The notes under the pieces: model-generated
Told to the model about the DNA's origin: nothing
Seen by the model: only the letters and a program-made list of their open reading frames with translations
The model's database searches: none
Program-made: the position numbers and the translations under genes
NCBI GenBank assembly: GCA_049303835.1
Contig: JBAQNN010000002.1
Coordinates: 9,248-73,247, forward strand
Reading direction: 5' to 3'
Length of the DNA: 64,000 nt
From: Minisyncoccia bacterium
GTDB lineage: Bacteria; Patescibacteriota; Minisyncoccia; Phycocordibacterales; UBA9973
In this document: positions 1 through 64,000 of the stretch, piece after piece
Position numbering within the stretch: position 1 is the first letter of the stretch
Layout of the letters: each line of letters opens with the position of its first letter

Positions 1-338
1 ACCAAAACTACATCCCCTTTTACAAAACCAAAAGAATTCGCCAGTAAATTTATACCCTCTGTCGTGTTGCGAGTGAAGATTATTTCCTTTTCAGTTTTTG
101 CGTTTATAAATCTAGCGACAAGCTCTCTAGCCTCTTTTATTTTTTGGGTAGCTTTGTCCCCTAATTTGTGGGCGCTCCTACCAGCGCAAGCAGGAAAATT
201 AAAATAATAATCGTTCATCGCTTCCACGACACTATCCGGTTTTAGACTCATACAAGCACTGTCTAAATACACGGGAATCTTTCCTTCCGGCTGATTAAGT
301 ATCTTAAAGTCATTTTTTATTTTGTTTATATCCAACAT
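1..338 (-). CDS. Cysteine desulfurase (SufS/NifS-like, class V aminotransferase), N-terminal fragment running off the window start
   Basis: Reverse-strand translation from the ATG at 336-338 reads MLDINKIKNDFKILNQPEGKIPVYLDSACMSLKPDSVVEAMNDYYFNFPACAGRSAHKLGDKATQKIKEARELVARFINAKTEKEIIFTRNTTEGINLL, a typical SufS N-terminus. The ORF is open to position 1. Confidence 0.55.
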   Translation of the reverse strand, partial: MLDINKIKNDFKILNQPEGKIPVYLDSACMSLKPDSVVEAMNDYYFNFPACAGRSAHKLGDKATQKIKEARELVARFINAKTEKEIIFTRNTTEGINLLANSFGFVKGDVVL

Positions 339-350
339 AACTTGTTATTG

Positions 351-2612
351 CTATAATTCCGCGTTCATCATTGCTTTCGTCTTCGGGCCGACAAGTCCAT
401 CAGAAACTAGGCCCTTGGCACTTTGCCATTGCTTCACGGCATCCACTGTGTTCGGACCCATTTTACCATCCACTACCAGACTGAGACTTAGTTCGCTGTT
501 CAAAAATCTTTGGAGTTCTTTGACTGCTTCACCAGCACTACCCTCTCTCAAGGTAACAACTCCTAAATTGTAACCATTTTTATTCTCCTCACTTGTGCTA
601 TTTACAGTACTACTATAATTTGCACATTTTATCCCCGTAGAAGTAGAATAGGCGTTCCATCCGAGACACCCAGTCTGCACGACAGTAGTATCAAAATTAA
701 ACGTCGTCGTAGTGGTGACACCACCAGAGCTACTTACACACAACGATCCCGCAGAAGTCTGATATACCGTTCCTCCGGGGCAACCGGCTACTTCTGGTTG
801 GTCTGGAGTTTTGGGATAATAAGGAACTCCACTACCGGGTGATGGAGTCGTTGCACTTCCAGAACTTGGATCAAATTCTAGTTTATATACTTTTGCGTCC
901 TTGGAATAAACATAGGTTGTATTGCCAATAGAGAAAGAAGCAATTGAATATCCCGCGGTGTTTGCTAAAATCGGAGAATTATACAAAGTATCCGCTCCCT
1001 TTCCTTGTATCAAATCTGACACTAAATATACCTGCATCTTCAGTTGTTCGCTACTGGATCTGCTAATAACCACGATCCCCGGGTTGGCTGTATTTGCGCC
1101 AAAGGCTGTATTTGCCACGATAAGCCCAGGAGACAATGAAACTTCTTTTACTACTTCTGTTATTTTTTTGGTTGAAAAATCAAATTTATACAGAGTTAAT
1201 TTTTGAGCACCATAGAGCTTTGGATCCACGGCCGAGCCATGAGCTAAGGATCTCAAGAAATATATGTACTCTCCTCCAGAAACAGGAATCGTCCCCCATC
1301 TTTCAAGGCTGTAGGAACTAAACCCCCCCGGTAGTGATCCCCCCAAGTATGAAGGCAAATTATGTTCTGCAATAATATTTAAACTGTTTACAGAATGCAC
1401 CGATATTTCTCTAGTCCTCCCAGCCTGAGACGAAGTGTTGAGTGTTAAAATAAATTCATCATTTCCGAGAACAACTTTCTCGCCATACGGCAATTTAGGA
1501 AAACCAGAAGGAGCAGAAACCAACTCATGAACCTCTTTTTCTGTACCTTCCAAAGATACATACGACTCAACAAATTTCATTCCATTTGTGATATCATACG
1601 CATCTTCTCGCATGTCAAAAAGGATATAACTATATCCGGCTTTTACAATACCCTGAATAGGACCCCCATTAAGTAGAGATTGTTTGTATCGTTTTCCATC
1701 TTTCCAAACATAATAATTCCCCTGGCTGTCACTGATTGCCCAGATTTTTCTATCTTTACTATAAGCAACACCCACTACCCGAAGCGACGAACCAAAGTCT
1801 CCGTGTGTATCATAAGCGCCTCCCGAACGTATCTCACCACTCAATCGGGAATCTACTGGAAGTAAAGGATTGGTCAAATCAAACAACCTCGGATGAGCGG
1901 TATTTGAGCCCCCGGGGAGTTCTATCATCTCTCCTCCAACTAGAGAAGCCTCACCGCCCGACAACATGACAGATAACGGAGCCATACCGGAAGATCCAGC
2001 ACCAAATCCTCCTCTACAATTTTTTAAACCCTGTCTGCATACTGAACTCGGGAACATGGACCCAAAAAGATCCTTAAAGTCTGTTAATTTTACTTTACCG
2101 GAAACATTTGAGGTGACGGGGGTAGGTACATTTTCTCCAGGCTCCACAGGAACAACATCGCCACCACTAATATTGCTTCCAGTGATATTCAAACTCACAG
2201 TAGCTGAACCTAACACTTCAGCCGATCCACCCGAAGGACAACCGGACATCGGACAACCGGTAGAACAATAAACTTTAAAAGTTTTACTTCCTGCTTCGGC
2301 AGTGTTCTCCGCGTAAACCCTAAAATCCAACGAACTTGCCCCAATAGGAATTACTTTCCCCACATTGAGACTGGAATAAACACCTTTGGAAAATTCTTTA
2401 GCTGTGACGTACACATAGTCTCCGGAGACAGAAGGGCGATCGGAAGTGACAGTAAAAAGAAGAGAGCTACTCTGGGACATACTTGCACTCGCTGGAGATA
2501 CGGAACAAGCAGCGGGACCGACAGAAGCTGCCTCTGTGTATATTGGTGGGACTATCAGACTCGTAATAATGACTACCAATAACCCCGTTAAGATTATAAA
2601 TTTTTTATCCAT
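351..2612 (-). CDS. Large secreted Gly/Ser/Thr-rich surface protein with a C-terminal peptidoglycan-binding (PG_binding_1-like) domain
   Basis: N-terminal signal peptide MDKKFIILTGLLVVIITSLIVPPIYTEAAS. C-terminal LQRFLNSELSLSLVVDGKMGPNTVDAVKQWQSAKGLVSDGLVGPKTKAMM matches the PG-binding fold. Confidence 0.6.
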   Translation of the reverse strand: MDKKFIILTGLLVVIITSLIVPPIYTEAASVGPAACSVSPASASMSQSSSLLFTVTSDRPSVSGDYVYVTAKEFSKGVYSSLNVGKVIPIGASSLDFRVYAENTAEAGSKTFKVYCSTGCPMSGCPSGGSAEVLGSATVSLNITGSNISGGDVVPVEPGENVPTPVTSNVSGKVKLTDFKDLFGSMFPSSVCRQGLKNCRGGFGAGSSGMAPLSVMLSGGEASLVGGEMIELPGGSNTAHPRLFDLTNPLLPVDSRLSGEIRSGGAYDTHGDFGSSLRVVGVAYSKDRKIWAISDSQGNYYVWKDGKRYKQSLLNGGPIQGIVKAGYSYILFDMREDAYDITNGMKFVESYVSLEGTEKEVHELVSAPSGFPKLPYGEKVVLGNDEFILTLNTSSQAGRTREISVHSVNSLNIIAEHNLPSYLGGSLPGGFSSYSLERWGTIPVSGGEYIYFLRSLAHGSAVDPKLYGAQKLTLYKFDFSTKKITEVVKEVSLSPGLIVANTAFGANTANPGIVVISRSSSEQLKMQVYLVSDLIQGKGADTLYNSPILANTAGYSIASFSIGNTTYVYSKDAKVYKLEFDPSSGSATTPSPGSGVPYYPKTPDQPEVAGCPGGTVYQTSAGSLCVSSSGGVTTTTTFNFDTTVVQTGCLGWNAYSTSTGIKCANYSSTVNSTSEENKNGYNLGVVTLREGSAGEAVKELQRFLNSELSLSLVVDGKMGPNTVDAVKQWQSAKGLVSDGLVGPKTKAMMNAEL

Positions 2613-2665
2613 ACATTTTATATACTTACTAATAATAATTTATTCAAAATATTTAACTCGGATTA

Positions 2666-3433
2666 TTATAACACATATTTACCTATCCTGGTTCTCTTGA
2701 TGGAGAAAGCCAGAGCGGGCATTCCAACCATATTTCCAAGAGCATTTGCTATACCCCTCACATAAGTTCCACTACTGCATTTGATGTCAAATTTCGCTAT
2801 TGGAAAGACTTTCTGTCCTTTGTTTGAAACACGTAAAGTTTCTCTCCAAATTTCCAAAATTTCTTTTTGTCTAAAATCTCCTTTTACTTTTTTTATCCTT
2901 TTTTCTATGTTTTTAAATAACTTTTTATTATTTATCTCTATTATTTTATCTAATTTAAGTTTTTTAATAAATATTTTTCTCTCTGGAATTTCCACTTCTT
3001 CTCCTCTCCTCGCATATACAAACAAAGGCCTTCCTTTTACCGTTTTGGAAGAATAGATGGGATATTTTTGAATTATTTCCCCTAGAAAATTTTTTAGATT
3101 TTCTTTTATTTTTTTCTTTAAATCTCTTTTATTTAATTCTACTAATTCTCTACTAACAACCTTACCCAAAATATCAAAAGTATCTGTACTAAAACCAAAA
3201 AGAACTTGAAATTCATATTCTTTCTCTAACGTTAGATATTTTTCTTTATTTTTTGTTTCTTCACCTGCAAGTATCAGCAAAAGACCACTTGCCATCGGAT
3301 CTAGCCTACCGGCGTAAGTCATTTTTATATTTTTATATTCCGGATACTTTTTAGTTTTTTTCAGACGAAAATTTTCTAAAGCCTCAAGCGGAGTTTCCCC
3401 CTCTTTTTTGTTTAGTAAAATCACTTTCTTCAT
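2666..3433 (-). CDS. truB: tRNA pseudouridine(55) synthase TruB
   Basis: Motif AGRLDPMASGLLLILAGEETK. Start placed at MKKVILLNKKEGE (ATG at 3431-3433); the longer ORF would overlap the adjacent tRNA. Confidence 0.85.
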   Translation of the reverse strand: MKKVILLNKKEGETPLEALENFRLKKTKKYPEYKNIKMTYAGRLDPMASGLLLILAGEETKNKEKYLTLEKEYEFQVLFGFSTDTFDILGKVVSRELVELNKRDLKKKIKENLKNFLGEIIQKYPIYSSKTVKGRPLFVYARRGEEVEIPERKIFIKKLKLDKIIEINNKKLFKNIEKRIKKVKGDFRQKEILEIWRETLRVSNKGQKVFPIAKFDIKCSSGTYVRGIANALGNMVGMPALAFSIKRTRIGKYVL

Positions 3434-3521
3434 TGGCGGAGGGTAGGAGATTCGAACTCCTGGTGGATTGCTCCACACACGCTTTCCAAGCGTGCGCACT
3501 AGACCGCTATGCGAACCCTCC
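3434..3521 (-). tRNA. tRNA-Ser (anticodon GGA), type II with long variable arm
   Basis: Reverse complement folds as acceptor GGAGGGT/ACCCTCC, anticodon arm CACGC-TTGGAAA-GCGTG, variable stem-loop GTGGAGCAATCCAC, T-arm AGGAG-TTCGAAT-CTCCT, discriminator G and an encoded CCA. Confidence 0.8.
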
Positions 3522-3522
3522 G

Positions 3523-3668
3523 TAATAAATAAACAAAAAACACGCTTTCCAAGTCAGTAGTCCCTTCGGCACTAGACCGCTATGCGAACCCTCCGTAATA
3601 AATAAACAAAAAACACGCTTTCCAAGTCAGTAGTCCCTTCGGCACTAGACCGCTATGCAAACCCTTCT
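3523..3668 (-). repeat. Two tandem ~73-bp direct repeats (3523-3595 and 3596-3668, 2-3 mismatches). Each is a truncated copy of the tRNA-Ser 5' half followed by a T-run
   Basis: On the minus strand each unit reads GGAGGGTTCGCATAGCGGTCTAGTGC..CTTGGAAAGCGTG TTTTTTGTTTATTTATTA. It shares the acceptor 5' strand, D-arm and anticodon loop with the neighbouring tRNA. Confidence 0.7.
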
Positions 3669-3678
3669 TGCAACTTCC

Positions 3679-6313
<2,635 letters not shown>

Positions 6314-6314
6314 A

Positions 6315-6863
6315 TTATTCTGTCCAATTAAATAAATTTTCCGAAAAAGTCACATCATACTGACCCGAGCCTTGCGTCCATGAAACAGTAGAAAATATTT
6401 TAATATTATCGGCTGATACTGTCTCCATGTAAACAGTGCGCACAAAACCCGAATCAACACCAATAGAATTGGTATTATAATTCCCATTTTGTTCATACAA
6501 TTTACATTGGTTACTGTGAGTTGTACATACAAATACATTCTGAGGAAATAAAGTAACATCAAAACCACATCTATTGGCTAAAGTGCATGAAGATATCTTG
6601 GTTTTAAAATTATTCCACCCACCAGGAAGAGTATATAGTGCGTTTGTATCTCTCATGTTTCTGATATATTCTATACCCTCTTGGGCAAGGTAACCGGCCA
6701 CCGTTTTCTTTTTGGCATATCCGGTGTCTGAAATTCCTTTAGATAAGACAGACAGTAAACCCAGAATTGATACAGTGAAAATAGAAATGGCTACCAGGGT
6801 CTCCACCAGGGTAAAACCTTTTTCTCCTCTACCTTTTTTATTTTTTTTAAAAAATAATTTCAT
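6315..6863 (-). CDS. Type IV minor pilin (prepilin-type N-terminal cleavage/methylation domain)
   Basis: GFTLVETLVAISIFTVSILGL class III signal peptide. Confidence 0.6.
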   Translation of the reverse strand: MKLFFKKNKKGRGEKGFTLVETLVAISIFTVSILGLLSVLSKGISDTGYAKKKTVAGYLAQEGIEYIRNMRDTNALYTLPGGWNNFKTKISSCTLANRCGFDVTLFPQNVFVCTTHSNQCKLYEQNGNYNTNSIGVDSGFVRTVYMETVSADNIKIFSTVSWTQGSGQYDVTFSENLFNWTE

Positions 6864-6901
6864 TTCTTTTTAACTTTACGAACTTTTAACTTTATAGCTA
6901 T

Positions 6902-7522
6902 TTAAATATCTATGGTTCTTTGTGACGCAGAAGTCTGAATGGAGAACGGGGTGACAACATTTTTATAAGTTATAGACCCGACAAATCTAATAATAATAAA
7001 TGGCTGTTGTCGATCAGCCGTAGTAGGCGGTTCGGCCCCATACACGACAAAGCCTGATTTTGCTACATCAACCACCACTCCATCTGGGGTTAATTGAACA
7101 AAATCCGATGCTCCATAAGGAGCACCTGCGGCCTTGAAAATTTTTCCATCATTACTAATATAATAAATCCACTGATCCTGAGTGTCGCCTGGATCTCCTC
7201 TCGGCGGTTCAAAAGCGATAGCCCATCCCCCACCTCCACAACTTTTTGGAACAGATAATCCATCAATGGAAGCCGGAGAGATAACCTCCCCACCCACCAA
7301 ACAGTGATACCTTGACCCAGTCCTTAAATTTCTGGAAATATCTTCGGTGATGAAACTAAGACTATCCAAAATAGAACGCATACTTTGTGATTTTTGGTGT
7401 AGCGCATTGGCATTTAAAAGTGCACCCATCCCCGACATGACAATAATGGTAAAAAGAGAGATTGTGATCATCGTCTCTATGATCGTGTATCCTCCTTTTT
7501 GTTTTTGTAATCTATTTGGCAT
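6902..7522 (-). CDS. Type IV minor pilin
   Basis: GYTIIETMITISLFTIIVMSG prepilin N-terminus. Confidence 0.6.
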   Translation of the reverse strand: MPNRLQKQKGGYTIIETMITISLFTIIVMSGMGALLNANALHQKSQSMRSILDSLSFITEDISRNLRTGSRYHCLVGGEVISPASIDGLSVPKSCGGGGWAIAFEPPRGDPGDTQDQWIYYISNDGKIFKAAGAPYGASDFVQLTPDGVVVDVAKSGFVVYGAEPPTTADRQQPFIIIRFVGSITYKNVVTPFSIQTSASQRTIDI

Positions 7523-7545
7523 GATAATCTTATTAAAATTTTTTC

Positions 7546-8157
7546 CTAATTTATTTGAATTCTACCGGAAGGATATACTTTAATAGCGGAAGTGGTTCCC
7601 TTTGAGAGACTCACAGTGATTCTAGCATAATCAAGCAAGGCTTGATTAATCACCCCGCCATTGTCCCTGATTAGTGCCCCTGAGTCCGGTCTGGAGAATG
7701 CCACCGTCAGATTGTTTAGAGAAACAGGCGTAGGATTTCCTTTGTAAAAAATACTGATACTGGAAATATAGTTACCTTTAGTAAGAGCAATCTTGCTTAT
7801 ACATTCTCCTGTACAGTTTGTATCATTGAAGGTACCTGAATTATTCAAATCTACAAAATAAATAAAACCTTTGTCATCCGTAGCTAAATCAAAATACACA
7901 CCATAAGAAGGATTCCAACCGGCTGGAAAAACTTTTGTTGGCAACAACCCAGACAAAGATGACTTTTGAGCTTCTACAATTTTTAAAGCAACATCACTAG
8001 CTAAATTTTTTATATCAACCTTAGCTTGAAAATCTCCGTAATTATAAATTGCGACCGAAGATAAAACGGAAAAAATAGACAAGACCACGATCAACTCCAC
8101 ATAAGACATGCCTCTATTTAGCTTACTAATCTTTAATTTTTTAAAAAAATAAATCAT
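7546..8157 (-). CDS. Type IV minor pilin
   Basis: RGMSYVELIVVLSIFSVLSS prepilin-like N-terminus. Start moved to MIYFFKK to avoid overlapping pilD. Confidence 0.5.
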   Translation of the reverse strand: MIYFFKKLKISKLNRGMSYVELIVVLSIFSVLSSVAIYNYGDFQAKVDIKNLASDVALKIVEAQKSSLSGLLPTKVFPAGWNPSYGVYFDLATDDKGFIYFVDLNNSGTFNDTNCTGECISKIALTKGNYISSISIFYKGNPTPVSLNNLTVAFSRPDSGALIRDNGGVINQALLDYARITVSLSKGTTSAIKVYPSGRIQIN

Positions 8158-8164
8158 TTTATAT

Positions 8165-8944
8165 TTAAAAAAGATGCAGTTCAAAAATAAAAGCCAAAAA
8201 TGCTCCCAGAACCAAGTATGGGGCAAATGGAATCTCGCTCTTCATCCCATAATTCTTCCGGAAAATGACTAAGAACAAACCGACAATAGCTCCGACCCAA
8301 AAGGCAACAACAGCTCCAGAAAAAACTCTGGAAAGTCCGAGTAGCCACCCCAGGCCTATTGCAAGTTTGGCGTCTCCTAGCCCCATCCAAGTTCCCTTGG
8401 ATACAAACCAAAAAAAAGCAAAAGGGAAAGCAATAAACAATCCGGATAGAAAATCCAAAACTGAAGGTGTGTGCAGGTAAAAACCAGAACTATTAAAAAT
8501 AAATAACCCGACAAAACCAAGAACACCCAAAATCAAAGAGAGCATATCTGGAATTATCTTGTGTTTGACATCATAAACGGCGATCACCAAAAGCAAAGAA
8601 AATATCGCCACATAGTACGCGTACGTAAAACTAAAATTGATTGTATTTGAGAGAAACAGATCTTGAAACTTTAAAAACAGAGAAGCGAAGATAATACCGG
8701 AGATGATTTCTACTATCGGATATTGACCGGATATTTTAGTTTTACAATTTTTACATCTTCCACCAAGGAAAAGAAAGCTAACCACGGGAATGAGCTCATA
8801 CCAGCTCAATTTATTTTGACAGGACATACAAGCGCTTCTGCCACCAAAAGATTTCTCTGTGTTGAGACGCAAAATTACAACATTTAAAAAACTCCCGATA
8901 ATTAAACCAAAAATAAAGAAAATTGTCGTAAGGGTGATAATCAT
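8165..8944 (-). CDS. pilD: Prepilin peptidase (A24 family) PilD
   Basis: CxxC..CxxC zinc motif (SACMSCQNKLSWYELIPVVSFLFLGGRCKNCKTKI), polytopic membrane protein, conserved GLGDAKL. Confidence 0.8.
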   Translation of the reverse strand: MIITLTTIFFIFGLIIGSFLNVVILRLNTEKSFGGRSACMSCQNKLSWYELIPVVSFLFLGGRCKNCKTKISGQYPIVEIISGIIFASLFLKFQDLFLSNTINFSFTYAYYVAIFSLLLVIAVYDVKHKIIPDMLSLILGVLGFVGLFIFNSSGFYLHTPSVLDFLSGLFIAFPFAFFWFVSKGTWMGLGDAKLAIGLGWLLGLSRVFSGAVVAFWVGAIVGLFLVIFRKNYGMKSEIPFAPYLVLGAFLAFIFELHLF

Positions 8945-9477
8945 AGATCAATAAGCACAATACCCAATACATTACAACCAAAAGACGCCGTAATAGCAGA
9001 AGAAGGAGGAACTGGAACTTGTTTGGAAATTCCTGTGCTGTCTACACACCAAGAAGTGTTTGCGGACTCTTTCAGCCCCACCGCGACAGCCCAAGCAGAG
9101 GCAGAATTGTAGCAAGAACTCCCACTACCTATCTTCACCGCCTCGGCGATAGCGGTTGCAATGGTCTTATCCCTAGAGAGCATGTTTGTACCAGATGCAT
9201 TGTAGGTAGGGCAAGTAGCGATGGAAAAAGTAGCACCACCTGTCGGTAAATATTTATTTCCATTATCAGTCAGAAAAATTTCAGCTTGATTAATTATCGT
9301 GTATAAATTTCTTGTTATTGCTTTATCCTCTCCTTTCTTTTTGGCATTACCAAGTAAAGCGACAGTGACTGAAGCCAAAATACCGATAATAGCCACCACC
9401 ACCAAGAGTTCAATTAATGTAAAACCTGACTTAAAATTTTTGCTTGAATTTTTGTTGAAATTTATTATTTTAAACAT
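8941..9477 (-). CDS. Type IV pilin (major pilin paralog 3)
   Basis: KSGFTLIELLVVVAIIGILASV. The C-terminus contains SWCVDSTG and Cys residues. Confidence 0.75.
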   Translation of the reverse strand: MFKIINFNKNSSKNFKSGFTLIELLVVVAIIGILASVTVALLGNAKKKGEDKAITRNLYTIINQAEIFLTDNGNKYLPTGGATFSIATCPTYNASGTNMLSRDKTIATAIAEAVKIGSGSSCYNSASAWAVAVGLKESANTSWCVDSTGISKQVPVPPSSAITASFGCNVLGIVLIDL

Positions 9478-9491
9478 ATTATTTACAATAA

Positions 9492-10004
9492 TTATCTACA
9501 AACATTAACATTTATAGAATAAGCTATTGTTTGTGCAGCAGGCCATACAAATGACTTGCTTGATCCCGCACTATCCACACACCATGAATCTGGTATTGTG
9601 TCTCCTGCTGTCCCGCCGGTCTTAAGTTGGACAGCGACGGCATAAGCCCCAGATGATGAAAAACATCTCGTGGACGCAACGCCAGCGCCAGCGTCATATG
9701 CCGCTTTTATCTGATCCCAGATAGTCGGATTGGAAAAAAGAGTATCTGCAGTATTTGCACACTGAGCAAGAGCAAAATATGTAGGAGTAGCATCTACTGC
9801 ATAATTTCCCCATGTGTCATATAAAAGCTCAGCTTGAGCACGGATGTTTGCCAAGTTTGCTTTGACTGCAGCGTCAGCGCCCTTGCCTCGTGCAGTGTTG
9901 AGTGAAGCCAAAACAACCGAAGCCAAGACTCCGATGATAGCGACCACCACCAAGAGTTCAATTAACGTAAAACCTGACTTAAAATTTTTGCTAAAATTTT
10001 TCAT
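9492..10004 (-). CDS. Type IV pilin (major pilin paralog 2)
   Basis: KSGFTLIELLVVVAIIGVLASVVLASLNTARGKGADAAVKANLANIRAQAEL. C-terminal SWCVDSAG motif with two Cys. Confidence 0.75.
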   Translation of the reverse strand: MKNFSKNFKSGFTLIELLVVVAIIGVLASVVLASLNTARGKGADAAVKANLANIRAQAELLYDTWGNYAVDATPTYFALAQCANTADTLFSNPTIWDQIKAAYDAGAGVASTRCFSSSGAYAVAVQLKTGGTAGDTIPDSWCVDSAGSSKSFVWPAAQTIAYSINVNVCR

Positions 10005-10074
10005 ATAAATAAATTACAACTTATTTAATAATCCCGGCCTTTTAATATCTTTATTATATCATATATAAAATAAC

Positions 10075-10102
10075 AAAAAACCACCTTCTTGGGTGGTTTT
10101 TT
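10075..10102 (-). terminator. Rho-independent terminator downstream of the first pilin gene
   Basis: AAAAAACCACC-TTCTTG-GGTGGTTTTTT hairpin flanked by A/T runs (bidirectional). Confidence 0.5.
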
Positions 10103-10129
10103 GGAAACTAACCTAAAGCAAGAATAATA

Positions 10130-10564
10130 TTAAGGACATACTGTAACTGCCCCAGCTGGGTTAGTTCCAAGTAGTTTTGATGCTCCTGTACTGTCTACAC
10201 ACCAGGAATCTGTTGGTTCTGTCTTTAACTCTACCCATGCAGCCCACGCAGTAGTGCTATCGGCACATCTTGTAGCTACTGTTCCAGCAGAACCAGCGGA
10301 CAACAAAGCTGCGTTGACCGCACTTATAATACTAGCATTTCCACATACTCCATCATAACCCACAACATCAGTAGGAGTCTCTACTGTATCGTACACGAGT
10401 TCTGCCTGAGCACGAGTGTTTGCCAAGTTTGCTTTGATAGCTGCGTCAGCACCCTTTGCTCGCGCAGTATTGAGCGAAGCCAAAACAACCGAAGCCAAAA
10501 TACCGATGATGGCCACTACCACCAACAATTCAATCAATGTAAAACCTTTCTTTGAATTCTTCAT
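10130..10564 (-). CDS. Type IV pilin (major pilin paralog 1)
   Basis: KKGFTLIELLVVVAIIGILASVVLASLNTARAKGADAAIKANLANTRAQAEL. C-terminal SWCVDSTG..VCP. Confidence 0.75.
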   Translation of the reverse strand: MKNSKKGFTLIELLVVVAIIGILASVVLASLNTARAKGADAAIKANLANTRAQAELVYDTVETPTDVVGYDGVCGNASIISAVNAALLSAGSAGTVATRCADSTTAWAAWVELKTEPTDSWCVDSTGASKLLGTNPAGAVTVCP

Positions 10565-10665
10565 AATAAAATTCCTAAACTAATAATAAATAACTTATAA
10601 TAAAATTTCGACTTATTTTTTAATACATACATTATAACAATATGAACAAAAAAGTTATCCACACC

Positions 10666-11874
10666 CTAACTAATACTACCGGCCATATTGTAGATAGGCA
10701 TCAACACAGAAACCAAAAGTAATCCTACTCCGAGACCCAAAACCACAATCATCACCGGCTCTATCAAACCCACTAGGGTATCTACCGCATCATCCACTTC
10801 ACGTTTATAAAAATCCGTAAGAGTTTTTAAGATAGTGCCGAGAGAACCAGTTTCTTCTCCCACCATGACCATCTGCACCATAATTCCAGGTATTTGCTCT
10901 CCATGTTTTTCAAAAGCCGCAGAAAGCGAAACACCGGACTTCACACTATCAGCTACTTCCCCCAATACTTCTTTGTACACTAGGCTACCCACTACGTCTG
11001 CCGTTATATCTATAGATCTAACGATAGGAACTCCCGAAGAAAGCATCGTATTTAAATTGTCTGTTATTCTGGACAGGTAAAGTTTTTTGTACAAATTGCC
11101 CACTGCCGGAGTAGAGAGGCGGAGAGAATCCAGATAAACTTTCCCTTTTGGGGTAGAAGACAACCTCCAAACCCAAATTCCTAAAAGAATAAAGAAAATG
11201 AGAATAAAGAAACCGTAGTTGACGAACAAATTTGAAACGGCTATCACTACCTTGGTATAAAATGGTATCTCTTGTCCGGAATCCAAGATGATAGAAGAAA
11301 GTTTTGGAATCACGATGGTAAACATCAAAGTCATAACGACAAAAAATGTAATGACAACAAAGGCCGGGTAGATAAGCGCATTTTTGGTCTTAGAAGTTAG
11401 GGAGTATTGGCGATCTAAATAATCCGCCAAATGCAAAAAGGTCTGATTCAATTTACCGGTCTCTTCTCCCACTTTGACCATGTTTATATAAAAATCAGAA
11501 AATATATCCGGATGACGAGCAAGAGATCCTGAGATAGATACCCCCGCCTGTAAATCATCACCGATCTGTACAAGCTTACGTCCTAAAAGTTTATTTTCAG
11601 TATTCACAGCTAACATAGTAAAAGCTTTTAGGGCGGACACCTGGGCTTCAAACAATGTAGCAATCTGACGAGAAAGAATAACTACATCTTTTGGTTTTAC
11701 TTTTTCAAAAAACGAAAACTCAAAAATTGATTTTTTTTCTGATTCTTCATTGATGGAGATGACGACTAGGCCTCTACGTTGTAGTCCACTGATCGCAATA
11801 TCACGATTAGGAGCATCAATCTCTCCTTCTTTGTTTGCTCCCTTGTCATCTATGGCTTTATATTTGAATAACAT
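10666..11874 (-). CDS. pilC: Type IV pilus assembly platform protein PilC (GspF family)
   Basis: Two T2SS-F domains, three TM segments, 402 aa. Confidence 0.85.
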   Translation of the reverse strand: MLFKYKAIDDKGANKEGEIDAPNRDIAISGLQRRGLVVISINEESEKKSIFEFSFFEKVKPKDVVILSRQIATLFEAQVSALKAFTMLAVNTENKLLGRKLVQIGDDLQAGVSISGSLARHPDIFSDFYINMVKVGEETGKLNQTFLHLADYLDRQYSLTSKTKNALIYPAFVVITFFVVMTLMFTIVIPKLSSIILDSGQEIPFYTKVVIAVSNLFVNYGFFILIFFILLGIWVWRLSSTPKGKVYLDSLRLSTPAVGNLYKKLYLSRITDNLNTMLSSGVPIVRSIDITADVVGSLVYKEVLGEVADSVKSGVSLSAAFEKHGEQIPGIMVQMVMVGEETGSLGTILKTLTDFYKREVDDAVDTLVGLIEPVMIVVLGLGVGLLLVSVLMPIYNMAGSIS

Positions 11875-11880
11875 AGTTTT

Positions 11881-12939
11881 TTAAATTAGTCTTTCAAGAC
11901 CCTTTGGATTAAGTGAATATTGATAAGCATTCTCAATAGATATCTCCCCGGCGCGTACGAGCTCAAGCAGTGAATGGTTCAAGTCCACCATACCAGACTC
12001 CATACCCGTCTCTATAACTACATCTATCTCATGGGTACGTTTTTCACGAATCAAATTTGCTACTGCATTATTGTTTAAAAGAAGTTCATAAGCAGGAACG
12101 AGACCTCCTGAAATTTTTGGGACAAGCCTCTGGGAAAAGATGCCGAGCAAAGAAGATGCCAACTGTCCGCGAATTTGGTCCTGTTGACTTCCTGGAAAAG
12201 AATCAATAATTCTATCAATGGTCTGTGAAGCATTGTTGGTATGGAGGGTTGAGAGTACTAGATGCCCTGTCTCGGCTGCGGTTACCGCGGTGGCGATAGT
12301 CTCCGGAGTGCGCATCTCTCCAATCATGATTACGTTTACGTCCTGACGAAATACTTCCTTGAGTGCCACATGAAAGTCCTTGGTATCAATACCAACCTCG
12401 CGTTGATTTATTATAGATTTATTTGGTGTATAGACATGCTCAATCGGGTCTTCTATCGTTATTATATTTCGGGATTGTTCGTTGTTGATGACATTAATCA
12501 TAGCAGACAAGGTAGTAGATTTTCCCTGCCCCACAGGACCAACACAGAGAAAGAATCCCTGCTTTTTACGAGCCAGTTCAGCCAGAATCGGAGGAAGTTT
12601 TAATTCGGACATGGTCTGAACTTTTGGCACCAACCTAAAAACTATATTTATCAAACCTTTCTGAAAAAAAGCATTACCGCGCAGCCTCGCCTCCCCACGA
12701 AAATCATAAGAAAAATCAGCTTCCTGGGTTTCTTTAAAGAGAGAAATTTTTGTTTTATCCATTATCTCACCCAAAAAACCAAGCATATCTTCTTCTGTTA
12801 AAACCGGATGTTTGGTTAAAAATATCAACTCTCCAGCGACTCGGATGACCGGCATACGTCCGGCCCCCAGATGTAAATCAGATCCATCTTCATGGATGAC
12901 ATTTAAAATAAGCGTTTCTAATTCTTTTTTATAATCCAT
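11881..12939 (-). CDS. pilT: Twitching-motility / retraction ATPase PilT
   Basis: GSDLHL N-terminal motif, Walker A GPVGQGKSTT, ~350 aa. Confidence 0.8.
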   Translation of the reverse strand: MDYKKELETLILNVIHEDGSDLHLGAGRMPVIRVAGELIFLTKHPVLTEEDMLGFLGEIMDKTKISLFKETQEADFSYDFRGEARLRGNAFFQKGLINIVFRLVPKVQTMSELKLPPILAELARKKQGFFLCVGPVGQGKSTTLSAMINVINNEQSRNIITIEDPIEHVYTPNKSIINQREVGIDTKDFHVALKEVFRQDVNVIMIGEMRTPETIATAVTAAETGHLVLSTLHTNNASQTIDRIIDSFPGSQQDQIRGQLASSLLGIFSQRLVPKISGGLVPAYELLLNNNAVANLIREKRTHEIDVVIETGMESGMVDLNHSLLELVRAGEISIENAYQYSLNPKGLERLI

Positions 12940-12954
12940 AAATTTGTTATATTT

Positions 12955-13356
12955 TTATTTTAAAACAGAAACCTTTTCCTGTAAAATTTTTACAACTTGT
13001 TCAATAACCTCAGCTGGAGTGAAATTTGCTTTTACGATATAACCTGACACTCCCAACTTTTTACCTTCATCTATGTCTCGTTGTTCACTTTTGTTTGATA
13101 AAATTATTTTTATACAATCCGGAGATAATTTTTGGGTGTTTATCTCTGATAATGCTTCAAAACCATTCATTTCCGGCATGATTATATCCATCAGCATCAC
13201 ATCAGGGCTGAGCCCCGCCTTCAACTTCTCCAGGGCATTGACGCCACTCGCGGCGGTGTAAACTTCAAAATTATTTTGACTAAATTTGAGAGCATACATA
13301 TCCAAAAGAAAGTTGTCATCATCTACTATTAAAATTTTTCTTTTATTTCCTTCCAT
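12955..13356 (-). CDS. Single-domain response regulator (CheY-like receiver)
   Basis: ILIVDDDNFLLDMY...DVMLMDIIMPEMNGFEAL receiver motifs. 133 aa, no output domain. Confidence 0.75.
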   Translation of the reverse strand: MEGNKRKILIVDDDNFLLDMYALKFSQNNFEVYTAASGVNALEKLKAGLSPDVMLMDIIMPEMNGFEALSEINTQKLSPDCIKIILSNKSEQRDIDEGKKLGVSGYIVKANFTPAEVIEQVVKILQEKVSVLK

Positions 13357-13399
13357 ATATTTCTCTCATTCTAATTATATCACAACCCAAGCACCCAAA

Positions 13400-15148
13400 C
13401 TATTCTTTTTCGCTATTAAAGTTATAAACTTCAGTGAAAGGTATGATGCCGTCTAAAGATTTCAGCATTGCATCCTCTCTCATCATGAGCATGCCTTTAT
13501 TGCGGGCGGATTTATAAATGGCTTCGTTGGTCGGATTCTTCAGGATTACGGCCTGCATTTCTTTATCTATCTTAAACATCTCAAAGACTGCGATACGACC
13601 CCTGGTGCCGGAAGGACATTCCCCAGAAGGAACTGTCTCATACATCTCTTTTTTCAAAGAAAGATCCTTTTTGAATTCTTCTGGCAAGTCTTTCATCTGT
13701 TCCTCTACTTGTTTTAAAATTCCAGGATCCATGGGAACAAGCTTTCGCGAAGAGGGACAGGTCATCCTGGCTAGACGTTGAGCAATAGAAACGATAAGAG
13801 TAGGCGCTATCAAGTACGGGTCAACGCCCATATCCACCAGACGAGGAACAGCTCCGATGGCGTTGTTGGTGTGAAGAGTAGATATCACAAGGTGTCCCGT
13901 CAGAGCCGCTTGGATGGCAAGTTGCGCGGTTTCCTTGTCTCGTATTTCTCCCACCATTATAATATCGGGGTCTTGACGCAAAATTGAACGTAAACCGGAA
14001 GCAAAAGTATACCCGATCTCCGGCATCATCTGAGACTGGTTGATGTCCGGCATATGATACTCCACTGGATCTTCCAGGGAGATGATGTTGCTTTTTTCCT
14101 TATCCAATTCATTCATTATTGAATATAGAGTAGTGGATTTTCCGGAACCAGTCGGACCGGTAATCAAAATAAGTCCATATGGTCTTTTTATTGCTTCTCT
14201 GATTATATTTAAATTCACTTCAGATAAACCAAGTTGATCTAGAGGTTTGACACCTTTTTCTGAATCCAGAATACGCATTACTACTTTTTCTCCATAATAC
14301 GCAGGCATTGTAGAAACACGAAAATCAATCTTTCGTCCGTCAATGTTGGTGCTAAAAGATCCATCTTGAGGCTTGCGTTTTTCATCCAAGCGCAGTTTGG
14401 CCAATATTTTTATACGCGCAATAATTCCACCATAAACATTTGGGGGTAGCACTATGGAAGTGTGGAGCTCTCCATCTACTCTAAAACGTACCTTGACTTT
14501 TTCACCTGTAAATTCAATGTGAATATCGGAAGCGTCTCCTTCTATGGCGTTACGTAATAAAACAGCCACTATCTTTATCACCGGAGCATCTTCAACGATT
14601 TTTGTTTCTTCCCCTGGTTTGATATTTTTAATTTCTTTACTTAGATTTTCTACACTTAAATTTTTAACATCTGCTGTTTCTTCCTGATTTATTTCATTCA
14701 GGGCTTCTTCTACTTGACTTCCCAAGCCTTTATATGTTTGCATTACACTCTCATAATCACTCTTGGAAATAAGAAAAACCTTAAAAGGAAGACCTATTTT
14801 ATTGGAGATGAACTGTAGAGCATCCATGGCTTGAGCATTTTCCGGATCCATGACACCCACCTCTAGTACACCATCCCTTAGTTCAATTGGAACAAAGCGA
14901 TAATGCAAGGCCGAATCCTCTGAAATATATTTCAAGGCACCAAAAGAGACATCTTGTGAATTTAGATTTCTTATTGGAATACCCAGGTACTCTCCTTTTG
15001 CTTCAAGGATTTTTTCTTCCGATACGCCAAACTCAAGCAAGGCTTGTTCGGCATCACCATTGTACTCCTGCTTAGCACGACTTTTTATTCCACCTATTTG
15101 GCTACTTTCTATAACTCCCTTTTTGGCTAATACTTCTAAAAAACTCAT
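13400..15148 (-). CDS. pilB: Type IV pilus extension ATPase PilB (GspE family)
   Basis: T2SSE_N-like N-terminus, Walker A GPTGSGKSTT, tetracysteine CPSS..CPSG motif. Confidence 0.85.
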   Translation of the reverse strand: MSFLEVLAKKGVIESSQIGGIKSRAKQEYNGDAEQALLEFGVSEEKILEAKGEYLGIPIRNLNSQDVSFGALKYISEDSALHYRFVPIELRDGVLEVGVMDPENAQAMDALQFISNKIGLPFKVFLISKSDYESVMQTYKGLGSQVEEALNEINQEETADVKNLSVENLSKEIKNIKPGEETKIVEDAPVIKIVAVLLRNAIEGDASDIHIEFTGEKVKVRFRVDGELHTSIVLPPNVYGGIIARIKILAKLRLDEKRKPQDGSFSTNIDGRKIDFRVSTMPAYYGEKVVMRILDSEKGVKPLDQLGLSEVNLNIIREAIKRPYGLILITGPTGSGKSTTLYSIMNELDKEKSNIISLEDPVEYHMPDINQSQMMPEIGYTFASGLRSILRQDPDIIMVGEIRDKETAQLAIQAALTGHLVISTLHTNNAIGAVPRLVDMGVDPYLIAPTLIVSIAQRLARMTCPSSRKLVPMDPGILKQVEEQMKDLPEEFKKDLSLKKEMYETVPSGECPSGTRGRIAVFEMFKIDKEMQAVILKNPTNEAIYKSARNKGMLMMREDAMLKSLDGIIPFTEVYNFNSEKE

Positions 15149-15159
15149 AATAAATTTAA

Positions 15160-15633
15160 TTAGGGCTTCGCTGGTGGAGTTTCTATGATTGGTGCACTTG
15201 GCGGAGTAGCCGAAGCACCAGAATTGCCTGATACTGGATCAACAGAAGAAGGAGCGGGAATATTTATATTTTCTTGTACTGGCACAGAATCATTCCCAAA
15301 TTTAGCAAAAGGATTTGGCCTGCCTTCATTTCCGTCTGGTTCCAGTGTAATACTGGAATCACGCAGACTGAGAAAAGCAGGATCAGATAGAATCTGATCA
15401 TTTAATTTTATATTTTTGACGTTCAACAAAAGTGAGAGAAAATCTTTTGCGACTAGTGGTGCTCCCACAGATCCAGAAACAGTATCTGTGGAGTTATTTA
15501 TATCTGGCAGCGTTGTCGCTGGTAAAGAGACTAAATTTTCTTCGTCCGGGGATGGCCTTAAAAAAAAGACATAGCCTAAAACAAAAGTAGCCGCTATCGC
15601 CGTAAATATTATAATGTTTTTGATTTTTGGCAT
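15160..15633 (-). CDS. Membrane-anchored Pro/Ser-rich protein (possible PilP-like pilus assembly component)
   Basis: Single N-terminal TM. Sits between pilO-like and pilB. Confidence 0.3.
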   Translation of the reverse strand: MPKIKNIIIFTAIAATFVLGYVFFLRPSPDEENLVSLPATTLPDINNSTDTVSGSVGAPLVAKDFLSLLLNVKNIKLNDQILSDPAFLSLRDSSITLEPDGNEGRPNPFAKFGNDSVPVQENINIPAPSSVDPVSGNSGASATPPSAPIIETPPAKP

Positions 15634-15643
15634 ATTTTTATTC

Positions 15644-16237
15644 TTAATTTTTTAGCCAATAAGTTTTAATTTTAAAATCATACTTATAAACTTCTTTAGA
15701 AGTTGTCTTTTCACTTACATCTACAATATTGTCAGAAGAAAAAGTAACTGAGGATACATCTACAATTCTTAGATTATTTTCAAGATCTTTAGTGAAATTA
15801 ATAAAATTATTATATGTTCCTGATGTTGAAAACTCTAAGTCAAAAACTCCATAATCTTTCGGCTCTTCTTTTGTTATTCTATTTGTTATGGCTGTATCAT
15901 CCGTGTCTACCTTTTCTGCCGTGTTGTATTTTACATCTTTCAACACCATGCCGTAAGGCGTGGCAATCTTTTCTATCTCTAGGATTAAACGGATATTGTC
16001 TACATTCTCCGGAAGGAGCTTTTTTATTCTGGTTAAGTTTTCCGGATTAATTGCATTATATTTTGCAGTCAATTTATCACGCTCGTTCTCCAGTGCTTTT
16101 GCGTTATCAAGTGCTTCGTTGTAAGAAGTTTTCTCTTCTTTCAGTACAGATATTTCATTGAAAAGAGGATTGGCAAATAGAAAAAATACAGAGATAGATA
16201 TTCCTATTAGCACAATTGGCATGATAAATCTTATCAT
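15644..16237 (-). CDS. PilO-like pilus assembly protein
   Basis: N-terminal TM followed by a coiled-coil region, in the pilM-N-O position. Confidence 0.45.
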   Translation of the reverse strand: MIRFIMPIVLIGISISVFFLFANPLFNEISVLKEEKTSYNEALDNAKALENERDKLTAKYNAINPENLTRIKKLLPENVDNIRLILEIEKIATPYGMVLKDVKYNTAEKVDTDDTAITNRITKEEPKDYGVFDLEFSTSGTYNNFINFTKDLENNLRIVDVSSVTFSSDNIVDVSEKTTSKEVYKYDFKIKTYWLKN

Positions 16238-16244
16238 AAAAAGT

Positions 16245-16841
16245 TTAGCTTTCTGTTAAAAATGTCTGTTTGTAATTTACAAAACTCGGATCAACCAAAA
16301 ACTCCAAATCAAAAAGAACATTCCCGCTATCGTCTAACGTCAGGTTGGAAAAAACCGGATCAATTAGATTCTTGTTTTGAGTAAAGAGATCTGATTGCAA
16401 AGCGATAGAACGATAACCCAATGCTTCTCCGGAGATCTTGATCTTTACCGATAAATTATTCTCAGTATCCAATTCGTAGCTAAATTTGGTATAACGAACT
16501 GTTTTCATTGTAAGTCTCTCAAGCGCCTCAAAAACAGGAGTGGTAGTCAGGTGCTTGGACAAAATCTCACTGGATGCACGCAAACGTTTATCCAACACTT
16601 GAAGCTCTGCGATTTTAGCAGGCTCAAAACGATTCTTGGCTAAATTTAAACTGTTTTCCATGCTTGCAATATTTTTCCCGACAATTTGTTTGTAGAAATA
16701 AAGTCCACCAGTGATGATCAGCACGGCAAATAGAACAAATAAGGAACCCACTAAAAATATGCTAACAGATCGTGAAGGAGCAGTACGCTCTTTGACGACT
16801 GGTTTCTGGGGTATAAATGATGTTTGAAAATTTTGCTCCAT
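16245..16841 (-). CDS. PilN-like pilus assembly protein
   Basis: TM plus coiled coil. Start moved to MEQNFQT to avoid overlap with pilM. Confidence 0.45.
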   Translation of the reverse strand: MEQNFQTSFIPQKPVVKERTAPSRSVSIFLVGSLFVLFAVLIITGGLYFYKQIVGKNIASMENSLNLAKNRFEPAKIAELQVLDKRLRASSEILSKHLTTTPVFEALERLTMKTVRYTKFSYELDTENNLSVKIKISGEALGYRSIALQSDLFTQNKNLIDPVFSNLTLDDSGNVLFDLEFLVDPSFVNYKQTFLTES

Positions 16842-16863
16842 TTTCTTTATTCTATTATCGCAT

Positions 16864-17991
16864 TTATTGTAATTTTCGCAATGCCAAACCGAGCGCAACT
16901 GCAAATTCAGGACCCATAGTCAAAAGAACTTTTTCTAAAAATGCCGGCGCACCAACTTTTGAAAAAGGATGCCCTATTTCTATCTCTGCGTTAAAGTTCC
17001 CCGTAGCCACCTCCTGAATCCCTTTTAGTAAAGATCCGCCACCTGTAAATATCACCTTGCTGATAGTGCGACCATCTTTCTTCTCGTATCCTAATAATAC
17101 ATTATTAATTTCAGAAAAGATATAGTCAATATGAACTTTTATGATATCAACTAAACTTTTTTCAGCAGGATTTCCAAAAAGACCAAATTCTTTTTTCATT
17201 TTTTCCGCATCAGAAAAAGGAATACCCAAAGATTTGGAAATAGAATTTGTAATATCTGCTCCCCCTCTATCTATGGTGTGATAACTTTTAATCATGCCGA
17301 ATTCCACAATAGAAAGTTTAGTAGAGGACGCCCCAAAATCTACCAACAAAACAGGAGAAAGCTCATGCTCAAAATTTGCCCGAATAGATGAAAATACTTC
17401 AATCTCCAGAAAAGAAGCGGACAATTTGCTCTCTGAGACGATAGAACGATATCTTGCGACTGCATCATTTTGAGTAGCGACAACCAACACTGTTATTTTG
17501 CCTCCATCATTGGCCATCAAATCTGGATTGTTCATCTCCTCAAAAGAAGCCTCTTTTTTCGGTAATACAAAATAATCAATAGAAACTTCGGTTATTGGAA
17601 CAGGAATATATTTGCGAGCCTCTGTTGGAACAATGGTGGCGATATCGGATCTCCCCACTTGTGAGGGGAGATCTATGGTAAAAATCAAACTTGATTGGAC
17701 TGGAAGAGAAATGGCCAAAGATTTACTGGTAACATCTGAATGCTTGAGTACTTCTGTTAGAGCTACGGCAATTTTATCAACTGGAAGATTGGTGACTTCC
17801 CCGGCCTCAATATCAGCATAAGGACCAAGGGCAATAGAACCATAAGTTTCCAACATCGCCTTCCCCCCTTTTCGTTTGATTTCCACTACTTTTATAGCGG
17901 AAGAGCCTATGTCCACCCCGACAGCACTATCCACATCACCACCCCCAATCTTGCTGAACCCCGAAAAAAAATTTTTCAATAAATTATTCAT
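16864..17991 (-). CDS. pilM: Type IV pilus assembly ATPase-like protein PilM (actin-like fold)
   Basis: N-terminal VGVDIGSSAIKVVEI, 375 aa. Confidence 0.8.
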   Translation of the reverse strand: MNNLLKNFFSGFSKIGGGDVDSAVGVDIGSSAIKVVEIKRKGGKAMLETYGSIALGPYADIEAGEVTNLPVDKIAVALTEVLKHSDVTSKSLAISLPVQSSLIFTIDLPSQVGRSDIATIVPTEARKYIPVPITEVSIDYFVLPKKEASFEEMNNPDLMANDGGKITVLVVATQNDAVARYRSIVSESKLSASFLEIEVFSSIRANFEHELSPVLLVDFGASSTKLSIVEFGMIKSYHTIDRGGADITNSISKSLGIPFSDAEKMKKEFGLFGNPAEKSLVDIIKVHIDYIFSEINNVLLGYEKKDGRTISKVIFTGGGSLLKGIQEVATGNFNAEIEIGHPFSKVGAPAFLEKVLLTMGPEFAVALGLALRKLQ

Positions 17992-18019
17992 CTTGTTTTA
18001 TGCTAAAATTATAACATAA

Positions 18020-18721
18020 ATGCGTTTTTTAAACACCATATTAGACATAGTTTTCCCCGCAAAATGTGTATTGTGCGGTAAAACTGGGATTGATTTATGT
18101 AGAAGATGCTTGCAAAACGTACCTGAGGCACAAAGGGAAAGTGCGAGGTGGATTTTTCCACTTTATGACTATCGCGATAAAACCATCAAAAAATCGCTGT
18201 GGCTTCTAAAATATAGAGGTAGAAAAAGATTGGCCAATATTTTTGCGGAAAATATATATGAAAAAATCGTAGAAGAACTCTCCGATTTGAGTATCATGGA
18301 AAACTTCCATGATCCGATTCTGATTCCTATTCCCCTGTCACGAAAAAGATACCGAGAACGCGGATTCAATCAAGCGCAACTAATCTGTGAGGAAATAGTG
18401 AAAATAAATAATCTACGCTCCGCCTCCGCTAAGGAGGCGGCGGACAAGCATGGCGTAAATATAAAATTAGAAAATAATATTTTAATCAAACCCAGAGACA
18501 CTTTGCACCAAGCACACATCAAGAATCGTAACGCCAGGTTAAAAAACATGATTGGCACGTTTGCGATAAAAGATGAGGCGAGAAGAAAAGATTTATTGAA
18601 AGGGAAAAATATAATTTTGATAGATGATATCCTGACTACTGGCGCTACTTTAAACGAAGCCAGGAAAGTTTTGAGGCAAGCGGGTGCACGCAAAATTATA
18701 GCCTTTACGGTGGCGCATTAG
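18020..18721 (+). CDS. comFC: ComF-family competence protein (phosphoribosyltransferase domain, ComFC-like)
   Basis: N-terminal CxxC..CxxC zinc finger and PRTase motif IILIDDILTTGATLNEA. Confidence 0.7.
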   Translation: MRFLNTILDIVFPAKCVLCGKTGIDLCRRCLQNVPEAQRESARWIFPLYDYRDKTIKKSLWLLKYRGRKRLANIFAENIYEKIVEELSDLSIMENFHDPILIPIPLSRKRYRERGFNQAQLICEEIVKINNLRSASAKEAADKHGVNIKLENNILIKPRDTLHQAHIKNRNARLKNMIGTFAIKDEARRKDLLKGKNIILIDDILTTGATLNEARKVLRQAGARKIIAFTVAH

Positions 18722-18746
18722 AACATATTTTTGTATACTACCTCTT

Positions 18747-19934
18747 ATGAAACATTGCAAAGATTGTGAACCGGCCCAAGAAATACACCTAGTCGCTTAT
18801 TTGTCTGTAGTCTTTGGTTGGATAGACCAGCCACTTTTTGATTTAATGGAAATAATTTTTAAGAACACCGCCGAGGCCATCTCCAATAAAATATCCCTTC
18901 CCTTTTTTAAGTTGATGACTTTTTTGAAACTTGGATACTATAGCGATGAACCGGATGCAAAAGATAGCTGGAGAACAAAATGTTTTTGGGAAGAAGCCAA
19001 GAGACGTGAAATAAAAATGCGCGAATTTCATCTGGGTCCTGTCAGAGACGGTTTCGTGGCGGAATATAAAGGCAAGACTATTCTTTTTGATGGCTTACCT
19101 CGCCCAGGTTTTAAAGAATCTTCCGCACTTAAATGGATGGACAACAAAGGCACAATGAAGCAAAAATTTTTAAAAGAGGGGTTGCCGGTAGCTCCTGGAG
19201 GAGTGGCCTTTACCAAAAAAACTGCACTTAAAATTTTCAATAGTATCCAAAAACCTGTCATTACTAAACCAAACCTGGGTTCCAGAAGTAGACATACGAT
19301 GATCCACATAAATAATGAAGAAGATCTGACAATAGGCTTTAAAAAAGCTAAAAAGCTTTCCCCTCTCGTCGTCATTGAAGAAGAATTGAGTGGAGATCTA
19401 TTTAGGGGTACCTTAATCGGTGGTGAATTAGTGGGTGTGGTAAAACGAGATCAGCCGGCAGTTTTGGGAGATGGTATTCACACGGTACAAGAATTATTGG
19501 ATGAAGAAAACAAAAGACCAGAGCGCAAAGGTCCAATCTTCCATGAAATATCAATAGATAAAGAAGCTCTGGAAGAACTAAGAAGACAAAATGTAAAACT
19601 TGAAAATATCTCTGAAAAAGATAGAGTAATAACCTTTTCACAAAAGACCAGCCGAAGCTGCGGCGGAACAACTACAGAAGTAACCGACATTATTCACCCA
19701 GATAACGTGGAGATGCTGGAGCATGTAGGCAGATTTCTACAGGACCCACTGGTAGGAGTAGACTTGATAATCGGAGACATAACTAAATCATGGAAAGAAC
19801 AACACCATTGCGGAATCATTGAGTGCAATAGTCTGCCATTTATAGATCTGCATCATTATGTGATGTTTGGAAAACCACAAAACGTCGCCGGCCGTCTCTG
19901 GGATTTAGTTTTACCAGAATCCAAAAGTGTCTAA
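18747..19934 (+). CDS. ATP-grasp domain protein (resembles the ATP-grasp module of cyanophycin synthetase)
   Basis: PVITKPNLGSRSRHTMIHINNEEDL and VLGDGIHTVQELLDEENKRPER..HEISIDKEAL, as seen in CphA-type ATP-grasp domains. Confidence 0.4.
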   Translation: MKHCKDCEPAQEIHLVAYLSVVFGWIDQPLFDLMEIIFKNTAEAISNKISLPFFKLMTFLKLGYYSDEPDAKDSWRTKCFWEEAKRREIKMREFHLGPVRDGFVAEYKGKTILFDGLPRPGFKESSALKWMDNKGTMKQKFLKEGLPVAPGGVAFTKKTALKIFNSIQKPVITKPNLGSRSRHTMIHINNEEDLTIGFKKAKKLSPLVVIEEELSGDLFRGTLIGGELVGVVKRDQPAVLGDGIHTVQELLDEENKRPERKGPIFHEISIDKEALEELRRQNVKLENISEKDRVITFSQKTSRSCGGTTTEVTDIIHPDNVEMLEHVGRFLQDPLVGVDLIIGDITKSWKEQHHCGIIECNSLPFIDLHHYVMFGKPQNVAGRLWDLVLPESKSV

Positions 19935-20425
19935 AATTTATTTATTGTAATTTCTGATTTCGGATCAAACGCATTCGGATCCATTTTTAAATGTGAGACG
20001 TGCTTTTCTTGTGTGACATAAGAACCCAAGAATTTCAAAAAGTCTTCCGTCTTGTCCATTTCTCCTTTTTCTTCCATATGTTCCAGTGGATGTGCTTCAG
20101 GAGTAAATTCAAAATGTCCACATATTTCCCCGTCCTTGTAAACCCGCAAATGATACTGATCTTGAAAATCCATCAACTTCCTCCAACTCAAAACTTGATC
20201 TTCGTCTATCCAAGCGATGAAGTGATTGCCAAAACCCCATTTATCATGCAGATGATTTTTTAATTCTTCCAAGGTCTTTCCAGGGGCCAACCATCCTATG
20301 TGGTATCTCTGCCTTCCCTTTTTATGCCAAACTAGCCCTATCTTCAAAAGAAATTGTCTGATAGGCAAAAAGAATTTATAAATAAAATTCCAGATATCTT
20401 GTTTAATTTTATCAAAAAATGTCAT
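19931..20425 (-). CDS. Hypothetical protein
   Basis: Clean ORF. Start taken at MTFFDK (ATG) so it does not overlap the tRNA. Confidence 0.4.
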   Translation of the reverse strand: MTFFDKIKQDIWNFIYKFFLPIRQFLLKIGLVWHKKGRQRYHIGWLAPGKTLEELKNHLHDKWGFGNHFIAWIDEDQVLSWRKLMDFQDQYHLRVYKDGEICGHFEFTPEAHPLEHMEEKGEMDKTEDFLKFLGSYVTQEKHVSHLKMDPNAFDPKSEITINKF

Positions 20426-20450
20426 GGCAATACTATAACACAAAACCCTG

Positions 20451-20539
20451 CGGAGCCGGACGGATTCGAACCGTCGAGGGGTTTTGAAGCCCCTGCCTCT
20501 TTAGCAAAGAGGTACGTTAGACCACTCTGACACGGCTCC
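20451..20539 (-). tRNA. tRNA-Ser (anticodon GCT), type II
   Basis: Acceptor GGAGCCG/CGGCTCC, anticodon arm CCTCT-TTGCTAA-AGAGG, long variable arm, T-arm GACGG-TTCGAAT-CCGTC. CCA not encoded. Confidence 0.8.
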
Positions 20540-20629
20540 GTACGTAATTAAATAATTACTTAATTACGTAGTTACTCTAGCATATTTGTTTCATTTTTCC
20601 ATTTTTCTGCTATACTCCTTTTAAGTTTA

Positions 20630-20744
20630 GGAGAGATGGGTGAGATGGGCAAGGAGGCAACTGCTTGCCTCCGAGCCGGCACGAAGTGCAGGCCACGAAC
20701 CCATCGAATCGCGCAAGCGACTCCGTTTAAGCGGAGCTAATATA
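20630..20744 (+). other. tRNA-like fragment: duplicate of the first 15 nt of the downstream tRNA, then a ~100-nt GC-rich structured segment
   Basis: GGAGAGATGGGTGAG is identical to the 5' end of the tRNA at 20746. It is followed by an 8-bp stem GGAGGCAA-CTGC-TTGCCTCC and the hairpin GACTCCG-TTTAA-GCGGAGC. Confidence 0.3.
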
Positions 20745-20745
20745 C

Positions 20746-20835
20746 GGAGAGATGGGTGAGTGGCTTAAACCAACAGTTTACTAAACTGTCGTCCCCTTAA
20801 AAGGACCGAGGGTTCGAATCCCTCTCTCTCCGCCA
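20746..20835 (+). tRNA. Type II tRNA (long variable arm) with an atypical anticodon loop. The standard cloverleaf gives anticodon ACT (Ser-like); a one-nt register shift gives CTA
   Basis: Acceptor GGAGAGA/TCTCTCC, anticodon hairpin ACAGT-TTACTAA-ACTGT, variable arm CGTCCCCTTAAAAGGACC, T-arm GAGGG-TTCGAAT-CCCTC, encoded CCA. Confidence 0.55.
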
Positions 20836-20850
20836 AAACATTTCAATGAT

Positions 20851-21999
20851 TTATATTTCATCAATTGCCTGCCCTGCTAGATTTTCCGCATCATCAGCCA
20901 GATCTTTGGCATCCTCATAGTTGTCGTCATCAAATTCGTTTTGAGCATCTTCTAGTTTGTCTTTGGCGTCATTGAGCAAGTCCTCAGCGTCACTGACATC
21001 TTCTCCATCATCGTCCGCTTCATTGATTTGTTCTTCTGCATCATCTATGGCACTCTCTGCATCATCTATGGCGTCTTCGGCATCATTTTTTTCATTTTCG
21101 TCGCCGATAGCATCCACGGCATCGTCCGCTAGATCGGAAGCTTCATCAGCCAACTCTATCGCTTCCTCAAAATTTTCTTCGTCAAAAGCTTCTTCCGCTT
21201 GATCTAACTTATCGTTTGCTTCATCTAAAATATTTTCTGCCTCTTTTGTATTCTCGCCATCTTCATCCGCATTTTCTATTTTATTTTCAGCATTTTTTAT
21301 ATCCTTTCTGGCCTCGTCTATCACATCATCTGCCTCCCCTTCGTCTGATTCTCCTCCGGCATCTTCGTAAGCATCTTCAGCATTCTTAAGAGAATCATCT
21401 GCCGATTCAAAAGCCTCAACGAAGTCCTTATCGCGGAAAAGAGAAGAAATAGCTTCAAATAAATACTCCTTGGCATCCTCAATATTATTATCAGCTGCTG
21501 TGGTATCTCCATCAAAATCATCAATTTCGTCATCTGCTTTATCTATCATATCCAAGGCTTCTTTGATTTTATTTATAGCCTTTAGCTCTTCGCTGGTCGT
21601 GCCCTTGGATGTATTTATCGTACTTGGTGCACTCGGAGCACTTGGAGTAGCGGGAATTGCCGGAGTGGACACAGAGCTGGTTAGCATTTTATATTTTGTT
21701 CTTGAGATAGCTCCGAAGTATCCTTTGGCTGGGCTTATGCCGTTTGCTTGTTGCCAAAGAACAAGAGCGTTCTCAGTTTTTTGTTTAAAAGTGTCTGTCT
21801 CTTTACCCACAGAACCAGCCCCAGATGAAGAAATTACATAACCAGAATTATTTAAATACTGTTGGAGACAACGTACGTCCTCCCCCGTAGAACCAAATTC
21901 CAAATCCCTAGTAAAATCGCACGCACCCGTGGCGTTCGCAGACAGAGCGATAAAAAATGACGCGAAGACAAGGGAAAATTTTAATATTTTTGTTTTCAT
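20851..21999 (-). CDS. Secreted peptidoglycan-binding protein with a long acidic (D/E-rich) degenerate-repeat C-terminal region
   Basis: Signal peptide, then a PG_binding_1-like segment (GEDVRCLQQYLNNSGY..), then ~250 aa of DAEDAIDDAESAIDDAEEQINEADDDGED-type repeats. Confidence 0.6.
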   Translation of the reverse strand: MKTKILKFSLVFASFFIALSANATGACDFTRDLEFGSTGEDVRCLQQYLNNSGYVISSSGAGSVGKETDTFKQKTENALVLWQQANGISPAKGYFGAISRTKYKMLTSSVSTPAIPATPSAPSAPSTINTSKGTTSEELKAINKIKEALDMIDKADDEIDDFDGDTTAADNNIEDAKEYLFEAISSLFRDKDFVEAFESADDSLKNAEDAYEDAGGESDEGEADDVIDEARKDIKNAENKIENADEDGENTKEAENILDEANDKLDQAEEAFDEENFEEAIELADEASDLADDAVDAIGDENEKNDAEDAIDDAESAIDDAEEQINEADDDGEDVSDAEDLLNDAKDKLEDAQNEFDDDNYEDAKDLADDAENLAGQAIDEI

Positions 22000-22031
22000 A
22001 TATTTAATAAAATTGATTTATAAACTCAAAC

Positions 22032-22340
22032 CTACTTTAATTTACTCTTTAATTTTTTAGCAAAAGCTTTTATATCTTTTTCATGAATTTTATATTGCTT
22101 AGCGTAATTAGCAGAAACAGTATCTACTACCTTATGATAAACTGGTGCAGTTTTGGTCTTGGCCTTCTTGATCTCTTCTGTTACCTCTTTTTTTATTTTT
22201 GCCATTAGCGTAGTCGCTTGTTTTTGATGTGCTTTAGCCTTAGGTCCAAATAGATAAAAAGCTCCTGCTGCAAGTGTCGCTACTCCGGCCCCTATCGCCA
22301 CCTTCTTAGCTCCTGACATTTTTTTATTATTTTTTTTCAT
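22032..22340 (-). CDS. Small lysine-rich basic protein with an N-terminal hydrophobic segment
   Basis: 102-aa ORF, KKxxK repeats. Confidence 0.35.
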   Translation of the reverse strand: MKKNNKKMSGAKKVAIGAGVATLAAGAFYLFGPKAKAHQKQATTLMAKIKKEVTEEIKKAKTKTAPVYHKVVDTVSANYAKQYKIHEKDIKAFAKKLKSKLK

Positions 22341-22381
22341 ATAGTTTTTATATTATTTATTTTTAAATTTCTAATAATTTT

Positions 22382-22669
22382 CTACTCTTTGTGATGTTTT
22401 TTCTTTTTTCTGAAAAGGAAACCGAACACAGCGCTATCTCTTATATCTTCAAGCATCTCTTTGGTTGTGTCTCCCATACTCTCTATATCATCTCCTACTT
22501 GGTCAAGAATTTTTGAAAATGTTTTCGTCGCACGGATAAGATAAAATAAAAAAACGGCGGTCAAAATCCACAAAACCACAAAACCAACCGAAGAGATAAA
22601 GAAGAAAACTTGCGATTGTAATAAAGTATCCATATTTTCCATTGTATTACAATTAGTTATATAATTCAA
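22382..22669 (-). CDS. Small membrane protein (the start may be the internal MENMDTLL)
   Basis: One TM helix FFISSVGFVVLWILTAVFLFYLI. Confidence 0.35.
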   Translation of the reverse strand: MNYITNCNTMENMDTLLQSQVFFFISSVGFVVLWILTAVFLFYLIRATKTFSKILDQVGDDIESMGDTTKEMLEDIRDSAVFGFLFRKKKKHHKE

Positions 22670-22671
22670 AC

Positions 22672-24834
22672 ATGAATTTAAGCGACAACATAGAAGAGAA
22701 ATTCCGCCTGGACATAAATCAGAAAAAAGCCTTACGTAGGCTAAAGATTTTTTCTATTGCTGACTTACTTTTTCACTTTCCCGTGCGATATAGCGATATA
22801 AGCGAAGTAAAGAAGATTGCGGAATTGATCCCGGGAGACATGGCGACAATTTATGGAAAAGTTTCAAAACTAAAAACTAAAAAAGGTTTTCATTCTCATA
22901 TTCCAATGGCCGAGGGAGAAATTGAAGATTTGTCGGGAAAAATAAAAATAATTTGGTTTAATCAAGCTTACTTGGCTAAGATGCTAAAAAATGGGGAAAA
23001 TGTAAAGCTAACCGGTAAAATTGCAAGCGGGAAACAAGGCATTTATCTGACGAACCCGGAATTTGAAAAAATTCCAGACATGCCGATAGATTTACACGAC
23101 ACCCTTTTTAAAAAAGAAAATATGCCCAACGACGGCTTCTCTTACCCGATATACGCCGAGACGAGAGGCATAACCTCTAAATGGTTTTACCATGCCATAG
23201 AAAAAGTATTCAAGGAGAAGACGCTGGATGATATAGCAGATAGTATCCCGGAAGAAATTTTAAAAAAGTATCACCTACCCGCGTTAAAAACAGCCCTGGT
23301 CTGGGTTCATAAACCAAAGAATAAAAACAACGCCGAGAGCGCCAGGAAAAGATTTGCTTTTGAAGAAGTATTTTGTATCCAACTAGAACGACAGCACGAT
23401 AAGTTTGAATACAGAAAAAATAAATCTTTCCAGATTAAAGCCGACAAAAAAGATACAAAAACATTCGTAGAACGTTTCCCTTTTAAACCCACACAATCAC
23501 AAGAAAAATCCATCAAAACAATACTGGAAGATATGGCAAGAACTTTTCCAATGTCTAGGTTGCTTGAAGGAGACGTGGGTTCGGGAAAAACTGCAGTAGC
23601 AGCCACAGCAAGTTATGTGGCGGTGAGACAACGTCCAAACGGACAGAGCTTCGGCAATTTGCAGGTAGCCTATATGGCACCGACCGAAATCTTGGCCACC
23701 CAGCACTTTGAATCTTTTATAAAATATTTTGAATATTTACCTATAAACATAGGACTTATAACTGGCTCAGGCTGTAGAAAGTTTCCATCTAAAACAAATC
23801 CCAATTCCTGGACAACCATTTCTCGCTCCCAACTCCTAAAATGGGTGGCGAATGGAGAAATACCGATTTTAATTGGCACTCACGCGCTTATTCAAAAAAC
23901 GGTAAAGTTCAAAAATCTAGCTCTGGTGGTGATAGATGAACAGCACAGATTTGGCACGGCACAAAGAAGAAAATTGGTACGCAAGGACAACGTCGCCCCA
24001 CACTTGCTCTCTATGACCGCTACCCCCATCCCCCGCACCTTGGCACTCACTATCTATGGAGATTTGGATTTGTCTCTTTTAGATGAAATGCCAGTGGGCA
24101 GAAAACAAATAATTACGGAGATTATCACTCCAAACAAAAGAAAAGAAACTTACGAAGAAATTCGCAAAGAACTAAAGAATGGCAGGCAGCTTTACGTCAT
24201 CTGTCCAAGAATTTTTGAACCTGATCCGGAAAAGGAATTGGCGCTCAACGTGAAATCAGCGGTAGCCGAGGCGACACGTTTAAAAAAAGAAGTATTCCAG
24301 GAATATGAGATAGGGGTACTCCACAGCAAAATGAGCAAAGAGAAAAAAGAAAAGGTGATGCAAGATTTTACCGAAAACAAAATAAACATCCTCTGTGCCA
24401 CAAGTGTAGTAGAAGTCGGAGTGAATGTGCCAAATGCGACCATCATCATCATTGAAGGAGCGGAACGTTTTGGCCTCGCTCAGCTTCACCAACTTCGTGG
24501 CCGCGTCATCAGGAGCACCCATCAAGCATATTGTTATATTTTTGCTGAAGCTAAAAGCGAAAAAACCGTGGAACGATTAGAGGCGCTCAAAACAGCCAAG
24601 AATGGTTTTGAATTAGCCGAACTAGACCTTGCCCTTCGGGGAGCAGGAGAACTCGGAGGAACAAAACAATGGGGCATCACCGACCTCGGAATGGAAGCGA
24701 TAAAAAATATAAAAATGGTAGAAGCCGCCCGCGCTGAAGCAGTCCGCCTCATAGAAGAAGACCCAGAACTTTCAAAATATCCCCTGCTCAAACAAAAAGT
24801 CCGCGAAAAAGCCGGAGAGTTTCATTTTGAATAA
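22672..24834 (+). CDS. recG: ATP-dependent DNA helicase RecG
   Basis: Wedge-domain N-terminus, helicase motifs EGDVGSGKT, VVIDEQHRFG and QLRGRV. 720 aa. Confidence 0.85.
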   Translation: MNLSDNIEEKFRLDINQKKALRRLKIFSIADLLFHFPVRYSDISEVKKIAELIPGDMATIYGKVSKLKTKKGFHSHIPMAEGEIEDLSGKIKIIWFNQAYLAKMLKNGENVKLTGKIASGKQGIYLTNPEFEKIPDMPIDLHDTLFKKENMPNDGFSYPIYAETRGITSKWFYHAIEKVFKEKTLDDIADSIPEEILKKYHLPALKTALVWVHKPKNKNNAESARKRFAFEEVFCIQLERQHDKFEYRKNKSFQIKADKKDTKTFVERFPFKPTQSQEKSIKTILEDMARTFPMSRLLEGDVGSGKTAVAATASYVAVRQRPNGQSFGNLQVAYMAPTEILATQHFESFIKYFEYLPINIGLITGSGCRKFPSKTNPNSWTTISRSQLLKWVANGEIPILIGTHALIQKTVKFKNLALVVIDEQHRFGTAQRRKLVRKDNVAPHLLSMTATPIPRTLALTIYGDLDLSLLDEMPVGRKQIITEIITPNKRKETYEEIRKELKNGRQLYVICPRIFEPDPEKELALNVKSAVAEATRLKKEVFQEYEIGVLHSKMSKEKKEKVMQDFTENKINILCATSVVEVGVNVPNATIIIIEGAERFGLAQLHQLRGRVIRSTHQAYCYIFAEAKSEKTVERLEALKTAKNGFELAELDLALRGAGELGGTKQWGITDLGMEAIKNIKMVEAARAEAVRLIEEDPELSKYPLLKQKVREKAGEFHFE

Positions 24835-24847
24835 TTATTTATTTCTG

Positions 24848-25405
24848 TTATTTATAGTCCGGTTTTAATTCTTCCACTCCTTCTTGGTGACTAGAAATTC
24901 TGGCAAGCGCATAGAGCAAACTGGAAAGTCTATTCAAATAAGCCAGGGTATCATCACTCACTTTTACTTTTCCTTCTTCCTTGGCGGCGATGACTCTCCT
25001 CTCCGCTTTTCTGATCAAAGTACGAGCAAAATCAAAAATTGCACCAGTTTCTGTCGCGCCACTTATAAAAAAACTTTTAATCGGTGGTAAAACTTTTTCA
25101 ATTCCATCCACAATATTTTCAACCTTAGTAATTTTTTCTTTTGTAATAGCAAGGGTAGATCCCGCCACTTCGGCCTGAACGATAAACAAATTTTGTTGAA
25201 TTTCCAAAATAATTTTGGAAAATTTCATCCCTGTGCCGGCAATTTCAAAACTCATCCCTTCGGTCTTGGCGCGCACCAAACCTAAAAAAGAGTTGGTCTC
25301 ATCCAAAACCCCCAGGGCCTCCGCCACGATAGAACTCTTGGAAATACGCTGATCGCAACCAAAAGTCTTAGTAGTGCCATTGTCCCCCTTTCTGGTATAG
25401 AGCAT
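24848..25405 (-). CDS. ATP:cob(I)alamin adenosyltransferase, PduO type
   Basis: N-terminal LYTRKGDNGTT, the PduO/MMAB signature. 185 aa. Confidence 0.8.
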   Translation of the reverse strand: MLYTRKGDNGTTKTFGCDQRISKSSIVAEALGVLDETNSFLGLVRAKTEGMSFEIAGTGMKFSKIILEIQQNLFIVQAEVAGSTLAITKEKITKVENIVDGIEKVLPPIKSFFISGATETGAIFDFARTLIRKAERRVIAAKEEGKVKVSDDTLAYLNRLSSLLYALARISSHQEGVEELKPDYK

Positions 25406-25427
25406 AACTAGATTATCTCACAAATTG

Positions 25428-27722
25428 CTATATTTCACAGACACCAGAGACACAAGCAAATTCTTTTGCCCCAGTGGTATTATCGGCGGCTTCGTATTGA
25501 GAAAGCTTAGAGAAATCTATCTTGCCGATAGCTTTTGTCCTTTTTTCGTATTCTTCTTTCGTAATTTCCTGATATGGGGCAAGTTGATAAACATGGTTTG
25601 AACGTGGGAGGAATGAAAGCCCGCCAATCCAATCCCAATTTTCATAAACGAAATTTCCAACCGAAAGCCACTCTTCTGGACCGACATAAATAGTCGCCGA
25701 TGGGTTGTGTTCCACAAAATGTTCTTTTAATCTTTTCCACTCTTTGAGTAGATCCAAGGCAGAAACTTCATCTTTGAATATCGCTCCCTCGGGTGCTTTT
25801 ACCGGAAACTCCAAAACAAAAGTAGTTGCAGTGGCTTCGGATTGTCCTACTTCCGGAAGACAAGGCACGCCTTGATCTCTCGCCATTTTAAGCAAGGTAT
25901 CGGTATGAGAAATACGGACCCGACGGATGAAATAAGGGGCGTACCAAGGATGCATACCAGAACCGACGCCAAGGAGCTGTCCGGAATTACCATGAGGCTT
26001 TACGCAAGTGATAGCGGTAGATTGATTAATTCCAAAACGCTTGGCATATTTTTTATTTGTTTCAATAGCATCAAGTCTCAAAGTGTCTAAAACTTTGTCA
26101 TTGCGGATAGTAGTGTTGTCATAATACCCAGTAAGCGATACTCCGAGCAATCTTTCCTCTTCGCAGTTGTCCTTCCATTTTTTAGAAAGATAACCGAAGT
26201 TGGTCAAAGTAGATTGGTAAGTTCCAAGCAAAGTAGCGAGCTCCATTTTTTTCTTTAGGGATGCGACTGTGTCTTTTGGACGTATCACGATACTGGTCAA
26301 ATTACAAAACTGCCTGGAGCGTAGATAAATTTCTCCGCAAGGATTTAGCCCTATTTGCTTTTCGTCTTTGATCGCTTCCCATCTACGAGCCGGTAATTGT
26401 TTTTCCAGTCCACCCCTGTTAAAAATTCCACGTTCACCTGATTTGGATTTTACCAGAGAAGTCCATTCATTTAGAAATTCTTCTGCACTCGGCTTCGTAT
26501 TAAAAACCGCCGAATTGTTTGCCATACTGCGTTGTCCTTCAGTCAAATAAAATTGTCCTTTCTTGGCATCTCGCATTTCTGTATCTTCAAGCTCCGAGAG
26601 AGAGATGAGGGCACTGCGACGCACTCCACCTGCTACTACGATCATCCCTATCTGACAAATAATATCGTGCATATCTAAATTTGAAAGACGGCGTCCTTGT
26701 TTTGCTAAAATCTTGCGCCTGGAAAATTCCATCAAATCTATCAAGGGCTGTGGTCCGGAAGCTCTTCCTCCCGCGGTTTCCAAACGCGCCCCAGCCGGAC
26801 GAATTGCTGAATAATCAAATTTAATATCTCTACCATCAAACCAAGTATCTAAGCCCAAGACAAAAGCATCGGCCCAGCCCTCTTTACTGTCCACAACGAG
26901 ATGGGTAGGTATTTTTTCTTTAACTTGTTTTTTAATTTGTGGAAATTGTTGAACATTTTCCCACTCAACAGCGAAACCAAGCCCAGCTCCACACATAAGG
27001 ATGTACATTATTTCTCCTAAATCTCGAGTGGTCGTAGGAGCTACATAAGAACAGTTATAAGCCCAAACATTTGACTGTCTACAAGCCTTGCCCGCAGACC
27101 ACAACAGGCGCATAGAAGGACAAATATCTTGATTTAAGATAGCTTCGCGAACTTCTCCGTATTCTTTAGCAGAAAGCTTATCCCCTAGGTTTTCCTTCAT
27201 ATAAGCCATATAGCGATCAATGGTCTCTACCCATGTCTCACGACGGCCCAACTCTGGAATCCACCTGGAATACATTTGATAAAATATATACTCCGAATAA
27301 GCGCTCCCAAAATACTTACTGGATTCTTCCACCGCCAATCTTGTTTCTTCGGGCACTGGACCAAACTCGGCTCGGAGTTCTGAACGTTTGTTTCTATAAA
27401 GAATATATTTTTTGGCAGTTTCGGCAAAACCGTTTTTCATTAATTCTTTTTCTACCAAATCTTGCACCATTTCTACGGTCGGTAAAAATTTTGCTCCTTT
27501 GTTTTTGCTTACCAACTCATTTCTAAGACCGAGAAGAGTTTTAAAAACTCGTTTTGCTACTTCTTGTGAATCTTCTTCCCCACCCTCTCCAGAGACTTCA
27601 AAAGCTTTAAAAATGGCACGGGCAACTCTTTCCAACTCAAAAGCCACAACTTCTCCGGTTCTCCTTCGGATTGATTTTATTTTTGCCAATTCGCTTTTTA
27701 AAATTTTTTCTGTTTTTTTCAT
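25428..27722 (-). CDS. nrdJ: Adenosylcobalamin-dependent (class II) ribonucleotide reductase
   Basis: Active-site motif NPCGEI, C-terminal redox cysteines CVSGVCEI, 764 aa. Confidence 0.85.
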   Translation of the reverse strand: MKKTEKILKSELAKIKSIRRRTGEVVAFELERVARAIFKAFEVSGEGGEEDSQEVAKRVFKTLLGLRNELVSKNKGAKFLPTVEMVQDLVEKELMKNGFAETAKKYILYRNKRSELRAEFGPVPEETRLAVEESSKYFGSAYSEYIFYQMYSRWIPELGRRETWVETIDRYMAYMKENLGDKLSAKEYGEVREAILNQDICPSMRLLWSAGKACRQSNVWAYNCSYVAPTTTRDLGEIMYILMCGAGLGFAVEWENVQQFPQIKKQVKEKIPTHLVVDSKEGWADAFVLGLDTWFDGRDIKFDYSAIRPAGARLETAGGRASGPQPLIDLMEFSRRKILAKQGRRLSNLDMHDIICQIGMIVVAGGVRRSALISLSELEDTEMRDAKKGQFYLTEGQRSMANNSAVFNTKPSAEEFLNEWTSLVKSKSGERGIFNRGGLEKQLPARRWEAIKDEKQIGLNPCGEIYLRSRQFCNLTSIVIRPKDTVASLKKKMELATLLGTYQSTLTNFGYLSKKWKDNCEEERLLGVSLTGYYDNTTIRNDKVLDTLRLDAIETNKKYAKRFGINQSTAITCVKPHGNSGQLLGVGSGMHPWYAPYFIRRVRISHTDTLLKMARDQGVPCLPEVGQSEATATTFVLEFPVKAPEGAIFKDEVSALDLLKEWKRLKEHFVEHNPSATIYVGPEEWLSVGNFVYENWDWIGGLSFLPRSNHVYQLAPYQEITKEEYEKRTKAIGKIDFSKLSQYEAADNTTGAKEFACVSGVCEI

Positions 27723-27727
27723 AAAAT

Positions 27728-28294
27728 TTATATTGTCTTTGGGTTAGGGGTGTTAATAATGGAAACGAAGTTTTCTCTCGCCACGGCGGGTAAGTTTTTC
27801 TTTTTCCTAATCATAAAATGATAAATCGCGGGAGATAAAATGAGCGCAAAAATTATATTGCCGAGTAGATGAAATGCCGTAAATGGAATCTGTCCCAAGA
27901 GTGACCCCATAAATGATTGATTAAAAAACAACGGACCGACGGTAAGACCAGTCAATGCATCAAAAACTAAGGTTCCCATGATAGTGAAACGAACATAATC
28001 AAGAGTTTTTCCTTCACGTTTCTTAAAATAACTCACTGACCAGAGCGCGATTAACCCATAAGCAAGAGTAGTAAACAAAGTCTGCACTCCGAGGGTGCCG
28101 GTAATAACATCAAAAAGTAGAATACTTAAAACGGCAAAAGAAAATCCTACGAATGCGCCACTTGCCCGTCCTATCGGCATGGTCGCCGCCAAAATCGGCT
28201 CAACATTGGGCACACGAAAAGGAATTAACCGCGCCAAAAGACATAAGATGAGGACGAGAAGAATCTTTGGATATTTTTTTTTATCTGTCATCAT
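27728..28294 (-). CDS. Polytopic membrane protein, possibly an ECF-type transporter S component (speculatively cobalamin-related)
   Basis: Five to six predicted TM helices. Start moved to MMTDKKKY, because the longer ORF overlaps the tRNA at 28469-28542. Confidence 0.35.
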   Translation of the reverse strand: MMTDKKKYPKILLVLILCLLARLIPFRVPNVEPILAATMPIGRASGAFVGFSFAVLSILLFDVITGTLGVQTLFTTLAYGLIALWSVSYFKKREGKTLDYVRFTIMGTLVFDALTGLTVGPLFFNQSFMGSLLGQIPFTAFHLLGNIIFALILSPAIYHFMIRKKKNLPAVARENFVSIINTPNPKTI

Positions 28295-28468
28295 GTGTGA
28301 GTCATTATACATGAATTTGGCAAAAAATGACCAGTACTTTTCACCAATTTTGACAAAAGAAAACACTAAAAAAAAGAAGACAAGAGCTAGGCGCTCCGAC
28401 CGAGTATTTGTAAGCTCAAAAGACGACAGTCCTTGAAATAAATTCAACCAGGTATAAACTAATTTTTG

Positions 28469-28542
28469 TCCGCGTGCCACGATTCGAACGTGGGACCCTC
28501 GAGGTATAAGCTCGATGCTCTAACCAACTGAGCTACACGCGG
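28469..28542 (-). tRNA. tRNA-Ile (anticodon TAT), 74 nt, class I
   Basis: Acceptor CCGCGTG/CACGCGG, D-arm GCTC-AGTTGGTTA-GAGC, anticodon arm TCGAG-CTTATAC-CTCGA, T-arm CCACG-TTCGAAT-CGTGG. CCA not encoded. Confidence 0.65.
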
Positions 28543-28608
28543 ATATCTTCATAAAAACAACCAACATAAGAAGATTATCTTATTTTTAGTGGAAAAACAA
28601 CAAGAAAA

Positions 28609-30534
28609 TTAGTTTATTATTTCAGACAAAACTACCACCTCCTTTTTCTTTAATTCTATTCCGTGGGATGTAAGTATCTTTTCATATTCTTCTTGCTCCA
28701 AAGTCTCTACTTCTATCAATTTTTTAGCTATAGCGGTAAACGCCTTCTGGTTTTCAATCAAAACTTTCTCCGCGGACTTTAATCCATCATTTATGATCCT
28801 GGAAACTTCCGCATCTACTTTAGTAGAAACCGTCTCAGAAAATTCTTTTTCTGCTATTTCTCCAAATTGTGATCTACCCCCAGAGTCTACCAAGGCTATT
28901 GGACCGATAACATCGGACATGCCCCATCTCGTGACCATGGCACGTGCCAAATTTGAAGCTACTTGCAAGTCACTAGATGGCCCAGTCGTAATATCTCCGA
29001 AAATCATTTTCTCCGCGACATACCCACCTAGAGACATCGCTATGTCGTCAATAAATTCTTTTTTAGATTGCAGACGTCTTTCTTCAAGTGGTAATTTCAA
29101 AGTGTATCCTCCAGCATTACCACGAGCGATGATGGAAACTTTATGCACCGGATCCGCATGTGGAAGAACAGATGCCACGATAGCGTGCCCAGCTTCGTGA
29201 TAAGCAGTAATCTCTTTTTCTTTTTTAGAAAGTAAGTGACTTTTCCTTTCGGGTCCGAGCATCACTTTCTCAATAGCGCGAATCAAATCAAACTGAAAAA
29301 CTTTTTTACGATTCTCGCGCGCCGCCAAGATGGCTCCCTCGTTCATCAGCGAATACAAATCCGCACCGGAGAAACCGGGAGTGCGCTCGGCAATTAATTT
29401 TAGATTAATATCTTCTGCAAGCGGTTTCTTCACTGCGTGAATTTTCAATATTTCCTCGCGGTCTGCACGATCAGGCAAATCAAGAATTACTTTTCGGTCA
29501 AAACGTCCGGGACGGACGAGTGCCGGATCAAGCACATCTGGTCTGTTGGTCGCCGCCATCACTATGACCTTGTCATTCGGCTCAAAACCATCCATTTCCA
29601 CCAATATTTGGTTTAATGTCTGCTCTCTTTCATCATTTCCACCTCCAAATCCCCCACCACGAGTGCGCCCGATGGCGTCTATTTCGTCCACAAAGATTAT
29701 AGCTGGCGCTGCTTTTTTCGCCATTTTAAAAAGATCACGCACACGGCTAGCTCCTACCCCCACGAACATCTCTACGAATTCAGAACCTGATAAATGAAAA
29801 AACGGCACGGAAGCCTCCCCCGCTACTGCTCGCGCGAGTAAAGTCTTGCCTGTCCCTGGAGCACCTGTCAGCATGACGCCCTTCGGAATTCTCGCCCCAA
29901 TGTCTAAAAACTTTTTCGGGCTTTTCAAAAAATCCACGATTTCCTTCAATTCTTCTTTCGCTTCTTTGCATCCGGCTACATCCTTAAATGTCACTCTGTT
30001 GTTTTTATCATTCGGATCGGTAATGCGCGCTTTGGATTGTCCGAAAGTAAACGCTTGCATCCCCGCGCCTTTCACTTGTCTAGACAAATACCAAAAGAAA
30101 ATCAAAATGAAAGTGATTGGTAAGAGAAATGGCAAAATATTTGTGAGCCAAAACATAAATCCACTTTCATTTTTTATTTCTATTTTTGTCTTAGCCAATG
30201 CCTCACTCGTCACTCCATAATTGAAAAGAGTTTGAGAGAGAGCCGAGCCGACTTCTTTTTTGGTAGTTTTAATTTCATCGTTTCCATAAGTGATTGTGAG
30301 TTTGTCGCCTTCTACTAAAATATTTTTTACTTCCCCAGCTTGCACACTCTTGGCCAAATCAGAGATAGCTACTTCTGGAATTACTTTTCCGTCACCGGAG
30401 ACTAGTAAATACAAGCCGGTGATAAATATGAAAAATAAAATCGCCCCAGTGACGCTCCCGCCCCACTTTACTGGTTTTTGGTTCTTTTTGCCCTTGCCTT
30501 GCGGTTCTTTTTGATTTAGAAAATTGAAATCCAT
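28609..30534 (-). CDS. ftsH: ATP-dependent zinc metalloprotease FtsH
   Basis: Two N-terminal TM segments, AAA Walker [19 protein letters not shown], zinc motif HEAGHA. Confidence 0.9.
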
Positions 30535-30588
30535 CTCGTTATGTTAACACAAAAATGATGAAAAGTGAAATTATAATCTGGAGAAAAT

Positions 30589-31077
30589 TTAATATGGATT
30601 GCAGATGCAATAATAAGTTGAAGATATTGTGGTGTCACACCAATTGCCGGTACTGAAAGGTCTGCAGGTTCCAGCGTAAGCTGCTGTCTGAGCCGGAAAT
30701 GCCTCAAGGGTAGTCACCAGAAGTCCGCCTATTGCTCCCCCATAATTATAATAATTGTAGGCATGATTGGCGGGAGGAACGGGAACTTGAGCTAAAAATT
30801 TTTCTGTCACAAGTTGTCCCGCCATGCTGTTGAAATTATCTACCCACATATTTGTCATAACCGGAGTTTCGTTTGGATATCTACCATATTTGTCATAATA
30901 CAGAATTAAAGCTTGTTGAAGTGAGTGGAATACTGCTTTTGCTTGGGCATCTCGCGCTTTTGCCCGTGCCGTGTTTAAACTTGATAAAACGACACTTGAT
31001 AACAAGCCAATAATAGCCACCACTACCAGAAGTTCTATAAGGGTAAATCCTTGTAAAAATTTCTTTGTATTATTCAT
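30589..31077 (-). CDS. Type IV pilin-like protein
   Basis: QGFTLIELLVVVAIIGLLSSVVLSSLNTARAKARDAQAK. Start taken at MNNTKKF. Confidence 0.7.
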   Translation of the reverse strand: MNNTKKFLQGFTLIELLVVVAIIGLLSSVVLSSLNTARAKARDAQAKAVFHSLQQALILYYDKYGRYPNETPVMTNMWVDNFNSMAGQLVTEKFLAQVPVPPANHAYNYYNYGGAIGGLLVTTLEAFPAQTAAYAGTCRPFSTGNWCDTTISSTYYCICNPY

Positions 31078-31393
31078 TGAATTGAATAAATTGACTTTGA
31101 TCAATATTTTGGATATCTATAGGTATTGATGTCGTCGTTGACCCGCCAAACACCAAATATATTGATATACCCATCGCCATCACAACAAACCCCAAAAGAA
31201 CATACTCTGCCTGTTTTTGTTCTTTGATCGCGCCTCCGGACCATTTCATCACTAGTTCTACTATCTTTGGCGTAGTTGATTCTTTGTAGAATTTCACCGC
31301 TTCATAAGAAGGAGCCGGCTCAGACTGTTTTTCAAACTCTTTCAGAGCTTGCACTATTTCTGTATTGCCTTCTGTTTTAATTTCCTCGTTCAC
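31070..31393 (-). CDS. Small single-TM protein, paralog A of a pilin-associated family
   Basis: Shares the conserved block MKWSGGAIKEQKQAEYVLL plus a TM helix with ORF 31972..32307. Confidence 0.4.
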   Translation of the reverse strand: MNEEIKTEGNTEIVQALKEFEKQSEPAPSYEAVKFYKESTTPKIVELVMKWSGGAIKEQKQAEYVLLGFVVMAMGISIYLVFGGSTTTSIPIDIQNIDQSQFIQFNE

Positions 31394-31419
31394 AACGATA
31401 TTATACCCCTAACTTTTTA

Positions 31420-31962
31420 TTAATTACTAATACAATAATTCATTCTAGCTACTACGGGAACTGAACTAGAGTAGTTGTCATAATTGCTAAGTGAACAATT
31501 GTTTTGGGTTGCAATATCTGTTGTAGTTGGATTTTTTAAATTTGCCCAAAGAGTATAATAATCTCCAGATATGTAAATCATGTATCCGGAACTATCTATA
31601 TTATTAGTAGTAGTTACTCCAGAAGGGTCCACTATCATTCCTCCTGCAACACCAGTATTAACAAGCCCATGAGCAACTGATCTATTGGCGACATAAGGGT
31701 AAGCAAACCAACCAACACCACCACTACCATAGGCGGCACCAGTACAATTATCTCTTACAATATAAGAACCACACTCATTATAGTACAATTCTAACGCTGT
31801 CTGAATTTGTTTTAAGTCCACTTTTCTCCTCGCATCTCTCGCTTTCTCTCTCGCAGAATTTAAGCTCGCAAAAACAACAGACGAAAGTAGGCTAATGATG
31901 GCTACTACTACCAGTAACTCAATTAAGGTAAATCCTTTTGTTCTGAACTGTCTAAAAAACAT
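31420..31962 (-). CDS. Type IV pilin-like protein
   Basis: KGFTLIELLVVVAIISLLSSVVFASLNSAREKARDARRKVDLKQIQTALELYYN. Confidence 0.7.
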   Translation of the reverse strand: MFFRQFRTKGFTLIELLVVVAIISLLSSVVFASLNSAREKARDARRKVDLKQIQTALELYYNECGSYIVRDNCTGAAYGSGGVGWFAYPYVANRSVAHGLVNTGVAGGMIVDPSGVTTTNNIDSSGYMIYISGDYYTLWANLKNPTTTDIATQNNCSLSNYDNYSSSVPVVARMNYCISN

Positions 31963-31971
31963 TTAATTATA

Positions 31972-32307
31972 TTATGGAATAATCAACTCTGGATACAATT
32001 CCATCATTTGGTCTTGTGGAATTTGCTTTTCTGATGAGAATTTATTTAATAACGTTTGTCCAAAAAATAAATAGAGCGAAATAAGCATAGCTATGGCAAT
32101 GAAAGTGAGTAAAACATACTCTGCCTGTTTTTGTTCTTTGATCGCGCCTCCGGACCATTTCATAATCAGTTGGACCATTTTTGGAATTTCAGAATTATTT
32201 GAGGTTTCAGAAACTTTTTCCGTCTGCTGGGTTTGATCTTTTGCTTCAAACTCTCTTAGAGCTTCCTCTATCTCAGTATTCTTATTTAAATCTAGGTTTT
32301 CATCCAT
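31972..32307 (-). CDS. Small single-TM protein, paralog B of the pilin-associated family
   Basis: Conserved MKWSGGAIKEQKQAEYVLL block followed by a TM helix. Confidence 0.4.
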   Translation of the reverse strand: MDENLDLNKNTEIEEALREFEAKDQTQQTEKVSETSNNSEIPKMVQLIMKWSGGAIKEQKQAEYVLLTFIAIAMLISLYLFFGQTLLNKFSSEKQIPQDQMMELYPELIIP

Positions 32308-32343
32308 AAGTAGTATTATAATCCACCACTAACAAAAAACATA

Positions 32344-32745
32344 TGGTGGAGATGGGGGAAATCGAATCCCCGTGCAGAAGGTTTTTGTAAAGAAGTCTAC
32401 ATACATAGCGCGCTTTTTTGTTTAGGTTAAAAAATTCTTAAGCGAGCCAAATATTTTTTAACCGATTCTCTTTGTTTCGGGAGAAAGCCGAGAAATTCTG
32501 TCCCCTATCCCGATAATGTTATGCCTCGTCTTATATATCGGAAGTCTATAAGAGAGACACGAGTTTACGCGAAAGCGGAAACTCGAGCGAAAGCAAAGTC
32601 ATTCATACCGAAGTATGGAGAGACTGCTACTTTCACCTTGGAAGCTAATTTTGCAATTAAGCTATTGAACGAATTTTTACGAGGTTACGTCCATGCTCGG
32701 TATGCATCAATGACAAAAGGCCGACTGTCTATGCCTGGCATCCCC
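32344..32745 (-). ncRNA. ssrA: tmRNA (SsrA)
   Basis: 5' GGGGATGCC pairs with 3' ..GGGGATTCGATTTCCCCCATCTCCACCA, a tRNA-like acceptor/T-arm. An internal ORF-like tag frame ends ..GCT TTC GCG TAA (..AFA*). It lies immediately upstream of smpB. Confidence 0.75.
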
Positions 32746-32767
32746 ATTTTTTAAAATATTTATATTA

Positions 32768-33214
32768 TCAACGTGCTTTGTATTCTCTTCTCACCTCACG
32801 ATCCGTCTCACGTTTTTTTATAGTTTCACGTTTATCAAACTTCTTCTTGCCTTTCACTAAAGCAATTTCTATTTTGATTTTTCTGTTTTTATTATACACT
32901 GAAATAGGCACGATTGTCAAACTCTTATTTCTCTCATTTTCCGCTAATTCTACTATTTCTTTTTTAGTTAATAAAAGCTTGCGGTTGCGCAGTGGATCAT
33001 AATCTTTTGGTGCATTTAATGGCTGAAATGGAGGGATGTTGGCATTTATTAAAAATATTTCCCCTCCCCGAACTATTACAAAGGCTCCCTCCAGAGACAT
33101 CTGCCCCGCTCGTACTGATTTTACTTCCGTACCCAAAAGCTCAATACCCGTCTCGTATTTTTCCAAAAATTCATAATTAAATCTCGCTTTTCTGTTTTCC
33201 GCATAACTAGCCAT
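32768..33214 (-). CDS. smpB: SsrA-binding protein SmpB
   Basis: MASYAENRKARFNYEFLEKYETGIELLGTEVKS.. Canonical SmpB, 148 aa. Confidence 0.85.
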   Translation of the reverse strand: MASYAENRKARFNYEFLEKYETGIELLGTEVKSVRAGQMSLEGAFVIVRGGEIFLINANIPPFQPLNAPKDYDPLRNRKLLLTKKEIVELAENERNKSLTIVPISVYNKNRKIKIEIALVKGKKKFDKRETIKKRETDREVRREYKAR

Positions 33215-33313
33215 TTATACATATTAACATAAATATCTCTTATTTGACTTTAGGCCTGAAATACGCTATTATTCCCTGGTAGCTAAAGCCTTTACCGGCC
33301 TACTTACATAAAA

Positions 33314-33817
33314 TTGCGAGAAAGAATAAACAACCAAATAAGGGCCAAGGAACTTCGGGTTTTAGACAGCGAAAATAAAAATCTAGGAATCTTGAGCATA
33401 AAAGACGCTTTGGAAATGGCGGAGAGTAAGGGTTTGGACTTGATTGAAATATCTCCAAACAGCAATCCCCCTATCGCAAAATTAATGGATTTCGGCAAGT
33501 ATCAATACGAGGCAAATAAAAAATTAAAAAAAGCAAAAGCTGGTGCAAATAAAACAGAAACAAAATCAATCCAGATAAAGATAGGAACCGGAGACCATGA
33601 TCTTGAATTGAAAGCAAAAACCGCTTCAAAATGGCTGAAAGAAGGACATAGAATAAAAGTGGAACTATTCTTGTCTGGCCGAGCAAAGTACATGGATGAG
33701 AAGTTTTTAAAAGAACGTTTAAATAGAGTATTGCATTTAATTACAGAAGATTATAAAGTGTCAGATACATACAAAAGAGGTCCAAAGGGTCTCTCCACAA
33801 CAATAGAAAGAAAATAA
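33314..33817 (+). CDS. infC: Translation initiation factor IF-3 (non-ATG start: TTG at 33314, or an upstream ATA)
   Basis: IRAKELRVLDSENKNLGILSIKDALEMAESKGLDLIEISPNSNPPIAKLMDFGKYQYE. Begins the infC-rpmI-rplT operon. Confidence 0.85.
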   Translation: MRERINNQIRAKELRVLDSENKNLGILSIKDALEMAESKGLDLIEISPNSNPPIAKLMDFGKYQYEANKKLKKAKAGANKTETKSIQIKIGTGDHDLELKAKTASKWLKEGHRIKVELFLSGRAKYMDEKFLKERLNRVLHLITEDYKVSDTYKRGPKGLSTTIERK

Positions 33818-33818
33818 T

Positions 33819-34004
33819 ATGAAAACAAACAAATCATTTACAAAAAGACTAAAACTCACCAAAAATGGAAAGGTAATTTCCCGAAAAGCGGGTTTTAATC
33901 ATTTCAATGCCAAACAATCTCGTGGAAGTCAGTTGGCCGGTCGCAAGGGTCAGAATTTCGTTATCAAAAACAAGCCGAAAAGCCACCTGTTGCCTTTCAG
34001 CTAA
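33819..34004 (+). CDS. rpmI: 50S ribosomal protein L35
   Basis: MKTNKSFTKRLKLTKNGKVISRKAGFNHF. Confidence 0.85.
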   Translation: MKTNKSFTKRLKLTKNGKVISRKAGFNHFNAKQSRGSQLAGRKGQNFVIKNKPKSHLLPFS

Positions 34005-34024
34005 ATTAATAATTTTAAAATAAT

Positions 34025-34369
34025 ATGACAAGAGTAAAAAAGGGAGTACATGCATTGAAGAGGAGAAGAAGTGTTTTGAAGCAAACGAAGGGGTTCCGAC
34101 ATGGTCGCAGCACCAAAGAACGTATGGCCAAAGACGCTCTTCTACACGCCGGTAGTTATGCTTTTGCTCACAGAAAAGATAAAAAATCTCACAATAGAAA
34201 ACTTTGGAATATCAAGATCAACGCCGGTGCTCGCGAACTAGGAGTGTCTTACTCAAAGTTGATCGGAGCACTAAAAAAGAAAAACATAGAGCTTGATAGA
34301 AAGATCCTCTCTGATTTTGCAGAACACCACCCCGAAACTTTCGCTAGAATTCTAACAACCATAAAATAA
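34025..34369 (+). CDS. rplT: 50S ribosomal protein L20
   Basis: MTRVKKGVHALKRRRSVLKQTKGFRHGRS.. Confidence 0.9.
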   Translation: MTRVKKGVHALKRRRSVLKQTKGFRHGRSTKERMAKDALLHAGSYAFAHRKDKKSHNRKLWNIKINAGARELGVSYSKLIGALKKKNIELDRKILSDFAEHHPETFARILTTIK

Positions 34370-34374
34370 GCACA

Positions 34375-34422
34375 ATAAAAAATCCCCCGTTAAAGCCTAC
34401 AGGCTTCAATGGGGGATTTTTT
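34375..34422. terminator. Bidirectional rho-independent terminator after rplT
   Basis: AAAAAATCCCCC..GGGGGATTTTTT hairpin with flanking A/T runs. Confidence 0.55.
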
Positions 34423-35047
34423 ATTGTGCGTCGGATACGGATTCTTTTACAATCTTATATTCTTGAATCTTATCTTTTTTAACTAGGGCGATGACTTCTT
34501 CTAGAAGCTTCTTGGGGTCATCTCCAGCAGCGACTTTTGCATTAGGACGATTACTTTTTTCTAAAATTTCTTTAAGTTCATTTCCCATTTCCCACGGACC
34601 TTCAAAGATACCTATAGGTTTTCCATCTTCAAAGGCAATGGTAAATTCGTGTATCGTCCCAATACGTCCACAACCACAGATGACAGCGTCAGCTGAACGA
34701 GTGAGCAAGAGATCACGGCCAGGATAACCAAAACCGGTATAAATAATCAAATCCATATAATCCAACGGGAGCTTATAAACTTCCGCGTGCTCCTTTTCGT
34801 TTGCAGCAGGAGAAATACCAATAGAAACCCCACCTTCCTCTTTTGTTCCCATAGCTACCCACAAAGGAAAGCCAGTCGTAGCCCCCGTCACCAAGACTGC
34901 CCCCTGACGAGCAATCTCTCTTCCTAGCTCTTTTGCTTTATCAAGAGCATTCAGTCCACAATGCCCCGTCTCGGCTGCTCCAGAAACACAGATTTTAATC
35001 TGACTATGTCCATGTTTTTGTAAAAAATTTCTTGTTTGATCATCCAT
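34421..35047 (-). CDS. Rossmann-fold nucleotide-binding protein of the LOG / TIGR00725-like family
   Basis: ICVSGAAETGHCG..GAVLVTGATTGFPLWVAMG..GCGRIGT pattern. Confidence 0.4.
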   Translation of the reverse strand: MDDQTRNFLQKHGHSQIKICVSGAAETGHCGLNALDKAKELGREIARQGAVLVTGATTGFPLWVAMGTKEEGGVSIGISPAANEKEHAEVYKLPLDYMDLIIYTGFGYPGRDLLLTRSADAVICGCGRIGTIHEFTIAFEDGKPIGIFEGPWEMGNELKEILEKSNRPNAKVAAGDDPKKLLEEVIALVKKDKIQEYKIVKESVSDAQ

Positions 35048-35078
35048 TTGATTCTATTATACAGTAATTTATATATTC

Positions 35079-36443
35079 CTAGCAAACGAGAGATACACTG
35101 CTTCCCTCTTCTGGAGCATATGCCTCAATTCCCAAATTATCGCGCAATTTTTGTACCAAAAACATTTCCGATTTTGGCTCACCCATAACTACAAAAACTT
35201 TTTTAAGTTTATCTTGCATGTCTTGTACAAAATTTAATAATCCGTCGGAATCTTTATGCCCCGAGTATCCTGAAATAAGTTCAATGTGTGCTCTAACCAC
35301 CACATCTTCTCCTGAGATGCGAACTGTCTTGACCCCCTCTCTGATCAAACGTCCCGGAGTACCGACAGATTGATATCCGGTGAGGAGAAGTGTGTTGTTC
35401 TGATCCGGTAAATAGTTCTTTTCGTGATGTACCACCCGCCCACCGGTAGACATTCCACTTCCAGCTATAACTATTTTAGGATTAGGCACATTCATAATCA
35501 TTTTGGATTCTTCGGATTTTAATGTGTTGCGAAGACCAGGAAATTCAAACAAATATTCTCCGGGAGACATCGCCGCTTGAGCCGCTTCGTTAAAATAACT
35601 TTTATATTGTTTAAAAACTTCAGTCAAACGTATCGCCAAAGGCGAATCAAAAAAAATAGGCATCACCGGTATGCGTTTATTGTCCACCAGAGCATCAAGT
35701 TCAAAAAGTAGTTCTTGGGAACGTTCAAGAGAGAAGGTGGGTATGACCAACGTACCCTTCCTTCTGTAGTTATCTTCTATCACTCCTTCCAGGAACCTTC
35801 TGCGATCTTGTCTGGACTCATGATTTCTGTCTCCATAGACAGATTCCATTATCAAATAATCTACATCGGTAACTTTTTCTGTATCAGGAAGAAGCGGAGA
35901 AGGGCTATTCCCCAGGTCTCCGGTAAAAAGAATTTTCTTGCCGTTGTAGACAAACTGCACCATGGCTGAACCCAAGATGTGTCCAGAGTTTAAAAATGAT
36001 ACTTCTAAATTTTCTTCAATTTTTATATTCTCGTGATACTCAAATCCTTCCCAGAGGGAGAGTGCCAGTTTTATGTTTTCGGGTGTATATATTTCATCCA
36101 ACTTTAAAATGGTATTCTTGCTTAAGATCTCCATCGTATCTTCAAGCATTATGCCCGCTAATCCACGGGTAGGTTTGGTAGAATAAATCTTTCCCCTAAA
36201 CCCCTCACTTATTAATTTTGGTATTCTGCCGATATGGTCTATGTGCGCGTGGGTGATAAAGAGAATATCTATGCTCTTCGGGTCATAAGGGAATGGATCC
36301 CAGTTTATATCATCAGCCATTTTTACTCCTTGGGTCAAACCGCAATCAATTAAGATTTTTTTGTCTTCAATCTCAAGCAAAAAATTTGCTCCTGTCACAG
36401 AGCCTGTTCCTCCCGCAAATGTTACTTTTGCAATTTTTTCCAT
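35079..36443 (-). CDS. MBL-fold beta-CASP hydrolase (RNA-metabolising metallo-beta-lactamase, RNase J / CPSF-like)
   Basis: HAHIDHIGRIP zinc motif, ~455 aa with a beta-CASP C-terminal region. Confidence 0.6.
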   Translation of the reverse strand: MEKIAKVTFAGGTGSVTGANFLLEIEDKKILIDCGLTQGVKMADDINWDPFPYDPKSIDILFITHAHIDHIGRIPKLISEGFRGKIYSTKPTRGLAGIMLEDTMEILSKNTILKLDEIYTPENIKLALSLWEGFEYHENIKIEENLEVSFLNSGHILGSAMVQFVYNGKKILFTGDLGNSPSPLLPDTEKVTDVDYLIMESVYGDRNHESRQDRRRFLEGVIEDNYRRKGTLVIPTFSLERSQELLFELDALVDNKRIPVMPIFFDSPLAIRLTEVFKQYKSYFNEAAQAAMSPGEYLFEFPGLRNTLKSEESKMIMNVPNPKIVIAGSGMSTGGRVVHHEKNYLPDQNNTLLLTGYQSVGTPGRLIREGVKTVRISGEDVVVRAHIELISGYSGHKDSDGLLNFVQDMQDKLKKVFVVMGEPKSEMFLVQKLRDNLGIEAYAPEEGSSVSLVC

Positions 36444-36805
36444 AGATAAAGAATAGCACATAATCCCCCCGATAGGTCAAAGAAAATGTCAGAGGTGGTA
36501 TCAAGTATATCAAATTGATTTCCAGCAATAATATTATTGAATATAATCTCAAAAACTTCCCAGGCACTTCCGATAAACAATACACCCAACCCAATTTTTA
36601 ATACAAATCCAAAACTAAAATCTAGGTTATCCTTGTACAAAATCCACAACAACAAAAATCCCACACAAAGTCCTCCCCAAAAATGCATAATTATATCAAA
36701 ATACCAAATTAAAAAATACCAATGAAGCTTTAACGCTACAAAATTTACCAAGCTAAGTAAAATAATGGCATAAGCTGAAATTTTAAAAAGTTTTTTTCTG
36801 TCCAT
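36422..36805 (-). CDS. Small polytopic membrane protein, hypothetical
   Basis: 127 aa, about four TM helices. Confidence 0.35.
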   Translation of the reverse strand: MDRKKLFKISAYAIILLSLVNFVALKLHWYFLIWYFDIIMHFWGGLCVGFLLLWILYKDNLDFSFGFVLKIGLGVLFIGSAWEVFEIIFNNIIAGNQFDILDTTSDIFFDLSGGLCAILYLWKKLQK

Positions 36806-36830
36806 TTTAGTATTCTACTATATTTTAAAG

Positions 36831-36856
36831 AAAAAACCCCGCTGTAGCGGGGGCCC
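36831..36856 (-). terminator. Rho-independent terminator / attenuator hairpin on the minus strand
   Basis: Minus strand reads GGGCCCCCGCTACAGCGGGGTTTTTTC. It lies 33 nt upstream of the ATG at 36805. Confidence 0.5.
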
Positions 36857-37083
36857 TTCTTAGGACTATCTCTGATGTATTACCGTAGCTTATAGCTAGG
36901 TGGGTGTTAGACGGATGCAACCAAGGCTACACTCGATCGAAACTCCCATAAATTAGTGTTCTAGGTAATAATCGGAAATAACCCTACTTAAAGTGTATTC
37001 TCTTTTAAAATTTTTGCAATAACTTTTTCAAAACAACACAATTCTAAGAGAATTTCAAATCAAATTTTCAAAAAAAATAACAA

Positions 37084-37602
37084 TTAATTCTTCTTTGTTT
37101 GTGTAAATTTTTCATGCACGGTTTCATAATCAAAAAGTTCATTTTCTGAAAACCAATGAGCTATTTCCGCCTTCGCTTCTTCTACATCACCAGAAGCATG
37201 AATAAGATTCGGAATACCAACTCCGTTAGCATCTCCATGACTATAACTCATATGGGCATAATCTCCGCGAATAGTCCCAGGTAGCGCAGATTTAGGTTCT
37301 GTAGAACCTACCATCTTGCGAACAAGAGATACGCATTCAATTCCTTCTAAAACAAAAGCGATAACTGGTCCAGAATTCATCATCTCTAAAGTAACATCGA
37401 AAACTTTTTGCCCCCTACGAGAAACCATTTTACCTATGTTTTCGTAATGATGAAAATAATGGTTGTAATCAGGCTTGAGCATTTTTGACCCGATGATTTT
37501 TAATCCGACTCTCTCAAAACGAGAGACAATGTCCCCCACTAGTCCCCTCTGAACAGCGTCAGGCTTTAAAACTATAAGAGTTCTTTCTTGTGGATTTGTC
37601 AT
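37084..37602 (-). CDS. ndk: Nucleoside diphosphate kinase
   Basis: ERTLIVLKPDAVQRGLVG, NLIHASGDVEEAKAEIAHWF, catalytic His context. Confidence 0.9.
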   Translation of the reverse strand: MTNPQERTLIVLKPDAVQRGLVGDIVSRFERVGLKIIGSKMLKPDYNHYFHHYENIGKMVSRRGQKVFDVTLEMMNSGPVIAFVLEGIECVSLVRKMVGSTEPKSALPGTIRGDYAHMSYSHGDANGVGIPNLIHASGDVEEAKAEIAHWFSENELFDYETVHEKFTQTKKN

Positions 37603-37649
37603 AATATTTGTATTCTAACAGAAAAAAGTATTTTTGCAAAATACAAATT

Positions 37650-40418
37650 TTACTCCATCGTCTTGTATCTTCCCATGATTTCCGCCTCTACTTCCGCACG
37701 ATCGCGGCCGTATTTTACATAAGAAAGTTCTTTTAGAGAATCTACAATATCCGGATTCCCCTTCTCGGGCGCAAGGGTCTTTAAGTTAAAAGGTTTAGTA
37801 GGTTGACCATTAACAAGCATATTTACATACGCATTGTAATTATCCAGTTTGGTTATATCTTGGGCGCTAAAAATTGGTTTAAATTTCGGCTCCAAAAATG
37901 TAGCATCTTCAGTGCCGACTCGGAAAACAGCCATAGAGCCCACGTTGCCGAAAACCGCATTTTTAATATTCTCTTCAAGTTGGGTAATGTACTGGTGCGC
38001 AATGTTGAGTGAGAGTCTGTATTTTCTAGCTTCGGATAAAATAGAAGCGATAGAATCAGTAGTGACATTTTGGAACTCATCTATGTAAAGATAGAAATCA
38101 TTCATTGGCTTGCCGAACATATCTACGCGAGAAAGCGCAGCCATCTGAATTTTCCCTACCAACACCAGTCCGATTAAGTTCGCATTTATGTCACCGAGCC
38201 TGCCTTTGGAAAGGTTGACCAGCAGAATTTTCTTCTCATCCATAATCTTCCTAAAGTTGAAAACGGAATTTTGCTGTAACACCACCGGACGCATGATGTC
38301 GTTTGAGATGAAATTATCAAACTTGGATGAAATATAAGGCACGAAGTTAGCCAAGGATTGGTCCCCTGTCGTCTGCTCGACGGAAACCCAGAATTGCTTG
38401 ATAATTGGATTCTTGCACCTGGCAAGTTTCAAATCACGAAACTCCTTGTCCGCCAGGACGCGGGTAATTTCAAGTAAGGTTGAGCCTGACTCTGGGTCTT
38501 CCATCACTAGGAAGGCGCTGTTGCGGAAATACTGTTCAAACATCGCCCCACCTCCCACCTTCATATCAAAAAGTTTGTTGAAAATTCCCATCAACTCATT
38601 CACTACAAAAGTCTTCTGTTCAGGATATTTCGGATCATACTCAAGCATATTGAGCCCCATAGGTCGCGCCGTGTAAGCGGGGTCAAAATAAATCACATCA
38701 TCAATACGCTCTTTGGGAATTCGCGAGAGAATAGTCTGGATATCGGTACCGTGCGGATCAATATAACAGCATCCATCTCCATTCTTGATATCTTGAGTTA
38801 TCATATTGAGCATAATGTTTGTTTTTCCCGTACCAGTCTGCCCCACTACATAGAAATGCCTCATGCGGTCTTCACGCGCCAGGTGAATCTCCGTATCTCG
38901 GCCTCGGTAACTATTGACCCCCAAAACAATACCTTCCTGCCCCATTTCAATCGGAGCCGGAGCGATACCCGCCCTGGCCTCTTTCAGTTGTGGTTGGCTG
39001 CCTATGCCTATCGGAAAATGAAAAACTGAGGCAAGCTCTTTTAAGTTCATGGGCAATGTTTTATCGGGAGAAAAAGTACGATAAGAAAAATCATGGAAAA
39101 GTTTTTTTAAATCACTTCCACTTAATTGCTCAAAAATTAAAGAATTGCTCGCCGCTTCAGAAAATTGATTAAAAGATGATTCTATCTCCCTTAATACTGC
39201 TTCGGCACGTTCTTTGTTTTCCCCCGAAGCGATAATGCGGATATTCGCTTTCATGATAGTGCTCTTTATCTTACTGCCTATTTTTTCCACTGCCCCCTCG
39301 TCTACTGCTCGTCTGCCTTTCATGTATTTTTCTTTATTTTCTTCTTCCTTTTTCTCCTTGTGCCCGAACAAAAGATCTTTCCCTACTTTCAAAAAAGCTT
39401 TGTTAAATTTATAGAAATTATCATCTGCATGTTTGACCGAAGTGCCACTTTTTACATCATCTAAAATTTTGTGAAATTCATTTATAAACTTATCACCGGT
39501 AGGGGCTATCACTATTTGAATCGCCGCTCCTTCGCCGGAAGTCTTTAATTTGGAGAATACATTCAATATAGGGTTCATCGGATCGTGCTCAATATTTTCA
39601 TAAGTTTTTATCGGCATCACAGCGCGCTCGGTGAAAGAAGCATATGCTCCTACTGAACCTCCATTTTCATTGAAAATATTGTAATCATCCGTTACCTCCC
39701 GAATTTTTGCATTATGGTAAAAAGCTAAAATCTGTTTCTCAAAAAGCGAGATATGTTTATTCGGTATGGCCGCATACACAACAACTTCATCACTTTTATT
39801 TTGAAGCGCTACCTCCAAGGTAAAATAATTTTCTTTTTCATTATTCTTGCCGATAGAGATGGATTGCATTCCTGCGTAAAATTGCTCCATCGCGCCAATG
39901 AATTCTTTAAATCCTTTTGATTTATCTGCTTCGTCTTCGGGGGGAGGGAGAGTAATTTCAAAAAGAGTCATTTTGAGAGCTTTATAAACTGGCGAATCCT
40001 CTCTGAAATCAAATGCCACCTGTCCATTTTTTAGATATTGAATAAGAATGCGATGAAAATCATCATCAATGTGTGGATTGCCCATTGCCCCCACTACAGA
40101 AATTGCATTCCGAATTCCCTTCGTGATAACTATACCCAAAAGTTCTTCCATCACTGCATCATGAGATTCAGGACGAAGAGCTAAGATGATACCTTCAGTT
40201 TCTTTTTTATTTAAAACGTTATCTTTGTGTACCAATTTTTCAGTCGGTATATTTTTATATTCACTTATCACCTCTCGTGTTGCATCTTCGGTCACATGTT
40301 CTATGTGCCCCAGATCTTTTAATTCTTCTTCTCTTTTGGCGACATGGGCACGCAAATAATCTAGCTCCTCTTCCGGAGTCTGGAACTTTGGCATTTCTTT
40401 AAAGAAATTCTTTTCCAT
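37650..40418 (-). CDS. Large P-loop ATPase of the FtsK/HerA/VirB4-TraD superfamily with a ~480-aa N-terminal region of unknown function
   Basis: Walker A VVGQTGTGKTN followed by the HerA/VirB4-like DPHG motif (CCYIDPHGTD), Walker B YLYIDEFQN, and LNIAHQ. Confidence 0.55.
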   Translation of the reverse strand: MEKNFFKEMPKFQTPEEELDYLRAHVAKREEELKDLGHIEHVTEDATREVISEYKNIPTEKLVHKDNVLNKKETEGIILALRPESHDAVMEELLGIVITKGIRNAISVVGAMGNPHIDDDFHRILIQYLKNGQVAFDFREDSPVYKALKMTLFEITLPPPEDEADKSKGFKEFIGAMEQFYAGMQSISIGKNNEKENYFTLEVALQNKSDEVVVYAAIPNKHISLFEKQILAFYHNAKIREVTDDYNIFNENGGSVGAYASFTERAVMPIKTYENIEHDPMNPILNVFSKLKTSGEGAAIQIVIAPTGDKFINEFHKILDDVKSGTSVKHADDNFYKFNKAFLKVGKDLLFGHKEKKEEENKEKYMKGRRAVDEGAVEKIGSKIKSTIMKANIRIIASGENKERAEAVLREIESSFNQFSEAASNSLIFEQLSGSDLKKLFHDFSYRTFSPDKTLPMNLKELASVFHFPIGIGSQPQLKEARAGIAPAPIEMGQEGIVLGVNSYRGRDTEIHLAREDRMRHFYVVGQTGTGKTNIMLNMITQDIKNGDGCCYIDPHGTDIQTILSRIPKERIDDVIYFDPAYTARPMGLNMLEYDPKYPEQKTFVVNELMGIFNKLFDMKVGGGAMFEQYFRNSAFLVMEDPESGSTLLEITRVLADKEFRDLKLARCKNPIIKQFWVSVEQTTGDQSLANFVPYISSKFDNFISNDIMRPVVLQQNSVFNFRKIMDEKKILLVNLSKGRLGDINANLIGLVLVGKIQMAALSRVDMFGKPMNDFYLYIDEFQNVTTDSIASILSEARKYRLSLNIAHQYITQLEENIKNAVFGNVGSMAVFRVGTEDATFLEPKFKPIFSAQDITKLDNYNAYVNMLVNGQPTKPFNLKTLAPEKGNPDIVDSLKELSYVKYGRDRAEVEAEIMGRYKTME

Positions 40419-40532
40419 TTATTTAATTATACACCACCCCAGCCCCTCCTCCAAAAGAAATAGAGGAAAACTTGCACCACACCTCACCCCTGCCCCTCCT
40501 CCATAACTAAATTATAGCGAGGGGTAAATGCG

Positions 40533-40555
40533 CGCTAGGCAAGACCTAATACAAA
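40533..40555. repeat. Degenerate third copy of the REP-like palindrome (GCGCTAGG-caaga-CCTAATAC) plus an upstream CCCCTCCTCCA direct repeat
   Basis: Similarity to the elements flanking the transposase gene at 41480 and 42182. Confidence 0.4.
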
Positions 40556-40629
40556 CCTTTCCACTAAACTGTCAAACATTGGATATCCGAATACAACAAT
40601 CTTCTACAGTTACGATATAATCAATTCTA

Positions 40630-41055
40630 TTGTATAATTGGTATATGAAAAATAAAATTTATCTTGCTATTTTTATTGTGTGTGGTTTATTGGCTGCATA
40701 TCTTGTATTTAAAACATTTATAAGTAAAGAAATGTTTGCATTTGCCAATATGCTTTTTGCAATACCGATAGGCGCGATAAGCTTAATCTTTTTCTTTCTC
40801 TTTGTTTACGGAAAAATTTATAATAATCCTGAAAAATTCAACAAAAAAAATCCAATACATGCTACAATAAAATTATCTCCCAATGCCATCCGTGGAATTG
40901 CTCTAGTGTTGGTATTTTTATTTTTAATAATAAACAATTTATCTTTACCTAGCGGTTATATACCATTTCTCAGCGGATTATTTTTAACAATAGAAATGTT
41001 TTCTCTACCACTTGCTTTTATTTTGTTTATTGTAAGTATGTTCGAAAAAAATTAA
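40630..41055 (+). CDS. Hypothetical polytopic membrane protein
   Basis: 141 aa, four hydrophobic helices. Confidence 0.35.
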   Translation: MYNWYMKNKIYLAIFIVCGLLAAYLVFKTFISKEMFAFANMLFAIPIGAISLIFFFLFVYGKIYNNPEKFNKKNPIHATIKLSPNAIRGIALVLVFLFLIINNLSLPSGYIPFLSGLFLTIEMFSLPLAFILFIVSMFEKN

Positions 41056-41095
41056 CTATTAGTAGCAACAACCGTCCTTGCTACTTAAAAAATGA

Positions 41096-41374
41096 TTATA
41101 TGCCAAATTTTCTCCGGAGGATAGCATCTTCTTGCGCCAACTCTTCTTTTGATTTCTGTATTCCGTGTTCTATCCTAAATTTTTCTGCTGCATTTTTTAC
41201 TTTTTCGTATTCTTGCCGTGCAATTTCTCTTTTCTGTGTTTCTGATCCATCCTGCATCTGTTTTATCAGCTCGTCTATTGAAAGCCCGCCTGTTCCTAGT
41301 TCATCTTCACTCTTTTTTTTAGGCTCTACCCCTTTTCTTTTGTCTATAAAATCCCAATTTGTTTTTTCTGTCAT
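41096..41374 (-). CDS. Small charged hypothetical protein
   Basis: 92-aa ORF, coiled-coil-like K/E-rich. Confidence 0.3.
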   Translation of the reverse strand: MTEKTNWDFIDKRKGVEPKKKSEDELGTGGLSIDELIKQMQDGSETQKREIARQEYEKVKNAAEKFRIEHGIQKSKEELAQEDAILRRKFGI

Positions 41375-41479
41375 ACAATGATTTATGGGGAAGTAGAGAA
41401 TCTCACTACCCTATTTAATTACGTAATTAATTATGTACCTAATTATACACCCCCTCAGTCATCTTCCAAAAGTATTGCT

Positions 41480-41502
41480 ATGTGCTAGGTCTTGCCTAGC
41501 AC
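41480..41502. repeat. REP-like palindrome GTGCTAGG-tcttg-CCTAGCAC on the left flank of the transposase
   Basis: Perfect 8-bp stem. An inverted copy sits at 42182-42204. Confidence 0.6.
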
Positions 41503-42182
41503 AACTCATTTTTATAACTTATCCATTCTAAAATCTCCTTTTTAAAATCTTTCTCCAAGGGAAAGTACTCAGGATAAACTTCACTGTCAAGAATTGAATT
41601 CTGTTTTCTTTTTGTGTCTAAATAATCAAGATAGCTCGAGTATTTATAGTCATCTAGATATTTTAAGACTTCATTTTTATTTTTTATTCCCTTTTCTTTC
41701 CAATCTTTTTGTATTAATTTAACAGGATTTAAGTGAATATAAGAAAATATATATTTTAAATATCTATCAGTATCTAAATGTTTCGATTTAAATTTACCCT
41801 CAAAAAGCCCTCCTGCTCTCTTGTATTTTTTGTTGTAATACATCACATATGCTGTACACAACTTCTGCATAAATTTACTTACACCATTTTTTTCTTTGTG
41901 TGTTATTAAAATATGAAAATGATTTGGCATTAAACAGTAAGCTCCAATATTCACTATCTGACTTCCCCTTTCCCAGAGATATGGATCTTCTTCACTCCTT
42001 TTAAGAATAAAATTTCTAAAATTGTTTTCAGAGTTACAGGTGTAAAGCAAAGTAATAAAGTGCCAATAATCTTGGGCATCGTGAAATATTTTTTGTTTAC
42101 TATTCCCACGATTGTATAGATGATAATATTCACCCTCAGCAAAAGAGGTTTTTCTGATAGACATAAATAAATTATACCACAT
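41496..42182 (-). mobile_element. tnpA: IS200/IS605-family Y1 (HUH) transposase, REP-associated tyrosine transposase (RAYT)-like
   Basis: HuH motif CLMPNHFHILI and a downstream catalytic Tyr region (YIHLNPVK), 228 aa. Flanked by inverted palindromes. Confidence 0.7.
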
Positions 42183-42204
42183 GTGCTAGGCAAGACCTAG
42201 CACA
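42182..42204. repeat. REP-like palindrome GTGCTAGG-caaga-CCTAGCAC on the right flank of the transposase (inverted relative to 41480)
   Basis: Perfect 8-bp stem with the loop reverse-complemented. Confidence 0.6.
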
Positions 42205-42218
42205 TTATACAACAAAAA

Positions 42219-42992
42219 TTAAATTTTAGTTAAAATTTCTGGCTCCCCTTCTGTTATCAGAATAGTATGTTCAAAATGAGCGCTATTTTTGCGGTCTGCC
42301 GTGCGAAAAGTCCAATCGTCGTCATCTATGGTCACGTGCTTTGTGCCGAGGTTTAACATCGGCTCCAGAGCGATGATCATCCCCGACACGAGCTTCTCTC
42401 CTTTACCCTTTTTCCCAAAATTTGGAATAAATGGATCTTCGTGAATCGCTTTACCCACACCGTGCCCAGCGAGAACTTCTACGATGCCGTATTTTCTTTC
42501 CTGCGCATGGACATAGCTTTCTATCGCATATCCTATATCTCCCACCGTGTTCCCCGCTATGGCTGCATCAATACCTACTTGAAGTGCCCGTTCGGTAACT
42601 TGCAGAAGCTTCAAGTTTTCCGGGCTGACTTTACCCACAGGCACAGTGATAGCCATATCGGTGAAAAGCCCTTTGTGTTTGGTGCCCAAATCAATAGACA
42701 CTATATCCCCCTCTTTCAAAATTTTATTTTTATTTGGAATACCATGCACCACTTCATCATTTACAGAGACACATAAAGAAGCGGGAAATGGCGAGCTTGC
42801 TCCTTCGGGACGATAATTGAAAAATGCTGGAATGTCCCCAAGCTCACGAATAAATTGCTCTGCATAAGTATCTAAATCTTTTGTAGATACACCGGGTGCG
42901 ACTTTGTCCGCTACTTTATAAAGTACTGTTGCCAGATTCTTACAACCTGCACGAATTATTTCTATTTCTTCTTTTGTTTTGATAATGACCAT
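42219..42992 (-). CDS. map: Methionine aminopeptidase, type I
   Basis: Metal ligands in SIDLGTKHKGLFTDMAITVPVG, HGVGKAIHE and ALEPM. 257 aa. Confidence 0.9.
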   Translation of the reverse strand: MVIIKTKEEIEIIRAGCKNLATVLYKVADKVAPGVSTKDLDTYAEQFIRELGDIPAFFNYRPEGASSPFPASLCVSVNDEVVHGIPNKNKILKEGDIVSIDLGTKHKGLFTDMAITVPVGKVSPENLKLLQVTERALQVGIDAAIAGNTVGDIGYAIESYVHAQERKYGIVEVLAGHGVGKAIHEDPFIPNFGKKGKGEKLVSGMIIALEPMLNLGTKHVTIDDDDWTFRTADRKNSAHFEHTILITEGEPEILTKI

Positions 42993-42996
42993 ATCA

Positions 42997-43677
42997 TTAT
43001 GAAATTACTGTTCCAATAAACTCCTCTCCGTTTAAACACTTTGCCAAATTATCAATCGGTTTTCCATTCATGATTATTACCTTCATCTCTTTTTTCTCTG
43101 CCGTTTCGGACGCGATAGGATCAAAAGGAGTACTCAACCCGGGATTCCATTCTTTTGGAATAAGGGCGCGGTAATCCGCCCAAGAAATTTGCTCTATTTT
43201 TTTTGCATCTAAATTAATTTTTGGATCTCTATCATACACATAATCAGTATTGGATAAATTAATTATTTTTTTTATTCCAAGAGCTTCTGCCCCTTTGACT
43301 GCATCCCAATCCGTACTGCGCCCAGGGCGAAAGGCTGAGCCGATGACAATTGGTTTTTCGGAAACAACTCCGAGAGATAAATCTGCGACAACTTCGTCAT
43401 GAGCATGTTCCCCAAAGATAACTCTCAGCAGTTCAGCATTTAATTTTAGGGATGCGATGCCGATCCAGTCCAAATCTTCATTTGAAGGATGGCCGATTTC
43501 TTTAGCGACATTTTGATATTTTCTACATATTTTCCCTCCTCCGGTAATAATTATAAATTTTTTACCTTGCTCAACCTGAGAAAGTATTAATTTTTTGAAA
43601 TCCTGTAAGAAACTGATGTCTATCTCCCCTGGAACGATGAGCGAACCACCAAGTGAAATGATTATCGTTTCTTCCAT
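42997..43677 (-). CDS. pyrH: Uridylate kinase, archaeal-type (amino-acid kinase family)
   Basis: IIISLGGSLIVPGE..IIITGGGKICRKY matches the archaeal UMP kinase pattern. 226 aa. Confidence 0.6.
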   Translation of the reverse strand: MEETIIISLGGSLIVPGEIDISFLQDFKKLILSQVEQGKKFIIITGGGKICRKYQNVAKEIGHPSNEDLDWIGIASLKLNAELLRVIFGEHAHDEVVADLSLGVVSEKPIVIGSAFRPGRSTDWDAVKGAEALGIKKIINLSNTDYVYDRDPKINLDAKKIEQISWADYRALIPKEWNPGLSTPFDPIASETAEKKEMKVIIMNGKPIDNLAKCLNGEEFIGTVIS

Positions 43678-43678
43678 A

Positions 43679-44266
43679 CTAGTAGCCTAAGGCTTTAATA
43701 ATATCTTTGTGTACATCCTCTATTGATTGTTCACCGTTGATTGTGTGAATCTCATACCCTTCTTTGTCTTTAAAATAATTCATTGCTGGAACTACTTTAT
43801 TTTTATACTCATTAAATCTTTTAGTAAGACCTTCTTTTGTATCATCTTGTCGGCCTCTCAATAAATTCCTTTTCATTGCTTCTTCTTCGGAAAGCTCAAT
43901 ATAGATTATCCTAATCTCATCTCGTTTGAAAAATTTCATCATTTCTTCAAACACAATACTCTGAGAAGCGGTACGGGGATACCCATCTGCAATTAAATTT
44001 TTATCCGGAGAAAGGTTGGAAATTAAAATATTAATGAACACCGCATCGGTCAAAAAATCCGGGACTAAAATACCGTTATGAACATATTCTTTTACCAATT
44101 CGGCGGTATAATTGCCAGATTCAATCAGCTTCCTGAAACCATCTCCTGTTCCGGCGTATATGGACTCTCGGCTATCCTTAGCCTTTAAAAAATCAGTTAG
44201 GAGCTTTACCTGGGTTCCTTTACCTGAACCAACCTGCCCAAAAAACACAAAAGTCTGTGATCGCAT
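43679..44266 (-). CDS. adk: Adenylate kinase
   Basis: P-loop FFGQVGSGKGTQ at the N-terminus when started at MRSQTF (ATG at 44264-44266). The longer ORF-track version overlaps the plus-strand kinase gene. Confidence 0.85.
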   Translation of the reverse strand: MRSQTFVFFGQVGSGKGTQVKLLTDFLKAKDSRESIYAGTGDGFRKLIESGNYTAELVKEYVHNGILVPDFLTDAVFINILISNLSPDKNLIADGYPRTASQSIVFEEMMKFFKRDEIRIIYIELSEEEAMKRNLLRGRQDDTKEGLTKRFNEYKNKVVPAMNYFKDKEGYEIHTINGEQSIEDVHKDIIKALGY

Positions 44267-44288
44267 ATGTGCTATAATAGCATAAATT

Positions 44289-44855
44289 ATGAAAAAAGAA
44301 ATTATAACCATCTGCGGAGGTCTCGGAAGTGGAAAGTCCAGCACTGCCAAGAAAGTAGCGGAAATTTTAGGATTCCAACACTTCTCTTCAGGTGATTTTT
44401 TTAGGCAAGTTGGACTGGAGCTTGGTTTGTCTATTAATGAGATGAACAAAAAAGCTGAAGTAGATCCAAAAATAGACAAAACAATAGACCAAAAACTGCG
44501 AGACATGAGAAATAAAGAGAAAGTAGTTATTGATTCACGCACGGCATATCACTGGATACCGGAATCGTTTAAGATATATTTGGACCTATCACAAGAAATT
44601 GCCAAAGACAGAATCTTAAACAGTATAAAGGAAAATAAATTGAGGATGGAAAGTGAACAAATTTCTTCCGCCGAAGAAGCGTATGAAAAAATGCAGGAGC
44701 GTTTTTCAAGTGAACAGAAAAGATATTGGGATCTGTATAAAATAAATAACACTGATAAAAATAATTTTGATTTGGTTATAGACACAAACAAAAACAACCT
44801 GGAGCAGGTTGTTGATATTATCGTCACTGAATATAAAAAGTGGATAAAAAACTAA
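44289..44855 (+). CDS. cmk: Cytidylate kinase-like P-loop NMP kinase (archaeal type)
   Basis: ITICGGLGSGKSSTAKKVAEILGFQHFSSGDFFRQ. 188 aa. Confidence 0.55.
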   Translation: MKKEIITICGGLGSGKSSTAKKVAEILGFQHFSSGDFFRQVGLELGLSINEMNKKAEVDPKIDKTIDQKLRDMRNKEKVVIDSRTAYHWIPESFKIYLDLSQEIAKDRILNSIKENKLRMESEQISSAEEAYEKMQERFSSEQKRYWDLYKINNTDKNNFDLVIDTNKNNLEQVVDIIVTEYKKWIKN

Positions 44856-46123
44856 TACTCTCGCATGGAAATTTGCGCGTCAACTTTTTTTATCAAATCA
44901 AGCACTACGGATACTACGATCAAAATAGATGTACCGCCCAAAGCAAAAGAAGCATTACCAGTGATAAACTGCATAATAAGAGGTAAAACTGCGATAAAAC
45001 CTAGAAAAACAGCACCTAAAAGGGTGATCCGACTCAAAACCTTTGAAATATATTCTGAAGTAGAGGGACCCGGACGAATTCCCGGGATAAACGCACCATT
45101 TTTCTGCAAATTGGTGGAAAGAGCCTCAGGGTCAAAGGTCACCGCTGTATAGAAATAAGTAAAGATAAACACAAAAACGAAATACAACACGGCGTAAAGT
45201 ACACTGGTCTGAGTAAATGCCATCAAGATATCAGAAATTTTTGCCAAAACAACATTTGAATATCTAGACAAAAAAGTACCGATCATCTGAGGGAAAAGTA
45301 AAATGGAAAGCGCAAAAATTATCGGAATAACTCCGGCTTGATTTACCCGAAGCGGCAGATAGGTAGAACCACCACCAAACATTTTCATCCCTCGCACCCT
45401 CTTGGCATAAGTAACAGGGATAGGACGTTCTGCTTCGGTAACAAGCACAATTCCTGCCAAAATAATTATACCTATAACAGCAAATACTAGATAAAGAGGA
45501 ATCTGTGAAACTTCAAAAGTAAAGACTTGTTCTCCGATCCACGAAGGAAGTCTAGAAACTATTCCGGCAAAGATTATTATAGAAACTCCATTTCCTATAC
45601 CAAACTCGGAAATAAGTTCTCCTATCCACATTATCAACAATGCACCAGCGACGATAATGACCAAATTAGCAAAACGATCAAAAGAAGACAAATTAAATAT
45701 GATGTTCTGTTGTTCAAGAATATATAAAAGACTAAAACCCTGAATAGCGGCCAACGGCACAGTAAGCAATCTTCCATATTGAGCAAATTTTTTCTTGCCT
45801 GCCTCTCCTTCTTCGTGATAAATCTTTTTCAAGGCAGGAACCATGATAGTCAAAAGTTGCATGATAATAGAACCGGTGATGTATGGTCCTACTCCTAGCA
45901 TAATGATGGAAAGGTTGGAAAGTCCACCCCCAGAAAAGATATTTAAAATACCAAAAAATTGGTTATTAGAAAGAAATCGTTCTAGCGCTACCGTATCAAT
46001 ACCGGGGATAGGAATAGCTGAAAGTAATCTAAATACTATCAACGCAAAAAAAACAAACAGTACTCTATTGCGTAAGCCTGTATCTGTCCAAATTAATTTC
46101 AATTTATTCCAAAAATTTTGCAT
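44852..46123 (-). CDS. secY: Preprotein translocase subunit SecY
   Basis: Ten TM helices, 423 aa, canonical position after rplO. Confidence 0.9.
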   Translation of the reverse strand: MQNFWNKLKLIWTDTGLRNRVLFVFFALIVFRLLSAIPIPGIDTVALERFLSNNQFFGILNIFSGGGLSNLSIIMLGVGPYITGSIIMQLLTIMVPALKKIYHEEGEAGKKKFAQYGRLLTVPLAAIQGFSLLYILEQQNIIFNLSSFDRFANLVIIVAGALLIMWIGELISEFGIGNGVSIIIFAGIVSRLPSWIGEQVFTFEVSQIPLYLVFAVIGIIILAGIVLVTEAERPIPVTYAKRVRGMKMFGGGSTYLPLRVNQAGVIPIIFALSILLFPQMIGTFLSRYSNVVLAKISDILMAFTQTSVLYAVLYFVFVFIFTYFYTAVTFDPEALSTNLQKNGAFIPGIRPGPSTSEYISKVLSRITLLGAVFLGFIAVLPLIMQFITGNASFALGGTSILIVVSVVLDLIKKVDAQISMREY

Positions 46124-46135
46124 AGTAGCTTATTC

Positions 46136-46438
46136 TTACCGAATTTTTATCTTTTTCCCTTTGATATTTAATCTCTTGCGGATTTCCGATAATTTCTCTG
46201 TCTTAGATATGAGCTTGTCTTTCTCTACCACAAAAACTTTCTGGATAGATTTAAATTGATATCCTCGGTTCTTTGGTAATTTCTTAATGATATCACGAAG
46301 CTCCGGGCGACGCTTGTTACCAGCACGAGCTGTCTGTCCCTTGCCTCCTCGGCCGGAAGTCTTGGCATGTTTGCCTCCTCGGCCCACTAGCCTATCTCTC
46401 TTGTTTTTGTGTTGTCTCTTTAAATTGTGTATTTGCAT
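46136..46438 (-). CDS. rplO: 50S ribosomal protein L15 (short form)
   Basis: Gly/Arg/Lys-rich N-terminus GRGGKHAKTSGRGGKGQTARAG. Position between rpsE and secY. No rpmD (L30) gene precedes it. Confidence 0.7.
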   Translation of the reverse strand: MQIHNLKRQHKNKRDRLVGRGGKHAKTSGRGGKGQTARAGNKRRPELRDIIKKLPKNRGYQFKSIQKVFVVEKDKLISKTEKLSEIRKRLNIKGKKIKIR

Positions 46439-46442
46439 GACA

Positions 46443-47015
46443 TTATTCTGCAGTAGGAACTACTACTTCTTTATTATCAATAACCACACTTTCAGGAACT
46501 TCTTTTTCATGTTTCAAAGTGATAGCGGACAATGCTGACATCACTGCTTTCGCATTATTTAATTTATTTTTACTGTTAGAAAGAATTTTACCTGTGATGT
46601 CTTTGACTCCCGACAACTTTATTATGTCACGAATCACAGAACCTGCCACCAGCCCACGTCCTTTGTTGGGCATCAAAACTACCTGAGAACTTGAAAACTT
46701 AGCCGAGAGTTCATAAGGGATAGACATCGTCTTTGTGAGGTTTAGTTTTACCATATTCTTTTTGGCGTTTCGTAAGGCCTTGTTTATAGCCAAAGCTGTA
46801 TCTCCTGCCTTGCCCAAACCTAAACCTACTCGTCCCTTTTTATCACCAGCTACCAGGGCAACACTGAAAGAAAACCTGCGTCCTCCCGCTACGACACGAG
46901 TGACACGACGAATGTCAATAATCTTTTGATCAAATTCGGGCTTCACCCTATTGAAAGAAGATGGCCTACGACCACTATTTTTTTTATCTCTTGTGTTTTC
47001 TTTTGGTTTTTCCAT
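46443..47015 (-). CDS. rpsE: 30S ribosomal protein S5
   Basis: RVTRVVAGGRRFSFSVALVAGDKKGRVGLGLGKAGD. Confidence 0.9.
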   Translation of the reverse strand: MEKPKENTRDKKNSGRRPSSFNRVKPEFDQKIIDIRRVTRVVAGGRRFSFSVALVAGDKKGRVGLGLGKAGDTALAINKALRNAKKNMVKLNLTKTMSIPYELSAKFSSSQVVLMPNKGRGLVAGSVIRDIIKLSGVKDITGKILSNSKNKLNNAKAVMSALSAITLKHEKEVPESVVIDNKEVVVPTAE

Positions 47016-47024
47016 AAATCTCTT

Positions 47025-47366
47025 TTAAAACTCCAAGCCTGCGGCACGCGCCGTGTCAGCTACTAATTTTATTCTTCCAGTGTATTTAAAACCATTACGA
47101 TCAAAGACAACCTTTTTAAAGTTATTTTTCAGACAAGAAGTCGCGATGGCATTGCCTACTTCCTTTGCTCTTTCTGTCTTTGTGCCTTTGGTTATTTTTA
47201 CGTCGCTTGCTTGTGCTAAAGTCTTACCGGTCATATCGTTGATAACTTGCGCATAGATAAATTTATTGGAACGAAAAACTGTCAGACGAGGGCGTGCTTC
47301 CGTACCTTGAATCTTTGTTCTTATCTTTTTCTTTAATCGTATTCTTTTGTCAGTTTTGTTTTGCAT
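47025..47366 (-). CDS. rplR: 50S ribosomal protein L18
   Basis: RLTVFRSNKFIYAQVINDMTGKTLA. Confidence 0.85.
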   Translation of the reverse strand: MQNKTDKRIRLKKKIRTKIQGTEARPRLTVFRSNKFIYAQVINDMTGKTLAQASDVKITKGTKTERAKEVGNAIATSCLKNNFKKVVFDRNGFKYTGRIKLVADTARAAGLEF

Positions 47367-47371
47367 GTTAT

Positions 47372-47905
47372 TTATACTGTTTTCTTACCCTGTTTACGTC
47401 TGATAACTTCATTTTCGTAGCGCATTCCTTTCCCCTTATAAGGTTCCGGTTTCTTCAGTGCACGGACTGCAGCAGTAAAACTACCCACCAGTTCTTTATC
47501 AATCCCCGTGATTGTAATGTTGTTCTTTTCGGCAGTGGCTGTTATCCCCTCTGGGGTAGACACGATAACGGGATGAGAAAAACCCAGTGCAAAATGAAGT
47601 TCTTTGCCTTTGACTTCGGATTTAAATCCGACACCTTCTAAAATTAGTTTTTTTTGATACGGCTTCTCTACTCCTTCAATCATATTTTTTATGTGCGAAG
47701 CATATGTACCCCAAAGAGATTTAGAAAATTTATCGTTTCTCTTGATATTTAAAGTTACGACACTGCCTGTAATAGTTATAGTAACGTCATCTCTAAATGT
47801 CTTAGTGAGTGTGCCCTTGGAGCCAGCCACAGTAATTACGTTGCCATTTTGTGTGACTTTGACTCCGGCTGGTATTAAAATTTCTTGTTTTCCAATTCTT
47901 GACAT
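47372..47905 (-). CDS. rplF: 50S ribosomal protein L6
   Basis: MSRIGKQEILIPAGVKV. Confidence 0.9.
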   Translation of the reverse strand: MSRIGKQEILIPAGVKVTQNGNVITVAGSKGTLTKTFRDDVTITITGSVVTLNIKRNDKFSKSLWGTYASHIKNMIEGVEKPYQKKLILEGVGFKSEVKGKELHFALGFSHPVIVSTPEGITATAEKNNITITGIDKELVGSFTAAVRALKKPEPYKGKGMRYENEVIRRKQGKKTV

Positions 47906-47914
47906 ATATTTTAA

Positions 47915-48301
47915 TTACCAAATTTTAAATAACGCCTCTCCCCCGACTTGTTCCTTCCTCGCTTCCTTGCCTGATAAAATTCCTTTGGGAGTAGAAAGGA
48001 CAAGCAACCCTGACCCATTTCTGACAGAATGGATATCTTTCATCCCAAAATAGACACGACGAGATTGTTTAGAAATTCTTTCTACTTCAGTAATTTTAGG
48101 TTTATTGTCCACGTATAGAAGCCCTACTTCCAGTACCGGTTGTCCTTTTTTTACTTTTTTTGAAACATTAGAAATATATCCTGCCTTTTTTAAGCATTCA
48201 CTGACAGCGTTTTTCATTTTAGAATACGGAAAAGATACAGACTCTTTGCCAGCCAAGCTTCCGTTCTTCATTATTATTATCATGTTTGAAATTGAATCCA
48301 T
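47915..48301 (-). CDS. rpsH: 30S ribosomal protein S8
   Basis: DSISNMIIIMKNGSLAGKESV. Confidence 0.9.
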   Translation of the reverse strand: MDSISNMIIIMKNGSLAGKESVSFPYSKMKNAVSECLKKAGYISNVSKKVKKGQPVLEVGLLYVDNKPKITEVERISKQSRRVYFGMKDIHSVRNGSGLLVLSTPKGILSGKEARKEQVGGEALFKIW

Positions 48302-48317
48302 AGATTTATTTAATTTT

Positions 48318-48503
48318 TTACCAAGAAGACTTTCTGACTCCCGGCAACATACCCTCGTTTGCTAATTCTCTGAAACAAATACGACAAATACCAAAATCTC
48401 GCATGAAAGCATTGCCGCGGCCACAACGAAAACATCGATTTTTAGCTCGAGTGGAAAATTTCGGTGTTTTTTTACTTCTTGCTACGACTGATGTTTTGGC
48501 CAT
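48318..48503 (-). CDS. rpsZ: 30S ribosomal protein S14 type Z (zinc-binding)
   Basis: 61 aa, [17 protein letters not shown]. Confidence 0.9.
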
Positions 48504-48649
48504 AAATAAATATTATCCATTTTATAGGGGATATCTTGTGTGTTTTCTTAAAACCCAGAGACTGTCTGGAAAAGCCTTAAGGAGAAACACAGATCCAACC
48601 TAACTCCTGGACCTTTTCATACTAGCAAATAAACCTAAAATAGTCAAAC

Positions 48650-49171
48650 CTAGTGATCAGCGTAAAGATAGTTACTGTAGGGCCAGTTTATACACCAAAC
48701 ACCTTCACTGCCTAATGTGTAAAATTTCCATCGTTTTAATTCACAACGATTCTTATTTCCCTCATCTTCAAATTTAGTAACTAAATCGTATTTACCAGGA
48801 TACAATGCTTCATTGGAAAGAAAAGCATAGTTATAATAATCTCCGACACTCCAAGGGCCCCCTGCCGCAGTATTTATCGGATCTCTAGGAAGAGAATCTA
48901 TATATGGAGCAAGCGCAGTCTGTAAGGTATCCCAGCCAGATGAATAACTATAAACCCAACTAGTGGCAATAGGATAACGATTATAATCATTAAAATACAT
49001 TTCCAGAGCTACTTGAATCTGGTGTAAATCTGAAATTCTCCTCGCATCCCTCGCTTTCTCTCTCGCAGAATTCAAGCTAGCAAAAACAACAGACGAAAGC
49101 AGACTAATGATGGCGACTACTACCAGAAGTTCAATTAAAGTGAATCCTTTTGCTTTAGACTGCCCATTCAT
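48650..49171 (-). CDS. Type IV pilin-like protein inserted in the spc ribosomal operon
   Basis: KGFTLIELLVVVAIISLLSSVVFASLNSAREKARDARRISDLHQIQVALEMYFN. Start at MNGQSK (ATG at 49169-49171). Confidence 0.7.
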   Translation of the reverse strand: MNGQSKAKGFTLIELLVVVAIISLLSSVVFASLNSAREKARDARRISDLHQIQVALEMYFNDYNRYPIATSWVYSYSSGWDTLQTALAPYIDSLPRDPINTAAGGPWSVGDYYNYAFLSNEALYPGKYDLVTKFEDEGNKNRCELKRWKFYTLGSEGVWCINWPYSNYLYADH

Positions 49172-49190
49172 GAGTAAATGATACCTCAAT

Positions 49191-49240
49191 CTCCCAAAAA
49201 TAAAAACCTCGTGAACTAACGAGGTTTTTATTTTTGGGAG
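49191..49240 (-). promoter_or_regulatory. Perfect 22-bp stem / 6-nt loop hairpin between rplE and the inserted pilin gene
   Basis: CTCCCAAAAATAAAAACCTCGT-gaacta-ACGAGGTTTTTATTTTTGGGAG is exactly complementary. Confidence 0.55.
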
Positions 49241-49254
49241 ATTTAAATATTTTT

Positions 49255-49821
49255 TTATTTCTTTTTATTATCTTCTTCCTTCTTAAAAGGAACGCCCAGA
49301 AGTTCAAAAAAGGCTGTGCCTTCTTTTTTAGTTTTAGCGCTAGAAACGATAGTTATGGACAAGCCAAAGACATCACGAATATCTTCATCTGCAGTTTCTG
49401 GAAAAATAGTGTGTTCTTTTATGCCAATAGTCAAGTTTCCGACATTGTCCACTGCTGTACGATTTATCCCTCGGAAATCCTTTGTTCTAGGAAGAGCGAT
49501 ATTAATAAGCTTTTCCAAAAAAGCATACATTCTACCTCCACGCATCGTCACCATAATACCGATAGGGTCCCCCTGGCGAACTTTAAAAGACGAAATTGAT
49601 TGTTTGGCGCCACGCAATGATCCTTTCTGTCCGGTAATCTTGGCCAATCTCTCGGCGATAGCGTCATTCTTGTTCTTGTCTTTCTTCATGGGGGTACCCG
49701 TGCCAGTATTGACTACCACTTTTTTTATCTTAGGAGCAGCCATTATGTTTTTATAACCAAAAATTTCTTTCATTTTTTGGAATGCCTCTCCTTCTTTTTC
49801 TTTTATAGTTAAATGTTTCAT
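49255..49821 (-). CDS. rplE: 50S ribosomal protein L5
   Basis: MKHLTIKEKEGEAFQKMKEIFGYKNIMAAPKIKKVVVNTGTG. Confidence 0.9.
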   Translation of the reverse strand: MKHLTIKEKEGEAFQKMKEIFGYKNIMAAPKIKKVVVNTGTGTPMKKDKNKNDAIAERLAKITGQKGSLRGAKQSISSFKVRQGDPIGIMVTMRGGRMYAFLEKLINIALPRTKDFRGINRTAVDNVGNLTIGIKEHTIFPETADEDIRDVFGLSITIVSSAKTKKEGTAFFELLGVPFKKEEDNKKK

Positions 49822-49825
49822 ATTA

Positions 49826-50131
49826 TTAAATTTCCTGATTACTCTTCTTGGCAATTCTTACCATTTTATCCCCAACTTGTTTTTTTCCAAGGCGAGTGAC
49901 TTTACCTGTTTTAGGATCAAGCATCATTACATTTGAAGCGTTGATAGGCATTTCAATATTTTTCATAGTCCCCTTCTCTCCGGACTTTCTAGGTCGCTGA
50001 TGTTTTTTCATCATATTGAGCCCCTCTACGATGACTTTATTTTCTTTAACCAAAACACTGACAATCTTGCCTTTTTTACCTTTGTCTTTGCCGGCTACCA
50101 CTATTATATTGTCTCCTTTCTTAAGCTTCAT
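49826..50131 (-). CDS. rplX: 50S ribosomal protein L24
   Basis: MKLKKGDNIIVVAGKDKGKKGKIVSV. Confidence 0.9.
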   Translation of the reverse strand: MKLKKGDNIIVVAGKDKGKKGKIVSVLVKENKVIVEGLNMMKKHQRPRKSGEKGTMKNIEMPINASNVMMLDPKTGKVTRLGKKQVGDKMVRIAKKSNQEI

Positions 50132-50164
50132 TTTTTTAATTCGTAATTTTTAATTCGTAATTAT
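50132..50164 (-). promoter_or_regulatory. Intercistronic spacer made of two tandem TAATTCGTAATT repeats immediately upstream of the rplX start
   Basis: Plus strand reads TTTTTTAATTCGTAATTTTTAATTCGTAATTAT. Confidence 0.4.
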
Positions 50165-50536
50165 TTATATAACTTCTTGCGCTAAAGAAATTATTTTCTG
50201 AAATCCCTTCTCTGCCAATTCTCTCGGTATCGGACCGAATACGCGACCAGCTTTCGGATCTTTTTTCCCTTTTTCCAAAATAACTACAGCGTTATCATCA
50301 AAACGAATATAAGAACCGTCTTTTCGTCTATAAGCACCTCTAGTACGTACAACTACAGCCTGGTGTACATCTTTCTTCTTTACGGCCTTTCTTGGGCTAG
50401 CCACTTTTACTGATATAATGACAATTTCTCCTAAAGTCGCATACCTCTTTTTGGAAGAGCCCAAAATCTTAAACACCTTTCCCACGGTGCCTCCGGCGTT
50501 GTCTGTTATTTTTACTAAAGTTTCATTTTGAATCAT
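50165..50536 (-). CDS. rplN: 50S ribosomal protein L14
   Basis: MIQNETLVKITDNAGG.. Confidence 0.9.
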   Translation of the reverse strand: MIQNETLVKITDNAGGTVGKVFKILGSSKKRYATLGEIVIISVKVASPRKAVKKKDVHQAVVVRTRGAYRRKDGSYIRFDDNAVVILEKGKKDPKAGRVFGPIPRELAEKGFQKIISLAQEVI

Positions 50537-50547
50537 ATATTTTTAAA

Positions 50548-50808
50548 TTACTGTGCTACTTTAAACTTTTTATCTTTGGAAATTGGCCTGGTCTCAACTA
50601 TCTCCACCTTATCCCCTGTTTTATATTTATTTTCTTCGTCATGAGCCTTGTATTTCTTGCTGATTTTATAAAACTTTCCATAAAGTGGGTGCTTAACAAA
50701 TCTGGAAACAGAAACAACTACGGTTTTGTCCATCTTGTCTGAAACAACCACCCCACTCAAGCGGCTTCCATTATTATCTTTTGTTTCTTTTTTTTCTTTC
50801 GTTTTCAT
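50548..50808 (-). CDS. rpsQ: 30S ribosomal protein S17
   Basis: [28 protein letters not shown]. Confidence 0.9.
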
Positions 50809-50828
50809 ATATTTATATTATAACTTCT

Positions 50829-51020
50829 TTATTTCTTATGATTTATTTCAGTCAGTGTTCTGGCTATTTTTTTCTTGAGTGTGGATACTTCTTTTACATT
50901 CTTAGATCTTGATCCCTCAGCTTTAAAATGAATAGCGCGCAACTCTTCCCGCAAAAGAGCCAGATGCTTTTTCATCTCATCCATCTTCATTTCTTTTAAA
51001 TTTTCTTTCTTGTTTTTCAT
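50829..51020 (-). CDS. rpmC: 50S ribosomal protein L29
   Basis: 63-aa coiled-coil protein in the L16-L29-S17 position. Confidence 0.85.
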   Translation of the reverse strand: MKNKKENLKEMKMDEMKKHLALLREELRAIHFKAEGSRSKNVKEVSTLKKKIARTLTEINHKK

Positions 51021-51035
51021 CTTAAAATTAAATTA

Positions 51036-51461
51036 CTACTTATTTATTCTTCCGACAATTCTGGTTTTGATTGGAAGTTTGGTGCCAGCCTTTCTCAAAG
51101 CCTCACGTGCTACTTTTTCCTCCGCCCCATCCACTTCAAATATTATTCGTCCTGGCAGGACATCAAAACAGTATCCTTGAGGATCTCCCTTTCCTTTTCC
51201 CATGCCCACTTCAGCAGCTTTTGCTGTATAAGGACGATCTGGAAAAATGCGAACCCAGTATTTACCTGTCTTGGTCAAAGTACGAGAAATTACTTTTCGG
51301 GCAGACTCAATCTGGGTAGATTTTACACGTGCTTGAGTCTCAGACTTCAACCCAAAAGAACCGAAGGCGAGCTTGATGCCACGAGTATCAGCAGAACGCG
51401 ATTTTGGATTTGATCGTCCTGTCTGCCATTTTCTAAATTTTACTTTTTTTGGAATTAACAT
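51036..51461 (-). CDS. rplP: 50S ribosomal protein L16
   Basis: MLIPKKVKFRKWQTGR. Confidence 0.9.
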   Translation of the reverse strand: MLIPKKVKFRKWQTGRSNPKSRSADTRGIKLAFGSFGLKSETQARVKSTQIESARKVISRTLTKTGKYWVRIFPDRPYTAKAAEVGMGKGKGDPQGYCFDVLPGRIIFEVDGAEEKVAREALRKAGTKLPIKTRIVGRINK

Positions 51462-51492
51462 ACAATTTTATGTGGCGTTAAGCTCGTAGATA

Positions 51493-52218
51493 CTAATCAG
51501 TTTTTAATTTACTATCTTTCCCACCCTCAGAATCTGGAGTCAAGGTATTGTGGGTAGCTTTCTTGTCTGCAAAAATCTTTCCGCGGTAAATCCACACCTT
51601 GATGCCAACAACACCATATGAAAGAGTGGCTCGTTCACGTTTGAAATCTATATCTGCACGAAAAGTCTGAAGTGGAATACTTCCACGCTTGAGTTCTTCC
51701 GTGCGAGCGATTTCAGCTCCACCCAGACGACCGGAGAGCACCACTCTGGCACCCTCTACCCCGCGGGCCGTCATTACTTTTTCAATAATCTGCTTGATGA
51801 CTCGGCGATAAGGCATTCTTTTTTCCAATCCTTCAGCAATCATGTATGCGACGATTGCAGCGTCAGCTTCTGGATTCGCGATTTCCACGATTTCCAATTT
51901 GAAATCTTCCGGACGTGGAAGCTTTAATTTATCCATCTTTTTCAAAATATCTTCCTTCAGCTTGGTAGCTCCCTCGCCGTTTCTGCCTATCAACAATCCC
52001 GGGCGAGAAGTCTTGATGATAAAACGAGTAGCTTTTCGGCTTCTTTCAATCTCTATGCTGGAAATATACATTCCACGCAATTTCTTTTCCAAATATTGAC
52101 GAACCAAAACATCCCCCTTAAGATAGGCAACATATTTTTTAGGATCAGCAAACCAGCGAGACTTCCAATCTCTTAATATAATCAATCTATGTGCATATGG
52201 GTGAACTATTTTTGACAT
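51493..52218 (-). CDS. rpsC: 30S ribosomal protein S3
   Basis: KH and S3-C domains, MSKIVHPYAHRL. Confidence 0.9.
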   Translation of the reverse strand: MSKIVHPYAHRLIILRDWKSRWFADPKKYVAYLKGDVLVRQYLEKKLRGMYISSIEIERSRKATRFIIKTSRPGLLIGRNGEGATKLKEDILKKMDKLKLPRPEDFKLEIVEIANPEADAAIVAYMIAEGLEKRMPYRRVIKQIIEKVMTARGVEGARVVLSGRLGGAEIARTEELKRGSIPLQTFRADIDFKRERATLSYGVVGIKVWIYRGKIFADKKATHNTLTPDSEGGKDSKLKTD

Positions 52219-52219
52219 A

Positions 52220-52609
52220 TTATTTCTTTATTACTTTTTTAGCTTTTACTGCTTTTTCTTTTTTAATAGTCTTTTTAACAGGCATTACTTTTTCTGCCAA
52301 AAGAAGAGTCAGGTGGCTGGTACGTTTATTGATACGATGCCCAGAACCCATAGCTGCCGGCATCATTCTCTTCATCACAATTCCTTTATCTACTCTCAAT
52401 TCTTTTATAAATAAATTTTCCATCTCTACTCCCATTTGTTTTGCATTGGCGACGGCAGACAAAAGAAGCTTCTTGATAGGAAGTCCGGCACGTTTAGCCA
52501 AAAAATCAAGCTCGGCGATAGCTTCTGTTACATTTTTTCCTTTGATCAATCCAGCCACAAGGCGGACTTTTCTGGGAGACTGTCTGTAATTTTTTAAAAA
52601 TGCTTTCAT
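52220..52609 (-). CDS. rplV: 50S ribosomal protein L22
   Basis: MKAFLKNYRQSPRKVRLVAGLIKG. Confidence 0.9.
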   Translation of the reverse strand: MKAFLKNYRQSPRKVRLVAGLIKGKNVTEAIAELDFLAKRAGLPIKKLLLSAVANAKQMGVEMENLFIKELRVDKGIVMKRMMPAAMGSGHRINKRTSHLTLLLAEKVMPVKKTIKKEKAVKAKKVIKK

Positions 52610-52690
52610 ATTTGTAATTCAAATTTATTTTTTCTATCTATTTCTTATTTGAGACTATAACTAATTTTTTAAAAATGCTTTCATATTTTT

Positions 52691-53047
52691 TTATTTTTTA
52701 TCACCTCCTTTTGCATCTGTTGCGGCTGCAGTGGCGGACTTAGCTTGAGCTATTTCAGCTTCTTTCTTCTTCATTTCAAGTTCTTTCTGCATCTTTCCTC
52801 CGTGTTTCATGAATTTCTTGGTTGGAGAAAATTCTCCCAGTCTGTGCCCAACCATATCTTCAGTGACAAGCACTTCCACGTGCGTTTTTCCATTGTAAAC
52901 ACCAAAAGTAAAACCGAGCATCTCCGGAGAGATGACACAAGCACGCTTCCAAGTCTTCACCATCGGTGTTTGAAGCGGGTTTTTTCCGGCAATCTTTTTC
53001 AAAAGCCTTTCGTCAACATTTAATCCTTTTTTGATTGATCTTGTCAT
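52691..53047 (-). CDS. rpsS: 30S ribosomal protein S19 with a ~25-aa Lys/Ala-rich C-terminal extension
   Basis: GLNVDERLLKKIAGKNPLQTPMVKTWKRACVISPEMLGFTFGVYNGKTHV. Confidence 0.9.
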   Translation of the reverse strand: MTRSIKKGLNVDERLLKKIAGKNPLQTPMVKTWKRACVISPEMLGFTFGVYNGKTHVEVLVTEDMVGHRLGEFSPTKKFMKHGGKMQKELEMKKKEAEIAQAKSATAAATDAKGGDKK

Positions 53048-53076
53048 AAAAAATAGCTCTTAACGAGCTTGGTTTT

Positions 53077-53104
53077 ATAATAGCAAATTTAATCTTAATG
53101 TCAA
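53077..53104 (-). promoter_or_regulatory. Near-consensus sigma70-like promoter (TTGACA-N16-TATTAT) just upstream of rpsS
   Basis: Minus strand reads TTGACATTAAGATTAAATTTGCTATTAT. Confidence 0.4.
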
Positions 53105-53223
53105 CTAGATTCTAAAAGACCATTGTAATAAAAAGCTCAAATAAAAAAATGTCAAATTAAAATACTGAAGCCCCAGAACACCGTTGTGTGTTCTGGGGCA
53201 TGATAGTTTCGGCTTGGGAGATT

Positions 53224-53391
53224 TTACTCCCTCGCCGGATGTGCCTCCACGACGGACCCGAACGTGAAACGCTCACAGTCGGTGTGGAAGCAGAAGAACC
53301 GTGGGTGACGGACTCCGATCTCCGGCCTCTTGAGCTTGTTCCAGCAGATTCGCGGCTTCTTGGTTTCGGGGCGAGCGGGGATCTTCTTCAT
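53224..53391 (-). CDS. Small ORF 4 of the GC-rich cassette (55 aa, Cys-rich: CWNK..CFHTDC). It may instead start at 53472, which would add CLLLC
   Basis: SD AGAAGGAGGT 7 nt upstream. The ATG overlaps the ORF 3 stop as ATGA (translational coupling). Confidence 0.45.
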   Translation of the reverse strand: MKKIPARPETKKPRICWNKLKRPEIGVRHPRFFCFHTDCERFTFGSVVEAHPARE

Positions 53392-53552
53392 TGAGCGACC
53401 TCCTTCTCTGTTGCCCAGAATTTTGCCTCCCTCACAAAGAAGGAGACAGTCTGCCTGTTTTTGCTCAGCCATTCCAACAGATAGAACCTGTCGTCTGCTT
53501 GGTGTCTCCTTTCTTCTCTGATTCTCCTTCTGCGTTCCCCCTTTTTACTCAT
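53388..53552 (-). CDS. Small ORF 3 of the GC-rich cassette (54 aa, Arg-rich N-terminus MSKKGERRRRIREERR)
   Basis: GAGG 7 nt upstream, GC-rich codons. Follows ORF 2 after 10 nt. Confidence 0.4.
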   Translation of the reverse strand: MSKKGERRRRIREERRHQADDRFYLLEWLSKNRQTVSFFVREAKFWATEKEVAQ

Positions 53553-53562
53553 GGGAACCTCG

Positions 53563-53805
53563 CTAGAATATGCGACGCATGATCTTGAGATCGTGCTCCC
53601 GGCACTCTTCATCGTAAGAACGAAGATCTTCTCCGAGGACCTCAGCCAGCTCGGAGAAAAGCGACCTTTCCTTCCTGAGAACAGGGTGCCACTTCGGCGG
53701 CCGAAGTGAAGGCACGCGCCTGAGCTCGGTTACCACATCCTCCTTTCTTTTCTGTTCTGGCTTCTTCAGGAACGGATTCTCTTTTCTTGTTTTTCCCACT
53801 GTCAT
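53563..53805 (-). CDS. Small ORF 2 of the GC-rich cassette (80 aa, basic/acidic)
   Basis: Perfect SD GGAGGAAGTTC-ATG, preceded by a promoter-like TTGCTT-N17-TAAATC. Confidence 0.45.
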   Translation of the reverse strand: MTVGKTRKENPFLKKPEQKRKEDVVTELRRVPSLRPPKWHPVLRKERSLFSELAEVLGEDLRSYDEECREHDLKIMRRIF

Positions 53806-54035
53806 GAACTTCCTCCTCTGTTTATGATTTAAACATATATTCTGAAAAAAGCAAGGAAAAAACAATCCTAAAAAAAGAGCCCCAGGACCTGCGACAATTG
53901 CTGTCGAGGTCTCCCGAGGCTATAGGGTGTGGTCGGTCTTAAGCCTACCGACCATTTTTAGCGGACTGGGAATCCGCTTGCGAGGTGGGGTTCCTCGCGA
54001 TGCAGCTCAAGAGGTTTCCCTCCGAGCACCCTTCT

Positions 54036-54158
54036 TTACTCTTCGTCCTCCCTCCGAAGAAGAAGGTTGCGAACTTCTTGTTCGCCTTGACGGCGATCCC
54101 CCCTTCGGGAACCCTTCTTGGCTATCGCCACCTTCTTCTTCTTGTCCTGGTTGGACAT
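54036..54158 (-). CDS. Small ORF 1 of the GC-rich cassette (40 aa, MSNQDKKKKVAIAKKGSRRGDRRQGEQEVRNLLLRREDEE)
   Basis: SD GGAGGTGCGAC-ATG, preceded by TTGCGT-N16-TATAGT and followed by a terminator hairpin. Confidence 0.35.
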   Translation of the reverse strand: MSNQDKKKKVAIAKKGSRRGDRRQGEQEVRNLLLRREDEE

Positions 54159-54255
54159 GTCGCACCTCCGTTAAAAACTATACCACTTTTTCAAGATAAC
54201 GCAACACGTATCAAAAACACCCAGACGAAACCTGGGTGTTTTTAGAAAATGTATT

Positions 54256-55095
54256 TTATTTATTCTTTCCGGTCTTCCTACGAGAGACAATAAATATATT
54301 TGAGTATTTCTTTGGATGACGGCTCTTTCTTCCTCCGGTAACCTTTCCCCACATTGTTTTCGGTCTCTTAGTTCCGCGTCCTTGTCTACCTTCTCCTCCT
54401 CCGTATGGATGGTCTACAGGGTTCATCGCCGTACCACGAACAGTCGGACGAATTCCCTTCCAACGACTGCGTCCGGCCTTGCCGTAATTTTCTAAGTGAT
54501 GTTCTTCATTTGAAACTGTACCGACACAAGCCCAACAATTTTCATTTATTTTTCGAACTTCTGTAGAAGGCATTTTCAAATTTGTATATCCATCGGCATT
54601 GGCCACCACCTGAGCGAAAATTCCTGCGGAACGTCCTATCTTTGCACCACCCATCGGTTTGATTTCAATATTATAAACAAAAGTTCCAACCGGAATATTT
54701 CTAAGCGGTAATCTGTTACCTGCTTCTAGTGGAGCTTTCTCGGAAACAATAAAGCTGCTTCCAGCTTTCACAGATTTTGGCAAAACTACATATCTTTTCT
54801 CTCCATCCTTATAAACTGCCAACCCGATAAAAGCCGAACGATTTGGATCGTATTCAACGGATTTTATCTTCGCTGGAATATCTTTTTTGTCGTATAAAAA
54901 ATCAACGAGTCTGTACAGACGCTTGTGTCCGCTGCCCTTGTGTCTCATAGTGATACGTCCTTGGCTATTTCTACCTACGGCACGCTTAAAACCATAAGTG
55001 AGAGACTTGAGTGGAGTGGATGTGGTAATAACTCCCCGGTAGTTCACATTGGTCATCTGTCTTCTTGATTTGCTTGTGGGTTTGTATGTTTTCAT
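54256..55095 (-). CDS. rplB: 50S ribosomal protein L2
   Basis: GRNSQGRITMRHKGSGHKRLYR, GGGEGRQGRG. Confidence 0.9.
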   Translation of the reverse strand: MKTYKPTSKSRRQMTNVNYRGVITTSTPLKSLTYGFKRAVGRNSQGRITMRHKGSGHKRLYRLVDFLYDKKDIPAKIKSVEYDPNRSAFIGLAVYKDGEKRYVVLPKSVKAGSSFIVSEKAPLEAGNRLPLRNIPVGTFVYNIEIKPMGGAKIGRSAGIFAQVVANADGYTNLKMPSTEVRKINENCWACVGTVSNEEHHLENYGKAGRSRWKGIRPTVRGTAMNPVDHPYGGGEGRQGRGTKRPKTMWGKVTGGRKSRHPKKYSNIFIVSRRKTGKNK

Positions 55096-55098
55096 AAA

Positions 55099-55371
55099 CT
55101 AAATAAATTCTATCTTGTCTCCTTTCTTTAAATAAACAAAAGCCTTGCGTCCGCCACCCCTTATTCCTTCTTTGCCTTTAGACATAATTTTTTTCCTAGG
55201 CACAGGGAGAACATTTACTTTGATAGGTTTTACTTTATAGAGAGCAAAGACTGCCTTCTTTATTTCTGTCTTATTGGCATTGGCGGTAATATCAAAAGTA
55301 TACACATTTTGCTCCATAGCAAAACTTCCTTTTTCGGTCACTCTTGGATTTTTAATAATTTGCATTGTCAT
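55099..55371 (-). CDS. rplW: 50S ribosomal protein L23
   Basis: 90 aa, in the L4-L23-L2 position. Confidence 0.85.
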   Translation of the reverse strand: MTMQIIKNPRVTEKGSFAMEQNVYTFDITANANKTEIKKAVFALYKVKPIKVNVLPVPRKKIMSKGKEGIRGGGRKAFVYLKKGDKIEFI

Positions 55372-55375
55372 AAAA

Positions 55376-56062
55376 TTATCCTCTAGATTCTAGAAATTTA
55401 ACTGCCTCGGTGGGATTTTCTATCAAAAGGTATTTGTAATTTAAAACATCCATCGGATTTAAGTTCTTAAGAAAAACTATCTCAAGTTGTGGTAAATTTC
55501 GGAAACTCTTTTCTGCACTCTCGCTTCTTCCAGAAAGCGCCACCAACACTCTGGACTTTTTGGAATCCGCAAGTGGTTTAAAACCGCTTGCTTTAGCCAA
55601 ACTCTGCGCAACTTTCAAGGCGTCCTTAGTTTTGATTTTAGACAAGGCTAATGAATCCACAAAAAGTATCTCATTGTCTTTCAATTTTTTTGAAAGCACG
55701 GAAAATAGAGCTTGGGCACGCATCTTCTTGGAAATTTTTCTCTTGTAGTTTTTTTCTGCTAGTGGGCCATGCGTTACTCCTCCACCTACCCAAATCGGAC
55801 TTCTCGTAGATCCGTGTCGGGCACGTCCGGTTCCTTTTTGCTTCCAAGGCTTCTTGCCTCCGCCACGTACTTCTCCTCTATCTTTAGTATCAGCAGTTCC
55901 GGATCGTTTATTACTTCGCATCCCTTCCACTACTTGGTGTACCAAATCGGCTCGCCATTTGGCAGCAAAAACTTTTGCCGGAAGGCTTATTGTTCCAGCC
56001 TCTTCCCCTTTCTGGCTGTATATTTTTGCTGATATTTCTGTTTTTGTTTTTGCTTCTGACAT
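55376..56062 (-). CDS. rplD: 50S ribosomal protein L4
   Basis: 228 aa, RGGGKKPWKQKGTGRAR. Confidence 0.9.
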   Translation of the reverse strand: MSEAKTKTEISAKIYSQKGEEAGTISLPAKVFAAKWRADLVHQVVEGMRSNKRSGTADTKDRGEVRGGGKKPWKQKGTGRARHGSTRSPIWVGGGVTHGPLAEKNYKRKISKKMRAQALFSVLSKKLKDNEILFVDSLALSKIKTKDALKVAQSLAKASGFKPLADSKKSRVLVALSGRSESAEKSFRNLPQLEIVFLKNLNPMDVLNYKYLLIENPTEAVKFLESRG

Positions 56063-56063
56063 A

Positions 56064-56678
56064 TTATCTACTGATTATTTCCACTAAAGTCCCCCGCTTA
56101 CCGGCAATTGCTCCTTTGACAAGCATCAAATTATTTTCTTTATCCACCAAGACAACTTTCAGATTTTTTTGAGTAATGCGATCAGAGCCCATTCTGCCAG
56201 CCATTCTCATCCCTCTCGGAACGTGGGTTCGGAGTCCTCCTCCGATACTTCCAGGTTCACGTTCGGAGTGTTTCTGTCCATGCGAACGCGGACCTCCTGA
56301 GAAACCGTGGCGTTTTACGACACCCTGAAAACCTTTACCTTTGGAAACACTAGATACTTGTATTTTATCTCCGGGAACAAAACTTGAGACATCAATCACT
56401 TCTCCTTCTTTCGTCTCGTTTTTGTCGCTTGGTTTTAACCTGAATTCTTTTAGAGTTCTGTAAAACCCTCCCTTCATCGCTCCGGCGGATCCTTTGGAGA
56501 CTCTTTCTTTTTTCTGTACCCCAAAACCAACTTGGATAGAATTATAGCCATCTTTTGCCTTCTCAAAGATTCTAGTCACTGTTATAGGCCCAGCTGTCAC
56601 TATGGTCACTGGAAAAACAGTTCCGTCTTCAGAAAAGTACTCTGCCATATTTTCTTTTGTTCCCAGTATAAACTTCAT
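56064..56678 (-). CDS. rplC: 50S ribosomal protein L3
   Basis: MKFILGTKENMAEYFSEDGTVFPVTIV.. Confidence 0.9.
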   Translation of the reverse strand: MKFILGTKENMAEYFSEDGTVFPVTIVTAGPITVTRIFEKAKDGYNSIQVGFGVQKKERVSKGSAGAMKGGFYRTLKEFRLKPSDKNETKEGEVIDVSSFVPGDKIQVSSVSKGKGFQGVVKRHGFSGGPRSHGQKHSEREPGSIGGGLRTHVPRGMRMAGRMGSDRITQKNLKVVLVDKENNLMLVKGAIAGKRGTLVEIISR

Positions 56679-56712
56679 GGTTAATTCGTAATTGCTAATT
56701 CGTAATTGATTG
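56679..56712 (-). promoter_or_regulatory. Intercistronic rpsJ-rplC spacer made of two tandem TAATTCGTAATTG repeats
   Basis: Plus strand reads GGTTAATTCGTAATTGCTAATTCGTAATTGATTG. Confidence 0.4.
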
Positions 56713-57135
56713 TTACATCATCTTCACATCAATATCAACTCCAGAAGGAAGCGAAAGATTAGTAAGAGCCTCAACGGTCTTTTGATTTGGGTTTATAATA
56801 TCAATCAATCTCTTGTGTACTCTTATTTCAAATTGTTCTCTGGTATTTTTGTAAATAAAAGAAGAACGATTGACTGTATATTTTTTTATTTCTGTTGGAA
56901 GCGGTACAGGTCCCACGATTGTAGCATCATACCTGACTGCCGTATCCATGATTTGTTTAACAGACGCATCCAGAATCTTGCTCTCGTAAGCACGAACTCG
57001 GATACGAAGCACAACTTTGCCATCTTCTCCACCTGCACCCTTTTTAAGGGAAACTTTTGGCATCTTAGCCTTTTCCGTTTTTGCTGATTTAGTAACGGCT
57101 TTTGGCTCTTTTATTTTTGTATGTGCTGTTGTCAT
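56713..57135 (-). CDS. rpsJ: 30S ribosomal protein S10 with a ~40-aa Lys-rich N-terminal extension
   Basis: RIRVRAYESKILDASVKQIMDTAVRYDATIVGPVPLPT. Confidence 0.85.
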   Translation of the reverse strand: MTTAHTKIKEPKAVTKSAKTEKAKMPKVSLKKGAGGEDGKVVLRIRVRAYESKILDASVKQIMDTAVRYDATIVGPVPLPTEIKKYTVNRSSFIYKNTREQFEIRVHKRLIDIINPNQKTVEALTNLSLPSGVDIDVKMM

Positions 57136-57164
57136 GGTACTAAATCGTAATTTCTAATTCTTAA
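57136..57164 (-). promoter_or_regulatory. tuf-rpsJ spacer containing two degenerate copies of the same repeat (TAAATCGTAATTT, CTAATTCTTAATT)
   Basis: Seen in sequence. Matches the motif at 50132 and 56679. Confidence 0.3.
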
Positions 57165-58358
57165 TTATCCCAAGATTTTTGTTACAACACCCGCACCGAC
57201 AGTCTTCCCCCCTTCACGGATGGCAAACTTTTGTGTTTCTTCAAGGGCAACCGGGGTAACCAATTTAACTGTAATTTTAACTGTATCTCCAGGCATGACC
57301 ATCTCTGTTCCTTCTGCAAGGGTCACATCTCCAGTTACGTCTGTGGTACGAATATAGAATTGAGGTTTATATCCTTTGAAAAATGGGGTATGTCGTCCTC
57401 CTTCTTCTTTCTTTAATACGTATATTTCGCAAGTAAAGTTGTCATGCGGAGTAACAGTACCTGGCTTTGCCAAAACTTGTCCGCGAGTGATGTCTTCTTT
57501 TTTCAAACCTCGGAGAAGAATACCGGCATTGTCTCCGGCCATACCTTCTTGAAGATTTTTATTGAACATTTCAATTCCGGTAACGGTTGTCTTTTGAGTA
57601 GGTTTGATTCCAATGATTTCAACATCTTCACCAACCTTCACTACCCCTCTTTCAATTTTACCGGTAACAACTGTTCCTCGGCCTTCAATGGAGAAGATGT
57701 CTTCTACCGGCATAAGGAATGGTTTTGAAGTATCACGTTCTGGGACTGGGATGTAAGTATCAAGTGCATCGGTCAATTCAAGAATCTTCTTTGCCCATTC
57801 ATCATCAACTGACTTTGCTTCAAGACCCTTAAGAGCGGATCCGCGAATAACTGGAGCATTTGCTCCATCAAAGCCTTGCTTGGTTAGAAGTTCACGAATT
57901 TCTTCTTCAACCATGTCAATCATATCTTTATCATCAACCATGTCGCATTTGTTTAGGAAAACAATCATTTTTGGAACACCAACTTGTTTTGCAAGGAGAA
58001 CGTGTTCGCGGGTCTGGGGCATAGCACCGTCAGTAGCGGCCACCACCAAGATAGCACCGTCCATTTGAGCGGCACCAGTAATCATGTTTTTGATGTAGTC
58101 AGCGTGTCCCGGAGCATCTATGTGCGCATAGTGACGAGCATCAGTAGCGTACTCGTTGTGAGAAATGTTAATAGTGATTCCACGAGCTTTTTCTTCAGGA
58201 GCGTTGTCAATCTGATCAACTCCACGAAGACGAACTGTTTTTCCAGCCAAATTTAACACATTTAAAATTGCAGCTGTTAAAGTTGTCTTTCCATGGTCAA
58301 CGTGACCGATGGTGCCGACGTTTATGTGCGGCTTGTCTCTCTTAAATTCTTCTGCCAT
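57165..58358 (-). CDS. tuf: Elongation factor Tu
   Basis: [22 protein letters not shown]. Confidence 0.95.
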
Positions 58359-58592
58359 ATTTTTGTTACTAATAGTTAAAACTTAACGTACGAGAACCAG
58401 TCGCTAAGGCCTAACTACTAATGTAAATTAACTAATAATTTAAAAAACAATATAAGCAAACCTTGTATTGCCTTCGCTCGTGAATCTTGTAAAACATAAA
58501 GTTTTCCACGATATCACTCGCTAGCCAATATAAAAACTGCAGAAAGTGCAGTTGCTAAGATAATAGCAGAATTAGAAATAAAGTCAATAATT

Positions 58593-58622
58593 AAAAAGAC
58601 TAGGGCTCGCCTAGTCTTTTTA
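58593..58622 (-). terminator. Rho-independent terminator after fusA
   Basis: AAAAAGACTAGG-GCTCG-CCTAGTCTTTTTA. Confidence 0.5.
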
Positions 58623-58643
58623 ATAAATTTTGTTTGTTAATTT

Positions 58644-60791
58644 TTACTTTCTCGCAGCGATGATAGTTTCAGCAACATTTTGTGGAACAATATCGTAACG
58701 GAAGAATTCCATGGTGAAACCTGCGCGTCCTTCGGTCATAGAACGAAGACCGGTCATGTATCCAAACATTTCGGATAGAGGCACTATCGCTTTGATTACT
58801 TTATTCATTCCTCTGTCTTCCATTCCTTCAATAAGTCCGCGTTTGGATGACAAGTTTCCGGTGACATCTCCCATGAATTTATCTGGGGTAATGACTTCCA
58901 CCTTCATCATTGGTTCTAAAATTACAGGATTAGCACGTTTACATGCATCTTGAATAGCCATAGAAGCAGCAATCTTGAACGCCATTTCGTTGGAGTCCAC
59001 TTCGTGGTAACTACCATCCCAAAGATCCACTGAAACATTCACCATTTTAAATCCAGCCAAGATTCCACGATCCAATCCTTCTTTGAATCCCTTTTCACAA
59101 GGAGCGATATATTCTTGAGGAATGACACCTCCCTTGATGCTGTTTATAAACTCAAAACCTTCTCCACGCTTGGTATTCTTTGGTAAATCTTCCAACTCTT
59201 CTTTGGTAAGCATCTCCATTGGTTTGACTTTAATTTTCACGTGGCCGTAGTTTCCACGTCCTCCTGATTGCTTGATGTATTTGCCTTCAGCATCAGAATT
59301 GCCGGTAATAGTTTCTCGGTAAGCTACTTGCGGTTTACCGACATTGGCTTCCACGGTAAACTCGCGTTTCATACGATCCACGATAATTTCCAAATGCAAT
59401 TCTCCCATGCCGGCAATGATGGTCTCTCCTGTCTCCTGATCGGTAGAAACTTTAAATGTCGGATCTTCTTGGGCGAGACGATTGAGGGCCATACCCATTT
59501 TTTCTTGGTCTGCTTTTGTTTTTGGTTCAATACGAAGCTGGATGACAGGTTCAGGAAAGACGATACGGTTCAATTCAATAGGATTATTTTCATCACAAAG
59601 AGTGTCTGAAGTTATAGTATCTTTCAATCCTACAGCCGCCGCAATTTCTCCAGCAAAAACTTGTTTCACTTCTTCGCGATCGTTGGCATGCATACGCAAT
59701 ATTCGGCCGATACGTTCTTTGTTGCGAGTACGAGGATTGTATACATAACTTCCCGCCACCAAACTTCCGGAATAAACACGGAAGAAAATAATCTGTCCGA
59801 CGAATGGATCCGTCGCCACCTTAAAAGCGAGCGCTGCAAAAGGTTCTGCATCCGAAGCATTGCGAACAAGAGGTTCATCTGTATCTGGGTTAACTCCTGG
59901 AATCGGAGGAATATCTGTCGGAGCTGGCAAATAATCCACGACTGCGTCTAGCACGAGCTGGACACCTTTGTTCTTTAAAGCTGAACCGGCGAATACCGGG
60001 AAAATTTCGTTTGCAATAACCGCTTTACGTAAAGTTTTTTTCAAAACATCAATATCTGGAATTACTCCTTCCAAATATTCTGTCATCATCGCTTCGTCGG
60101 TCTCCACTATCTTTTCAACTAATTCACCATGATATTTTTCGGCGTCCGCTTTCAATTCTTCCGGAATTTCTTTTTCTACAACTTTATTTCCCATTTCTCC
60201 TTCAAAGTAATAAGCCTTCATGCGCAAAAGATCTACCACTCCTTCATGTTTTTCTTCCAAGCCAATGGGAATTTGCATTCTTACAGCTTTCTTCGTGAGA
60301 CGTTCTAGAATAGTTTTATAGGAATGTTCAAAAGAAGCACCAGTGCGGTCTAATTTATTTATAAAACAAACACGAGGAACTTTTGCCTCATCAGCATAAC
60401 GCCAGTTTGTTTCGGATTGTGGTTCTACTCCTGCCACGCCGTCAAAGACGACGACTGCACCGTCTAGCACACGGAGAGATCTCTTCACTTCAACTGTGAA
60501 ATCAATGTGTCCAGGTGTGTCAATAATATTAAAACGATGTTTCTTTGATTTGTCGGAAAGAGCGTAAGTAGGAGTCCAGAAACAAGTGACCGCTGCGGAA
60601 GTAATAGTGATTCCGCGTTCTCGTTCTTGTTCCATCCAGTCCGTGGTGGTCTCTCCATCGTGCACTTCCCCTATCTTGTGAGAAACTCCTGTATAAAAAA
60701 GCACACGCTCGGTCGTAGTCGTCTTCCCCGCATCAATGTGCGCAATAATTCCAATGTTTCTAACTTTTTCTAAAGGATAGTCTCGTTCCAT
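58644..60791 (-). CDS. fusA: Elongation factor G
   Basis: [24 protein letters not shown]. Start at MERDYPL. Confidence 0.95.
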
Positions 60792-60799
60792 AAATAAAA

Positions 60800-61270
60800 T
60801 TACCAAGCAAAGTGGGCGAAGGCCTTGTTGGCCTCGGCCATCTTGTGAGTATCTTCTTTCTTTTTAATAGCAGCACCCTCATTCTTGGAAGCGGCGATCA
60901 ACTCATCAGCGAGTTTTAAATGCATAGGCTTCCCTTTTCCTCCGCGAGCCGCGTCACGAATCCAGCGCATAGCGAGAGCGAGGCGGCGTTCAGGACGAAC
61001 TTCAACCGGCACTTGGTAGTTTGCACCTCCGATACGCTTGGAGCGCACTTCGGTCATCGGACCGGCGTTTCTGAGAGCTAAATCAAAAATTTCAAGCGGA
61101 TTTGGGTTGCCTGTTTTTTCTTTAATGACATCAAAAGCGGCATACATCACCTTGCGAGCAGTTTCTTTCTTCCCAGACCACATAATGTAATTGATAAACT
61201 TCTCCAGTTTTTGGGAGTTGTATATAAAATCGGGTTCTACTGTATTTCTATTTTTAACTTTTCGTCTCAT
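60800..61270 (-). CDS. rpsG: 30S ribosomal protein S7
   Basis: 156 aa, in the rpsL-rpsG-fusA context. Confidence 0.9.
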
Positions 61271-61279
61271 ATTTTTTAA

Positions 61280-61705
61280 TTATTTTTTAGCGTCTTTTCT
61301 AGGTTTCTTGTTTCCGTATAATGATCGTCCTTGTCGGCGCTTTTCCACTCCTTGAGTATCCAAGACTCCGCGCACGATGTGATATCTCACTCCGATCAAG
61401 TCCTTCACACGTCCTCCGCGAAGCATTACCACAGAGTGTTCTTGCAAGTTGTGTCCTTCTCCTGGGATATAAGCGGTGACTTCCATACCGTTGGTCAAAC
61501 GCACTCTGGCTATTTTACGGAGAGCGGAGTTAGGCTTCTTTGGAGTAGTAGTGGAAACTTTTGTGCAGACACCTCTTTTGAAAGGCGCCGGAAAAAAGAC
61601 GGGTCTATTTTTGAGAACGTTAAATCCGCGAGCCAAAGCGACAGTCTTCGTCTTGGAACGGACCTTGGTTCTGTTTTTCTTGATTAATTGGTTGATTGTT
61701 GGCAT
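61280..61705 (-). CDS. rpsL: 30S ribosomal protein S12
   Basis: [22 protein letters not shown]. Confidence 0.9.
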
Positions 61706-61759
61706 AAGTAAACAAAATAGCCCCATAAGGACTATGGAAACAATATACTATTAAAATAA

Positions 61760-62407
61760 TTAAAATGCAAGACCGGTGATTAAGTGAAAGAGGAAGGTTA
61801 ATATCGGATATAGAAAATCAGAAAAGAAAACTATAAATACCAGCAGTAAAATTAATGAGTATTGCTCGTAGGCTAAAATAAAGGAAAAAGCTCTATCGGG
61901 TAAAAAAGAGAAAAGTATTTTAGAACCGTCAAGCGGGGGGATGGGAACGAGATTGAATATACCCAAGGCTAAATTCACGACGACAATAGCAGAGGTTATA
62001 AAATAAAATCCTGGTGGTAGAGCAAGGCCGGAAGAAAGGCGGATAATCAATCCGAAAACAATAGCAATAAAAAAGTTCGCGAGGATGCCCGCCGCAGCCA
62101 CCGCGACAGTCCCCCATTTTTTGTCGCTTAAATTATTTGGATTGTATGGCACCGGTTTTGCCCAGCCAAAAATAAATCCGGCCTTGGATAAAATTAAGAC
62201 GGCCGGCAAGAGAATAGATCCGAACAAGTCCAAGTGTTTGAGTGGATTTAAGGTGAGGCGTCCGGCATTTCTGGCAGTATTATCTCCGAAATGTTCCGCC
62301 ATAAAACCGTGCGAAACCTCGTGGATCACAATGGACATGATGAGTATCACTATATAAAAAATGGCATCTATCCCTTGCATAATGATGTTTCTAATGATAG
62401 CATACAA
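61760..62407 (-). CDS. Small polytopic membrane zinc metalloprotease (site-2 protease / M50-like)
   Basis: HEVSHG (HExxH) inside a TM helix, 215 aa. Confidence 0.45.
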   Translation of the reverse strand: MYAIIRNIIMQGIDAIFYIVILIMSIVIHEVSHGFMAEHFGDNTARNAGRLTLNPLKHLDLFGSILLPAVLILSKAGFIFGWAKPVPYNPNNLSDKKWGTVAVAAAGILANFFIAIVFGLIIRLSSGLALPPGFYFITSAIVVVNLALGIFNLVPIPPLDGSKILFSFLPDRAFSFILAYEQYSLILLLVFIVFFSDFLYPILTFLFHLITGLAF

Positions 62408-62412
62408 AAGTT

Positions 62413-62664
62413 ATGAAAAAAACGTGCGCTATAACTAAAAAGGGCTCAATCGTCGGAGGCGGATACTCCAATAGAACCCGTGCCACCAAGTTCAACCCTA
62501 CCGGCAAAAAAAGAAAATACCCCAATCTTCAAAAGAAGAGAGTTTTCGTCCCTGAATTAAACAAGACAGTCAATATTGAAATCTCCGCTCGCGGAATGCG
62601 CACCATGAACAAAAACGGCGTTTACGCCACTCTCAAAAAAGCTGGATTGATACAAGCTAAATAA
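62413..62664 (+). CDS. rpmB: 50S ribosomal protein L28
   Basis: MKKTCAITKKGSIVGGGYSNRTRATKFNPTGKKRKYPNLQKK..ISARGMRTM. Confidence 0.8.
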   Translation: MKKTCAITKKGSIVGGGYSNRTRATKFNPTGKKRKYPNLQKKRVFVPELNKTVNIEISARGMRTMNKNGVYATLKKAGLIQAK

Positions 62665-62695
62665 AAAAACCTCACAGTATAGTGAGGTTTTTTTA
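62663..62695. terminator. Bidirectional terminator between rpmB and the DEAD-box helicase gene
   Basis: AAAAAAACCTCAC-AGTATA-GTGAGGTTTTTTT. Confidence 0.55.
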
Positions 62696-63940
62696 TGCTG
62701 GTACGAAGGTAATCGCATTCCCCTTTTTGCCACTACGGCCAGTACGGCCGATGCGATGCACGTAGGTATCATAGGTTTGTGGTACGTCGTAGTTGATGAC
62801 ATGAGTGACATCCGGAATATCCAATCCGCGAGCTGCGACGTCAGTCGCAATAAGCACATTAATTTGATCTTTCTTAAAAGAATCAAGGATGCGAATACGT
62901 TCTCGACTTCTCTTGTCGCCGTGAATCCCTCCGACCTTGAAGCCCATATGCGAGAGCTCTTTCGCCAAGGTGTCTACACTGTGTTTCATTTCACGGAAAA
63001 TAAGGACTTTGTCTGAGCCATCTTTTTTCAAAACTTCGTGTAATTTTTCTATTCGTTCATCGTTACCCCTGTAACGAATTACATCTTGGTCAATATTTTT
63101 TGCCGTTTCTCCGGAAATAACGGAAATGAAAACCGGCTCTTTTAGATATTGCTCAGTTAATTTTTTGATTTCAGGAGACAAGGTCGCAGAGAAGAAAAGA
63201 GTCTGGCGTTCTTTGGCGGTCTTCCCAATGATAAAGACCATCTCGTCTCTAAATCCCATATCTAGCATTCTGTCCGCCTCATCAAGCACCACAGAATGAC
63301 AGGTAGATAAATCTAAAACTTTTTTCTCAATCAAGTCTCGCAAGCGCCCCGGGGTGCCGATAACAAATGAAACACCCATTTTTATTTCTCTAATTTGTTT
63401 CATTATAGGCAAACCTCCCACACAAGCCACGGAAAACATCCCAAAACCAAAAGCGAGATTTTTAAAATCACTTTCTATTTGGAGCGCTAGTTCGCGCGTC
63501 GGCGCCATTATCAAGACGGTCTCCCTCTTGTTCTGCCCCTTTGTTTTGGCAATTTTTTCTATGAGCGGAAGCAAGAAGGCTGCCGTCTTGCCCGTACCGG
63601 TATTAGCCATACCGAAAACATCCATACCTTTCATCACAGAAGGTATCGCTTGGTCCTGAATGGGTCTCGGATTAGTGTATCCGGCTCTTTCAATATTTTT
63701 ATAAAGTTGTGGGTTAAAAGGAAAATCAGCAAAAGTATGTTTTGATACATATGGTTTTTCCTCCACATGTGTCCCTTTTTTAATGAAACGAGAAAAATCA
63801 ATCCGTTCTCCGCGAGATCTTTTGTTGCTTCCTCCCCCTCTTTTGAAAGACCTGCCCGCCGAAAAGGAGGGGGGTCTGGATTTATTAAACCCGCCACGAA
63901 AAGCAGGGCGGGCAGGTTTTCCTCCAACTTTAGATTTCAC
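62693..63940 (-). CDS. DEAD-box ATP-dependent RNA helicase with an RGG/basic N-terminal region. The reading frame stays open upstream of the GTG at 63940, so the true start may lie beyond the window end
   Basis: Q-motif, GTGKTAAF, VLDEADRMLDMGF, SAT, HRIGRTGRSGKKG. Confidence 0.85.
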   Translation of the reverse strand: MKSKVGGKPARPAFRGGFNKSRPPSFSAGRSFKRGGGSNKRSRGERIDFSRFIKKGTHVEEKPYVSKHTFADFPFNPQLYKNIERAGYTNPRPIQDQAIPSVMKGMDVFGMANTGTGKTAAFLLPLIEKIAKTKGQNKRETVLIMAPTRELALQIESDFKNLAFGFGMFSVACVGGLPIMKQIREIKMGVSFVIGTPGRLRDLIEKKVLDLSTCHSVVLDEADRMLDMGFRDEMVFIIGKTAKERQTLFFSATLSPEIKKLTEQYLKEPVFISVISGETAKNIDQDVIRYRGNDERIEKLHEVLKKDGSDKVLIFREMKHSVDTLAKELSHMGFKVGGIHGDKRSRERIRILDSFKKDQINVLIATDVAARGLDIPDVTHVINYDVPQTYDTYVHRIGRTGRSGKKGNAITFVPA

Positions 63941-64000
63941 ACCAAAAGACCGGTGCGCAGGTTTTTTAAACGTAGAAACATGGCTCCCAAATTTCTTCGG

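Follow-up and report, generated by a model that had tools for sequence, protein, structure and literature searches.

A doubled partial copy of a tRNA-Ser(GGA) gene upstream of that gene in a Minisyncoccia bacterium: a candidate recombination scar

Immediately upstream of an intact tRNA-Ser(GGA) gene in a Minisyncoccia bacterium lie two tandem 73-bp units that are, on balance, probably a non-coding partial-duplication insertion allele of the tRNA gene, recently doubled; that is, a recombination scar. This reading is based on comparison of the locus, which forms part of the 64,000-nucleotide stretch of DNA analysed here (the window), with related loci, which are denoted by L numbers. The finding is more than a one-off slippage event: the module is older than its doubling, and is a real sequence that has been inherited or exchanged. 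What is new is a variant form of partial tRNA gene repeats, itself a known phenomenon.

Layout and anatomy of the units

On the minus strand the locus is made up of the ligA stop codon, 11 nt, unit A, unit B, the intact tRNA-Ser(GGA) gene and the truB ATG, in that order (Table 1). The tRNA gene named in the original prediction is called at its predicted place on this strand by both ARAGORN and Rfam. The units, which had been described as following the gene, do adjoin it, but on the gene strand they are positioned upstream (5′), between ligA and the tRNA. They occupy nearly all of the gap between these two genes rather than the whole of it, as had been supposed, with an 11-nt spacer left over. 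The tRNA gene and truB are both intact, and the junction between the encoded CCA and the truB ATG is identical in kind in the relative L048. The bacterium is of the Paceibacterota/Minisyncoccia type within the Patescibacteria (CPR), and its ligA product is a 100% match to a protein of an NCBI ‘Minisyncoccia bacterium’ MAG, its best other relatives being Paceibacterota/Nomurabacteria MAGs. On the plus strand, nothing of note was seen across the units.

Table 1 Features of the tRNA-Ser(GGA) locus and of a second tRNA locus in the window
Feature	Positions	Strand	Remarks
ligA (NAD-dependent DNA ligase)	3679..5832	minus	TAG stop 3681-3679; ORF list, Pfam DNA_ligase_aden/OB/HHH/BRCT
Spacer, 11 nt, GGAAGTTGCAA	3668..3678	minus	separates ligA stop from unit A
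Unit A, whole	3667-3595	minus	
Unit A, 5′ part	3642..3667	minus	copy of tRNA nt 1-26 (acceptor 5′ strand and D arm), two mismatches (G2A, C9T)
Unit A, segment X, CGAAGGGACTACTGA	3627..3641	minus	15 nt, not tRNA-derived, in place of GCACG
Unit A, core, CTTGGAAAGCGTG	3614..3626	minus	anticodon loop and 3′ strand of anticodon stem
Unit A, T-rich tail Y, TTTTTTGTTTATTTATTAC	3595..3613	minus	19 nt
Unit B, same four segments	3522..3594	minus	5′ part 3569-3594 (exact), X 3554-3568, core 3541-3553, Y 3522-3540
tRNA-Ser(GGA)	3434..3521	minus	intact, class II, CCA encoded; called by ARAGORN and Rfam
truB (tRNA pseudouridine-55 synthase)	2666..3433	minus	ATG at 3433 directly after encoded CCA; Pfam
Second locus, copy of first 15 nt of tRNA	20630..20644		
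Second locus, echo and insert	20630..20745		116 nt
Second locus, odd tRNA ‘Ser(ACT)’	20746..20835		

Each unit is a mosaic composed of tRNA nucleotides 1–26, the 15-nt segment X, tRNA nucleotides 32–45 and a T-rich 19-nt tail. The identity of the core with the tRNA extends over 14 nt (tRNA nucleotides 32–45) if the T following the 13-nt core is counted. X stands where the 5′ strand of the anticodon stem (GCACG) would be, and is partly complementary to the 3′ part of the D arm. The units had been taken for truncated copies of the tRNA 5′ half, which is accurate for nucleotides 1–26 and 32–45 but not for X, lying inside; that each unit ends in a T-run was borne out. In formal terms, the arrangement can be described as X–core–Y–(tRNA nucleotides 1–26) inserted after nucleotide 26 of the tRNA gene.

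The presence of two near-identical tandem units of 73 bp was confirmed by TRF, which gave a 73-nt period with 2.3 copies and 98% matches (3496–3665), and by counts of occurrences against shuffled sequences. The 26-nt tRNA 5′ segment is found three times, exactly in the gene itself (3496–3521) and in unit B, and with two mismatches in unit A. The 47-nt remainder of the unit is found twice, exactly in both cases, and the 13-nt anticodon-loop block three times; dinucleotide shuffles gave a mean of 0 matches for the 26-nt segment, 0 for the 47-nt part and 0.05 for the 13-nt block. The exact repeat measures 90 nt at an offset of 73 nt. The copies are arranged head-to-tail and are near-identical (TRF), with the 47-nt part the same in both, as in a simple tandem duplication; this matches the doubling, though not the way in which the mosaic module arose. 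Replication slippage, originally offered as an artefact, accounts best, together with unequal crossing-over, for the doubling; a single unit in another lineage shows that more than this is involved, and slippage need not be an artefact.

The units were examined as possible genes or signals. The true tRNA adopts a cloverleaf of −38.3 kcal/mol (z = −3.4, RNAfold against shuffles). The fold of the unit, at −12.6 kcal/mol, is no better than that of shuffled sequences (z = +0.9 (+0.89), RNAfold), and the homologous unit of L053, described below, is likewise unstructured (z = +1.2 against shuffles). In Rfam searches at E ≤ 10 the real tRNA was the sole match, the units scoring as no RNA family. A consensus scan of positions 3522–3667 detected no sigma-70-like promoter and no intrinsic terminator; of the two parts of such a terminator, a G+C-rich hairpin and a T-run, only the T-run is present, and it lacks a proper hairpin, X standing in place of the strand that would pair with GCGTG. 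No credible ORF was found in the units, which contain only ORFs of 21–30 aa with GTG or TTG starts. The units here are themselves most likely free of function. Their expression as tRNA-half small RNAs, which had been suggested as one explanation, gains nothing from these searches, which gave neither a covariance-model hit nor a stable fold, nor any consensus promoter or terminator.

Several further candidate readings were rejected. A structured RNA was set aside on the negative outcome of both Rfam at E ≤ 10 and the comparison of RNAfold energies with shuffles, and assignment to the tRNA or tRNA-half genes fails for want of a family score and on the fold (z = +0.89). A small ORF, considered by analogy with the tyrT repeats of Escherichia coli, was rejected on the size (21–30 aa) and the GTG/TTG starts of the only ORFs available. 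CRISPR-like and intron readings were dismissed on anatomy, the ‘spacers’ being identical and a complete tRNA following.

Unit-free and one-unit relatives

Relatives were retrieved by means of ligA, and nine of them were read as far as the tRNA. In all nine, ligA is followed by the tRNA with no unit between the two. The distance from the ligA stop to the tRNA is 11 nt (AAAAGTCACAA) in L049–L052, whose ligA is 79% identical to that of the window, 12 nt in L060 (ligA 77%) and 7 nt in L069 (ligA 77%), and in L047/L048 (ligA 85%) it is taken up by a 41-nt spacer, termed S. The more distant Paceibacterota L002, L005, L017, L056 and L057 have ligA, 6–17 nt and the tRNA, again with no unit. Neither the unit nor the S spacer is present in seven of the nine, which have a gap of 6–17 nt; L048 carries S, as does L068, whose contig ends at the start of the tRNA.

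The window tRNA is identical, from nucleotide 1 through the discriminator base (85 nt), to those of L048, L049, L060, L069 and L053. Five relatives combine an identical tRNA with the unit-free state, in four groups of loci, L047/L048, L049–L052, L060 and L069; in L057 the 5′ part of the tRNA is as in the window, and the anticodon stem and variable arm differ. The closest relatives keep the order pilins/prepilin peptidase, ligA, tRNA-Ser(GGA), truB and PG-binding protein, and no resident element was found at this locus in the relatives compared. A unit-free tRNA gene is thus the usual state here, and the question posed with the original prediction, whether the single-copy tRNA is ancestral, is answered by the unit-free relatives in the affirmative for this locus. 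The window spacer GGAAGTTGCAA has its counterpart in the short ligA–tRNA spacer of unit-free relatives (AAAAGTCACAA in L049 and GGAAGTAATTTT in L060). Because the 11-nt spacer matches this short type, the 5′ segment of unit A is located at the ancestral start of the tRNA.

A scan of metagenomes for two D-arm 17-mers located 40–70 nt apart yielded three JGI contigs, L053–L055, to which a protein look-up added one ENA contig, L061. The four are identical over the 300 nt compared at the unit locus, and contain one unit upstream of a tRNA with the window’s sequence. The segments of the L053-type unit are, in order, GGAGGATTCGCATAGCGGTCTAGTGC, CGAAGGAAATATAGA, CTTGGAAAGCG and C-TTTTTTGTTTGTTAGTATTTGAATTGAAAAAT. 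The same blocks are present as in the window, the counterpart of X (X′) being identical to it at 11 of 15 positions and the tail being 14 nt longer. In this lineage, whose ligA is 73% identical to that of the window, the unit and the tRNA are inverted relative to ligA and are situated between a 73-aa ORF and a UvrD/PD-(D/E)XK helicase gene. The unit is preceded by the promoter-like sequence GCTTTCTTTTTATTGGAAATAATGTAAATTAGAGACAA, a homologue of which directly precedes the tRNA itself in L004 and L008. In both lineages the 5′ part of the unit stands at the start of the unit-free tRNA, which points to the same insertion, X–core–tail–(nucleotides 1–26), in two upstream contexts. The lower-copy states seen in relatives are one unit (L053, L054, L055 and L061) and zero units (L048, L049, L060, L069 and others).

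It is highly unlikely that the tandem doubling, or the insertion as a whole, is an assembly artefact produced by repeat expansion or by a chimeric join of strains. A short-read assembly could miscount the units because of the 90-nt exact repeat at a 73-nt offset, which exceeds many assembly k-mers, and a read span of more than 165 nt is needed to count the copies. No second assembly of the strain is on record (contig index, via ligA and its 100% twin P0001), and the related MAG locus L018 has an N-run and an Illumina adapter at this very spot. The novel junctions (D arm–X, core–tail and tail–5′ part), however, cannot be made by collapse or expansion alone, and the two substitutions private to unit A imply that the copies were resolved as distinct. 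The one-unit architecture, moreover, was assembled independently four times in the other lineage; it is real for this reason, and these assemblies do not bear on the copy number in the window.

Origin, exchange and doubling of the module

The tail Y is a shortened version of the spacer S that precedes the tRNA in L048 and L068, and of the tail in the L053 unit. The core and tail of L053 align with the ligA stop and spacer S of L048 at 33 of 44 positions without gaps, and none of 200 shuffles was as good; the core and tail of the unit also align with the S-type spacer of L068 (ligA 77%). No source was found for X in blastn-short searches against the 69 loci and the window, in which only the tail and core matched native spacer. 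By eye, a weak −35/−10 pattern can be made out in L053, L048 and L068, all of which contain T(T/A)GGAA, 17 nt and TG(T/C)TAGTAT, ending 14–16 nt before tRNA +1, and it is plausible that S is an extended −10 promoter, for which it would be a candidate. In the unit, the anticodon-loop copy TTGGAA takes the place of the −35 element. If S is a promoter, it is crippled in the window, because the tail there is without the 14 nt that include TAGTAT.

An alternative, considered rather unlikely, is that the module works in cis as a leader of the tRNA gene, in the form of a promoter cassette, an attenuator or a processing element that mimics the tRNA 5′ half. In a promoter version, TTGGAA would be the −35 element, followed by a 17-nt spacer and TG-n-TAGTAT as the −10 element. 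As leaders, the two copies in the window would strengthen or modify an effect on the expression of the tRNA and truB. The motif common to L053, L048 and L068 and its constant placement before tRNA +1 would suit a leader; in the window, however, the tail has lost TAGTAT, and the −10-like hexamers that remain end 2 nt before the next copy, which would place the start of the transcript inside the tRNA. Conservation of the non-tRNA parts far exceeds the neutral level, as expected of a leader, but the units are not stably folded and the consensus scan flags no promoter or terminator in them. Leaders with 5′ self-copies recur at other tRNA genes, three of them strongly structured (z −4.2 to −5.4); the tRNA-Asp leaders described below also speak for a role, as does the retention of ~100-nt leaders in very compact genomes. 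Against this stand the patchy distribution of the module and the seven of nine ligA relatives that manage with neither unit nor S spacer.

The preferred reading, a recombination scar, has to account for the occurrence of the module in two lineages. The identity of ligA at four-fold sites is 0.33 (saturated) between the window and L053, and 0.55 between the window and L048. Despite these saturated neutral sites, the window and L053 share an identical tRNA and are 73–79% identical in X and the tail. In a ligA tree (neighbour-joining without support values, and star-like), L053 falls outside the clade with this tRNA allele, with L056, L006, L004 and L003, which have other tRNA-Ser(GGA) alleles, falling between. 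Purifying selection on the module would fit, and so would a recent horizontal exchange in which tRNA and module moved together; the conservation of X and the tail is explained as well by purifying selection, and hence function, as by recent transfer. Exchange is favoured, because the module has tRNA sequence on both sides, with the 26-nt direct repeat to the left and the remainder of the tRNA to the right, so that a donor fragment can recombine into a related tRNA-Ser(GGA) gene. Type IV pilus genes adjoin ligA, and are compatible with DNA uptake. Precise loss is possible owing to the 26-nt direct repeat, and would recreate unit-free loci of the kind seen.

In the history proposed, the module would have been born when the tRNA gene underwent illegitimate recombination or was partly duplicated, and would then have been gained by homologous recombination after DNA uptake, or lost by direct-repeat recombination. 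In this genome the tail would have lost ~14 nt, after which the 73-nt module would have doubled through slippage or an unequal crossover, the exchange falling 3′ of nucleotide 9 of the 26-nt repeat. X–core–Y is the same in both units, and the 5′ segment of B equals that of the tRNA, with A alone substituted, at nucleotides 2 and 9. This restriction of the substitutions to A is the pattern that a one-unit ancestor with an exchange 3′ of nucleotide 9 gives.

A further alternative, successive integration and excision, was part of the original prediction. The units would then be att-site scars of an integrase element that used the 5′-distal part of tRNA-Ser(GGA), brought a replacement 5′ half, perhaps integrated twice, and was nearly all deleted. 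This is quite unlikely. As expected of att sites, the direct repeats reproduce a segment of the tRNA exactly and the gene is regenerated intact; between the repeats, however, there are only 47 nt (59 in L053), without any integrase or element genes. The blocks derived from the tRNA stop near the anticodon arm, which is the classical crossover region, and the module is found in two different upstream contexts, those of the window and of L053, yet the flanking gene order in the window is as in unit-free relatives, and the tail, which has its homologue in a spacer native to the chromosomes of sister lineages, is not obviously foreign. Rare cases of recombination with the 5′-distal part of tRNA genes are on record, and so are accretion arrays formed by re-use of the site (PMC6563490). 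The 3′-end copies downstream of other tRNA genes in these genomes resemble classical att repeats. On the other side, near-total deletion would be needed independently in every case seen.

Searches for a carrier bear on the same alternative. No viral contig of IMG/VR was found with the junctions or a doubled D-arm: the D-arm/X, doubled D-arm and gapped unit patterns had no match there, and the X–core 24-mer had no exact match in IMG/VR or in JGI metagenomes. Matches of a D-arm 19-mer in IMG/VR were confined to tRNA arrays of large phages, which are unrelated. Of the hallmarks of an att scar, the locus has tRNA-identical repeats and an intact gene; element DNA between the repeats and, in IMG/VR, an attP-bearing element were not found. 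The integration proposal has no direct support, and the suggested check for phages carrying the unit returned no junction match in IMG/VR.

Self-copies at other tRNA genes and known analogues

Exact copies of at least 11 nt of a tRNA within 400 nt of its own gene were sought at 43 distinct tRNA loci, a small, non-random sample. Such copies occur upstream on the same strand at six loci, upstream in antisense orientation at none, downstream on the same strand at four, all of which are copies of the tRNA 3′ end, and downstream in antisense orientation at two; the chance expectation, by the analysis’s own estimate, is ~0.3 loci per class. Five of the six upstream copies begin at tRNA nucleotide 1, and the L053-type copy begins there too, a mismatch at nucleotide 6 breaking the exact match. 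Besides the present locus and the L053 type, the upstream cases comprise a second locus in the window, tRNA-Ser(TGA) of L063, tRNA-Asp of L012 and tRNA-Met of L032.

At the second window locus, the first 15 nt of an odd tRNA, ‘Ser(ACT)’, recur upstream and are followed by a 101-nt GC-rich insert (Table 1). Echo and insert together are strongly structured (z = −4.5), without a counterpart among the Rfam families. The gene order there, traced via the neighbouring peptidoglycan-binding protein, is not conserved, this protein being fast-evolving with a best match of 50% identity. A contig retrieved via the same protein showed another 5′-echo leader. A leader peptide with Ser-codon attenuation was considered for the leaders of L063 and of the second locus, and was dropped on the single Ser codon of the window version.

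L012 and L015 have homologous tRNA-Asp leaders. Three separate blocks of each leader match the leader’s own tRNA, a co-variation that indicates concerted evolution of these sequences, by conversion or selection. The tRNA-Asp genes of L013, L015 and L032 have a conserved ~110-nt trailer, matched by no Rfam family, that ends in a copy of the tRNA 3′ end and a repeated terminator. The recurrence of 5′ self-copies (6 of 43 loci), together with the tRNA-Asp co-variation, hints at frequent conversion or a selected role; the pattern is a lead, not a result. Some of the self-copy leaders enclose strongly structured RNAs without a family match.

One speculative extension, unlikely as it stands, is that tRNA genes of Patescibacteria carry undescribed ‘self-echo’ modules, leaders or trailers in which an exact copy of a tRNA terminus is combined with a hairpin-forming or promoter-bearing insert. 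Such modules may spread passively by homologous recombination, free of a recombinase, with the tRNA gene as flanking homology, or they may be cis-regulatory or processing elements that must match their own tRNA. If self-echo modules exist, the 73-bp units of the window would belong to one such family, as a doubled member.

Among known systems, the nearest analogues appear to be the tyrT repeats of E. coli, with att duplications also close. The tyrT repeats are reportedly 178 bp long, lie by the tRNA-Tyr genes and begin in each case with a copied segment of the tRNA end. They are located downstream, copy the 3′ end, encode a small basic protein, contain the operon terminator and are explained by unequal recombination. 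In both cases tandem units abut a tRNA gene, each unit has an exact fragment of a tRNA terminus and the functional tRNA is intact. The window units differ in lying upstream, in copying the 5′ part and an anticodon-loop block, and in having no detected ORF or terminator. With att duplications they share direct repeats of a tRNA segment, a regenerated gene, empty sites in relatives and the possibility of tandem arrays. They are unlike them in that no element, integrase or attP-bearing replicon was found here, in a spacing of just 73 nt, and in the mosaic nature of the repeat, with a foreign 15-nt piece in its tRNA-like part.

Pseudogenes and partial tandem duplications of tRNA genes are known, for example, from organelle genomes and bacterial tRNA operons. 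The units resemble them as truncated, non-folding copies by the parent gene, of a kind that arises from slippage or unequal crossing-over. Unlike in pseudogenes decayed by point mutation, the remaining blocks in the window are perfectly identical to the parent and the rest is replaced outright; a distant lineage, in addition, has the module in another gene context. Homology-facilitated illegitimate recombination is said to occur in natural transformation, and usually deletes recipient DNA rather than duplicating part of the anchor. It is similar in that a conserved anchor, here the tRNA, lets foreign flanks join at microhomology, and it would explain a hybrid of the upstream regions of two lineages. 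The described events delete, whereas the window duplicates part of the anchor.

Taken singly the locus matters little, the tRNA and its neighbours being intact and the units most likely inert. Partial tRNA copies in MAGs can mimic att sites or ‘tRNA halves’, and relatives should be compared before mobile elements or small RNAs are inferred from them. The upstream self-copies (six loci of 43, against none in antisense orientation) would represent either a mutational signature of the phylum or a new class of tRNA leader elements. The presence of the same module in two gene contexts, with an identical tRNA and saturated neutral sites, suggests that recombination exchanges tRNA alleles, and insertions that hitchhike with them, among these ultra-small bacteria, which are probably naturally competent.

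A second self-copied tRNA in the window

The window holds a second tRNA locus with an echo, that is, a copy of the tRNA's own 5′ end upstream of the same gene. This tRNA is of class II, and from its anticodon loop, TTACTAA, the anticodon is called as ACT, which is unusual among bacteria. Its first 15 nt, GGAGAGATGGGTGAG, recur exactly at positions 20630–20644 of the plus strand, directly 3′ of an extended −10-like box, TGCTATACT, and the two 15-nt copies are separated by a GC-rich insert of 101 nt. Echo and insert together (20630–20745, 116 nt) are strongly structured, at −48.5 kcal/mol (z = −4.5), a value equalled by 0 of 200 shuffles; the 116-nt span matched no Rfam family. An ordinary tRNA-Ser(GCT) gene (20450–20539) is divergent from this tRNA, and a near-perfect 30-nt palindrome (20541–20570) adjoins the 5′ end of tRNA-Ser(GCT) in the gap between both genes.

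Coordinates of tRNA-associated features in the window and in compared loci of relatives (L numbers)
Feature	Source	Positions	Strand	Detail
tRNA locus with self-copy	window	20609–20835	+	exact recurrence of tRNA 5′ end
Class II (Ser-type) tRNA	window	20746–20835	+	ARAGORN anticodon ACT
tRNA with upstream 5′ self-copy	L063	1139–1358	+	Ser(TGA), exact 12-nt copy
tRNA with upstream 5′ self-copy	L032	8097–8270	−	Met, exact 21-nt copy
tRNA with upstream 5′ self-copy	L012	8430–8600	−	Asp, exact 17-nt copy
tRNA with upstream 5′ self-copy	L015	9560–9760	+	Asp, 9-nt copy
Structured element 3′ of tRNA-Asp	L013	6116–6330	+	conserved, about 110 nt
Structured element 3′ of tRNA-Asp	L015	9761–9930	+	conserved, about 110 nt
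Structured element 3′ of tRNA-Asp	L032	7030–7197	−	conserved, about 110 nt
AATAA(T/G)GTA(A/G)A(T/C)TA	L004	7891–7935		
AATAA(T/G)GTA(A/G)A(T/C)TA	L008	6900–6945		
AATAA(T/G)GTA(A/G)A(T/C)TA	L011	6738–6775		
AATAA(T/G)GTA(A/G)A(T/C)TA	L018	4330–4359		
AATAA(T/G)GTA(A/G)A(T/C)TA	L053	3425–3464		

Leaders and trailers of other Patescibacteria tRNA genes

Exact 5′-end copies also lie 92–132 nt upstream of their own tRNA at the four other Patescibacteria genes listed, and the inserts 3′ of these copies form hairpins. Strong structure is seen in the Ser(TGA) leader (z = −4.2) and in the Met leader (z = −5.4). The two Asp leaders are homologous, each following the sequence of its own tRNA; in that of L015, the copy at 110 nt upstream is succeeded by an 18-nt insert and then by another 9-nt block.

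The tRNA-Asp trailer (GGACTTGAACGGGAAAGGG...GGGAAAAC...GTGAAATG), conserved in three lineages, is complementary at its 5′ end to the tRNA T arm and ends at its 3′ side in an exact copy of the last 15–16 nt of the tRNA. It is followed in L013 and L032 by a second copy of the tRNA-Asp terminator hairpin, and it matched no Rfam family.

The tRNA-Ser(GGA) locus in relatives

Free-standing tRNA-Ser(GGA) genes are preceded at 8–10 nt by a conserved motif, AATAA(T/G)GTA(A/G)A(T/C)TA, which is probably their promoter. In L053, a distant lineage with one unit before the tRNA, the motif stands before the pseudo 5′ half, the unit's copy of the tRNA 5′ end, and not before the tRNA itself.

Assembly junk occurs at exactly this locus in public MAG contigs. 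Between ligA and the tRNA of L018 (4299–4335) lies a run of Ns, after which comes a fragment of an Illumina adapter, ACACGACGCTCTTCCGATCT. In L011 (tRNA at 6650–6737, minus strand) an N-run lies about 136 nt downstream, directly before a copy of the tRNA 3′ end, and this apparent repeat may be a scaffolding artefact. Three Logan contigs of relatives (L058, L059 and L047) end inside tRNA-Ser(GGA), that of L059 exactly after tRNA nucleotide 26, where unit and tRNA diverge; such ends are compatible with strain-level branching in those samples, a pattern uninformative when taken alone.

Across the ligA–tRNA region of loci L002–L069, the tRNA-Ser(GGA) alleles are discordant with the ligA tree. For example, L056, with a ligA 78% identical to that of the window, has a tRNA whose acceptor stem, D arm, anticodon stem and variable arm differ visibly from those of the window's tRNA-Ser(GGA); L053, with a ligA 73% identical to that of the window, has the window's tRNA sequence. 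The tRNA is, moreover, inverted relative to ligA in L003, L004, L008, L011 and L053. The discordance and the inversions suggest that recombination at the tRNA-Ser(GGA) gene is frequent.

Follow-up and report, generated by a model that had tools for sequence, protein, structure and literature searches.

The window analysed here, a stretch of DNA of 64 kb, carries at positions 20746-20835 what sequence comparison identifies as an intact, genuine serine tRNA with the anticodon ACU in the standard register. Positions 20630-20745, which precede it, are by the same kind of comparison a conserved, structured cis-acting 5′ leader RNA that represents a previously undescribed motif. The explanation that we favour, with moderate confidence, is that a genuine ACU tRNA and a structured leader share one promoter, and that the leader would set the release of the tRNA by 5′ processing. 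The features are listed in Table 1.

Table 1. The tRNA pair and the leader region, in window coordinates
Feature	Position	Strand	Basis and remarks
tRNA-Ser(GCU), divergent partner	20450..20539	-	ARAGORN; Rfam tRNA, 44.7 bits; pair also in L001 and L002
Extended -10 promoter-like box, TGCTATACT	20608..20616	+	Read from the sequence; 13 nt 5′ of the leader copy
Leader copy of tRNA nt 1-15, GGAGAGATGGGTGAG	20630..20644	+	Exact repeat
Leader body, 101 nt	20645..20745	+	Homologues, covariation; comprises HP1, HP2, antisense segment, HP3, P0 3′ strand and tail
HP1, 8-bp stem GGAGGCAA/TTGCCTCC, apical CUGC	20653..20672	+	Covariation
HP2, GCCGGCAC-GAA-GTGCAGGC, one internal mismatch	20675..20693	+	Covariation
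Antisense segment AGGCCACGAACCCATC, against tRNA nt 6-21 (GAUGGGUGAGUGGCUU)	20690..20705	+	Pairing, homologues
HP3, TCGC-GCAA-GCGA, T-arm-like	20709..20720	+	Covariation; P0 3′ strand directly after
P0 3′ strand, CTCC	20721..20724	+	Pairs with GGAG at 20630-33; paired in all sequences
tRNA-Ser(ACU), type II	20746..20835	+	ARAGORN, Rfam tRNA, relatives, 17-sequence alignment

ARAGORN calls tRNA-Ser(act) at 20746-20835(+), and the Rfam tRNA model (RF00005) scores the same interval at 57.2 bits against a gathering score of 29. The gene encodes a type-II tRNA with a 7-bp acceptor stem, a 5-bp anticodon stem, a 7-nt anticodon loop, a long variable arm, the T-arm GTTCGAATC and the terminal CCA. Its anticodon arm reads ACAGT-TTACTAA-ACTGT, with ACT at 20780-20782 between U33 and a purine at position 37 (A37). 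By the identity rules of E. coli, the long variable arm, the discriminator G73 and the pairs G1-C72, G2-C71 and A3-U70 are elements of a serine tRNA. In an alignment of 17 sequences that spans relatives, metagenome loci and phages, 21 of the 24 stem pairs show compensatory change. These results bear out the sequence-only reading, which had considered the gene functional and had given ACU as the anticodon in the standard register. It had also named, as a result that would speak against it, relatives in which the sequence is a standard isoacceptor, and this came out only in part: the same gene does occur in relatives, and the copy in Xanthomonas phage XaC1 is labelled plainly 'tRNA-Ser', yet the anticodon is ACU throughout. 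Because it is ACU in all relatives compared, the gene is not a mis-folded conventional isoacceptor. The patterns by which the large tRNA sets were retrieved fix ACT, so those sets alone cannot show that the anticodon is conserved; the evidence unbiased in this respect comes from L001 and L002 only, two relatives that were retrieved via a neighbouring protein, independent of tRNA sequence, and that also carry ACU.

A shift of the register by one nucleotide would turn the tRNA into an amber suppressor whose anticodon, CUA, reads UAG. The loop does hold the string CUA, and suppressor tRNAs are known from recoded phages. Nonetheless, we give this reading next to no credence. The shifted register would place A at position 33 and leave a single nucleotide 3′ of the anticodon, whereas every homologue has the U33 and A37-A38 of the standard register, with YU-ACU-AA and the 5-bp stem kept in all of them, and both tRNA finders assign ACU to positions 34-36. 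TAG is used as a stop codon, as had been noticed earlier, and ends 13 of the window's 50 long ORFs; no signal of recoding came to light.

The partner gene, tRNA-Ser(GCU), lies 206 nt from tRNA-Ser(ACU) and is a separate gene, quite different in sequence. The two had been described as convergent but are divergent, with their 5′ ends facing each other, and the same head-to-head arrangement is found in L001 and L002. The pair sits between a conserved gene for a 170-aa protein and recG. Across 120 metagenome loci, 114 Ser(act) calls come with 81 Ser(gct) calls alongside, and synteny with recG, the 170-aa gene, comF and pilM is seen in 72. The loci of the closest homologues of the 170-aa protein (P0001, P0003 and P0006) are without the tRNA pair. 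Judged from these comparisons, tRNA-Ser(ACU) is a fixed, vertically inherited chromosomal gene of the Nomurabacteria/Paceibacterota lineage.

The tRNA is also found in viruses. Matches occur on at least 120 IMG/VR viral contigs, and one carrier, phage XaC1, is in culture. Among the viral loci retrieved, Ser(act) was called in 117 and Ser(gct) in only two; they include arrays of 27-29 tRNAs with Ser(gct) nearly absent, and Arg(acg) is the sole other tRNA with A34 in these loci. A search of phage contigs with the D-arm backbone, in which the anticodon was left free, returned GCU genes only. In the literature on ACU anticodons with phage or tRNA, we found no description of a natural tRNA-Ser(ACU).

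To our knowledge, the classic case of a 'forbidden' wobble base in bacteria is adenosine, with tRNA-Arg(ACG) as the exception. A 2026 survey of GtRNAdb found ANN tRNAs of two-fold boxes only sporadically (preprint 10.64898/2026.05.15.725136). The canonical bacterial decoder of AGY, tRNA-Ser(GCU), shares with tRNA-Ser(ACU) the type-II cloverleaf, the 3-bp D-stem, the long variable arm, G73 and the loop frame UU-NNN-AA, and differs in having G rather than A at position 34. Most likely, tRNA-Ser(ACU) decodes AGU through Watson-Crick pairing and acts as a supplement to the G34 wobble decoder. This role would be set in AT-rich, AGU-biased genomes: the share of AGU among AGY codons is 65% in the window; it is 61% for related loci and 73% for viral loci. 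An orthogonal tRNA with an unmodified ACU anticodon decoded only AGU in E. coli (PMC11066159). Naturally kept A34 anticodons in AT-rich genomes likewise include tRNA-Thr(AGU) of Mycoplasma, in which A34 is unmodified (PMC11066159), and tRNA-Leu(AAG) of Lactobacillales and Oenococcus, in which it is I34 (preprint 10.64898/2026.05.15.725136). These two, however, serve four-fold boxes, where misreading is harmless, whereas ACU lies in the split AGN box that serine shares with arginine.

It is possible, though unlikely, that a TadA-type enzyme converts A34 to inosine. ICU would then read AGC as well as AGU and could replace GCU, and it would also decode the abundant arginine codon AGA, at some cost. 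The loop has the same U33-A34-C35 as tRNA-Arg(ACG), and in Phe-AAA, the sole ANN tRNA of a two-fold box that has been tested in E. coli, A34 became I34 (preprint 10.64898/2026.05.15.725136). With Ser(gct) in just 2 of the 120 viral loci retrieved, Ser(ACU) would need to cover the entire AGY box there. A TadA-like gene stands next to the tRNA pair in L191 only, at 73.6 bits and below the 150-bit cutoff. Against conversion, AGA is the commonest arginine codon in the window (241 codons) and exceeds CGN in the viral loci (4,025 versus 2,569), so I34 would mistranslate arginine as serine. Moreover, position 36 is U, where the known TadA substrate has G, and no deaminase motif lies within the 64-kb window.

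We consider it quite unlikely that the ACU tRNA is mainly conflict-related, that is, a serine tRNA of the phage type, able to evade an anticodon nuclease directed at tRNA-Ser(GCU)-like loops, which was later retained by the bacterium, with codon-usage adaptation not the cause. We know of no cognate nuclease for tRNA-Ser(ACU), and no nuclease that targets tRNA-Ser(GCU) was identified in this analysis. Phage tRNAs whose loop changes evade nucleases are documented (PMC10264068), the backbone agrees with phage tRNA-Ser(GCU) genes, and ACU is plentiful in viral arrays in which Ser(GCU) is nearly absent. Recurring minimal sets of Thr(UGU)-Asn(GUU)-Ser(ACU) also resemble the tRNAs cut by PARIS AriB (PMC12409363). 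On the other side, AGU bias is alike in viral loci with GCU (0.70) and with ACU (0.73), so codon data cannot separate conflict from codon adaptation, and the bacterial gene is chromosomal, syntenic and placed alongside GCU. The known nuclease-escaping phage tRNAs (T5 versus PARIS AriB, VapC and PrrC) are, like the viral copies, array tRNAs altered in the anticodon loop (PMC10264068, PMC12409363). In tRNA-Ser(ACU), by contrast, it is the anticodon itself that has changed, and decoding with it, and the gene in the window appears to be a vertically inherited bacterial one.

We now turn to the leader. The duplication of the first 15 nt of the tRNA, already noticed in the sequence-only reading, is real: the 64 kb contain exactly two copies of GGAGAGATGGGTGAG, at 20630-44 and 20746-60. 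The chance expectation for the 15-mer with up to two mismatches is 0.04, and two matches were obtained in 0 of 100 shuffles. A third copy, 80% identical, begins 9 nt past the first, so that GAGATGGGY is tandemly repeated. The 101-nt body has a G+C content of 52-59%, against 39% in the window, and a folding z of -4.6. Its tail is poorly conserved, and AATATAC at the end of the tail abuts tRNA +1.

Homologues of the leader with 74-86% identity lie 5′ of the same tRNA in L269, L291, L282, L245, L259, L240, L215, L232 and L184, with tandem units in L259 (two units) and L245. In an alignment of 11 related sequences, which amounts to a handful of independent events, pairing holds in 94.5% of cells, compared with 22-44% when the 3′ partners are slid. 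Both-side changes are found in 14 pairs, against 1-3 in the slid controls, and the covariation score or percentage paired was reached in 0 of 500 shuffles. RNAalifold recovers HP1, HP2, HP3 and P0 unaided, and the G.U pairs are compatible with the + strand only. The 8-bp GC stem pointed out earlier is confirmed as HP1, in which 98.5% of cells are paired and seven of the eight pairs have changes on both sides; the homologues hold at least seven distinct stem sequences, every one of them paired, and the loop motif AACUGCUU is kept in the subtype to which the window's element belongs. Both-side changes affect four pairs of HP2, the inner part of which RNAalifold predicts independently, and two pairs of HP3 (CUAC/GUGG, CCGC/GCGG), in which 100% of cells are paired.

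These structures follow the adjacent tRNA. The leader copy matches the 5′ end of its own lineage's tRNA, be it GGAGAGA..., GGAAGATTGGATGAG (L232) or GGAGGCGTGGAT (L257). The P0 3′ strand, which is similar to the terminal part of the tRNA's 3′ acceptor strand, is CUUCC in L184 and CUUC in L232, where both tRNA and leader copy start with GGAAG. The antisense segment is the most conserved stretch of the leader, and its 3′ part is also complementary to the leader copy. It pairs with the tRNA at 14 of 16 positions in the window and at 12-14 of 16 across 10 of 10 homologues, and each antisense segment has its own tRNA as best partner (jointly best, at 13/16, in L245). Three compensatory changes join antisense segment and tRNA in L232 (UCCAAU versus AUUGGA). 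In addition, G or A at the second pair of HP2 tracks C or U in the tRNA D-loop, at the cost of a C.A mismatch in HP2; this link, which reaches beyond the duplicated 15-mer, may reflect a single event.

Homologues at the same site and compensatory pairs on the transcribed strand thus characterize a cis leader. Its parts follow one another as acceptor 5′ strand, two arms, T-arm-like hairpin and acceptor 3′ strand, an order that suggests an origin from a tandem copy of the tRNA. Among the origins offered in the sequence-only reading, a tRNA-like regulatory RNA or pseudo-tRNA comes closest, in that the leader is tRNA-derived, and it is also conserved and covarying. Other identities were tried. Neither inspection by eye nor Rfam supports a hammerhead, SRP, T-box or tRNA-like identity: a search of Rfam 15, whose families include ribozymes, 6S RNA and group I introns, at E<=10 over 20400-20900 gave no relevant family for the leader, and the leaders of L259, L232, L257 and L194, which hold the element or a variant, reach no family at the gathering score. 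A 34-aa ORF at 20636-20740 was rejected as a leader peptide, since its frame is broken in homologues by indels of 1, 2 and 4 nt within HP2 and after it and variant forms encode unrelated short peptides.

The leader is present in about 10% of related loci. It is absent from 93 of 114 evaluable loci, the window's nearest relatives included, with decayed remnants in nine more, and is dispensable. Internally deleted or truncated remnants are found in L245, L277, L280, L290, L195, L182 and L187. The upstream block could accordingly be imagined as functionless, either a tandem pseudo-tRNA in decay or what a small mobile element or an integration event with a 15-bp target duplication left behind. The 15-bp direct repeats, the clean presence or absence in close relatives, the remnants and the many loci without the element would all fit, and we still hold such a reading to be very improbable. 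At least seven HP1 stems are all paired, HP2, HP3 and P0 carry compensatory changes, and the internal antisense co-evolves with the local tRNA, unlike a mobile element. The block has no terminal inverted repeats and no second copy at another site, and the window shows neither integrase nor transposase near it. Exact leader segments had no match in viral contigs or the metagenome collection, and the GC-rich 20-mer of HP2 gave 15 matches in the genome collection, all chance matches in GC-rich bacterial coding regions without flanking similarity. The proposal of an integration scar fails for the same reasons, as the structure is kept across lineages and its antisense co-varies with the local tRNA.

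Leader and tRNA would be transcribed together from one promoter. The motif TGnTATACT stands at a constant distance from the leader copy in loci that bear the element and from tRNA +1 in loci that lack it. We infer a transcription start at about 20623; use of this promoter is likewise predicted from the sequence. A generic two-hexamer promoter scan did not flag the box at 20608..20616. Separately, positions 20616-25 show a 10-nt complementarity to the variable arm, and lie at or before the presumed start.

Within such a transcript, the sense copy and the tRNA 5′ end would be rivals for the antisense segment and for the tRNA 3′ acceptor strand. This competition for two shared partners makes two precursor folds possible. 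In the first, the leader folds on itself and the tRNA forms its normal cloverleaf, which would be processable; in the second, swapped fold, the 5′ part of the tRNA and its D-arm would be sequestered. Energy predictions, which take no account of tRNA tertiary structure, Mg2+ or modifications, put the swapped fold at the energy minimum in 8 of 8 full precursors, with a margin of 7-12 kcal/mol. Folding during transcription would work in favour of the unswapped one. Both alternative pairings are possible and co-vary in the sequence alignment. We suppose, as the likeliest role, that the leader would act in cis on how the pre-tRNA folds or is processed at its 5′ end, and that it would set the amount or timing of the release of mature tRNA-Ser(ACU). 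A more specific version, which we advance only tentatively, is that the leader is a new type of tRNA-derived riboregulator, once a tandem copy of the tRNA and now combining decoy and antisense for the 5′ half of its neighbour, that toggles the precursor between processable and sequestered states, perhaps when some factor binds to HP1 or HP2.

The leader might instead be a stand-alone small RNA that acts in trans, for which the tRNA only provides a 3′ end via RNase P cleavage. Its targets could be precursors of the tRNA-Ser(ACU) type, those of phages included, with the RNA acting as antisense or sponge, or it could be a protein-binding RNA. Its compact, covariation-supported fold, self-closed through P0, its GC-richness in an AT-rich genome and the tandem units of L259 and L245 would suit such a role, and viral tRNA-Ser(ACU) genes of the L038 type in IMG/VR have the same nt 6-21 as the tRNA of this lineage. 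This seems unlikely to us, however. The leader was never seen away from the 5′ side of the tRNA in the window or about 2 Mb of related loci, its homologues having been found only by retrieving the tRNA and then reading upstream; blastn and nhmmer searches of the window and L001-L157 gave no second copy. No terminator or independent 3′ end was seen in the window. Finally, the sense copy, the antisense segment and P0 all track the sequence of the adjacent tRNA, which points to a relationship in cis.

Known systems resemble parts of the favoured arrangement of tRNA and cis leader. Archaeal disrupted tRNA genes (split, permuted or intron-containing) have pieces joined via complementary flanks, and similarly combine a tRNA 5′ fragment lying apart with a GC-rich complementary segment that can hold it (PMC3978253); the swapped fold looks as though 116 nt had been inserted into the D-loop of a tRNA. 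In the window, however, a complete tRNA lies downstream of the leader and the host is a bacterium. With that complete tRNA no splicing is needed, and the earlier suggestion of a split tRNA falls with it. No bulge-helix-bulge motif was identified by eye. T-box RNAs are likewise structured 5′ leaders matched to one particular tRNA. In contrast to them, the present leader stands upstream of a tRNA gene rather than an aminoacyl-tRNA synthetase or amino-acid gene, lacks a specifier codon, a T-box sequence, a terminator/antiterminator and any Rfam match, and pairs in cis with the 5′ and D region of the tRNA instead of in trans with the anticodon and CCA end. The 3′ETS-leuZ sponge of E. coli is a functional spacer of a tRNA precursor, and so, as here, a non-tRNA part of a tRNA transcript under selection. 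The leader differs from it in being 5′ rather than a 3′ trailer, tRNA-derived, and complementary to its own tRNA.

Across a candidate-phylum lineage, the anticodon ACU thus belongs to a fixed gene in a syntenic position, and it is frequent in phage tRNA arrays. Both provide natural material for the study of whether A34 serves unmodified in a split codon box, of how misreading of AGA is avoided, and of why phages prefer this anticodon. The leader would be a new structured RNA motif and would join the small number of cis elements that belong to tRNA genes, and its built-in sense/antisense logic makes a maturation switch directly testable. If the toggle is true, a riboregulator would govern how an A34 serine tRNA, a risky molecule, is supplied in a codon box that serine and arginine have in common.

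ARAGORN found four tRNA genes in the window, among them tRNA-Ser(ACU) and tRNA-Ser(GCU). Against the Rfam tRNA model tRNA-Ser(ACU) scores 57.2 bits with no non-canonical pairs; it has a UU-ACU-AA loop on a 5-bp anticodon stem, a G discriminator and an encoded CCA. The sequence-only reading had entertained a shifted register with anticodon CUA. That register is unsupported: it is in the standard one that U33 and A37-A38 are conserved, and TAG is the stop in 13 of the window's 50 long ORFs (35 end in TAA and 2 in TGA, so TGA is nearly avoided). The same reading took the serine tRNA genes to be convergent; they are divergent. The observation as a whole is real and more interesting than a single odd tRNA.

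Coordinates of features in the window and in related loci
Locus	Feature	Coordinates	Strand
Window	tRNA-Ser(GCU)	20450-20539	-
Window	Palindrome between the serine tRNA genes	20541-20570	
Window	Promoter-proximal segment TCCTTTTAAG	20616-20625	
Window	Leader (116 nt)	20630-20745	
Window	Closing helix P0 of the leader	20630-20633/20721-20724	
Window	Antisense stretch of the leader	20690-20705	
Window	tRNA-Ser(ACU)	20746-20835	+
Window	Variable-arm segment CTTAAAAGGA	20796-20805	
Window	382-aa protein	20851-21999	-
Window	tRNA-Ile(UAU)	28468-28542	-
Window	tmRNA	32344-32745	-
L001	Large serine recombinase gene and two unannotated genes	1-412 and 409-3664	
L191	TadA-like deaminase gene	5929-6498	-
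L191	tRNA-Ser(GCU)	6508-6599	
L191	tRNA-Ser(ACU)	6802-6890	
L232	LOOT RNA	10102-10220	+

The pair is flanked by genes for PilM/FtsA-like, ComF-like and RecG proteins, among others. A 170-aa protein, whose homologues carry the source names Candidatus Nomurabacteria or Paceibacterota, adjoins the GCU gene, and two relatives fetched through it (L001 and L002) have the same divergent pair. Compared with the window's ACU tRNA, theirs show paired changes in the acceptor, anticodon and T stems and an identical UUACUAA loop. A metagenome scan with a 38-nt pattern covering the D-arm and anticodon arm gave at least 120 loci. Among the 120 listed, 114 Ser(ACU) genes have 81 Ser(GCU) genes alongside, and 72 loci also contain homologues of the window's neighbouring genes (RecG at 55-90% identity). 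Given this synteny and the Ser(GCU) genes beside Ser(ACU), the two are a vertically inherited chromosomal gene pair. A type-II cloverleaf emerges from a 17-sequence alignment of relatives, metagenome loci and phages, with compensatory change at 21 of 24 pairs. The patterns used to collect the large tRNA sets specified ACT, and the unbiased test of the anticodon consists of the two protein-anchored loci only. As a variant of a familiar kind of tRNA, tRNA-Ser(ACU) is both new and widespread.

Several other features lie nearby. In L001 the genes just past the 3′ end of tRNA-Ser(ACU) may belong to an integrated element. In the window, a gene for a 382-aa protein converges on that end; the protein has a signal-like N-terminus, a peptidoglycan-binding domain and a long acidic Asp/Glu-rich repeat region matching DUF4398. 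A perfectly centred AT-rich palindrome (TACGTAATTAAATAA/TTACTTAATTACGTA, 93%) between the divergent genes could be an operator or bidirectional element, and three close relatives (L260, L261 and L274) have similar TACGTA-rich palindromes at the equivalent place. The metagenome relative L232 encodes a LOOT RNA (Rfam RF03000, 56.7 bits against a gathering score of 46.4) 3.5 kb from its tRNA.

Phages carry this tRNA as well. At least 120 IMG/VR contigs match a looser pattern (serine D-arm plus YTACTAA), on several distinct backbones. In the viral loci listed, ARAGORN called 117 Ser(ACU) versus only 2 Ser(GCU), and the sole other A34 tRNA is Arg(ACG); viral arrays of 27-29 tRNAs have Ser(ACU) and Ser(UGA) as their only serine tRNAs. 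A narrower backbone pattern that left the anticodon open yielded 27 viral tRNAs, every one GCU, so the ACU tRNA appears to have arisen from an AGY tRNA by a G34A change. A tRNA-Ser(ACU), annotated just as 'tRNA-Ser', is also present in the cultured Xanthomonas phage XaC1. Full-text searches of the literature brought up no account of a naturally occurring tRNA-Ser(ACU). In a GtRNAdb survey of 246,393 bacterial tRNAs, ANN genes other than ACG numbered 695, those of two-fold boxes being sporadic only and always having a GNN gene alongside (2026 preprint, 10.64898/2026.05.15.725136). Six IMG/VR loci with 13-27 tRNAs (L038, L054, L096, L112, L119 and L151) encode a Ser(ACU) very close to that of the window lineage; their nt 6-21 match the U-variant of the window-lineage tRNA exactly (GAUGGGUGAGUGGUUU), and their T-arm is that of L002. 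Such near-identity suggests exchange between phages and these bacteria. Many phage contigs (e.g. L041, L055, L061, L097, L117, L123 and L139) carry a small set, Thr(UGU)-Asn(GUU)-Ser(ACU), or Asn(GUU)-Ser(ACU) alone; targets of the PARIS nuclease AriB include Thr(UGU) and Asn(GUU) tRNAs (PMC12409363).

Codon usage bears on decoding. The window has 182 AGU versus 98 AGC codons, and AGU makes up 61% of AGY codons in related loci and 73% in viral loci. The commonest arginine codon in the window is AGA (241), so inosine at position 34 would be costly. An orthogonal tRNA whose ACU anticodon was unmodified decoded AGU in E. coli, while its reading of AGC and AGA stayed below detection (PMC11066159). 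We infer that tRNA-Ser(ACU) would be an AGU-directed Watson-Crick decoder with A34 left unmodified. No TadA-like gene occurs in the 64-kb window. One distant relative, L191, has a TadA-like nucleoside deaminase gene directly downstream of its GCU gene; in NCBIfam it is best matched by tRNA adenosine(34) deaminase, with 73.6 bits where the cutoff is 150. The window also encodes a tRNA-Ile(UAU) (ARAGORN; Rfam 69.2 bits), found in 13 related metagenome loci too; in most bacteria AUA is read by a lysidine-modified CAU tRNA. Its tmRNA gene (Rfam RF00023, 117.5 bits) has a long insertion in the alignment's tag-coding region.

Upstream of tRNA-Ser(ACU) lies the leader. The 15-nt duplication already seen in the sequence is borne out: GGAGAGATGGGTGAG occurs exactly twice in 64 kb, at the starts of leader and tRNA, against a chance expectation of 0.04 at up to two mismatches. 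The GC-rich structured element proposed to follow it also stands, as the 101 nt between the copies (52-59% G+C versus 39% for the window) contain the 8-bp stem and fold with z = -4.6. This body matches no Rfam family, even at E<=10. In L001 and L002 just 73-91 nt separate the two tRNA genes, and a conserved TGnTATACT box lies 15-25 nt before tRNA +1. The window's nearest relatives (L260, L261 and L274) stay collinear with it as far as ...CCTTTTAGGTTTA|GGAGAG and are missing exactly one unit of 116 nt. Blastn of the body against the 120 metagenome loci listed found homologues at 74-86% identity in L269, L291, L282, L245, L259, L240 and L215, always directly upstream of the tRNA, and a search with a covariance model brought in L232 and L184. 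In L259 the unit occurs twice in tandem, and in L245 an internally deleted unit is followed by a full one; L257, L271, L292 and L194 hold divergent variants. The full element is present in 9 of 114 evaluable loci, a 134-nt variant in 3 and only a short remnant with the 5′ copy in 9; the other 93 have none.

In every homologue, the first nucleotides of the leader repeat the 5′ end of that locus's own tRNA: GGAGAGA... in most loci, GGAAGATTGGATGAG in L232, GGAGGCGTGGAT in the L257 type and GGAAGATTGGGT in L194. The most conserved stretch, AGGCCACGAACCCATC, is antisense to tRNA nt 6-21, pairing at 14 of 16 positions in the window and 12-14 in all ten homologues, with a constant tandem G.A/A.G opposite nt 13-14. 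Each antisense has its own tRNA as best partner (jointly best in L245, at 13/16), and compensatory changes occur in L232 (three), L282 and L245. The pairing reaches beyond the duplicated 15-mer into the D-loop, where leader G/A tracks tRNA C/U although A gives a C.A mismatch in hairpin HP2; this covariation may stem from one evolutionary event. In loci with an acceptor beginning GGAAG, the P0 3′ strand changes from CUCC to CUUCC (L184) or CUUC (L232). Elsewhere, the promoter-proximal segment and the tRNA variable arm show 10-nt perfect complementarity, which may be chance; the site lies at or before the inferred transcription start.

A hand-drawn structure (P0, P2, HP1, HP2 and HP3) pairs 92.8% of cells, versus 30-44% with 3′ partners slid by 1-3 columns, and has both-side changes at 11 pairs versus 1-2 in the slid controls; none of 500 shuffles reached its covariation score or percentage paired. 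In the 11-sequence model alignment, 94.5% of cells are paired and 14 pairs have both-side changes (0/500 shuffles). Given only the alignment, RNAalifold predicted HP1, inner HP2, HP3 and P0, with compensatory change at 14 of 22 pairs; the seven different HP1 stem sequences all pair. Because its G.U pairs become A.C mismatches on the opposite strand, the structure is that of the + strand RNA. A 34-aa ORF over the leader was rejected, since indels shift its frame and it is not conserved. The leader is a new RNA motif, conserved and structured.

The order of its parts (acceptor 5′ strand, D-stem 5′ strand, two hairpins, T-arm-like hairpin, acceptor 3′ strand) resembles that of a type-II tRNA. The HP1 apex, AACUG(C) or ACAGUU, equals the two strands of the tRNA anticodon stem, and the short-remnant family (L182, L187, L224 and L280) looks like the decayed remains of a copy of tRNA nt 1-30. 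We infer from these likenesses a tandem tRNA duplication followed by divergence.

The antisense and the 3′ acceptor strand can each pair with either the leader copy or the tRNA's own 5′ end, and the precursor therefore has two registers. In the predicted swapped fold it is the leader copy that closes the acceptor stem, leaving the tRNA's own 5′ part and D-arm held by the antisense. This is the minimum-energy structure in 8/8 full precursors (ViennaRNA), 7-12 kcal/mol below leader fold plus cloverleaf in predicted energies that take no account of tertiary structure or modifications; the order of transcription speaks for the unswapped fold. For both reasons we put forward as the best-supported hypothesis, rather than as a result, that the leader would modulate folding of the tRNA-Ser(ACU) precursor and its 5′ processing.

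Follow-up and report, generated by a model that had tools for sequence, protein, structure and literature searches.

A RAYT-like HUH/Y1 gene between REP-like hairpins forms a probable REPtron-like unit in a Nomurabacteria-type CPR bacterium

A locus in a 64-kb stretch of DNA (the whole stretch analyzed, hereafter the window) from a genome-reduced, Nomurabacteria-type CPR bacterium is probably a REPtron-like unit, in which the gene for an HUH/Y1 single-stranded DNA (ssDNA) transposase of the RAYT kind, probably vertically inherited and domesticated, lies between its cognate REP-like hairpins. The association of gene and hairpin was conserved across Nomurabacteria/Paceibacteria, relatives carried small numbers of dispersed hairpin copies, some of them intergenic and some in frame inside genes, and distant Y1 paralogs bore different hairpins of their own. 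The RAYT/REP system described here is atypical, being untagged and of low copy number, with a hairpin core conserved over many Paceibacteria assemblies. RAYT/REP systems have been studied almost wholly in Proteobacteria. We found no such system described for the host phylum (CPR/Patescibacteria). The original prediction of a candidate RAYT/REP system with its cognate REP in a CPR-like genome was supported, with qualifications concerning copy number, tag and orientation.

The ORF at 41496..42182 on the minus strand was present and encodes the motif LMPNHFHIL, as predicted, together with a conserved tyrosine. The predicted length of 228 aa was not upheld. Alignment with 32 homologues placed the start at MSIRK (42164), giving a Y1 gene at 41496..42164 (minus strand) of 222 aa plus stop; the ATG of the 228-aa version lies inside the upstream hairpin. 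The HUH motif is N81-H82-F83-H84, and the candidate catalytic tyrosine is Y142, within S-Y-I-H-L-N-P. In the alignment of 33 sequences, N81, H82, F83, H84 and Y142 were invariant and P147 was nearly invariant. The HUH motif and Y142-x3-N-P were conserved across the 33 homologues, with an HUH-to-Tyr distance of 58-60 residues, which is within the 58-67 residues typical of the RAYT family (PMC6006769). A helical extension at the C-terminus (residues ~150-222) was also conserved. Protein identity was 63-89% across the genome assemblies sampled, and homologues in the protein database number in the thousands.

The Y1 protein matched Pfam Y1_Tnp with 36.5 bits (threshold, 23 bits), and its sole NCBIfam match was REP_Tyr_transpos (NF047646; E 2e-12), at 47 bits and thus under the equivalog cut-off of 80 bits. 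None of the IS200/IS605 models of NCBIfam matched even at E<=10. The AlphaFold (AF2) model of the protein (pLDDT 82, pTM 0.83) had as its top Foldseek match in the PDB 4er8_A (E 5.3e-5, target TM 0.67), the structure of the E. coli RAYT in complex with a REP hairpin, followed by the TnpA proteins of IS608, ISDra2 and IS200 (E 4e-3 to 1e-2). A profile of the Y1 family searched against PDB sequences matched no transposase and no solved structure, so the link between the protein and solved RAYT structures comes from the comparison of folds only. In accord with the predicted RAYT assignment, the protein did not classify as a standard IS200 TnpA. PADLOC and PHROGs gave no match for the Y1 protein or for the two small neighboring ORFs.

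Inverted palindromes had been predicted on both sides of the gene, and they proved to be perfect copies of GTGCTAGG-N5-CCTAGCAC with inverted loops, with coordinates refined to 41482-41502 (reading GTGCTAGGTCTTGCCTAGCAC) and 42183-42203 (reading GTGCTAGGCAAGACCTAGCAC). Together they form a 24-nt inverted repeat with 100% complementarity; since the stem is self-complementary, their inverted relation comes only from the 5-nt loop and the flanks. Folded as ssDNA, the two copies reached -9.5 to -10.5 kcal/mol (z -4.3 to -6.3). The upstream hairpin (42181..42205, core 42183-42203) has a 10-bp stem and the loop TCTTG on the Y1 sense strand. It lies 14 nt past the map stop codon and stands immediately ahead of an extended -10-like box (TGGTATAAT, 42171..42179, minus strand), which was read from the sequence 6 nt before the Y1 ATG. 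Most homologous loci likewise had a TATAAT-like box in the interval from hairpin to ATG, and the position of the box suggests that the Y1 transcript may be leaderless. The downstream hairpin (41481..41503, core 41482-41502) has a 9-bp stem and the loop CAAGA on the sense strand; the Y1 stop codon TAG (41496-41498) is part of the CTAG in its arm. A consensus scan called 41481-41503 terminator-like on the plus strand.

The predicted degenerate third copy was found at 40532-40552 as GCGCTAGGCAAGACCTAATAC, with three mismatches and a degraded right arm. It no longer folds and is a relic. Its loop is inverted relative to that of 41482-41502, it marks the DUF8128-proximal edge of the variable segment, and it was missing from the equivalent position in the related locus L004. 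The three palindrome matches in the window compare with 0.07 expected from shuffled sequences. No further copies above chance were detected in the window with up to six mismatches, nor any other repeated hairpin family, and Rfam returned nothing meaningful for 40300-42400. Because the only intact hairpins of the window are the two that flank the Y1 gene, the dispersal described below is a result from relatives and not from the source genome.

To survey the flanking hairpins, 24 non-redundant homologous loci were compared. The upstream hairpin was present in 24 of 24 loci, at 15-34 nt from the ATG in 23 of them and at 150 nt in one, and its orientation was that of the window in 20. The downstream hairpin was present in 23 of the 24 loci, overlapping the stop codon or lying no more than 33 nt from it. 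An inverted hairpin pair had been expected; it was found in the window, whereas in relatives the inverted orientation was not universal. The Y1 proteins that accompany the identical 19-nt core were about 59-89% identical across Paceibacteria assemblies. Y1 paralogs with 39-43% identity were flanked by different palindromes (ACTGAGAGG..., CAGATAGAGG... and CAGATAGGGG...), one further copy of which lay inside the gene. REPs of RAYTs are likewise subclass-specific, and REPs also occur within genes of subclass 2.4 (PMC6006769).

The gene order at the locus was secY, a cmk-like gene on the opposite strand, adk, an AA_kinase gene, map and the Y1 gene. The operon had been predicted to end at the element, and E. 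coli InfA, RpsM, RpsK, RpsD and RplQ used as queries matched nowhere in the window. However, the order map-Y1-variable segment-DUF8128 was found again in L004 and L032, indicating the conserved order of this lineage and no recent disruption. The Y1 gene held a syntenic position in the window as well as in L004/L030 and in L032. Identity between the window and L004 was 87% for Y1, 88% for map, 90% for adk and 90% for DUF8128; because the Y1 gene is as conserved as its neighbors, this was counted for vertical inheritance. The ortholog in Nomurabacteria GWB1_40_6 was 87% identical, in the same map...DUF8128 neighborhood and with identical hairpins on both sides. Diverged Y1 paralogs occurred within one genome in two cases, P0001 with P0035 and L012 with L030; the latter two, from one assembly, encode proteins that share ~72% and 87% identity with the one in the window. 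No near-identical copies of the Y1 unit within one genome were seen among the assemblies examined.

The segment between the downstream hairpin and the relic (40553..41480) holds two ORFs that matched no known family, one of 92 aa (41096-41374, minus strand) and a membrane-like one of 141 aa (40630-41055, plus strand). Its contents differed among loci: L004 carries genes for 53 aa, 298 aa and a MazE-like protein, L032 a 209-aa gene, and L047, which is without a Y1 gene, one of 167 aa plus HicB/HicA. Synteny of the window with these three loci stopped at the downstream hairpin. The CCCCTCCTCCA direct repeats that the original prediction had grouped with the third copy were present (40435-40456 and 40485-40506, 91% identical); they were rejected as part of the element, because comparison with L004 assigns them to conserved sequence ahead of the 922-aa DUF8128 gene and not to the hairpin family.

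Across assemblies of Nomurabacteria/Paceibacteria and contigs from metagenomes, the identical 19-nt core occurred at more than 200 sites. Species-representative genomes of GTDB contributed 64 stretches with the core, nearly all from Nomurabacteria/Paceibacteria, and metagenomes at least 120, the majority of which were distant from any Y1 gene. In the lineage the palindrome is therefore not private to the locus, although within the window it is intact only here. Related genomes had 2-8 perfect cores each, and in several of them 3-8 cores lay on separate contigs. In CAZADR01 (L032), whose Y1 gene is the most similar among the relatives, perfect copies occurred at the Y1 gene only. About 40% of the copies lay beside Y1 genes, about 40% were intergenic and about 20% were in frame within housekeeping genes. 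Most hairpins were solitary, and a directly adjacent inverted pair was seen once (L131). Solitary copies often followed convergent or tandem genes, at whose 3' ends runs of A and T extended the stem in the manner of a bidirectional terminator. The persistence of these terminator-like intergenic copies may thus be partly independent of the Y1 protein. The loops of intergenic copies showed no bias relative to neighboring genes (~12 in the same and ~10 in the opposite orientation).

The copies within genes were almost always read in one of two frames, 42 ORFs encoding ARQDLA and two encoding ARSCLA, the latter of which may not be real genes. A rule for loop orientation at the level of the replication strand or the RNA was rejected, since the intergenic copies were unbiased; for the same reason the frame bias is explained more simply by tolerance of the encoded peptide. 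Among the genes carrying hairpins were the essential genes ligA, gatB, purD, fpg and mnmA. Proteins with an in-gene copy differed in length from orthologs without one by 0 to +2 residues. A plain insertion of 21 nt was dropped as a model for the in-gene copies, given these lengths and the compensated variant or decayed relic present in the 'empty' ligA orthologs. At orthologous in-gene sites the core was conserved at 19 of 19 positions and the flanks at 62-86%, a comparison that is supportive only, because an exact core match was the criterion for retrieving the loci, so that ascertainment affects it.

The stem consists of 7 bp conserved in sequence (TGCTAGG/CCTAGCA, loop CAAGA) and of three outer pairs that were variable and yet paired. 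The outer pairs were complementary in 90, 78 and 76% of copies, compared with 37, 28 and 54% in shuffled sequences, and all four types of Watson-Crick pair occurred. One ligA ortholog had a variant hairpin with two compensatory changes in the stem. Counted as evidence together, the outer pairing and these changes point to probable selection on the structure of the hairpin.

REPtrons, which have a RAYT (TnpA_REP) gene between cognate REPs, are reportedly present in E. coli (yafM), Pseudomonas and Stenotrophomonas (Nunvar 2010; Ton-Hoang 2012; Quentin 2018, PMC6006769), and the locus resembles them in several respects. A single HUH/Y1 protein has a predicted fold nearest to the E. coli RAYT; its gene lies between copies of one palindrome that is also present elsewhere in the genome (here, in the genomes of relatives), is syntenic, evolves slowly and is not multi-copy; the palindrome differs from one Y1 subfamily to the next; and palindromes occur in frame within genes, ligase and TruB genes among them. 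Classical REPs are often species-specific, whereas the 19-nt core is identical over many Paceibacteria assemblies despite the divergence of the Y1 proteins. Furthermore, the hairpin is a perfect palindrome of very small size, in which 7 bp of the stem are conserved and three pairs vary, and its ~2-8 perfect copies per genome are about tenfold fewer than those of classical REPs. The copies are nearly all singletons and not REPIN doublets, and the REPIN arrangement, with close inverted pairs as the majority, was not seen, solitary copies prevailing. The protein differs in its extra conserved C-terminal ~70 residues and in scoring below the NCBIfam RAYT cut-off, and the host differs in belonging to a CPR/Patescibacteria lineage. 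Canonical REPs are defined by a GT[AG]G or CGTC foot (PMC3733652, PMC6006769), and no such conserved tag was found at the foot of the hairpin in 80 oriented copies; untagged atypical REPs are known in subclass 2.6 and class 3 (PMC6006769). In-frame intragenic occurrence is known for GTAG/CGTC REPs (Di Nocera 2013, PMC3733652). Like these intragenic REPs, the palindromes are in frame in functional housekeeping genes and apparently tolerated in surface loops. The same likeness holds for the palindromic elements reportedly described in Rickettsia (RPE; Ogata 2000). In contrast to both, the coded insert here is just 6-8 residues (ARQDLA), nearly always uses one of two open frames and hardly alters the length of the protein.

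If the locus is such a REPtron-like unit, the Y1 protein would bind the folded hairpin on ssDNA, for example at the replication fork, and would cut and rejoin DNA beside it by means of Y142 and a metal bound at the HUH motif, as predicted from homology. This activity may spread, homogenize or maintain the hairpin copies and, at times, cassettes between them. The upstream hairpin, which separates the map stop codon from the promoter-like box of Y1, may terminate or insulate transcription, and may let the Y1 protein regulate its own gene.

Three other explanations were weighed. The 722-bp unit, with one Y1 ORF and subterminal hairpins, is IS200-like, and L047, in which map is followed by a single hairpin and DUF8128 without a Y1 gene, resembles an empty or excised site. 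The locus might accordingly be taken for an autonomous IS200-type insertion sequence, in which the hairpins are the ends of a ~720-bp element that landed after map and broke the ribosomal-protein/secY operon. PATEs are TnpA-less derivatives of IS200/IS605. The TnpA proteins of IS608, ISDra2 and IS200, and PATEs, share with the locus the HUH/Y1 chemistry, recognition of ssDNA hairpins (predicted here), a unit of ~0.7 kb with hairpins near each end, and possible hairpin-bounded passenger cassettes. We nevertheless regard an insertion sequence as highly improbable. No IS200/IS605 HMM matched the protein, and the structural match was weaker (E 4e-3 to 1e-2, compared with 5e-5 for the RAYT); the two ends of the unit are identical perfect palindromes and not distinct imperfect left- and right-end hairpins; the gene is not multi-copy and occupies the same syntenic chromosomal place in at least three genomes, with conservation equal to that of its housekeeping neighbors; the L012 and L030 paralogs are not near-identical copies; and the hairpins are mostly solitary. 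The hairpins could instead be host elements (terminators, insulators, RNA stabilizers or sites for another factor) independent of Y1 catalysis, with the Y1 gene merely lying between them or using them as operators. The many solitary copies at gene 3' ends with A- and T-runs, the terminator-like call at 41481-41503 and the exact position of the upstream copy, with the map stop codon on one side and the Y1 -10 box on the other, favor such a role, which we consider unlikely all the same: independent terminators do not agree in all 19 nt of a core, unpaired loop included, across many Paceibacteria assemblies whose Y1 proteins are only 59-89% identical, about 20% of the copies fall within genes, where a terminator would do damage, the flanking hairpins vary with the Y1 subfamily, and the unbiased intergenic orientation speaks against a loop-specific RNA role.

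The hairpins might also be cassette recombination sites, like integron attC sites or PATE ends, at which the Y1 protein moves ssDNA cassettes, notably toxin-antitoxin genes, into hot spots such as the Y1-DUF8128 slot. In L037, hairpins in one orientation throughout separate RelB/YafQ and MazE/MazF genes (hairpin - RelB/YafQ - hairpin - MazE/MazF - hairpin), and a module of hairpin, promoter and mazE occurred in three different contexts in three genomes. The slot genes differ among the window, L004, L032 and L047, with homology ending at the hairpin. Toxin-antitoxin genes made up 6 of 51 small ORFs beside solitary hairpins and at least 1 of 150 controls (25 of 58 control families listed), an enrichment that comes from few cases, partly related to each other. 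As in integrons and chromosomal cassette arrays, folded ssDNA palindromes part small cassettes; at least one array (L037) shows this, and several of its cassettes are toxin-antitoxin pairs. No IntI tyrosine recombinase and no attI site were identified here, and the candidate enzyme is an HUH nuclease. On the other side, the neighbors of most solitary hairpins were ordinary housekeeping genes, neither circular or excised intermediates nor near-identical cassettes at different sites were seen in the assemblies examined, and the far-side hairpin is decayed in the window; we hold dedicated cassette sites to be improbable. A broader possibility, which is slightly less improbable but still doubtful, is that the HUH/Y1 protein and the 25-nt hairpin form a host-integrated ssDNA recombination system and not a decaying selfish repeat, with hairpins conserved in nucleotide sequence at fixed sites, essential genes included, and serving as junctions for the exchange of cassettes (toxin-antitoxin genes and Y1 itself). 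If this were true, it would be an HUH-driven analogue of the integron in bacteria of very small genomes.

The REPtron-like unit, which we favor, lies in a genome-reduced lineage, where useless DNA should be purged. Its gene is conserved like its housekeeping neighbors, its hairpin of 21-25 nt is short enough for synthesis and common to many Paceibacteria assemblies, and hairpin copies persist in essential genes, in one case with compensatory changes in the stem. This combination makes the question of whether RAYTs are domesticated or tolerated a testable one. The thousands of 'transposase' annotations in Patescibacteria probably do not signal active insertion sequences, and where a housekeeping protein contains the peptide ARQDLA, this points to an embedded DNA element.

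Two possible decayed relics within genes of the window were tentatively identified. One lies in ligA (4048..4065, minus strand, encoding SAKTGLVE), where 11 of 18 bases match the core; at the same site, relatives have the intact core (VARQDLAS) or the compensated variant hairpin (SARQGLAE). The other lies in a truB-like gene (3137..3157, minus strand, encoding VSRELVE), and L025 and L108 have an intact core at the truB-like site.

On the minus strand of the window, map (42219-42992) is followed by a hairpin, the RAYT-like transposase gene Y1 (41496-42164), a second hairpin, two small ORFs and a DUF8128/VirD4-like gene of 922 aa (37650-40418). The original prediction that inverted palindromes bracket the transposase gene was borne out: GTGCTAGG-N5-CCTAGCAC occurred as perfect copies at 41482-41502 (plus-strand loop TCTTG) and 42183-42203 (plus-strand loop CAAGA), together a 24-nt inverted repeat with 100% complementarity. 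Folded as single-stranded DNA, these copies reached about -10 kcal/mol (z -4.3 to -6.3). The degenerate third copy, also foreseen, lay at 40532-40552 with 3 mismatches and no longer folded. The three matches in the window compare with 0.07 expected by chance; no further copy was found in the 64 kb with up to 6 mismatches allowed, and a search there for a second repeated hairpin family found none. Over the 64 kb covered of the source genome, the only intact copies were the two flanking Y1, and the others appear decayed. An intergenic, bidirectional terminator-like hairpin at 58590-58625, AAAAAGACTAGG-gctcg-CCTAGTCTTTTT, matches the Y1 hairpins in its inner stem (CTAGG/CCTAG) and not in its loop or outer stem; it may have diverged from the same family, or the likeness may be coincidental.

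Upstream of Y1, the order is hairpin, TGGTATAAT, 6 nt and ATG, an arrangement that suggests a leaderless mRNA, and the TAG stop codon falls within the arm of the downstream hairpin. The operon ends at this element as predicted, with none of the genes infA to rplQ detected anywhere in the window. This end after map is the conserved gene order of the lineage, and the neighbourhood of the ortholog in Nomurabacteria GWB1_40_6 was the same (cmk-like, adk, AA_kinase, map, Y1, variable slot, DUF8128, DUF559 and ndk). An amino-acid-kinase-family gene (42997-43677, minus strand) separates adk from map, and secY is separated from adk by a cytidylate-kinase-like gene in the opposite direction (44289-44855, plus strand); the secY-adk-map block with both interruptions had the same order in L002-L004, stretches of related genomes. 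The segment flanked by the downstream hairpin on one side and the decayed copy on the other (40553-41480) holds 92-aa and 141-aa ORFs of unknown family. The CCCCTCCTCCA direct repeats assigned to the element are present (40435-40506; 5620-5650 in L004, the GWB1_40_6 locus), but they belong to a conserved region upstream of the DUF8128 gene, where they read on the minus strand as TTGGAG-17 nt-TATAAT-7 nt-ATG, leaderless-like as with Y1. In the DUF8128 protein, Pfam (TraG-D_C and TrwB_AAD_bind) shows an ATPase core of the VirD4/TraG/HerA type, and two PADLOC models also match, mad8 (E 6e-12) and HerA; its gene adjoins the variable slot in 4/4 genomes compared.

The Y1 ORF contains LMPNHFHIL and matches Pfam Y1_Tnp, as expected of the HUH protein first described at 228 aa, but alignment with homologues placed the start at MSIRK (42164), giving 222 aa; the ATG chosen earlier sits inside the hairpin. 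Assignment to the RAYTs rather than to standard IS200 TnpA held: the sole NCBIfam match at E<=10 was the REP-associated tyrosine transposase model (47 bits, E 2e-12, under its equivalog cut-off of 80 bits), and no IS200/IS605 model matched at that threshold. Conservation across an alignment of 33 homologues covered the HUH motif (N81-H82-F83-H84), Y142 within S-Y-I-H-L-N-P and the C-terminal ~70 residues, a region that classical RAYTs do not have. The HUH-to-Tyr distance was 58-60 residues, a spacing typical of the RAYT family (PMC6006769). A profile search of PDB sequences with the Y1 family returned nothing relevant. The structure nearest to the AlphaFold model (pLDDT 82, pTM 0.83) was that of E. 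coli RAYT in complex with a REP hairpin (4er8_A, E 5e-5), followed by the IS608, ISDra2 and IS200 transposases, whose matches were weaker by some two orders of magnitude. Of more than 7,800 homologues identified, the best 120 were 64-87% identical, and all taxon-labelled ones among these 120 came from Nomurabacteria, Zambryskibacteria and other Paceibacteria/Patescibacteria.

Gene and hairpin were closely associated over 24 non-redundant Y1 loci of genomic and metagenomic origin. The upstream hairpin was present in 24/24, in the window's orientation in 20/24 and 15-34 nt from the ATG in 23/24 (150 nt in one), and a downstream hairpin lay at or just past the stop codon in 23/24. Because the pair was inverted at 14 loci and direct at 9, inversion is common and not obligatory. 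The GWB1_40_6 ortholog, 87% identical, carries identical hairpins on both flanks; an insertion of ~150 nt between its upstream hairpin and start codon (L004 3219-3367), rich in GC palindromes (CTCGCGACTTGTCGCGAG; CCCCGTCGGCTTGCCGCGGGG), may be another small inserted element. Y1 was conserved as well as its housekeeping neighbours (window versus L004: Y1 87%, map 88%, adk 90%, DUF8128 90%; versus the related locus L032: 89%, 82%, 64% and 79%, respectively), a pattern that speaks for a vertically inherited gene under purifying selection and against an active insertion sequence. At another related locus, L047, one hairpin and other genes lie between map and DUF8128 and Y1 is absent, a presence/absence polymorphism at the hairpin.

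The palindrome had also been expected beyond this locus. When 185,579 species-representative genomes were scanned with its 19-nt core, TGCTAGGCAAGACCTAGCA, 64 stretches were recovered, where chance alone would give ~4 for a 19-mer; nearly all came from Nomurabacteria/Paceibacteria. Several genomes held 3-8 perfect cores on different contigs (MFTQ01, 8; CAZXCD01, 8; CALRAL01, 6; JAPLXR01, 4). Dispersal is therefore demonstrated in relatives, whereas the window's 64 kb has intact copies at Y1 only. A metagenome scan gave at least 120 stretches; among the matches listed, 142 perfect cores were classified, with 52 flanking a Y1 gene, 63 intergenic or on contigs too short to classify, and 27 inside long ORFs. 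Three positions outside the core were complementary in 90, 78 and 76% of 80 copies (37, 28 and 54% in shuffles), and these outer pairs used all four Watson-Crick types. Such complementarity indicates a putative functional unit of a 10-bp stem (7 fixed and 3 covarying pairs) with a fixed 5-nt loop, and the invariance of the unpaired loop argues for protein recognition, not stem stability alone. Short tandem duplications of one hairpin arm and a few flanking bases lay beside many copies (L021, L033, L034, L037, L055, L059 and L108; e.g., CCTAGCACAAT-CCTAGCACAAT and GCGTTAGGTCTTT-GCGTTAGGTCTTG), that in L108 being inside a gene and yielding ARQDLATVCVRQDL; they could have been left by cleavage and rejoining, or by slippage. 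Two cores abut in opposite loop orientation at L131 2060-2097, the sole case among the matches listed and a possible REPIN-like doublet.

About one fifth of the copies lay in frame within bona fide housekeeping genes, confirmed by Pfam as PurD, GatB, RsmI, LigA, RsmA, Fpg, a GlcD-like oxidase, DapF, MnmA and TruB; the metagenome set added a second LigA site and others. Among the matches listed, 42/44 read as ARQDLA (CAAGA on the sense strand) and 2/44 as ARSCLA, the latter both in ORFs that may not be real genes. Between proteins with the core and orthologs without it, the length difference was only 0 to +2 residues. In ligA, the core at the shared site was perfect in two genomes, and a third carried the variant CGCAAGG-CAAGG-CCTTGCG, in which the two stem changes are compensatory; the window's own ligA contains an apparent decayed relic there (4048-4065), and the window's truB-like gene may hold a similar one (3137-3157). 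At several orthologous sites the core was identical (19/19) between flanks of 62-86% identity, which is supportive and not decisive because loci were chosen by exact core match. In-gene hairpins have precedent, since in-frame GTAG/CGTC REPs are described in genes, notably of replication and repair, including ligase and truB (PMC3733652), and REPs within RAYT genes are reported for subclass 2.4 (PMC6006769).

Y1 paralogs in the same genome set, 39-43% identical to the window protein, had different flanking palindromes (ACTGAGAGG-ccttg-CCTCTCAGT, CAGATAGAGG-tttaa-CCTCTATCTG and CAGATAGGGG-cttag-CCCCTATCTG), and each paralog contained one more copy within its coding region. A second Y1 subfamily at this 39-43% identity (L039 1104-1819, L044 1-723, L062 3584-4353 and L034 3216-3933) carried its own palindrome three times, upstream, within the coding sequence and downstream, with a stem of 10-11 bp. 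These subfamily-specific hairpins conform to the rule that each RAYT has its own REP (PMC6006769). The recurrent hairpins CCCTCCCCTT-N3-AAGGGGAGGG and CCCTCTCCTT-N3/4-AAGGAGAGGG, seen in many related genomes, may be a second dispersed palindrome family.

The data establish what class of protein Y1 belongs to and how it folds, a gene-hairpin association that is conserved, hairpins dispersed in relatives, covarying stem pairs and a hairpin specific to each subfamily. On the best-supported reading, the locus is probably REPtron-like, that is, a RAYT gene flanked by cognate REPs, and probably a domesticated RAYT/REP system. The enzyme would bind the folded hairpin on single-stranded DNA and cut and rejoin DNA next to it, an activity that would spread or homogenise the copies; the upstream hairpin may also act as terminator or operator. 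The system behaves like RAYT/REP, yet departs from two formal criteria, since the protein scores under the NCBIfam equivalog cut-off and the GTAG/CGTC tag is missing; it also differs in copy number, breadth of core conservation and the C-terminal extension, and lacks REPIN doublets. Full-text searches turned up no description of RAYT/REP systems in CPR/Patescibacteria; the sole co-mention concerned an archaeal locus.

An autonomous IS200-type element is unlikely, as no IS200 HMM matched, both ends are identical, the position is syntenic and no near-identical copies were seen. Many intergenic copies do lie at gene 3' ends, extended by A-runs and T-runs in the manner of bidirectional terminators, and their loops showed no preferred orientation with respect to adjacent genes. 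The hairpins are still likely to play some part in termination, but host terminators independent of Y1 cannot explain all of the data, leaving the invariant loop, the in-gene copies and the paralog-specific palindromes unaccounted for.

A cassette system driven by the HUH enzyme is a possible, less probable reading. One array (L037) reads hairpin, RelB/YafQ, hairpin, MazE/MazF, hairpin, and a hairpin-promoter-mazE module occurred in three genomes in three different contexts. Gene content of the slot past the downstream hairpin differed among the window, L004, L032 and L047, and homology broke at the hairpin. Small ORFs beside solitary hairpins were toxin-antitoxin components in 6/51 cases versus at least 1/150 distant controls, an excess that is suggestive only. 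A leader of ~45 nt, TAATTACGTAATTAAATAGGGTAGTGAGAT(T)TCTCTACTTCC with the palindrome TAATTACGTAATTA inside, is common to the window (41400-41429, minus strand), before the 92-aa gene, and L004 (5265-5300), before a MazE-like gene unrelated to it; it looks like a portable promoter/operator module.
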